From the NCBI RefSeq assembly GCF_030013205.1, contig NZ_CP122648.1: 64,000 nucleotides of DNA; one strand, written 5' to 3'. Below are positions 1-64,000 of this stretch, one piece after another. The notes beneath the pieces are model-generated. The model saw nothing but the letters and a program-made list of their open reading frames with translations. It was not told the origin of the DNA and made no database searches. This DNA is from Escherichia coli. Lineage in GTDB: Bacteria; Pseudomonadota; Gammaproteobacteria; Enterobacterales; Enterobacteriaceae. Within the stretch, counting starts at the first letter, position 1; every line of letters starts with the position of its first letter. The translations under genes were made by a program, and so were the position numbers.

Positions 1-19
1 CCGGCCTACGATGCATTAA

Positions 20-3000
20 TTAGTCAAACGGCGGTGGGGCCAGCACTTCACGATTACCGTTGTGCCCCTGTTCGCTGACAATCCCCTGCGCTTCCATCTG
101 TTCGATAATACGCGCTGCACGGTTATAACCAATGCGGAACTGACGCTGTACGCCAGAAATTGATGCTTTGCGTTTTTCAGTGACAAACTGCACCGCCTGA
201 TCGAACAACGGATCCAGCTCTTCAGCGCCATCGAAACCGCCCGCGCCACCTTCGCTTTCGCTGTCGGAGGTGATGCCATCAACATACTGTGGGCGACCAC
301 GCGCTTTCCAGTCCTGCACCACGGCATGAACTTCCTGATCGCGAACAAAAGCACCATGGACACGTACCGGCAACGTGGAGTTCGGCCCAGAGTAGAGCAT
401 ATCCCCCATACCCAGCAGTGATTCCGCACCAGCCTGATCAAGAATGGTACGTGAGTCAATCTTACTGGATACGGTAAAGGCGATACGGGTCGGAATATTC
501 GCTTTAATCAGACCAGTAATAACATCAACCGATGGACGCTGAGTTGCCAGTACGAGGTGGATACCCGCGGCACGGGCTTTTTGCGCCAGACGTGCTATCA
601 GCTCTTCCACTTTTTTACCTACGGTCATCATCAGGTCGGCAAATTCGTCCACCAAAACCACAATGTATGGTTCTTTTTTCAGCACCGGATGCTGGACGTC
701 CATACTGTCACCCGGCTTCCAGTACGGGTCTGGAATCGGACGCATCATGCGATCGGCTTCAGCAATTTTTTCGTTATAACCCGCCAGATTACGCACACCT
801 AGGGCGGACATCAGCTTATAACGACGTTCCATTTCATTTACGCACCAGCGCAAAGCGTTGGCAGCATCTTTCATGTCGGTAACGACTTCCGTTAACAGAT
901 GCGGAATGCCTTCATAAACCGAAAGCTCCAGCATTTTCGGGTCGATCATGATGAAACGCACATCTTCTGGCTGTGCTTTATAAAGCATGCTCAGGATCAT
1001 CGCGTTCACACCGACAGACTTACCGGAACCGGTAGTCCCCGCAACCAACAAGTGCGGCATTTTCGCCAGATCGGCAACCACCGGCTCACCGGCGATATCT
1101 TTACCCAGTACCACGGTTAATGGCGACGGATTATCGCGGAATTTGGCGTTATCCAAAACTTCGCGCAGATATACGGTTTGTCGTTTTTTATTCGGTAACT
1201 CCAGACCTACATAGGGTTTGCCAGGAATAACTTCAACGACACGCACCGCCACCGTCGAAAGTGAACGGGCAAGGTCACGTGACAAGTTAGAAATACGCGC
1301 CGCTTTTACGCCCGGTGCCAGGTTCAATTCAAAGCGAGTGATAACCGGCCCCGGAGAATAATTGACGACATCGGCTTTAATACGGAAATCAGCCAGACGC
1401 GCTTCCACCAGACGCGCCATTTGTTCAAGCGCAAAGGTATCTACCGGCTCCACTTCGCTCGGCGGAGGTGTCAACAAATCCAAAGAAGGCAGCGGCGTCG
1501 TCGGTTTATGCAACGGACGGCTGTCGCCATTACGCATCAACAGCGGATGAAGCAGGGTATCCTGCGGCTGTGGCGCAACTGGCTGTTGTGGCTGCTGATA
1601 CTGCGGCTGCGGTGCAACCGGTTGTTGTGGCTGCTGATACTGCTGCTGCGGCGCAACCGGTTGTTGTGGCTGCTGATACTGCGGCTGCGGTGCAACCGGT
1701 TGTTGCGGCTGCTGATATTGTGGCTGCGGCGCAACCTGCTGTTGTGGCTGCTGATACTGCTGCTGCGGTGCAACCGGTTGTTGCGGCTGCTGTACAGGTT
1801 CAACAATTGGCGTAAACAACGGTTCGTGTGGACCATCATCCAGCAACGCTTTCATTGGCGAAAATTCAAAATCATCCAGCGAGAACGGATTCGCCCCAGC
1901 CGGTTGTTCGCCGGAATAACGTTGTTGTTGAGTTTGCGCAAACTGACGAGCCAGTTCAGCCTCTGCCGCAGCATCTGCATCTTCTGCGTTTACGGGCACA
2001 TCATGTTGATACTGTTCGCCATAGCGTTGCTGCTGTGTCTGGGCGAACTGACGTGCCAGTTCATCCTGCTGCATCGCATCGATTTCATCATCGTTGTACT
2101 GATCGCCAGAATCGTACTGATTGCGCTGGGCTTCACGGGCTTTTTCTTCTGCCGCACGCTGTGAGGGCAGCTTAATACCGTAAGACGCCAATTCACGACG
2201 AGTTGGCACGCGGATACGTTTCGGTCGTGGCAACTGCGGGCCAATCCCCTCTTTGACCTGCGGACGCGGTCCACCGCTATTTGCCAGACTGAAGACTGGC
2301 GCGGCAACGGTTGCGGCAGCCCCCGTCGCCAGTGTCGCTTTTTTCACGCCAGATGCCAGCGGAGAAACAGCGGCAGCGGCTTCTACTGGAGGTACTGCTG
2401 CAACAGAAGGTGCTTTCAGCGAAGATTTGATCGGTTCTGGTTCTTTAACCGGTTCAGGAATCGGTTGATACCAGGCCGCAAGTTGTTCACGTTCACGGGC
2501 ACGCTTCTCTTCCACTTCTTCAAAATAGTAAAGCGGCGGACGCGCGGGTTTTGTCTCTTCTACAACGGGCTCAGGCTCCACAACAGGGTGCTGTTCAACG
2601 GGTTGCGGCTGTTGGTACAACGGCTCCTGAGCGGCTGGCTGCTGATAAGTTTGCTCAGTCTGGTATGTAGACTGTGGAGCAAAAGTGGATTGCTGCTCTT
2701 CGGCTTGCCAGGCGTTACCTGCCGCCGTTTGTTCTGGCGCAGGGGCGTAATACGGCTGTTGCGCAGACTGTTCCGCCGCAGTTGCATAATACGGCTGCTG
2801 AACAGGTTGTTCCGCCGCAGGAGCGTAGTGAGGTTGTTGCACAGGTTGTTCCGCTGCTGGCGCATAATACGGCGGCTGTGGCTGTACAGGTTGTTGCAGC
2901 GGCTCATTATATTGCACTGCAGGCTGCGCATATTGTGGCTGCTGTGGGTAACCTTCCGGTGCCGGAGCAATCACCGGCTCTCCCGTTTGTGGACCCGGTA

Positions 3001-4087
3001 CAGGCTGCCAGGCTACTGTAGGTTGCGAAGGTGGAACATCAACAGAGGCAACAGGCGGCGTCTGAGTCACAGGTTCAACCGGCGCAGCCCAGCTTTGTGT
3101 CGCCGTGGTAGCAGCAGCTGCTACAGCAACAGGTTCGGTAATTGGCGCACCATTTAATAATGGATCGTATTCGTCATATTCTGGCTGCGTTGCACGATTG
3201 CCCGAAAAGAGGACGTCGTCAGGGTCGGCAGCCACACCGCGTGCAGTGTAGGTAATCTCTTCGTCATCATCCATCCGCTTACCGGAGAACAACGCAGCGT
3301 CTGTTTGCCGCCCCATCGGATTAATGAATTTTTCCGCCAACCGTTTACGACGCGCTAACGCGCCGCGAAGAATACGGGCACGGCGTGATTCATGCTGTTT
3401 GCCGTGATTTTCATCTTCATACTCTTCGTCATCTTCATACTCATCTTCATCGACCCAGGTATCATCGCGACGGGTACGATTACTGGCGAAGGTGAGAATG
3501 TTTAAAATCCAGCCGCCGAGTTTTTCAGCAATGGTCACCCATGACCAACCGGTGAACAGCGTCAGACCCGCAGCCCAAACGCAGAGCAGCGCAATAGTTC
3601 CCCCGCTACTGTGTAGCAGTGGTTGTAGCGTAGTGCTTAGTAAGCTGCCAATGACGCCACCGGAGGCAAAATACCAGATATCGTCAGCGTTGATTGCCGC
3701 CAGACCACAGGAGGTAAGGATGAGCGCCAAAACGCCAATGATGCGTAGCGAAACGGCAAAATAATCAATGTATTCGTCGCTGGACTGATGACGCCAGGCA
3801 AACCAACAACCGCCGACAATAATGACGGGAATGGTGTAAGCCATCACGCCAAAAATAAAGAACAGCGTATCTGCCAGCCACGCACCGGGCATCCCACCTA
3901 AATTATGGATAGGTTCATGCCAGGCCGTTTGCGACCAGCTGGGGTCCGAAGGGTTAAAGCTTAGTAAGGCAGCCATCAACCAGACGGCAAACAGGACAAT
4001 AAGGATCAGCAACGCCTCCAGAAGGCGGCGGCCGCTACTTAACTTTGTCAATGTGACTTCTTTGTCTTCAGTGTATTCCTGGCTCAA
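20..4087 (-). CDS. ftsK: DNA translocase FtsK
   Basis: 1355 aa ORF; N-terminal membrane domain, long PQ-rich linker, C-terminal Walker A (GTTGSGKS) motor domain; matches K-12 FtsK from memory. Confidence 0.95.
1565..1800. repeat. In-frame 39 bp tandem repeats in the ftsK linker (13 aa units of the type [13 protein letters not shown])
   Basis: Visible period-39 repetition of ggctgctgatactgcggctgcggtgcaaccggttgttgt and near-copies. Confidence 0.8.
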
Positions 4088-4221
4088 GAAAGGCTCTCCA
4101 GGTTACAGGCTTTTCCTGCCCGATGCTAAAACGGACAACAGTACCAGGTTACCCCAGTACTGTTGCTGTATGGATTAACAGGAGTGTAATCAAAATACGC
4201 CGATTTTGCACCTGTTCCGTG

Positions 4222-4716
4222 TTAGCGCGTCTTAATAACCAGACGATTACTCTGCTTGACTTCTTCCATAACAACGTATGTCCGTGTGTCATTGACGCCA
4301 GGCAGACGCAGCAGGGTTTCCCCCAGCAACTTACGGTAAGCTGACATATCCGGCACGCGTGTTTTCAACAGGTAGTCGAAATCACCGGATACTAAATGAC
4401 ACTCCTGAATTTCTTCAAGTTTTTGTACAGCGGTATTGAATTGTTCAAACACATCCGGTGCGCCACGATTCAGAGTAATCTCAACGAATACCAGAAGTGA
4501 TGCATCCAGATAATGAGGGTTCAGCAGCGCCGTATAGCCCTGAATAAACCCTTGTCTTTCCAGCCGACGCACACGCTCAAGGCACGGCGTTGGGGAAAGT
4601 CCCACACGTTTAGAAAGCTCGACGTTAGAAATACGCCCATCCTTTTGCAACTCATTAAGAATGTTACGATCGATACGGTCGAGATCTTTGCCTGGGCGCT
4701 TCTTGCTATCTACCAT
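4222..4716 (-). CDS. lrp: Leucine-responsive regulatory protein Lrp
   Basis: ORF contains the 164 aa Lrp sequence starting MVDSKKRPGKDLDRIDRNIL; start trimmed from the 182 aa track ORF. Confidence 0.95.
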   Translation of the reverse strand: MVDSKKRPGKDLDRIDRNILNELQKDGRISNVELSKRVGLSPTPCLERVRRLERQGFIQGYTALLNPHYLDASLLVFVEITLNRGAPDVFEQFNTAVQKLEEIQECHLVSGDFDYLLKTRVPDMSAYRKLLGETLLRLPGVNDTRTYVVMEEVKQSNRLVIKTR

Positions 4717-5142
4717 TATTATTGTCTCTCTGTATTCCTTCCCTACTCCTGTCTGACCCTGAAACATCACTGTTCAGAGTCGCTACCCGTCACGATAGAC
4801 CGAAATCATGAAGATTCACGGCGCGCAATGCCTGGGTCTACGGTGAGAAGACCGTTGCCTTGTGGCAGCTATCGACATCACGAATGGCGTCTGTCCACGC
4901 CATACGTAGATTTCACTAGCACGGTAAACATGGTATTTACATGCATGGTTATGCGCATATAAGAATACTGTTTTTTTCTTCCTCGAATGTTTTCGCAAAA
5001 CACCAGGGGATTGTCAAAGCAAAACATCGATTTTTAGTACAACATGCCAGATATTCATTACCAGGGGCGTTTATTCATCATTTAATCGGCTTATAAAGCG
5101 GGAAATTTAAGTAGCAGAGGTGATAATGACGGGAGAATTTGA

Positions 5143-6225
<1,083 letters not shown>

Positions 6226-6347
6226 TTTTACAAATCAGTAACAAAAGTAAAGAAGGCGACACCATGCGACTATGGGTCGCCTTTATTTTTTCCTCGTTGT
6301 AACATTGCTCTGCAAATAATTCTGATAACTCACCTGCTAAGCGTGCA

Positions 6348-8114
6348 ATGAATAAATCCCGTCAAAAAGAGTTAACCCGCTGGTTAAAACAGCAAAGCGT
6401 CATCTCCCAACGTTGGCTGAATATTTCTCGTCTGCTGGGCTTTGTGAGCGGCATATTGATCATTGCCCAAGCCTGGTTCATGGCGCGAATTCTGCAACAT
6501 ATGATTATGGAGAATATTCCCCGTGAAGCCCTGCTGCTTCCCTTTACGTTACTGGTTCTGACCTTTGTACTGCGCGCATGGGTGGTCTGGTTACGCGAAC
6601 GGGTGGGTTATCACGCCGGGCAGCATATCCGCTTTGCCATCCGCCGTCAGGTTCTCGACCGTCTGCAACAAGCAGGGCCAGCGTGGATTCAGGGTAAACC
6701 GGCGGGGAGCTGGGCGACGCTGGTACTCGAGCAAATTGACGATATGCATGATTACTATGCACGCTACCTGCCGCAAATGGCGCTGGCAGTGTCGGTGCCG
6801 TTGCTGATTGTGGTGGCTATCTTCCCCTCTAACTGGGCTGCGGCGCTCATTCTGCTGGGCACTGCTCCGTTAATTCCGTTGTTTATGGCGCTGGTTGGAA
6901 TGGGGGCTGCCGATGCTAACCGACGTAACTTTCTCGCTCTTGCTCGCTTAAGTGGGCATTTTCTCGATCGCCTGCGCGGCATGGAAACATTGCGTATTTT
7001 TGGTCGTGGTGAAGCTGAAATTGAAAGTATTCGTTCTGCTTCGGAAGATTTCCGCCAACGGACAATGGAAGTGCTACGGCTGGCGTTTTTATCCTCCGGC
7101 ATTCTCGAATTTTTTACCTCGCTGTCAATTGCTCTGGTGGCGGTCTACTTTGGTTTTTCCTATCTCGGCGAGCTGGATTTTGGTCACTATGATACTGGCG
7201 TGACGCTGGCTGCGGGTTTTCTGGCCCTGATCCTTGCGCCGGAGTTTTTCCAGCCATTACGCGATCTCGGTACGTTTTATCATGCTAAAGCCCAGGCTGT
7301 TGGCGCAGCTGACAGTCTGAAAACGTTTATGGAAACCCCGCTCGCCCATCCGCAACGTGGTGAGGCGGAATTAGCATCAACCGATCCGGTGACCATTGAA
7401 GCCGAGGATCTGTTTATTACATCACCAGAAGGTAAAACGCTGGCTGGACCGCTGAACTTTACTTTGCCAGCAGGCCAACGTGCAGTGTTGGTTGGTCGCA
7501 GCGGTTCAGGTAAAAGCTCACTGCTGAACGCGCTTTCTGGTTTTCTCTCATATCAGGGATCGCTACGAATCAACGGGATAGAATTACGCGATTTATCACC
7601 GGAATCATGGCGTAAACATCTCTCCTGGGTTGGGCAAAACCCACAATTACCGGCAGCAACACTACGGGATAACGTACTACTGGCACGACCTGATGCCAGC
7701 GAACACGAGTTACAAACAGCGCTGGATAACGCCTGGGTCAGTGAGTTTCTACCGCTCCTGCCACAAGGCGTTGATACGCCTGTTGGCGACCAGGCTGCCC
7801 GCCTTTCCGTGGGGCAGGCACAGCGCGTGGCGGTGGCCCGAGCATTACTAAATCCCTGTTCGCTATTACTGTTGGATGAACCCGCTGCCAGCCTTGATGC
7901 TCACAGTGAACAGCGCGTAATGGAGGCGCTTAATGCCGCCTCTCTGCGCCAGACAACGTTAATGGTCACCCACCAGTTAGAAGATCTTGCTGACTGGGAT
8001 GTCATTTGGGTAATGCAGGATGGTCAGATTATTGAGCAAGGACGTTACGCGGAATTAAGTGTGGCTGGTGGCCCATTCGCCACATTACTGGCCCATCGTC
8101 AGGAGGAGATTTAA
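6348..8114 (+). CDS. cydD: Glutathione/cysteine ABC exporter CydD
   Basis: 588 aa, TMD plus ABC ATPase (GRSGSGKSS, LSVGQAQR). Confidence 0.95.
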   Translation: MNKSRQKELTRWLKQQSVISQRWLNISRLLGFVSGILIIAQAWFMARILQHMIMENIPREALLLPFTLLVLTFVLRAWVVWLRERVGYHAGQHIRFAIRRQVLDRLQQAGPAWIQGKPAGSWATLVLEQIDDMHDYYARYLPQMALAVSVPLLIVVAIFPSNWAAALILLGTAPLIPLFMALVGMGAADANRRNFLALARLSGHFLDRLRGMETLRIFGRGEAEIESIRSASEDFRQRTMEVLRLAFLSSGILEFFTSLSIALVAVYFGFSYLGELDFGHYDTGVTLAAGFLALILAPEFFQPLRDLGTFYHAKAQAVGAADSLKTFMETPLAHPQRGEAELASTDPVTIEAEDLFITSPEGKTLAGPLNFTLPAGQRAVLVGRSGSGKSSLLNALSGFLSYQGSLRINGIELRDLSPESWRKHLSWVGQNPQLPAATLRDNVLLARPDASEHELQTALDNAWVSEFLPLLPQGVDTPVGDQAARLSVGQAQRVAVARALLNPCSLLLLDEPAASLDAHSEQRVMEALNAASLRQTTLMVTHQLEDLADWDVIWVMQDGQIIEQGRYAELSVAGGPFATLLAHRQEEI

Positions 8115-9836
8115 ATGCGCGCTTTGCTACCCTATCTGGCACTGTATAAACGTCATAAATGGATGTTAAGTCTTGGTATTGTGCTGGCAATTGTCACGCT
8201 GCTCGCCAGTATCGGTCTGTTGACACTTTCCGGCTGGTTCCTCTCGGCCTCAGCGGTAGCGGGGGTTGCCGGACTGTACAGCTTCAACTATATGCTACCC
8301 GCTGCGGGCGTGCGTGGTGCAGCAATCACCCGTACTGCCGGGCGCTATTTTGAACGTCTGGTAAGTCACGACGCGACTTTCCGCGTGTTGCAGCATCTGC
8401 GCATTTATACCTTCAGCAAATTGCTGCCCCTCTCCCCTGCAGGACTGGCGCGCTATCGTCAGGGCGAATTGCTCAACCGCGTGGTGGCGGATGTTGATAC
8501 GCTCGATCATCTTTACCTGCGCGTTATCTCGCCGCTGGTGGGCGCTTTTGTGGTGATTATGGTGGTGACAATCGGGTTAAGTTTCCTTGATTTCACCCTC
8601 GCCTTTACGCTGGGCGGCATTATGTTACTGACGCTTTTCCTGATGCCACCACTGTTTTATCGTGCGGGGAAAAGCACCGGGCAAAATCTGACTCATCTTC
8701 GCGGGCAGTATCGCCAACAACTGACGGCCTGGCTGCAAGGGCAAGCTGAGCTGACCATTTTTGGTGCCAGCGATCGTTATCGCACGCAGTTAGAGAATAC
8801 CGAAATTCAGTGGCTGGAAGCGCAACGTCGTCAATCTGAACTCACCGCATTATCGCAAGCGATAATGCTGCTCATTGGCGCGTTAGCGGTGATCCTGATG
8901 CTGTGGATGGCGTCTGGCGGCGTTGGCGGCAATGCTCAACCCGGCGCGTTAATTGCCCTGTTTGTCTTCTGCGCGTTAGCCGCGTTTGAAGCACTGGCAC
9001 CAGTAACGGGTGCATTTCAGCATCTGGGGCAAGTCATTGCCTCTGCCGTACGGATCACTGACTTAACGGTTCAAAAACCGGAAGTCACCTTCCCTGATAC
9101 CCAAACTCGTGTTGCCGATCGCGTTTCGCTGACGTTACGGGATGTTCAATTCACTTATCCGGAGCAATCCCAACAGGCACTTAAAGGGATTTCTCTTCAG
9201 GTAAACGCCGGGGAACATATAGCGATTCTCGGGCGAACCGGATGCGGCAAATCAACACTGTTACAACTGCTGACCCGCGCATGGGACCCGCAACAAGGCA
9301 AGATTTTGCTTAACGATAGCCCCATAGCCAGCCTGAATGAAGCGGCTCTACGACAGACCATCAGCGTTGTTCCTCAGCGAGTGCATCTGTTTAGCGCCAC
9401 GCTGCGTGATAATCTGTTACTCGCCTCACCTGGCAGTAGTGATGAGGCTCTGGCGGAGATCTTGCGTCGCGTTGGTCTGGAGAAGCTGCTCGAGGATGCA
9501 GGTCTCAACAGTTGGTTGGGTGAAGGCGGACGCCAGCTCTCCGGTGGTGAACTGCGCCGTCTGGCTATCGCCCGTGCGCTGTTACATGATGCGCCGCTGG
9601 TATTGCTGGATGAACCTACAGAAGGCTTAGATGCCACAACCGAAAGTCAGATCCTTGAATTGCTTGCAGAAATGATGCGTGAGAAAACGGTGTTAATGGT
9701 CACCCATCGACTTCGCGGACTCTCTCGTTTCCAACAAATAATAGTGATGGACAACGGGCAAATTATTGAGCAAGGTACTCACGCAGAACTGCTTGCCAGA
9801 CAGGGGCGTTATTACCAGTTCAAGCAGGGTTTGTAA
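8115..9836 (+). CDS. cydC: Glutathione/cysteine ABC exporter CydC
   Basis: 573 aa, TMD plus ABC ATPase (GRTGCGKST, LSGGELRR); start abuts cydD stop. Confidence 0.95.
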   Translation: MRALLPYLALYKRHKWMLSLGIVLAIVTLLASIGLLTLSGWFLSASAVAGVAGLYSFNYMLPAAGVRGAAITRTAGRYFERLVSHDATFRVLQHLRIYTFSKLLPLSPAGLARYRQGELLNRVVADVDTLDHLYLRVISPLVGAFVVIMVVTIGLSFLDFTLAFTLGGIMLLTLFLMPPLFYRAGKSTGQNLTHLRGQYRQQLTAWLQGQAELTIFGASDRYRTQLENTEIQWLEAQRRQSELTALSQAIMLLIGALAVILMLWMASGGVGGNAQPGALIALFVFCALAAFEALAPVTGAFQHLGQVIASAVRITDLTVQKPEVTFPDTQTRVADRVSLTLRDVQFTYPEQSQQALKGISLQVNAGEHIAILGRTGCGKSTLLQLLTRAWDPQQGKILLNDSPIASLNEAALRQTISVVPQRVHLFSATLRDNLLLASPGSSDEALAEILRRVGLEKLLEDAGLNSWLGEGGRQLSGGELRRLAIARALLHDAPLVLLDEPTEGLDATTESQILELLAEMMREKTVLMVTHRLRGLSRFQQIIVMDNGQIIEQGTHAELLARQGRYYQFKQGL

Positions 9837-9877
9837 GCTATTATTGAACGATCCGACTAGCGTGGAGTTTTGCGGTC

Positions 9878-10582
9878 ATGCGCCTGGTTCAGCTTTCTCG
9901 CCATTCAATAGCCTTCCCTTCCCCGGAAGGCGCATTACGTGAGCCTAACGGCCTGCTGGCACTGGGGGGCGATCTTAGCCCTGCGCGCCTGTTAATGGCT
10001 TACCAGCGTGGTATTTTTCCGTGGTTTTCTCCAGGTGACCCCATCCTCTGGTGGTCGCCCGATCCTCGCGCGGTGCTTTGGCCTGAATCACTGCATATCA
10101 GCCGTAGTATGAAGCGATTTCATAAACGCTCGCCCTATCGTGTCACGATGAATTACGCTTTTGGTCAGGTCATTGAAGGCTGTGCCAGCGATCGCGAAGA
10201 AGGAACCTGGATCACGCGTGGCGTGGTCGAAGCCTACCATCGCCTTCACGAACTCGGTCATGCCCACTCTATTGAAGTCTGGCGTGAAGATGAGCTTGTC
10301 GGCGGTATGTACGGCGTGGCCCAGGGAACGCTATTTTGTGGCGAGTCCATGTTCAGCCGGATGGAAAATGCGTCTAAAACGGCGCTTCTGGTATTCTGTG
10401 AGGAATTTATTGGTCATGGCGGTAAACTTATCGACTGCCAGGTCCTTAACGATCACACAGCGTCGCTTGGTGCCTGCGAAATTCCCCGCCGGGATTACCT
10501 CAATTATCTCAATCAAATGCGCCTCGGACGATTGCCGAATAATTTCTGGGTACCACGGTGCTTGTTTTCACCACAAGAATGA
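9878..10582 (+). CDS. aat: Leucyl/phenylalanyl-tRNA--protein transferase
   Basis: 234 aa; matches K-12 Aat. Confidence 0.9.
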
Positions 10583-10863
10583 ATGTTTTCGGCACATTTC
10601 TCCCCAGAGTGTTATAATTGCGGTCGCAGAGTTGGTTACGCTCATTACCCCGCTGCCGATAAGGAATTTTTCGCGTCAGGTAACGCCCATCGTTTATCTC
10701 ACCGCTCCCTTATACGTTGCGCTTTTGGTGCGGCTTAGCCGTGTGTTTTCGGAGTAATGTGCCGAACCTGTTTGTTGCGATTTAGCGCGCAAATCTTTAC
10801 TTATTTACAGAACTTCGGCATTATCTTGCCGGTTCAAATTACGGTAGTGATACCCCAGAGGAT

Positions 10864-11085
<222 letters not shown>

Positions 11086-11338
11086 TTGTTTTACCGCCTG
11101 ATGGGCGAAGAGAAAGAACGAGTAAAAGGTCGGTTTAACCGGCCTTTTTATTTTGTGATATGTATGAAGTACTTTGGAAGTATAAGTCCATAACTTGTCT
11201 CGATGTAGATATACTGCACAACTTGTTTACAGTATGAGCAAACAATAATTATCATTAAAATTCTTCTTGACCGTTTTACTCCAACTCCCTATAGTAGCGC
11301 CCCGTTGCCACCCATGAGGTTTGGTAGCAAAACAATTT

Positions 11339-11426
11339 GGTGAGGTGTCCGAGTGGCTGAAGGAGCACGCCTGGAAAGTGTGTATACGGCAACGTATCGG
11401 GGGTTCGAATCCCCCCCTCACCGCCA
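11339..11426 (+). tRNA. serW: tRNA-Ser (anticodon GGA)
   Basis: GGTGAGGTGTCCGAGTGGCTGAAGG...CCTGGAAAGTG...GGGTTCGAATCCCCCCCTCACCGCCA; long variable arm; anticodon loop CU-GGA-AA. Confidence 0.9.
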
Positions 11427-11588
11427 TATTCAAAGAAGAGCTCGTACGAAAGTAGGGGCTTTTTTTTCGCATATTGCACACACCGGGGGGATGAGAAGCC
11501 CCGACCGGGGTTCGACAACTGGCGCAGCCAGTTGGACAGACCACGAACACAGTGAGTGGGCTGCCCGCAGGGCGAGCGAAGCGAGTCA

Positions 11589-11611
11589 ATCCCCCCCTCA
11601 CCGCCATATTT
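11589..11611 (+). repeat. Direct repeat of the last ~23 nt of serW plus flanking TATT (aatccccccctcaccgccatatt)
   Basis: Near-identical copy of 11404-11430 located ~185 bp downstream; each copy is followed by a related A-rich/ctcgtacgaaagta segment. Confidence 0.8.
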
Positions 11612-11617
11612 AAAGAA

Positions 11618-11647
11618 AAACTCGTACGAAAGTACGAGTTTTTTTTC
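11618..11647 (+). terminator. Rho-independent terminator-like hairpin (ctcgtac-gaaa-gtacgag followed by T8)
   Basis: Perfect 7 bp stem, 4 nt loop, U-run; a degenerate copy sits at 11432-11458. Confidence 0.6.
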
Positions 11648-11889
11648 GCATTTTATCTGCCTGTACGGCAGTGAACTCAAATACTACACGTTTAGTCCGT
11701 TATTAATAAAGCAAAACCATCTCATTTTCCTGCTACCACCCTTTTTTATCCTTACCTTCCCGCAGCACTAATTATCAACAACTTACCATCATCATCAAAA
11801 AAAGGGTCTGAACCTCCTCCACCCCATAAACAAAAAGTCCGTAACCTCTTTCGAGATTACGGACTTCACCAACCTACCTGACAATTAGA

Positions 11890-14166
11890 TTAATGCGCTG
11901 CTTCCGCCTTGTGCTTTTGTGCACTCTGGAATCCGTAAGTCAGCTCATTTTTCTCTTTATCCAGCGCGACGGTGACCTGACCGCCGTCCACCAGCGAACC
12001 AAACAACAGTTCGTTGGCGAGCGGTTTTTTCAGGTTGTCCTGGATGACACGCGCCATCGGACGTGCGCCCATTGCCCGGTCGTAACCTTTCTCGGCTAGC
12101 CAGTTACGCGCTTCCTGGCTCACTTCCAGAGAAACACCTTTCTGATCCAACTGAACCTGCAACTCGACGATGAATTTATCCACTACCTGATGGATCACGT
12201 CGGTTGACAGATGATCGAACCAGATAATGTTGTCGAGACGGTTACGAAACTCCGGCGTAAAGATCTTCTTGATCTCTTCCATCGCATCGGTGCTGTTGTC
12301 CTGGTGGATAAGACCAATCGATTTACGCTCAGTTTCTCGTACCCCAGCGTTGGTGGTCATCACCAATACCACGTTACGGAAGTCCGCTTTGCGTCCGTTG
12401 TTATCGGTCAGCGTACCGTTGTCCATCACCTGCAACAGAATATTGAACACGTCCGGGTGCGCTTTCTCGATTTCGTCCAGCAGCAGCACCGCATGTGGAT
12501 GCTTGATGACCGCATCAGTCAGCAAACCGCCCTGATCAAAACCAACGTATCCCGGAGGCGCACCAATCAGACGGCTGACGGTATGGCGTTCCATATACTC
12601 GGACATATCAAAGCGCAGAAGCTCAATGCCCAAAGCTTTCGAAAGCTGTAGCGTCACCTCTGTTTTCCCGACCCCGGTAGGGCCGGCAAACAGGAACGAA
12701 CCGACCGGTTTATGTTCGTGACCTAAACCTGCACGCGCCATCTTAATGGCTTCAGTCAGCGCCTCGATGGCTTTATCCTGACCGAAGACCAGCATTTTCA
12801 GGCGATCGCCGAGGTTTTTCAGGGTATCGCGGTCACTCTGAGAAACACTCTTCTCTGGAATGCGCGCAATACGGGCCACCACGGACTCAATATCCGCCAC
12901 ATTAACGGTTTTCTTGCGTTTGCTTACCGGCATCAGGCGTGCGCGAGCGCCCGCTTCGTCGATAACGTCAATGGCTTTATCCGGCAGATGACGATCGTTA
13001 ATGTATTTCACCGCCAGCTCTACCGCTGCACGCACCGCTTTTGCGGTATAACGCACGTCGTGGTGCGCTTCATACTTCGGTTTCAGGCCATTGATGATTT
13101 GAACAGTTTCTTCGATCGACGGTTCAGTAATATCAATTTTCTGGAAGCGACGCGCCAGAGCACGGTCTTTCTCGAAAATGTTGCTGAACTCCTGATAGGT
13201 TGTCGAACCAATTACGCGAATTTTACCGCTGGAGAGCAACGGTTTGATTAGGTTAGCCGCATCGACCTGACCACCAGACGCTGCACCCGCACCGATAATG
13301 GTGTGGATCTCATCAATAAACAGGATGCTGTTAGTGTCCTGCTCCAGCTGCTTGAGCAACGCTTTAAAACGTTTTTCAAAGTCGCCGCGATATTTTGTGC
13401 CCGCTAACAGAGAACCGATATCGAGAGAGTAAATCGTACAGTCAGCCATCACTTCCGGCACATCGCCCTGAACAATTCGCCAGGCAAGACCTTCTGCAAT
13501 CGCGGTTTTACCGACACCAGATTCCCCCACCAGCAGCGGGTTGTTTTTACGGCGACGGCAGAGAACCTGAATAGCACGCTCCAGCTCCTTCTCACGACCA
13601 ATCAGTGGGTCGATTCCGCCCACGCGCGCAAGCTGATTCAGGTTCGTCGTGAAATTCTCCATACGTTCCTCCCCACCAGCTTGTTCTTCGCTGTTTGGCT
13701 GGCTGCCAGGATCAGAAGACTGTGTCGGCTCGTCTTTACGCGTGCCATGAGAGATAAAGTTCACCACATCGAGACGGCTGACTTCATGTTTACGCAACAG
13801 ATATGCCGCCTGCGACTCCTGTTCGCTAAAGATAGCGACCAGAACGTTTGCACCGGTAACCTCATTGCGACCGGAGGACTGGACATGGAAGACCGCACGT
13901 TGCAGTACACGCTGAAAACTCAGCGTCGGCTGTGTGTCGCGCTCCTCTTCACTGGCAGGCAGAACAGGTGTGGTTTGTTCAATAAAGGCTTCCAGTTCCT
14001 GACGGAGCGCAACCAAATCCACAGAACACGCTTCCAGCGCCTCCCGGGCAGATGGGTTACTGAGCAGCGCCAGTAACAAGTGCTCGACGGTCATAAACTC
14101 ATGACGGTGCTCGCGCGCTCTGGCGAAAGCCATATTTAAACTGAGTTCCAGTTCTTGATTGAGCAT
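11890..14166 (-). CDS. clpA: ATP-dependent Clp protease ATP-binding subunit ClpA
   Basis: 758 aa from [24 protein letters not shown]; two AAA+ modules ([16 protein letters not shown]). Confidence 0.95.
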
Positions 14167-14196
14167 AGGCACCTCCCCCAATTTTTATGCCTGCAT

Positions 14197-14517
14197 TCAG
14201 GCTTTTTCTAGCGTACACAGCAATGGATGCTCATTCTCCCTCGCGTACTTGTTCACCATCGCCACTTTGGTTTCTGCAACCTCGGCGGTAAAGACTCCGC
14301 AAATGGCCTTCCCCTGGTAGTGAACAGCGAGCATCAATTGCGTTGCACGTTCTACATCATAAGAAAAGAATTTTTGTAACACGTCAATAACAAACTCCAT
14401 CGGAGTGTAATCATCATTGACTAATATCACTTTATACATAGATGGCGGTTTTAGCGCGTCGCGAACTTTTTCTTCCGCCAGTTGATCAAAGTCCAGCCAG
14501 TCGTTCGTTTTACCCAT
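14197..14517 (-). CDS. clpS: ClpA adaptor protein ClpS
   Basis: 106 aa [51 protein letters not shown]... Confidence 0.95.
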
Positions 14518-14603
14518 TGTCAGTTATCATCTTCGGTTACGGTTATCGGCAGAACGCCCTGCCGCTGACAAGAGCTTATTTGCCTGACCAATCTACTCCA
14601 CAT

Positions 14604-14622
14604 GATAGATAACTATCATTTA
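14604..14622. repeat. Putative attL core (gatagataactatcattta)
   Basis: 17/19 identical to 25213-25231. Confidence 0.5.
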
Positions 14623-14691
14623 TATCATTTAGTTAATTAGTCTTTATTTTTCATTATGTTGCAAATAACAACCCCGTCAAAAACAGTGATA

Positions 14692-14714
14692 TTAACTACA
14701 CCATTAACTACACC
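14692..14714. promoter_or_regulatory. Putative integrase arm-type sites (ttaactacaccattaactacacc) followed by cgaacaa repeats
   Basis: Tandem 11-mer direct repeat; a near-identical copy lies at 25069-25091 just upstream of the int start. Confidence 0.45.
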
Positions 14715-15303
14715 GCTTCACGAACAATATCGAACAACCGCGAACAAAGATCAACACGCTTTAATCATTATCATTTTCCGGCTATCCGTCATGAAGCTGG
14801 TGGATGATCTGCGTGGTGATTTCCACCATTCAGAGCAGGGGCGGTCATCATGACCATGCCATAACAAAAACCCCATATTCGTGGTTTTTCTGTGTCGGGG
14901 CTATTCTGCTGTTGCCGTGCTGGTGGATATTCTCCGGTATGCGGCTCCCCATATCGGCATCAGGCCCACCAGCGTGAAGCGTTTTTCATTTTTCGCGGGT
15001 ATAAAAAATCGATGGGGCGGGCAGTCCTGAAGACGTCAGGGTACGGAGATTTGACCCGCCCCTCCCTGTGCATGAGCACAATAAGTAACCGAAGGCGGAA
15101 TTCCGCCCTCGGTACTTACATATGAGAAACGATATTTCTTCCACCGATACCCTTTATTTGGGTATTGCGAGTAAGCCCCAAAATCTGGGTGTTACTCTTA
15201 CTACCCAAACTACGGGTAGTTTCCGTAGTTTCATGGTCGAGTTGCAAATCTGCAACTCACCCACCAGCCAACGCAATTTTGCGTTATCGGGAATATCAGC
15301 AAG

Positions 15304-15591
15304 TTACCGCCGCAGTCGTTCCGGCTTCTTCCACTGGTAAGTATTTTTCGCGCTCTCCCTCCGTTGTTGAGAACGGCGACGGTATGCCAGCAACTCAAGG
15401 ACTCTGGTTCGTATGTTGCGCATATCCACGCCGTTAAGCTCAATACCATCACGGCGCATCACCTCAGCAACAACACGCGCGTAATTTTCAGCGGTGACTG
15501 TATCCGGCTGCGCGGCCTGTTCGTCAGCCAACTGGCTGATTCCACCAGCACAGCGGATTAATCGCAGTATTTCAGATTCGGTCATTATCAT
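15304..15591 (-). CDS. Hypothetical protein (95 aa), island packaging module
   Basis: ORF overlaps the terS-like stop by 4 nt; no recognisable motif. Confidence 0.45.
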   Translation of the reverse strand: MIMTESEILRLIRCAGGISQLADEQAAQPDTVTAENYARVVAEVMRRDGIELNGVDMRNIRTRVLELLAYRRRSQQRRESAKNTYQWKKPERLRR

Positions 15592-16073
15592 GCCTGTTTT
15601 GCGACCTCATTCACTACGTCATTTTTTACCATCCGGCTGATAATCTGATTACACAAATCGTCAATAATTGACTGCACTCTGTTTACTGCCATCGGTTTAA
15701 GCCCGGCATCACGTGCCAGAATATTGGGGAGTTTTGCCAGTTCCTCGCTTACGATTTCCCCCCATATAGCCATCTCTTTTCGCACATCATCGGCGGGTAT
15801 GAGTTGCGCCGTTTCCTGTTCGAACTTGAGGCGTTCACGTTCGGACTGATACCAGGCCTTACGGTCTTGTGGCTCCATTTCTTCCAGTGATGCCGGAACG
15901 GGAAGATCAAGAAAACAGGTCAGAATGTCAGTCACCCGATAGAGTTTCAGCTTGTCATGCCCTCCGGCTGGCTGGATGTTTTTCAGCCTTGCCGCCGCAG
16001 TCTGACGACATATTCCCGCTATCGCCGCCAGTTGATTAATGTTCAGCATCAGATTTTTCAGTTCTCGATCCAT
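15588..16073 (-). CDS. Phage small terminase-like protein (Nu1-like HTH DNA-packaging protein)
   Basis: Start placed at MDRELKNLM (GGAGCGGGT SD); N-terminal HTH LNINQLAAIAGICRQTAAARL; layout resembles lambda Nu1. Confidence 0.55.
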   Translation of the reverse strand: MDRELKNLMLNINQLAAIAGICRQTAAARLKNIQPAGGHDKLKLYRVTDILTCFLDLPVPASLEEMEPQDRKAWYQSERERLKFEQETAQLIPADDVRKEMAIWGEIVSEELAKLPNILARDAGLKPMAVNRVQSIIDDLCNQIISRMVKNDVVNEVAKQA

Positions 16074-16226
16074 ACCCGCTCCAGAATGTTTTAAACATGC
16101 ATCTTGCGAACAACTTTCAGAAGAGGTCAAAAAATGCGCTATATGTTGAGCATAAAACAAGCAAAATTAACATGCCAAAAATAAAAATACTTAAAATTCA
16201 ATACAATATGAAGATGATGATGACGA

Positions 16227-16306
16227 ATGAAAATGCAAAAACTAGCCTTTTTCCGCGCCGCTCCCGCCCCGTGGCAGACCACTCCACCGGGAGGACCCGT
16301 AAAAAA
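16227..16306. repeat. 80 bp conserved element, copy 1 (~92% identical to 18761-18840)
   Basis: atgaaaatgcaaaaac..ccgggaggacccgtaaaaaag; lies between the capsid terminator and terS. Confidence 0.8.
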
Positions 16307-16324
16307 GGCGGCTGTCGCCGCCCT
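16299..16324 (-). terminator. Rho-independent terminator after the protease-capsid gene
   Basis: Minus strand ggcggcgacagccgcc followed by ttttttta. Confidence 0.6.
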
Positions 16325-16329
16325 TGTTG

Positions 16330-18243
16330 TCATGCTCCACTCGATTTCAGTAATCCGCGATAATCGAGGGCCGCGACACCTGCATCTATGCGCACTTTCC
16401 AGGCGACACCATCAACAGTAAAGCCCACCTGCTCCTCAAGATATGGCGTATCCATACCATCAAGATAAGCGACTTCTATTGTGTCCATCCCCTTAGCTGC
16501 GGCTACATACCATTCCTTGCTATTGGCCTTATCAAGACGTGGCTCAACAATTACTTCTGCCATATCTTTCACCACGTTAATGATGCCGGGGTTCTGATTG
16601 ATAGTGCTCTCATCACCAACCGGAAAGACTGATGACGATGACAGAATGGCGCGACGCGCGGCAGATTCCAGCGCGGCAGGGACCAGAACAAAAGCAGGGG
16701 TAATATTCAGTGAGTCGCCGTTAGCATCCTCCTGGAGGCGCATCAGCTTACGGGCTTCATCAAGCCCCACCATGTCCATATCCTTCGCAATAAGATTTTT
16801 ATGATCGGCATGGAATAACGCTTTACCATCCGTAAATTTGCCGTTGCTGGTTAACAGAAGATAAACCAGATTACCTACTGTTCTGGCGGCCGCACGCCCC
16901 ATCGCCATGGGGATTGTAGTTAACTGGGTCAGGTCATCGTTGATAATGGCCTGACGGGTAACAGAAAAAATATTACCGTATGTGGCCAGCGCAATAGGTA
17001 CACCTTTATCGCTGGTGGTGATGTATTTATATTCCGCACCTTCCGGTACTTTATCCAGCTTTGAAAAACCATTCAGACCAACGCGCTTTGCTTCATGAAA
17101 GTTTGAAAGCGATCCGGTACGCGTCCATTTCTGGAACGTTTCGCCGCTGTCCTGCCAGCCTTTCAGCACTGATTTTTCAGCACCACCAGCCAGAATATGA
17201 GAAAAATCGCTGCTGCTGTGTGTGAAAGCTGCATTAACGACCTGCGAGCGATTTAAAAAACTGCCAACACTGATACCACGATCAGTTAGTGATGCCTGGG
17301 CCATTTCAAAAAGGCTCATCATCGCGTAAGGATTTCCCCGCTCTGGGCGTTCATACCCAAGACGAGAATAAAGCCCCTGACGAATTGCATCGCCTGTTAT
17401 GTTCCCGTTACCGGCATAAATATGAGTCGGGATATTTTTATTGGATGGCGTGGACTCGCGCCCCAGCTCGTTCAACAACTTTTCACGGGCCATCTCCGGT
17501 GTACATGATGCATCCTCCAGGCACGCCATTTTGATCCCGTCGTAACGACTGCCGAACAGGCTAAACACTTCACTTATTCCGTTGATGCGCTTCTGTTCAT
17601 TACCAGCAATATTGGCTGCTCCCTGTGGCGGGGTAATCATTCCTTTAATGGTTTCAGGCATGTGTGAAAAATCTCCTGTGCGTTTCGATTCAATTCGCGC
17701 CATTGCTGTGACAGATGGCAACAATTCATCAGCAAAACCGTGCTTAAGGCATTCTTTCCCGTCCATCCAGGTTTCATCTTCCAGCATGGCGGTAATTTCC
17801 TGTGCTGATTTGCCCGTTTTTCTGGCATAAGCAGGGACTAACACGGTTTCCACCTTATCCAGCAAATCAGCATAATCACGCATATCACCAGCATTTCCGC
17901 CAGAGATACCCCACGGCTTATGTATCATCATCATGGCGTTTTCCGGCATCACAACACGATCGCCAGCCATTGCGACAACCGAAGCCATTGAAGCCGCAAC
18001 ACCATCGATATAAACCGTAATTTCTGCCGGATGATTCCGTAACAGGTTATAGATGGCGATGCCTTCAAACACGTCACCACCTGGCGAATGGATCCGCAGG
18101 TCGATATGTGAGACATCGCCCAGGGCTTTCAGGTCTTCCGCAAACTGCTTCGCGGTAATACCGAAGCCGCCAATTTCTTCATAGATGGATATTTCTGCCG
18201 CTCCGCGAACACCCAGCGCCTTAATGGTGTACCAGTGATTCAT
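16330..18243 (-). CDS. Fused prohead protease (ClpP-like) / major capsid protein
   Basis: 637 aa; N-terminal ~200 aa with ClpP-like serine-protease motif (IHSPGGDV); C-terminal ~430 aa of major-capsid size and character. Confidence 0.7.
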   Translation of the reverse strand: MNHWYTIKALGVRGAAEISIYEEIGGFGITAKQFAEDLKALGDVSHIDLRIHSPGGDVFEGIAIYNLLRNHPAEITVYIDGVAASMASVVAMAGDRVVMPENAMMMIHKPWGISGGNAGDMRDYADLLDKVETVLVPAYARKTGKSAQEITAMLEDETWMDGKECLKHGFADELLPSVTAMARIESKRTGDFSHMPETIKGMITPPQGAANIAGNEQKRINGISEVFSLFGSRYDGIKMACLEDASCTPEMAREKLLNELGRESTPSNKNIPTHIYAGNGNITGDAIRQGLYSRLGYERPERGNPYAMMSLFEMAQASLTDRGISVGSFLNRSQVVNAAFTHSSSDFSHILAGGAEKSVLKGWQDSGETFQKWTRTGSLSNFHEAKRVGLNGFSKLDKVPEGAEYKYITTSDKGVPIALATYGNIFSVTRQAIINDDLTQLTTIPMAMGRAAARTVGNLVYLLLTSNGKFTDGKALFHADHKNLIAKDMDMVGLDEARKLMRLQEDANGDSLNITPAFVLVPAALESAARRAILSSSSVFPVGDESTINQNPGIINVVKDMAEVIVEPRLDKANSKEWYVAAAKGMDTIEVAYLDGMDTPYLEEQVGFTVDGVAWKVRIDAGVAALDYRGLLKSSGA

Positions 18244-18449
18244 TGCTCCCCCCCAGATGCAAAACCATTCTTATCAAGCCACGCGTTAACCGCGTGTCTG
18301 ACAATCTGCGCCGCACCTGGTAATGGTTGGTCAGGATGATGATTTATGTGGTCGATCCTGTACTGCTTAAGGCGCATAACGGTCTGCGCATCCAGATGAA
18401 CGGAACCACCTTTTACCTCGCCTGTGTTCAGGTCGTTAATACAATTCAC
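18240..18449 (-). CDS. Hypothetical small protein (69 aa), translationally coupled to the capsid gene
   Basis: GTG start with AAGAGGAAG SD; stop overlaps the capsid ATG. Confidence 0.5.
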   Translation of the reverse strand: MNCINDLNTGEVKGGSVHLDAQTVMRLKQYRIDHINHHPDQPLPGAAQIVRHAVNAWLDKNGFASGGEQ

Positions 18450-18549
18450 AGTAACTTCCTCTTACTGACTAAACTGCGCGCATTATTGATCGATAAAAGT
18501 GGTAGATAAACATATTTCTATCATAAAAATAGATTAATCAGATTCAGAC

Positions 18550-18575
18550 ACAAAAAAGCCGGAGAGAATCCGGCA
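18550..18575 (-). terminator. Rho-independent terminator-like hairpin (gccggattctctccggc followed by T6)
   Basis: Minus-strand stem-loop plus U-run ~100 nt upstream of the 69 aa ORF. Confidence 0.55.
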
Positions 18576-18760
18576 TAAATATCCCGCCATCTGAACACGT
18601 TTTGCACAGGCAACTCCATCTGGCAGGTGAAAAACAAATTTATTTATATATTTCAATTAATTGCAAACTGGTCTAATGACAGGGAGAAAAAAATATTGTA
18701 CAGGTGAAAACAGAAATAACTTTTAATTATCAATAAATTACTACACATGCTGCCGCCGCC

Positions 18761-18840
18761 ATGAAAATGCAAAAACCAGCCTTTTTCCGCGACGCTCCCG
18801 CCCCGTGGCAGGTCACTACACCGGGAGGACCCATAAAAAA
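18761..18840. repeat. 80 bp conserved element, copy 2
   Basis: ~92% identical to 16227-16306. Confidence 0.8.
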
Positions 18841-18858
18841 GCCGGATTGCTCCGGCTT
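18833..18858 (-). terminator. Rho-independent terminator after the SSB-like gene
   Basis: Minus strand gccggagcaatccggc followed by ttttttat. Confidence 0.6.
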
Positions 18859-18872
18859 CTGTTACTCGTTGC

Positions 18873-19295
18873 TTAAAACGGTATGTTATCCCCGTACGGA
18901 TCATCATTTCCCGCCTGTTGTTTTGCTCTGCTCAGTGCATCAGTAGCCTGCCCCTGTTGGCCTTTTTTGCCGCCCGGTCGCGCCGTTCTCGCACTGATTA
19001 CGCTGTCTGCGATAACCTGCCAGCCCTGCCGCGTCTCCCCGTTCTGTCCGGTCCACTGGCTCACCTGCATGTTACCCGCCACGCTCAGGAGTTCACCCTT
19101 GCGGTGCTTTGCCAGTGCTTCGGCCTGTCTGCCAAACGCCAGGACGGATAACCACATCGTCGCCGTTCCGTCATCTGCCTGGCTGCACGGAAGTGGGACC
19201 GCCATACTCGCCATCGTCATTTGTGTACCCTTGCTGGTGGTCTTTAACTGCGGGTCAGCCACCAGCCGCCCGTAAGCCGCTATCTGTGCTGTCAT
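18873..19295 (-). CDS. Single-stranded DNA-binding protein-like
   Basis: 140 aa; OB-fold-like N-terminus (GRLVADPQLK...), Gly/Gln-rich tail ending DDPYGDNIPF, resembling the SSB acidic tip DDDIPF. Confidence 0.65.
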   Translation of the reverse strand: MTAQIAAYGRLVADPQLKTTSKGTQMTMASMAVPLPCSQADDGTATMWLSVLAFGRQAEALAKHRKGELLSVAGNMQVSQWTGQNGETRQGWQVIADSVISARTARPGGKKGQQGQATDALSRAKQQAGNDDPYGDNIPF

Positions 19296-19537
19296 GCTGT
19301 CTGCTCTCCGGTTTTAACGTTGATGGTTGTCACCTGTTCCGCTTCGGCAATCTCCCGTTCTGTCAGCGTGGCAAAGTTTGCAGCTGCCGTTGTCATGAAT
19401 GAGCTAATCAGTTCGGGATGTGCTTTCGCATATCCTTCCCCGGCGTTGCGGTCGATGATTTTTATCGACACCCTTAACCAGTGTTCCGTCAAATCAAGGG
19501 CGTGCGATTGTGATTTTTTTGTGTGCTTCGCTGTCAT
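19292..19537 (-). CDS. Hypothetical protein (81 aa)
   Basis: ORF between the ori and the SSB-like gene; overlaps the ssb start by 4 nt. Confidence 0.45.
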   Translation of the reverse strand: MTAKHTKKSQSHALDLTEHWLRVSIKIIDRNAGEGYAKAHPELISSFMTTAAANFATLTEREIAEAEQVTTINVKTGEQTA

Positions 19538-19584
19538 AGGCTTTATCTCACAGCAGTAAATTAAAATTTTTGCGTTTTAACCCT

Positions 19585-19812
19585 TCACCTGTTCACCTTT
19601 TGATATTTTATCTTTTAATTCATAATGTTAAGGGGTGAACAGTTTCACAAAAACTATTCACCAACTGTTCACCACTGTTCACCCTTGAAGCTCAATAAAC
19701 AATCAAAAAGGTGAACAGTGAATAGTTTGGTGAACAGTTCATAAATAACTGTTCACCCTATAACATACTGATACAAAAGATATTTATGACAGGGTGAACA
19801 GTGGTGAACAGT
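19585..19812. promoter_or_regulatory. Putative replication origin: iteron cluster (at least 9 copies of GTGAACAG/CTGTTCAC) in AT-rich DNA
   Basis: Repeats at about 19587, 19634, 19665, 19676, 19710, 19729, 19750, 19794, 19803 in both orientations, immediately 3' of the primase gene. Confidence 0.65.
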
Positions 19813-19824
19813 TATTCCATAAGT

Positions 19825-29911: not shown

Positions 29912-31566
29912 TCCGCGCGACCGCGCGCCAGCCACAGCACGCGTGAGAACATTTTTTTCAGCAGCGTCGGTACGGAATCCACACCACGACGTCCTGCCTC
30001 CATTGCCACTTCAATGGCAAGATCGGGTTTGGAAGAGCGATGGATCGCTTTCGAGATAATTTTGCGCAGATTCATCGGTACATTTTCCGGGATTTGCGCC
30101 ACGCGGTGGAACACATCGGAAAATCCCTGGCGATACATAAAATGTTCCATATCCAGCGCCGGTAACGCCGTTAAATGTTCTCGTTCGGCTTCCCGATCGT
30201 TATTCAACAGGCTGCGTACCGTAGCGGCATATTTCTTCCCTGCCTCATCGCCATCGACCAGTACATGCCATTCAATCCCCATTCGCCGGGCAAATTTAAC
30301 CAGTGGCTTTAGCCCGGACTGGGCAAACTCAATGACCTTGATCCCTTCGGCATCAAAATGATGTCCGCACTGACGCGCCAGTTCATTGATAACCCAGGTT
30401 TCCGTTTCGCCTTCCACCAGCAGCCAGCAGCGTGCAAACAGCGATGACGGACGATTAAAACGAATGTGGAAAGAGATGCGTCGGCTGTCTTCGGTACTCA
30501 AACCACTCGGCCCCAGACGCCAGGCGGCAACGCGCGAGGACTCACGTACCAGTCGGCAAACATGTTCTACCGGCGTTAACGAAAGCAGCTCGCCAGAGTT
30601 GGTGGTGGCAATGCGCTGCAATGGCAGAAGATTCAACAGATGCCAGGCAACTGAAAGCATAATGGGGTGTAAACGGGTTTCTGGATCTTCGATCAGCAAC
30701 AATGGACGGGCGTCTTTATCCAGTCGCAATGTGCCTTTTGCCTGCAACAAAGTAGCAAACAGGCCGAGCAAAATAACCCGATACGAGCGCCCTCCTGGTC
30801 GGTCAATCATCCGGTTGATGATATCCAGATAGCGCCAGCTTCGTTGCTCATTGCTGGCTCGCCGCCGCATTAAACGATATCGCGCCTGTCCGGCCCCCTG
30901 CTCAGAGAAATAATGCTCAAGCAGCTGTACCATTGCGGAAAGTCCCTGACGAATCTGTCCATCAGAGAGATTTTGCGGATGTGAGGACAACTCACGGGCG
31001 AGGAAATCGAGCTGGCGCGCGGTGACTTCCACATTGGGGACATTTGGCACCGTGCCGTTACGAATACGGCGCATAAAACGGGCATCACGCAAGCGCAGCA
31101 CCGGCATTAAACGCACCAGATGGCGTGCCTGATCGTTAATATCCTCGACATCAATCGGATGTCCGTCTTTATCGAGAAAACTGCGCAGTGTCATCACGCT
31201 GCCGTCTTCCGCACTCTCCCCTTCCAGACGATAAAAAATACGGTGATAGCCATCGGTGCATGGCGTCCAGCACGCTTCCAGCGGCCGATAGCGGCGAACC
31301 CGATGTCGGCCTGGCAGCGATTCGCGGAAGGTCAAAATAATATGCAGATGATGTTCTCGCCCGTTGATATCTCCCGGCGGGAACCAGAAATCGTCGCGCT
31401 CAAAATGGTAGAGATCTAATTCTGGCGATAGCAGCAGGGTTAAGGCGTCCAGCAAGCTGGATTTACCCCACGCGTTCTCCCCAATCAGGACGTTGTTTTG
31501 TTCCAGCATCAACGACAAACGGTTGATACCGCGAAAACCCACAATTTCAACGCGCTCAAGAATCAT
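29908..31566 (-). CDS. ybjD: OLD-family ATPase-like protein YbjD
   Basis: 552 aa; N-terminal AAA ATPase (GENAWGKSS). Confidence 0.9.
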   Translation of the reverse strand: MILERVEIVGFRGINRLSLMLEQNNVLIGENAWGKSSLLDALTLLLSPELDLYHFERDDFWFPPGDINGREHHLHIILTFRESLPGRHRVRRYRPLEACWTPCTDGYHRIFYRLEGESAEDGSVMTLRSFLDKDGHPIDVEDINDQARHLVRLMPVLRLRDARFMRRIRNGTVPNVPNVEVTARQLDFLARELSSHPQNLSDGQIRQGLSAMVQLLEHYFSEQGAGQARYRLMRRRASNEQRSWRYLDIINRMIDRPGGRSYRVILLGLFATLLQAKGTLRLDKDARPLLLIEDPETRLHPIMLSVAWHLLNLLPLQRIATTNSGELLSLTPVEHVCRLVRESSRVAAWRLGPSGLSTEDSRRISFHIRFNRPSSLFARCWLLVEGETETWVINELARQCGHHFDAEGIKVIEFAQSGLKPLVKFARRMGIEWHVLVDGDEAGKKYAATVRSLLNNDREAEREHLTALPALDMEHFMYRQGFSDVFHRVAQIPENVPMNLRKIISKAIHRSSKPDLAIEVAMEAGRRGVDSVPTLLKKMFSRVLWLARGRAD

Positions 31567-31991
31567 ACCCCCTCCAGAAATATGTGACTTATCCTTTACG
31601 CTGGCAGTATAACGGGAAAGGCCTTGCTAATACGTGATGACATCACATTTAAGCATGGCAAATGTCTGAAAAATGAGCGAATAATCGCGTTATACTCCCT
31701 CTTGCTGATAAGCCTGCAAAAACAACAAAATCAAATAATTAGCATGATAAATTATTTTTTATTACGCCTAAAGGATTAAATCTTTCGCTTGCACTACACT
31801 GTCAATCAGACAAATGACTATATGGGGCAACCCGCTGTTGCCCTAAATCAAATTTACTGGATTTATTTATCTGGCGAATGATTTGCCTTCGTTTTTAAAA
31901 TAGCCGCGCATTATTTCCGTCGTCACTTTTTTACGACGACCCTATAAAACGACCATATTTTTCACAGGGTCAATTTTTAATTGAGGTGGAT

Positions 31992-32687
31992 ATGTTCAGA
32001 AAATTAGCAGCTGAATGTTTTGGTACTTTCTGGCTTGTTTTTGGTGGCTGTGGTAGTGCCGTACTGGCCGCAGGCTTCCCGGAATTAGGCATTGGTTTTG
32101 CCGGCGTGGCGCTGGCATTCGGTCTGACCGTTCTGACGATGGCCTTTGCTGTTGGTCATATTTCTGGTGGTCATTTTAACCCGGCGGTCACTATTGGTTT
32201 ATGGGCTGGCGGACGTTTCCCGGCAAAAGAAGTCGTTGGCTACGTAATTGCCCAGGTTGTCGGCGGTATTGTTGCGGCGGCGCTGCTGTATTTAATTGCC
32301 AGTGGTAAAACGGGTTTTGACGCGGCAGCCAGCGGTTTTGCTTCTAACGGTTATGGCGAGCATTCGCCAGGCGGTTATTCCATGCTTTCCGCGCTGGTAG
32401 TTGAACTGGTATTGAGTGCAGGTTTCCTGCTGGTGATCCACGGCGCAACCGAGAAATTCGCTCCTGCTGGTTTTGCGCCGATCGCTATTGGTCTGGCCTT
32501 AACCCTGATTCACTTAATCAGTATTCCGGTGACTAACACTTCTGTTAACCCGGCGCGCAGCACCGCGGTTGCTATCTTCCAGGGCGGCTGGGCATTAGAA
32601 CAACTGTGGTTCTTCTGGGTGGTGCCAATTGTCGGCGGTATTATCGGTGGTCTGATTTACCGGACTCTACTGGAAAAGCGTAATTAA
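31992..32687 (+). CDS. aqpZ: Aquaporin Z
   Basis: 231 aa [21 protein letters not shown]...; two NPA motifs. Confidence 0.95.
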
Positions 32688-32697
32688 TTAACGCAGA

Positions 32698-32726
32698 AGG
32701 CCTGGCGCAATGTCAGGCCTTTTTTA
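32698..32726 (+). terminator. Rho-independent terminator of aqpZ
   Basis: aggcctggcgcaatgtcaggcct followed by T6. Confidence 0.7.
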
Positions 32727-32769
32727 AATATATTGATTCATCTTCCTGTTGCGCTCCTTGATGTGTTAA

Positions 32770-33020
32770 GCCACATATAGTCACTGGCGCAGGGAGCGCG
32801 CAGGGGGCGGCCAATCGCCGCCGCCCCCTGCACCCCCGGGCTCTGGCGAACAAAATCGCCGCTGCGCGGTGCCCTCGACTTATCCCTTACGGCTACCGGG
32901 TCGGGCGCGAGGTAACATCCCTGTAAAACGCGCCCTCAGCCCACATCCATGTGGGCTGCCCCGGCCTTCAGGGAACGCCTCGGCGATTTTGACGCCACCA
33001 ACACCGGTGCGGTTTGTAAT
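32770..33020. repeat. GC-rich structured intergenic element with nested inverted repeats
   Basis: Hairpins gggggcggc..gccgccccc and gcccacat..atgtgggc enclosed by a long-range inverted repeat ggcgaacaaaatcgccg / cggcgattttgacgcc. Confidence 0.4.
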
Positions 33021-33170
33021 TAAAACGCAAGAATATCTTTAAATGAAAATGAATACCCTACCGATCCTTATGCATAACATTTCCTTTTAATTGCAACTTT
33101 ACTCGCCCTTCCGCTTTCAGTAGTGTGTCATCGCGCATTTCGACTTCATCTTTGCAAGGACTGGGTTTTC

Positions 33171-34070
33171 ATGTTTTCTGGGCTGTTAATCATTCTGGTT
33201 CCCCTGATTGTGGGTTACCTCATTCCTCTTCGCCAAAAAGCTGCATTAAGAGTTATTAATCAGCTATTAAGCTGGATGGTTTACCTTATTCTCTTTTTTA
33301 TGGGTATCAGTCTGGCGTTTCTCGATAACCTCGCCAGTAACCTGTTGGCGATTCTGCATTATTCTGCTGTCAGTATTACCGTTATTTTACTGTGTAATAT
33401 TGCCGCCCTTATGTGGCTGGAGCGCGGTCTGCCGTGGCGCAACCACCACCAGCAAGAAAAACTCCCGTCGCGTATTGCGATGGCGCTGGAGTCGCTAAAA
33501 CTGTGCGGCGTAGTAGTGATTGGTTTTGCCATTGGCCTGAGTGGACTGGCTTTCTTACAACACGCGACCGAAGCCAGTGAATACACCTTAATTCTGCTAC
33601 TTTTCCTCGTCGGTATTCAGTTGCGCAATAATGGCATGACCTTAAAGCAGATTGTCCTTAATCGCCGGGGAATGATTGTCGCCGTGGTGGTGGTTGCCAG
33701 TTCATTAATTGGTGGTTTAATTAACGCCTTTATTCTTGATCTTCCCATCAATACCGCGCTGGCAATGGCCTCTGGTTTCGGCTGGTATTCTCTTTCCGGT
33801 ATTTTATTGACTGAATCTTTTGGTCCGGTAATCGGGAGCGCGGCGTTTTTTAATGATCTGGCCCGTGAGCTGATTGCAATTATGTTGATCCCTGGGCTGA
33901 TTCGCCGCAGCCGCTCTACCGCACTGGGCTTATGCGGTGCGACGTCGATGGATTTCACCCTGCCCGTTCTTCAACGTACTGGCGGGCTGGATATGGTCCC
34001 GGCGGCAATTGTTCACGGTTTTATTCTTAGCCTGTTAGTGCCGATCCTCATCGCCTTTTTCTCTGCGTAA
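33171..34070 (+). CDS. lysO: Lysine exporter LysO (YbjE)
   Basis: 299 aa from MFSGLLIILVPLIVGYLIPL. Confidence 0.9.
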   Translation: MFSGLLIILVPLIVGYLIPLRQKAALRVINQLLSWMVYLILFFMGISLAFLDNLASNLLAILHYSAVSITVILLCNIAALMWLERGLPWRNHHQQEKLPSRIAMALESLKLCGVVVIGFAIGLSGLAFLQHATEASEYTLILLLFLVGIQLRNNGMTLKQIVLNRRGMIVAVVVVASSLIGGLINAFILDLPINTALAMASGFGWYSLSGILLTESFGPVIGSAAFFNDLARELIAIMLIPGLIRRSRSTALGLCGATSMDFTLPVLQRTGGLDMVPAAIVHGFILSLLVPILIAFFSA

Positions 34071-34213
34071 TACCTCTCTGGCGGTAGATCCCTGCCGCCA
34101 AAATTGCGCTAAATCAATCTCCCTTAAAGTTGCATGAAAAATCCCTTTTATCCCTGCGTTAAGCGTCTTAACCTTAAACATGTATATTAAATATAACTTT
34201 AAAAGGTGTGATC

Positions 34214-35866
34214 ATGTTTTGTGTGCAATGTGAACAAACTATCCGTACTCCGGCAGGAAACGGCTGCTCATACGCGCAGGGGATGTGTGGTAAAACGGCG
34301 GAAACCTCTGACCTTCAGGATTTACTCATCGCGGCGCTGCAAGGGCTTTCGGCCTGGGCGGTAAAAGCGCGTGAATACGGCATCATCAACCACGATGTAG
34401 ACAGCTTTGCGCCACGCGCATTTTTCTCAACCCTGACCAACGTTAACTTCGATTCTCCGCGTATAGTCGGCTACGCTCGTGAAGCGATTGCCCTGCGCGA
34501 GGCGCTGAAAGCACAATGCCTGGCTGTAGATGCCAACGCCCGCGTCGATAACCCGATGGCTGACCTGCAACTGGTGAGCGATGATCTCGGCGAGCTGCAA
34601 CGTCAGGCAGCAGAATTTACCCCTAACAAAGATAAAGCGGCGATTGGCGAAAACATTCTCGGCCTGCGTCTGCTGTGCCTGTATGGCCTGAAAGGTGCGG
34701 CGGCCTATATGGAACACGCACACGTTCTCGGTCAATACGACAATGATATTTACGCCCAGTACCATAAAATCATGGCGTGGCTGGGGACCTGGCCTGCCGA
34801 TATGAACGCGCTTCTTGAGTGTTCAATGGAAATCGGCCAGATGAACTTCAAAGTGATGAGCATTCTGGATGCAGGCGAAACCGGTAAATACGGTCACCCG
34901 ACGCCAACCCAGGTCAACGTCAAAGCGACGGCGGGTAAATGCATTCTGATTTCCGGTCACGATCTCAAAGATCTCTACAACCTGCTGGAACAGACCGAAG
35001 GCACGGGCGTTAATGTCTACACCCACGGCGAAATGCTGCCTGCGCATGGCTACCCGGAGCTGCGTAAATTCAAGCATCTGGTCGGTAACTACGGCAGCGG
35101 CTGGCAGAATCAGCAAGTGGAGTTCGCTCGTTTCCCTGGCCCCATCGTGATGACCTCGAACTGCATCATCGACCCAACCGTAGGCGCTTATGACGATCGT
35201 ATCTGGACCCGCAGCATCGTTGGCTGGCCGGGTGTGCGTCATCTGGATGGCGAAGATTTCTCTGCGGTCATCGCCCAGGCGCAACAAATGGCGGGCTTCC
35301 CGTACAGCGAAATTCCGCACCTGATCACCGTAGGCTTTGGTCGTCAAACGCTGCTTGGCGCAGCGGATACGCTGATTGATCTGGTAAGCCGTGAAAAACT
35401 GCGTCATATCTTCCTGCTTGGCGGCTGTGACGGCGCACGCGGCGAGCGTCACTACTTCACCGATTTCGCCACCAGCGTGCCGGATGACTGTCTGATCCTG
35501 ACTCTCGCCTGTGGTAAATATCGCTTTAACAAACTCGAGTTTGGCGATATCGAAGGTCTGCCGCGTCTGGTAGATGCTGGTCAGTGTAACGATGCTTACT
35601 CAGCGATTATTCTGGCGGTAACGCTGGCAGAGAAACTGGGCTGCGGAGTCAACGATCTGCCGCTGTCGCTGGTGCTCTCGTGGTTTGAACAGAAAGCGAT
35701 TGTCATTCTGCTGACACTGCTTTCTCTGGGTGTGAAAAATATCGTCACCGGCCCGACTGCACCTGGTTTCCTGACACCAGACCTGCTGGCGGTGCTGAAC
35801 GAGAAATTCGGCCTGCGTTCTATCACCACTGTTGAAGAAGACATGAAGCAACTGTTGAGCGCGTAA
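34214..35866 (+). CDS. hcp: Hydroxylamine reductase (hybrid-cluster protein)
   Basis: 550 aa [27 protein letters not shown]... Confidence 0.95.
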
Positions 35867-35877
35867 GGAGTTTGTCG

Positions 35878-36846
35878 ATGACGATGCCAACGAATCAATG
35901 CCCGTGGCGGATGCAGGTTCATCACATTAAGCAAGAAACGCCGGATGTGTGGACGATTTCCCTGATTTGCCACGATTACTACCCATATCGCGCCGGGCAA
36001 TATGCACTGGTCAGCGTGCGTAACTCAGCCGAAACGCTGCGTGCTTACACCATTTCCTCCACGCCAGGCGTGAGTGAATACATCACCCTGACTGTGCGGC
36101 GGATTGATGACGGTGTCGGCTCCCAGTGGCTGACGCGCGATGTAAAACGCGGTGATTATCTCTGGCTTTCGGACGCGATGGGGGAATTTACCTGCGACGA
36201 TAAAGCAGAAGATAAATTCCTGTTGCTGGCGGCAGGCTGCGGCGTCACGCCGATTATGTCGATGCGTCGCTGGCTGGCGAAGAACCGTCTGCAGGCCGAT
36301 GTGCAGGTGATCTACAACGTGCGTTCGCCGCAGGATGTTATTTTCGCCGATGAGTGGCGCAACTATCCGGTGACGCTGGTGGCAGAAAATAACGTTACCG
36401 AAGGCTTTATCGCTGGTCGTCTCACTCGCGAACTGCTGGCAGGTGTCCCTGACTTAGCTTCACGTACCGTGATGACCTGCGGCCCGGCTCCGTATATGGA
36501 TTGGGTAGAGCAGGAAGTGAAAGCGCTCGGCGTGACGCGTTTCTTTAAAGAGAAATTCTTCACCCCAGTAGCGGAAGCGGCGACCAGCGGTCTGAAATTC
36601 ACCAAACTGCAACCGGCACGAGAATTTTACGCCCCGGTTGGCACCACGCTACTGGAGGCGCTGGAAAGCAATAACGTTCCGGTTGTCGCCGCCTGCCGTG
36701 CAGGTGTTTGCGGCTGCTGTAAGACAAAAGTGGTTTCCGGTGAATATACGGTAAGCAGCACAATGACGCTGACCGACGCCGAAATCGCTGAAGGTTACGT
36801 ACTGGCCTGCTCCTGCCATCCGCAGGGAGATTTGGTTCTCGCATAA
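35878..36846 (+). CDS. hcr: NADH oxidoreductase Hcr
   Basis: 322 aa MTMPTNQCPWRMQVHHIKQETPDVW...; C-terminal 2Fe-2S cysteine cluster. Confidence 0.93.
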   Translation: MTMPTNQCPWRMQVHHIKQETPDVWTISLICHDYYPYRAGQYALVSVRNSAETLRAYTISSTPGVSEYITLTVRRIDDGVGSQWLTRDVKRGDYLWLSDAMGEFTCDDKAEDKFLLLAAGCGVTPIMSMRRWLAKNRLQADVQVIYNVRSPQDVIFADEWRNYPVTLVAENNVTEGFIAGRLTRELLAGVPDLASRTVMTCGPAPYMDWVEQEVKALGVTRFFKEKFFTPVAEAATSGLKFTKLQPAREFYAPVGTTLLEALESNNVPVVAACRAGVCGCCKTKVVSGEYTVSSTMTLTDAEIAEGYVLACSCHPQGDLVLA

Positions 36847-36978
36847 TCGCCTTATGCCCGATGATATTCCTTTCATCGGGCTATTTAACCGTTAGTGCCT
36901 CCTTTTTCTCCCATCCCTTCCCCCTCCGTCAGATGAACTAAACTTGTAACCGTTATCACATTCAGGAGATGGAGAACC

Positions 36979-38697
36979 ATGAAACAAACGGTTGCAGCTT
37001 ATATCGCCAAAACACTCGAATCGGCAGGCGTGAAACGCATCTGGGGAGTCACGGGCGACTCTCTGAACGGTCTTAGTGACAGTCTTAATCGCATGGGCAC
37101 CATCGAGTGGATGTCCACCCGCCATGAAGAAGTGGCGGCCTTTGCCGCTGGCGCTGAAGCACAACTTTCAGGAGAACTGGCGGTCTGTGCCGGATCGTGC
37201 GGCCCCGGAAACCTGCACTTAATCAACGGCCTGTTTGATTGCCACCGCAATCACGTTCCGGTACTGGCGATTGCCGCTCATATTCCCTCCAGCGAAATTG
37301 GCAGCGGCTATTTCCAGGAAACCCACCCACAAGAGCTATTCCGCGAATGTAGTCACTATTGCGAGCTGGTTTCCAGCCCGGAGCAGATCCCACAAGTGCT
37401 GGCGATTGCCATGCGCAAAGCGGTGCTTAACCGTGGCGTTTCCGTTGTCGTGTTACCGGGCGACGTGGCGTTAAAACCTGCGCCAGAAGGGGCAACCTCG
37501 CACTGGTATCATGCGCCACAGCCAGTCGTGACGCCGGAAGAAGAAGAGTTACGCAAACTGGCGCAACTGCTGCGTTATTCCAGCAATATCGCCCTGATGT
37601 GTGGCAGCGGCTGCGCGGGGGCGCATAAAGAGTTAGTTGAGTTTGCCGGGAAAATTAAAGCGCCTATTGTTCATGCCCTGCGCGGTAAAGAACATGTCGA
37701 ATACGATAATCCGTATGATGTCGGAATGACGGGATTAATTGGCTTCTCGTCAGGTTTCCATACCATGATGAACGCCGACACGTTAGTGCTACTCGGTACT
37801 CAGTTCCCCTACCGCGCCTTCTACCCGACCGATGCCAAAATCATTCAGATTGATATCAACCCAGCCAGCATCGGCGCTCACAGCAAGGTGGATATGGCAC
37901 TGGTCGGCGATATCAAGTCGACTCTGCGTGCATTGCTGCCATTGGTGGAAGAAAAAGCCGATCGCAAGTTTCTGGATAAAGCGCTGGAAGATTACCGCGA
38001 CGCCCGCAAAGGGCTGGACGATTTAGCTAAACCGAGCGAGAAAGCCATTCACCCGCAATATCTGGCGCAGCAAATTAGTCATTTTGCCGCCGATGACGCC
38101 ATCTTTACCTGTGACGTTGGTACGCCAACGGTGTGGGCGGCACGTTATCTGAAAATGAACGGCAAGCGTCGTCTGTTAGGTTCGTTTAACCACGGTTCGA
38201 TGGCTAACGCCATGCCGCAGGCGTTGGGTGCGCAGGCAACCGAGCCGGAACGTCAGGTGGTCGCCATGTGCGGCGATGGCGGTTTTAGCATGTTGATGGG
38301 CGATTTCCTCTCAGTAGTGCAGATGAAACTGCCGGTGAAAATTATCGTCTTTAATAACAGCGTGCTGGGCTTTGTGGCGATGGAGATGAAAGCCGGAGGC
38401 TACCTGACAGACGGTACTGAGCTGCACGACACCAACTTTGCCCGCATTGCCGAAGCGTGCGGAATTACGGGTATTCGCGTGGAAAAAGCCTCTGAAGTCG
38501 ATGAAGCCCTGCAACGCGCCTTTTCCATCGACGGTCCGGTGCTGGTGGATGTGGTGGTCGCCAAAGAAGAATTAGCCATTCCACCGCAGATCAAACTCGA
38601 ACAGGCCAAAGGTTTCAGCCTGTATATGCTGCGCGCAATCATCAGCGGACGCGGCGATGAAGTGATCGAACTGGCGAAAACAAACTGGCTAAGGTAA
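36979..38697 (+). CDS. poxB: Pyruvate oxidase (ubiquinone), thiamine-diphosphate enzyme
   Basis: 572 aa [32 protein letters not shown]... Confidence 0.95.
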
Positions 38698-38733
38698 AAA
38701 GGGTGGCATTTCCCGTCATAATAAGGACATGCC

Positions 38734-39735
38734 ATGATTGATTTACGCAGTGATACCGTTACCCGACCGAGCCGCGCCATGCTCGAAGCGATGATGGCCG
38801 CCCCGGTTGGGGACGACGTTTACGGAGACGACCCTACCGTTAATGCTCTGCAGGACTATGCAGCAGAGCTTTCCGGTAAAGAAGCCGCCATTTTTCTGCC
38901 TACCGGCACTCAGGCCAACCTGGTCGCTCTGCTCAGTCACTGTGAACGCGGCGAAGAGTATATTGTCGGTCAGGCCGCGCATAACTATCTGTTTGAAGCC
39001 GGTGGCGCGGCGGTGCTGGGCAGTATTCAACCGCAACCCATCGACGCGGCTGCCGACGGCACGCTACCGCTGGATAAAGTGGCGATGAAGATCAAACCCG
39101 ATGATATCCATTTCGCCCGCACCAAATTACTCAGTCTGGAAAACACCCACAACGGCAAAGTGCTGCCGCGGGAATACCTGAAAGAAGCATGGGAATTTAC
39201 TCGCGAGCGCAATCTGGCGCTGCATGTTGACGGTGCACGCATCTTTAATGCCGTGGTGGCTTACGGCTGCGAACTGAAAGAGATCACGCAATATTGTGAT
39301 TCGTTCACCATTTGCCTGTCGAAAGGTCTTGGGACGCCAGTCGGCTCGTTACTCGCCGGTAATCGTGATTACATTAAACGCGCCATCCGCTGGCGGAAAA
39401 TGACCGGTGGCGGGATGCGCCAGTCCGGCATTCTGGCTGCCGCCGGGATGTATGCCCTGAAAAATAACGTCGCGCGCTTACAGGAAGACCACGACAACGC
39501 CGCCTGGATGGCGGAGCAGTTACGTGAAGCAGGCGCGGATGTGATGCGTCAGGACACCAATATGCTGTTTATTCGCGTCGGGGAAGAAAATGCTGCCGCG
39601 TTAGGCGAATACATGAAAGCGAGAAACGTGCTGATTAACGCCTCGCCGATTGTCCGCCTGGTGCCCCATCTTGACGTCTCGCGCACTCAGCTGGCGGAAG
39701 TCGCCGCCCACTGGCGCGCATTCCTGGCGCGTTAA
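38734..39735 (+). CDS. ltaE: Low-specificity L-threonine aldolase
   Basis: 333 aa [39 protein letters not shown]... Confidence 0.93.
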
Positions 39736-39745
39736 GGAGGGAGAC

Positions 39746-41176
39746 GTGCCGCAACGCATTTTAGTTCTCGGTGCCAGTGGCTACATTGGTCAGCATCTGG
39801 TGCGAACTCTCAGCCAGCAAGGGCATCAGATCCTGGCGGCGGCACGTCATGTCGACAGGCTTGCAAAGCTGCAACTGGCAAACGTCAGTTGCCATAAAGT
39901 CGATCTCAGCTGGCCGGATAACCTTCCGGCCCTGTTGCAGGATATCGATACGGTCTATTTTCTGGTGCACAGCATGGGCGAAGGCGGCGATTTTATCGCT
40001 CAGGAGCGCCAGGTGGCTCTCAACGTCCGCGATGCGCTACGTGAAGTCCCAGTTAAGCAATTAATCTTTCTCAGTTCGTTGCAGGCCCCGCCACATGAGC
40101 AGTCGGACCATCTGCGTGCCCGTCAGGCTACGGCGGATATTCTTCGTGAAGCGGGTGTCCCGGTGACCGAATTGCGTGCCGGAATAATCGTTGGTGCAGG
40201 TTCAGCGGCGTTCGAAGTCATGCGCGATATGGTCTACAACCTGCCAGTGTTAACGCCGCCACGCTGGGTTCGTTCACGCACCACGCCCATCGCGCTGGAA
40301 AACTTGCTGCACTATCTGGTGGCGCTGTTAGATCATCCGGCCAGCGAACATCGCATCTTCGAAGCCGCCGGACCAGAAGTGCTCAGTTATCAGCAACAGT
40401 TTGAACATTTTATGGCGGTGAGCGGTAAGCGCCGCTGGTTGATCCCCATCCCCTTTCCGACCCGCTGGATTTCGGTGTGGTTTCTCAATGTGATTACTTC
40501 CGTACCGCCCACCACCGCCAAAGCGTTGATTCAGGGGCTGAAACATGATCTGCTGGCGGATGACACCGCGCTACGTGCACTCATCCCACAACGGCTGATC
40601 GCTTTCGATGACGCGGTACGTCGCACCCTGAAAGAGGAAGAAAAGCTGGTTAACTCCAGCGACTGGGGCTACGACGCTCAGGCCTTTGCCCGCTGGCGAC
40701 CGGAGTACGGTTATTTCGCCAAACAGGCGGGGTTTACCGTTAAAACGTCCGCCAGCCTTGCGGCTTTATGGCAGGTGGTGAATCAAATCGGCGGTAAAGA
40801 GCGTTATTTCTTTGGCAATATTTTGTGGCAAACCCGGGCGTTGATGGACCGCGCGATCGGTCATAAGTTAGCGAAAGGCCGCCCGGAGCGTGAATATTTG
40901 CAGACCGGAGATGCGGTGGATAGCTGGAAAGTGATTGTCGTTGAACCGGAAAAACAACTTACGCTGTTATTTGGCATGAAAGCGCCGGGGCTGGGACGAC
41001 TGTGTTTTACCCTGGAAGATAAAGGTGACTATCGTACTATCGATGTTCGCGCATTCTGGCATCCGCACGGTATGCCGGGGCTGTTTTACTGGTTATTGAT
41101 GATCCCCGCGCATCTGTTTATTTTTCGCGGAATGGCAAAACGAATCGCCAGACTGGCAGAACAAAGCACAGATTAA
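39746..41176 (+). CDS. ybjT: NAD(P)-binding oxidoreductase YbjT
   Basis: 476 aa from a GTG start ([18 protein letters not shown]) with GGAGGG SD; Rossmann GxxGxxG. Confidence 0.85.
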
Positions 41177-41274
41177 TCGACAAAACCTGCGTTATTCTTT
41201 CATGTTTCCCATTGCATCATGGGGGAAATCACGGAAGAATGCGCACGTCATTTTCTCAACAACAGTGGATTGAT

Positions 41275-42288
41275 ATGAAGGTACTGGTTACCGGCGCCAC
41301 CAGCGGCTTAGGTCGAAACGCGGTAGAGTTTTTATGCCAGAAAGGCATCAGCGTGCGAGCGACCGGTCGCAACGAGGCAATGGGTAAATTGCTGGAAAAA
41401 ATGGGCGCAGAGTTTGTTCCGGCGGATCTGACCGAGCTGGTCTCATCACAAGCTAAAGTGATGCTCGCGGGCATTGATACGCTGTGGCACTGCTCCAGCT
41501 TTACCTCGCCCTGGGGGACACAACAGGCTTTCGATCTGGCTAACGTTCGCGCCACTCGCCGCCTGGGTGAATGGGCTGTCGCCTGGGGTGTGCGTAACTT
41601 TATTCATATCTCTTCCCCCTCCCTGTACTTCGATTATCACCACCATCGCGATATTAAAGAAGATTTTCGCCCTCACCGCTTCGCCAACGAGTTTGCCCGC
41701 AGCAAAGCAGCCAGCGAAGAGGTGATCAATATGCTTTCGCAGGCGAATCCACAAACGCGCTTTACTATTCTGCGCCCACAAAGTCTGTTCGGACCGCACG
41801 ATAAAGTCTTTATTCCCCGTCTGGCGCATATGATGCACCACTATGGCAGCATTCTGTTACCGCACGGCGGCAGTGCGCTGGTGGATATGACCTACTATGA
41901 AAATGCCGTGCACGCCATGTGGCTGGCAAGCCAGGAAGCCTGCGATAAGCTACCTTCCGGGCGTGTGTACAACATCACCAATGGCGAGCATCGCACACTG
42001 CGCAGCATCGTGCAGAAGCTGATCGACGAGTTGAATATTGACTGTCGTATTCGTTCCGTCCCCTACCCGATGCTGGATATGATCGCCCGCAGCATGGAGC
42101 GTTTAGGCCGCAAGTCAGCAAAAGAGCCGCCGCTGACCCACTACGGCGTCTCCAAGTTGAATTTTGACTTTACGCTGGATATTACGCGTGCGCAGGAAGA
42201 GTTAGGTTATCAACCAGTCCTCACCCTGGATGAAGGTATCGAGAAAACTGCCGCCTGGCTACGCGACCACGGAAAACTGCCGCGCTAA
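41275..42288 (+). CDS. ybjS: NAD-dependent epimerase/dehydratase-family protein YbjS
   Basis: 337 aa from [19 protein letters not shown]. Confidence 0.88.

Positions 42289-64000: not shown

Follow-up and report, generated by a model that had tools for sequence, protein, structure and literature searches.

We identify the GC-rich non-coding block between aqpZ and lysO in a 64,000-nt stretch of Escherichia coli DNA (contig NZ_CP122648.1; the whole stretch is referred to here as the window) with good confidence as the E. coli repeat TRIP1a, otherwise RRS-lysO (Replication Risk Sequence), that is, as a DNA-level chromosome element and neither a gene nor an RNA regulator. The element itself is already known, having first been catalogued as a repeat and later given an experimentally supported DNA-level mechanism. 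The original prediction had offered three possible natures for the block, of which the intergenic repeat class stands while the structured RNA and the miniature inverted-repeat element do not; it had also stated that a match to a catalogued intergenic repeat family would count against it, and such a match was found, because the sequence belongs to the family TRIP1/RRS. What the present analysis adds to TRIP1/RRS is a set of copies in other genera, a divergent subtype at asmA-yegH, a fold supported by covariation and the orientation of copies relative to their flanking genes. For work on RRS the side results are a covariation model that spans genera, natural inversion alleles and a resemblance to TwoAYGGAY RNA.

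The gene order around the element is ybjD (−), aqpZ (31986–32687, +), lysO, also called ybjE (start ~33172, +), and hcp (+), so the location first given, between aqpZ and lysO, is right. The aqpZ stop codon at 32687 is followed by a terminator-like hairpin (32697–32727, with a T-run ending at 32727), and the element lies 157–158 nt 5′ of the lysO start. As delimited by its match to covariance model R1 (273.4 bits, the single match in the 64-kb window), the conserved unit occupies 32743–33015, which makes it 273 bp with a GC content of 0.65 and slightly bigger than the ~250 bp first noted. The contrast in composition that drew attention to the segment is real, GC being 0.62–0.72 over 32750–32999 versus 0.33–0.48 in the flanks. 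Neither a similarity search nor the covariance-model search revealed a second copy within the 64-kb window. Three mechanically called ORFs (46, 31 and 57 aa) overlap the segment; indels among the family copies are not multiples of three and the variation tracks base pairing and not codons, so that the claim of no ORF is correct in substance. A promoter/terminator scan found no sigma-70-like promoter and no terminator inside or adjoining the unit. The unit and its best-known motif are as follows.

32743..33015, minus strand (the G4-bearing ‘sense’ strand of Pham et al.): whole TRIP1a/RRS-lysO unit, from covariance model R1
32818..32837, minus strand: G-quadruplex (G4) 20-mer GGGGGTGCAGGGGGCGGCGG, the polymerase-blocking site of RRS, exact match

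Literature searches by sequence string or by classical repeat names gave no useful match to the element, and it was the names of the flanking genes that led to the TRIP1 and RRS papers (the idea that the 153-bp core might be an ‘RSA’ repeat was dropped). TRIP1 was first listed by Rudd in 1999 and re-surveyed in 6725 E. coli genomes by Li et al. in 2024 (PMC10888264). In the latter study TRIP1a is a 266 bp repeat of 62–65% GC with a predicted fold of −144 kcal/mol, placed 70 bp past the aqpZ stop, ~31 bp past the aqpZ terminator and 158 bp before the ybjE start, and the boundaries of the unit in the window agree with this placement within ~15 bp. The RRS of 222 bp near lysO and dusC were in turn reported to be the TRIP1 repeats of the 1999 screen (Pham et al., 2024, PMC11194060), and the same paper prints the RRS G-quadruplex motif as 5′-GGGGGTGCAGGGGGCGGCGG-3′. 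This 20-mer has one exact match in the window and none in 100 shuffles. Because RRS is TRIP1 (PMC11194060) and the motif occurs exactly once in the window, the segment is assigned to RRS-lysO/TRIP1a; locus, size, GC content and the exact 20-mer are the same and nothing essential differs. The copy in the window is 96.6–96.7% identical to the K-12 aqpZ-lysO copy (a difference of ~3%). K-12 records show the element at three places, in line with the partial third copy described for K-12, and the second full K-12 copy, at yohP-dusC, was recovered independently (94% identical). The published sister copies are TRIP1b at putP-ycdN (with a 125-bp internal deletion), TRIP1c beside yohI (dusC), TRIP1d at alx-sstT and TRIP1e at copA-ybaP, with copies lying in either direction and TRIP1 mediating chromosomal rearrangements (PMC10888264). 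From this set our searches independently recovered TRIP1c/RRS-dusC (yohP-dusC), TRIP1b (putP-efeU, with its internal deletion) and TRIP1d (alx-sstT).

The local structure described in the original prediction, two hairpins and a long-range inverted repeat, is present: there is a perfect 12-bp hairpin at 32800–32811/32820–32831 with an 8-nt loop, a perfect 10-bp hairpin at 32937–32946/32949–32958, and an inverted repeat of 16 nt at 32851–32866/32976–32991 (88% complementary) around the latter. The predicted fold of the 273-nt unit is −136 kcal/mol on the plus strand and −148 kcal/mol on the minus strand (ensemble free energies −141 and −151 kcal/mol), against shuffle means of −109 and −119 kcal/mol (z = −5.3 and −5.4); none of 200 dinucleotide shuffles was as stable. 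An alignment of 62 copies, with the structure taken from column-pair statistics and RNAalifold, resolves this into eight helices with 49 pairs. The alignment is read on the plus strand, the minus strand listed for the unit being the one that bears the G4, and the structural parts are listed below with alignment columns (no strand is assigned to them).

32752..32798: helix H1 (CGCTCC / GGGAGCG) with a variable 34-nt loop, columns 14–20/58–64
32800..32831: helix H2, GC hairpin (GCAGGGGGCG / CGCCCCCTGC), columns 66–75/90–99
32851..32991: core closed by helix H3, CAAAATCG at 32851–32858 pairing with CGATTTTG at 32984–32991, columns 120–127/258–265
32859..32869: small helix H4 (CCGC TGC GCGG), columns 128–131/135–138
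32897..32963: junction helix J, CGGG at 32897–32900 pairing with CCCG at 32960–32963, columns 168–171/234–237
32903..32935: hairpin H5 with inner stem H5i, loop ATCCCT (+), AGGGAU (−)
32937..32958: hairpin H6 (CAGCCCACA / TGTGGGCTG), columns 211–219/224–232, loop ATCCAT (+), AUGGAU (−)

Standard pairs fill 97.5% of the cells in these helices versus 38–45% when the partners are slid by one to three columns, changes on both sides occur at 28 of the 49 pairs (411 cells), and a covariation score as high as that observed was attained in none of 500 shuffles. Helix by helix, H1 is paired in 98.6% of cells with both-side changes in four of its seven pairs, H2 in 98.4% with eight of 10 pairs compensatory, H3 in 95% with three compensatory pairs (it has 8 bp here and 11 bp in the single-sequence fold), H4 in 98% with three of four, and H6 in 98.2% with seven of nine. 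Junction J, which encloses the two loop-conserved hairpins, is identical in all 62 copies. Read on the minus strand, the loop of H6 is AUGGAU in 54/62 copies and that of H5 is AGGGAC in 26, AGGGAU in 20, AUGGAC in five and something else in 11. The strictest conservation thus falls on junction J, the helices and the two loops (AUGGAU and A-N-GGA-Y on the G4 strand). The covariance model R1 built from the family alignment gave 86 matches among the loci examined, including divergent ‘partner’ copies at 80–117 bits.

Two features of this conservation bear on what the element does. In 77 copies the pair cells comprise 3486 Watson–Crick pairs, 57 G-U and 29 A-C pairs (both as read on the plus strand) and 45 other mismatches, and one pair, which on the other strand is loop, accounts for about 40 of the 57 G-U cells. 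As an A-C on the plus strand is a G-U on the minus strand and both are rare, neither strand shows an RNA-type tolerance of wobble pairs; an attempt to assign a strand from wobble pairs was uninformative, the two counts being similar as well as low. This almost purely Watson–Crick compensation fits a DNA-level structure, or a structure that is needed on both strands. The other feature concerns the G4 motif, which overlaps the fold in that the 3′ arm of H2 is part of it on the opposite strand. The exact 20-mer is kept in only 16 of the 62 family copies, and although a loose pattern of four G-runs is found at the site in 61/62, this is weak evidence in GC-rich DNA. The parts that the covariation fold marks as constrained are H1–H6, J and the two loops, and do not include the exact G4 20-mer. 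A model based on the G4 only leaves the conserved eight-helix fold and the two loops unexplained.

According to published work, RRS is a conditionally essential chromosome-structure element that makes replication gaps to either side of the Ter macrodomain, RRS-lysO and RRS-dusC each lying ~650 kb from dif (PMC11194060). The evidence reported there for K-12 is that both loci present the G4 strand as template for lagging-strand synthesis; that Pol I, II and IV are stopped by this strand in vitro, while in vivo it cuts M13 replication by Pol III to about half; and that RecA and SSB are loaded in a gap on the lagging strand that begins at RRS and extends up to ~2 kb. When RRS is relocated with its orientation kept, a new gap peak appears, whereas inverted RRS gives no RecA/SSB gap peak and a supercoiling landscape resembling that of the double deletion; deletion of both native RRS requires a 200-kb amplification, an extra RRS elsewhere or inverted RRS in place, and deleting or inverting both alters supercoiling genome-wide (PMC11194060). 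The ‘topological relief valve’ and the possible role as a Ter macrodomain boundary are those authors’ hypothesis (PMC11194060). In NC_000913 the unit is on the minus strand (3014–3287 (−) of the extracted K-12 locus) and therefore the G4 is on the top strand, the lagging-strand template of the right replichore. With respect to aqpZ and lysO the element in the window points the same way as in K-12, and we infer that it would act as it does there, assuming the same position and direction relative to oriC. In K-12, as shown in PMC11194060, the G-rich strand (the minus strand in the window, with the G4 at 32818–32837) folds on the lagging-strand template once the replication fork has unwound the element, blocking polymerases and slowing Pol III; synthesis of the lagging strand then resumes further on, and a short-lived single-stranded gap, up to ~2 kb long, is left to load SSB and RecA.

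Other genomic copies, which the original prediction had suggested looking for, are plentiful. By blastn the element is found in 5425 of 5426 complete E. coli genomes, the closest records being swine ETEC genomes such as NZ_CP062203. The total is 18,856 places, from one to 10 per genome and with three as the median (the published figure for TRIP1 is zero to five per genome, PMC10888264). Apart from aqpZ-lysO, the E. coli sites are yohP-dusC, which is occupied throughout the matches listed, alx-sstT and putP-efeU, with both full and internally deleted forms, and the element is also found at torD-yeiP. A divergent Escherichia subtype (77% identity) is present at asmA-yegH, truncated in K-12 and full in JJ1887. 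Beyond E. coli, where the sources were mislabelled chromosomes in a plasmid collection and a scan of species-representative genomes (so that the count of genera is a lower bound), the family occurs in at least eight enterobacterial genera, those among the matches listed being Escherichia, Klebsiella, Citrobacter, Enterobacter, Raoultella, Kluyvera, Pseudocitrobacter and Mangrovibacter; within Escherichia it is also present in E. albertii, E. whittamii and Escherichia sp. E1V33. One Klebsiella pneumoniae chromosome has it at 13 places. In Citrobacter two subtypes, 68% identical, face each other as convergent pairs with a conserved AT-rich stretch of ~60 bp between them, and inverted partner copies are found in Kluyvera, Pseudocitrobacter and Enterobacter too; such C-type partner copies are absent from E. 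coli. Its many copies in other genera, at loci unrelated to Ter, give the element the look of a dispersed repeat rather than of a chromosome organiser acting from two sites. Copies lie 40–120 nt past stop codons. For 40 copies with both neighbours called, by ORF calls that are crude, the element (E) lies between convergent genes (>E<) in 16, between genes in the same direction in 12 (<E<) and 10 (>E>) and between divergent genes (<E>) in two, so there is no orientation bias relative to the neighbouring genes and copies are depleted between divergent ones.

The orientation of the element is itself polymorphic. Roughly one quarter to one third of E. coli genomes have the aqpZ-lysO copy turned round with respect to the flanking genes, a figure that refers to the 90–95% identity class that includes the inverted alleles (1840 of 5435 records), orientation having been checked directly in two; the published counts for TRIP1a are 1255 reverse versus 3448 forward (PMC10888264). 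The inverted alleles include those of O157:H7 and E69 and have different spacers on both sides, and the aqpZ terminator hairpin found before the element in the window is missing from the O157-type allele. The same inversion polymorphism, its share likewise put at about one quarter to one third, exists at yohP-dusC, where K-12 and an APEC O2:K1:H7 strain differ and 3316 of 5425 genomes are K-12-like. The two orientations do not differ by a mere flip. Inverted copies at aqpZ share 95% identity with the putP-efeU copy versus 91% with the K-12 aqpZ copy, and for the inverted yohP copy of E69 the figures are 95.8% with the K-12 aqpZ copy versus 92.8% with the K-12 yohP copy. These identities indicate exchange between loci, and closest relatives that often sit at another locus fit the TRIP1-mediated rearrangements described before (PMC10888264). 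Alleles differ by replacement or inversion of the whole spacer, and no empty sites with target duplications were found among them.

These natural alleles matter for the mechanism, as the inverted lysO and dusC alleles have the configuration that abolished gap peaks in the laboratory. Because inverted RRS gives no gap peak in the laboratory and inverted alleles are common, the gap mechanism cannot be assumed for all of them; and since both RRS are inverted in natural E. coli lineages, an action that does not depend on a lagging-strand G4 is conceivable. It is a tentative suggestion, which we rate well below the identification itself, that the selected feature is the whole eight-helix single-strand fold with its two invariant TCC/GGA loops and not the G4 alone, and that the action is perhaps independent of the G4; examples of such an action may be a hairpin platform recognized by a protein or a two-state topology switch.

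One alternative to a DNA-level element is that the minus strand encodes an RNA of the TwoAYGGAY type whose two GGA hairpin loops bind a CsrA dimer, as a sponge or in cis, and we consider this very unlikely. The Rfam scan suggested at the outset, covering the window region and 22 related loci, brought no family up to its gathering score, and the only recurrent match was TwoAYGGAY (RF01731), a family defined by two AYGGAY terminal loops and a closing P1 stem that is often very long (PMC2864571) and proposed to bind CsrA (PMC4333381). The match in the window (32853–32992, minus strand) scores 30.6 bits against a gathering score of 43 and 16 other matches score 26–40 bits, all under that threshold; they do fall on the same strand in every copy tested, whether full-length or core-only. 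The architecture is shared as well, a closing stem (H3, with junction helix J inside it) around two hairpins with loops AUGGAU (54/62) and A[G/U/C/A]GGA[C/U], and against the CsrA SELEX consensus RUACARGGAUGU (PMC4347634) the minus-strand sites UUACAGGGAUGU and CCACAUGGAUGU match at 11/12 and 9/12 positions with the GGA in the loops. By the strict AYGGAY pattern, loop 2 qualifies in only nine of 62 copies, most having AGGGAC or AGGGAU, and the ACA portion of the CsrA motif changes together with its stem partner, being GCA in 34/62 copies. No promoter-like site was found, the minus strand is antisense to both neighbouring genes in the window, the orientation of the element flips between lineages, and there is no strand-specific wobble signal. 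In the part of the K-12 data of Potts et al. (2017, PMC5694010) available to us, neither a CsrA CLIP-seq peak nor a significant change in the csrA mutant is seen for dusC, ybjE or asmA. A DNA-level function is moreover directly supported by experiment, and the structured RNA put forward originally finds no backing in either the Rfam scan or the wobble counts. Compared with TwoAYGGAY as described by Weinberg et al. (2010), the element has in common the long closing stem, the inner stem, the two hairpins with A-Y/R-G-G-A-Y loops on the G4-bearing strand and, with the Psychromonas members, the presence of several copies in one genome; it differs in its extra H1/H2 domain, in a second loop that is mostly ARGGAY and in that no common sequence beyond the loops has been demonstrated. 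Possibly what Rfam lists as ‘TwoAYGGAY RNA’ in other bacteria is a DNA element of this kind. Pattern matches in Collinsella, Lachnospiraceae and others are chance or coding matches, neither members nor relatives of TwoAYGGAY.

It is unlikely, though less so than the RNA, that the element is a dispersed palindromic repeat, selfish or neutral and resembling REP/BIME at a larger size, which persists in intergenic regions at gene 3′ ends and is moved by recombination or gene conversion, with the effect on replication a by-product of its fold. The variable copy number (1–10 places per E. coli genome), copies that are often closer across loci than within one locus between lineages, internal deletions between short direct repeats, the many or paired copies in Klebsiella and Citrobacter and the presence of other repeats or insertion sequences at loci that carry the element are all as expected of such a repeat. 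Set against this are the published conditional essentiality and topology effects (PMC11194060), the occupation of aqpZ-lysO in nearly all complete E. coli genomes and of yohP-dusC throughout the matches listed, the maintenance of the fold by compensatory change across genera and the fact that no match to the element was found in phage records. The fold, extremely stable on both strands, together with the position of the copies 40–120 nt past stop codons and the enrichment of convergent-gene spacers (16/40), would also suit an orientation-independent transcript-end element whose hairpins shield mRNAs against exonucleases or insulate adjacent transcription units. Such protection or insulation is reported for some REP/BIME elements, and the absence of the aqpZ terminator hairpin from the O157-type allele also speaks for this role. 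This role is nonetheless marginally less probable still than the CsrA-binding RNA: the scan found no terminator-like U-tract, aqpZ in the window already has its own terminator-like hairpin at 32697–32727, and in the part available to us of one data set the dusC and ybjE transcripts are unremarkable (PMC5694010). A cis-regulatory leader of lysO (a riboswitch or attenuator) is the least credible of all. The element is highly structured and lies 157 nt before the lysO start, as a leader might; it is also found at unrelated loci, mostly 3′ of genes, and in either orientation at aqpZ-lysO itself, and it matches no riboswitch family in Rfam. Its distribution and orientation effectively refute a leader function.

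The identification as TRIP1a/RRS-lysO also has to be set beside other repeat classes. REP elements are imperfect palindromes of ~35 bp with the conserved arm CTTATC(A/C)GGCCTAC, and the sole match to this arm in the window is at 49702–49715, far from the element; the conserved central core of ERIC/IRU elements, represented by the ERIC2 primer AAGTAAGTGACTGGGGTGAGCG, has no match in the window at up to three mismatches, and there is no match to the REP-derived naRNA4 of Rfam in 32000–33800. The statement that the segment is neither REP nor ERIC is therefore borne out. It resembles REP/BIME elements in being a GC-rich extragenic palindromic repeat found 3′ of genes and rarely between divergent ones, and some BIMEs act at the DNA level through gyrase binding (as cited in PMC11194060). 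The difference is that REPs are single hairpins of ~35 bp in hundreds of copies whereas the element is ~270 bp with eight helices in a handful of copies. As a separate observation, a REP follows the element at a fixed distance in Klebsiella. A miniature inverted-repeat element was rejected: the ends of the unit are not inverted copies of each other, so there are no terminal inverted repeats, conservation fades gradually at the ends, and there are neither target-site duplications nor clean insertion alleles. The pilE G4 of Neisseria gonorrhoeae is the only other bacterial G4 that triggers replication gaps according to PMC11194060; it is a single G4 serving pilin antigenic variation, whereas RRS is a conserved multi-hairpin repeat flanking Ter. 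boxC/PIT is likewise a GC-rich intergenic repeat of E. coli proposed to adopt a non-B DNA form, consisting of purine and pyrimidine blocks of ~56 bp for which an intrastrand triplex has been proposed (PMC4666352); it was excluded because it is such a purine/pyrimidine triplex motif, the element being made of mixed-sequence Watson–Crick hairpins. A boxC-like block fills the alx-sstT spacer of K-12, where other strains have TRIP1d.

In natural E. coli the RRS at aqpZ–lysO and that at yohP–dusC are each found in two orientations relative to the flanking genes, as seen by comparing loci from other genomes (L002/L003 2482-2755 and L133 558-831, all such loci being numbered in their own coordinates) with the window copy (32743-33015) and L006 2496-2770. 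K-12 and SCPM-O-B-8794 carry the RRS forward at both loci and O157 and E69 carry it inverted at both, while in Escherichia sp. E1V33 the orientations at the two loci look mixed. At both loci the spacers around the RRS are unlike between the orientation alleles. Close behind the aqpZ stop the window has the following feature:

Window 32696-32727: intrinsic-terminator-like hairpin with T6, arms AAGGCCTG and CAGGCCTT, 9-nt loop

This hairpin was not called by the terminator scan, its 9-nt loop probably being above the limit of the scan. It is missing from the O157-type allele, the spacer of which is wholly different from that of the window. For E. coli SMS-3-5 it has been reported that the 1.3-Mb segment between TRIP1a (the aqpZ–lysO copy) and TRIP1c (the yohP–dusC copy) is inverted (PMC10888264). 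On the yohP side of this strain (L134 1447-2823) likeness to the yohP–dusC region of K-12 breaks off within the copy on that side; about 270 bp beyond this point lies a transposase gene of the IS110 family. One other strain, ES2, has IS1A inside the yohP–dusC spacer.

Divergent, deleted and replaced copies, and paired copies in Citrobacter, are found at these loci:

L136 2517-2791 (JJ1887): divergent TRIP1a relative between asmA and yegH
L135 2501-2676 (K-12-like): the asmA–yegH copy, truncated
L005 2460-2591: internally deleted copy
L012 1501-1639: internally deleted copy
L009 3047-3444 (K-12 alx–sstT spacer): purine/pyrimidine-block repeat, CCCTCGCCCC...GGGGAGAGGGTTAGGGTGAGGGG...CCCTCACCCC
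L010 1393-1998: Citrobacter convergent pair (others in L034, L049, L050, L100, L109, L111 and L122)

The asmA–yegH copy, absent from the list of five TRIP1 types in PMC10888264, is about 77% identical to TRIP1a and scores 265 bits with the covariance model built from 62 family copies (R1); in K-12-like strains only its left half remains. The L005 and L012 copies have lost the two-hairpin core by deletion between the short direct repeats CCGGGG and CCCCGG, and the internally deleted form at putP–efeU corresponds to the published TRIP1b. In the alx–sstT spacer of K-12 the block repeat, which by appearance resembles boxC/PIT, stands in place of the TRIP1d found there in other strains, and what the two alleles have in common is confined to the outer part of the spacer.

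The Citrobacter units form convergent pairs of two subtypes that are 68% identical to each other, with about 60 bp of conserved AT-rich sequence at the middle, and the whole composite is about 610 bp long. Inverted partners that are even more divergent adjoin a standard copy in Kluyvera, Pseudocitrobacter, Enterobacter and Mangrovibacter (L046, L066, L105, L119 and L055). In the right flanks of four of five Klebsiella copies (L008, L011, L067, L068 and L081), linkers of about 45 nt that resemble one another separate the unit from a REP (GTAGGCCGGATAAGGCGCAGCCGCCATCCGGC); L008 has a different linker, yet its REP lies at a similar distance from the unit. It therefore seems that in Klebsiella the repeated unit includes the REP. 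The window itself probably has a REP/BIME at 49702-49715, because this is its sole exact match to the REP arm CTTATCCGGCCTAC.

Copies lie directly 3′ of two TerC-family genes, alx (L004) and yegH (L136), and of a manganese-transporter gene, sitD (L011), in each case with the G4 strand (the strand carrying the G-quadruplex 20-mer) co-directional with the gene; this adjacency is probably coincidental. The alx leader in L004, which we would expect to give a yybP-ykoY-type match, is absent from the permissive Rfam scan listing of L004 3813-4094. Near-identical enterobacterial copies also occur on contigs labelled Bacillus sp. (L123, 583 bp), Desulfacinum MAG (L026), Sporobacter termitidis MAG (L081) and ‘Proteobacteria’ MAG (L045), and these non-enterobacterial labels are likely to be due to assembly contamination or mis-binning.
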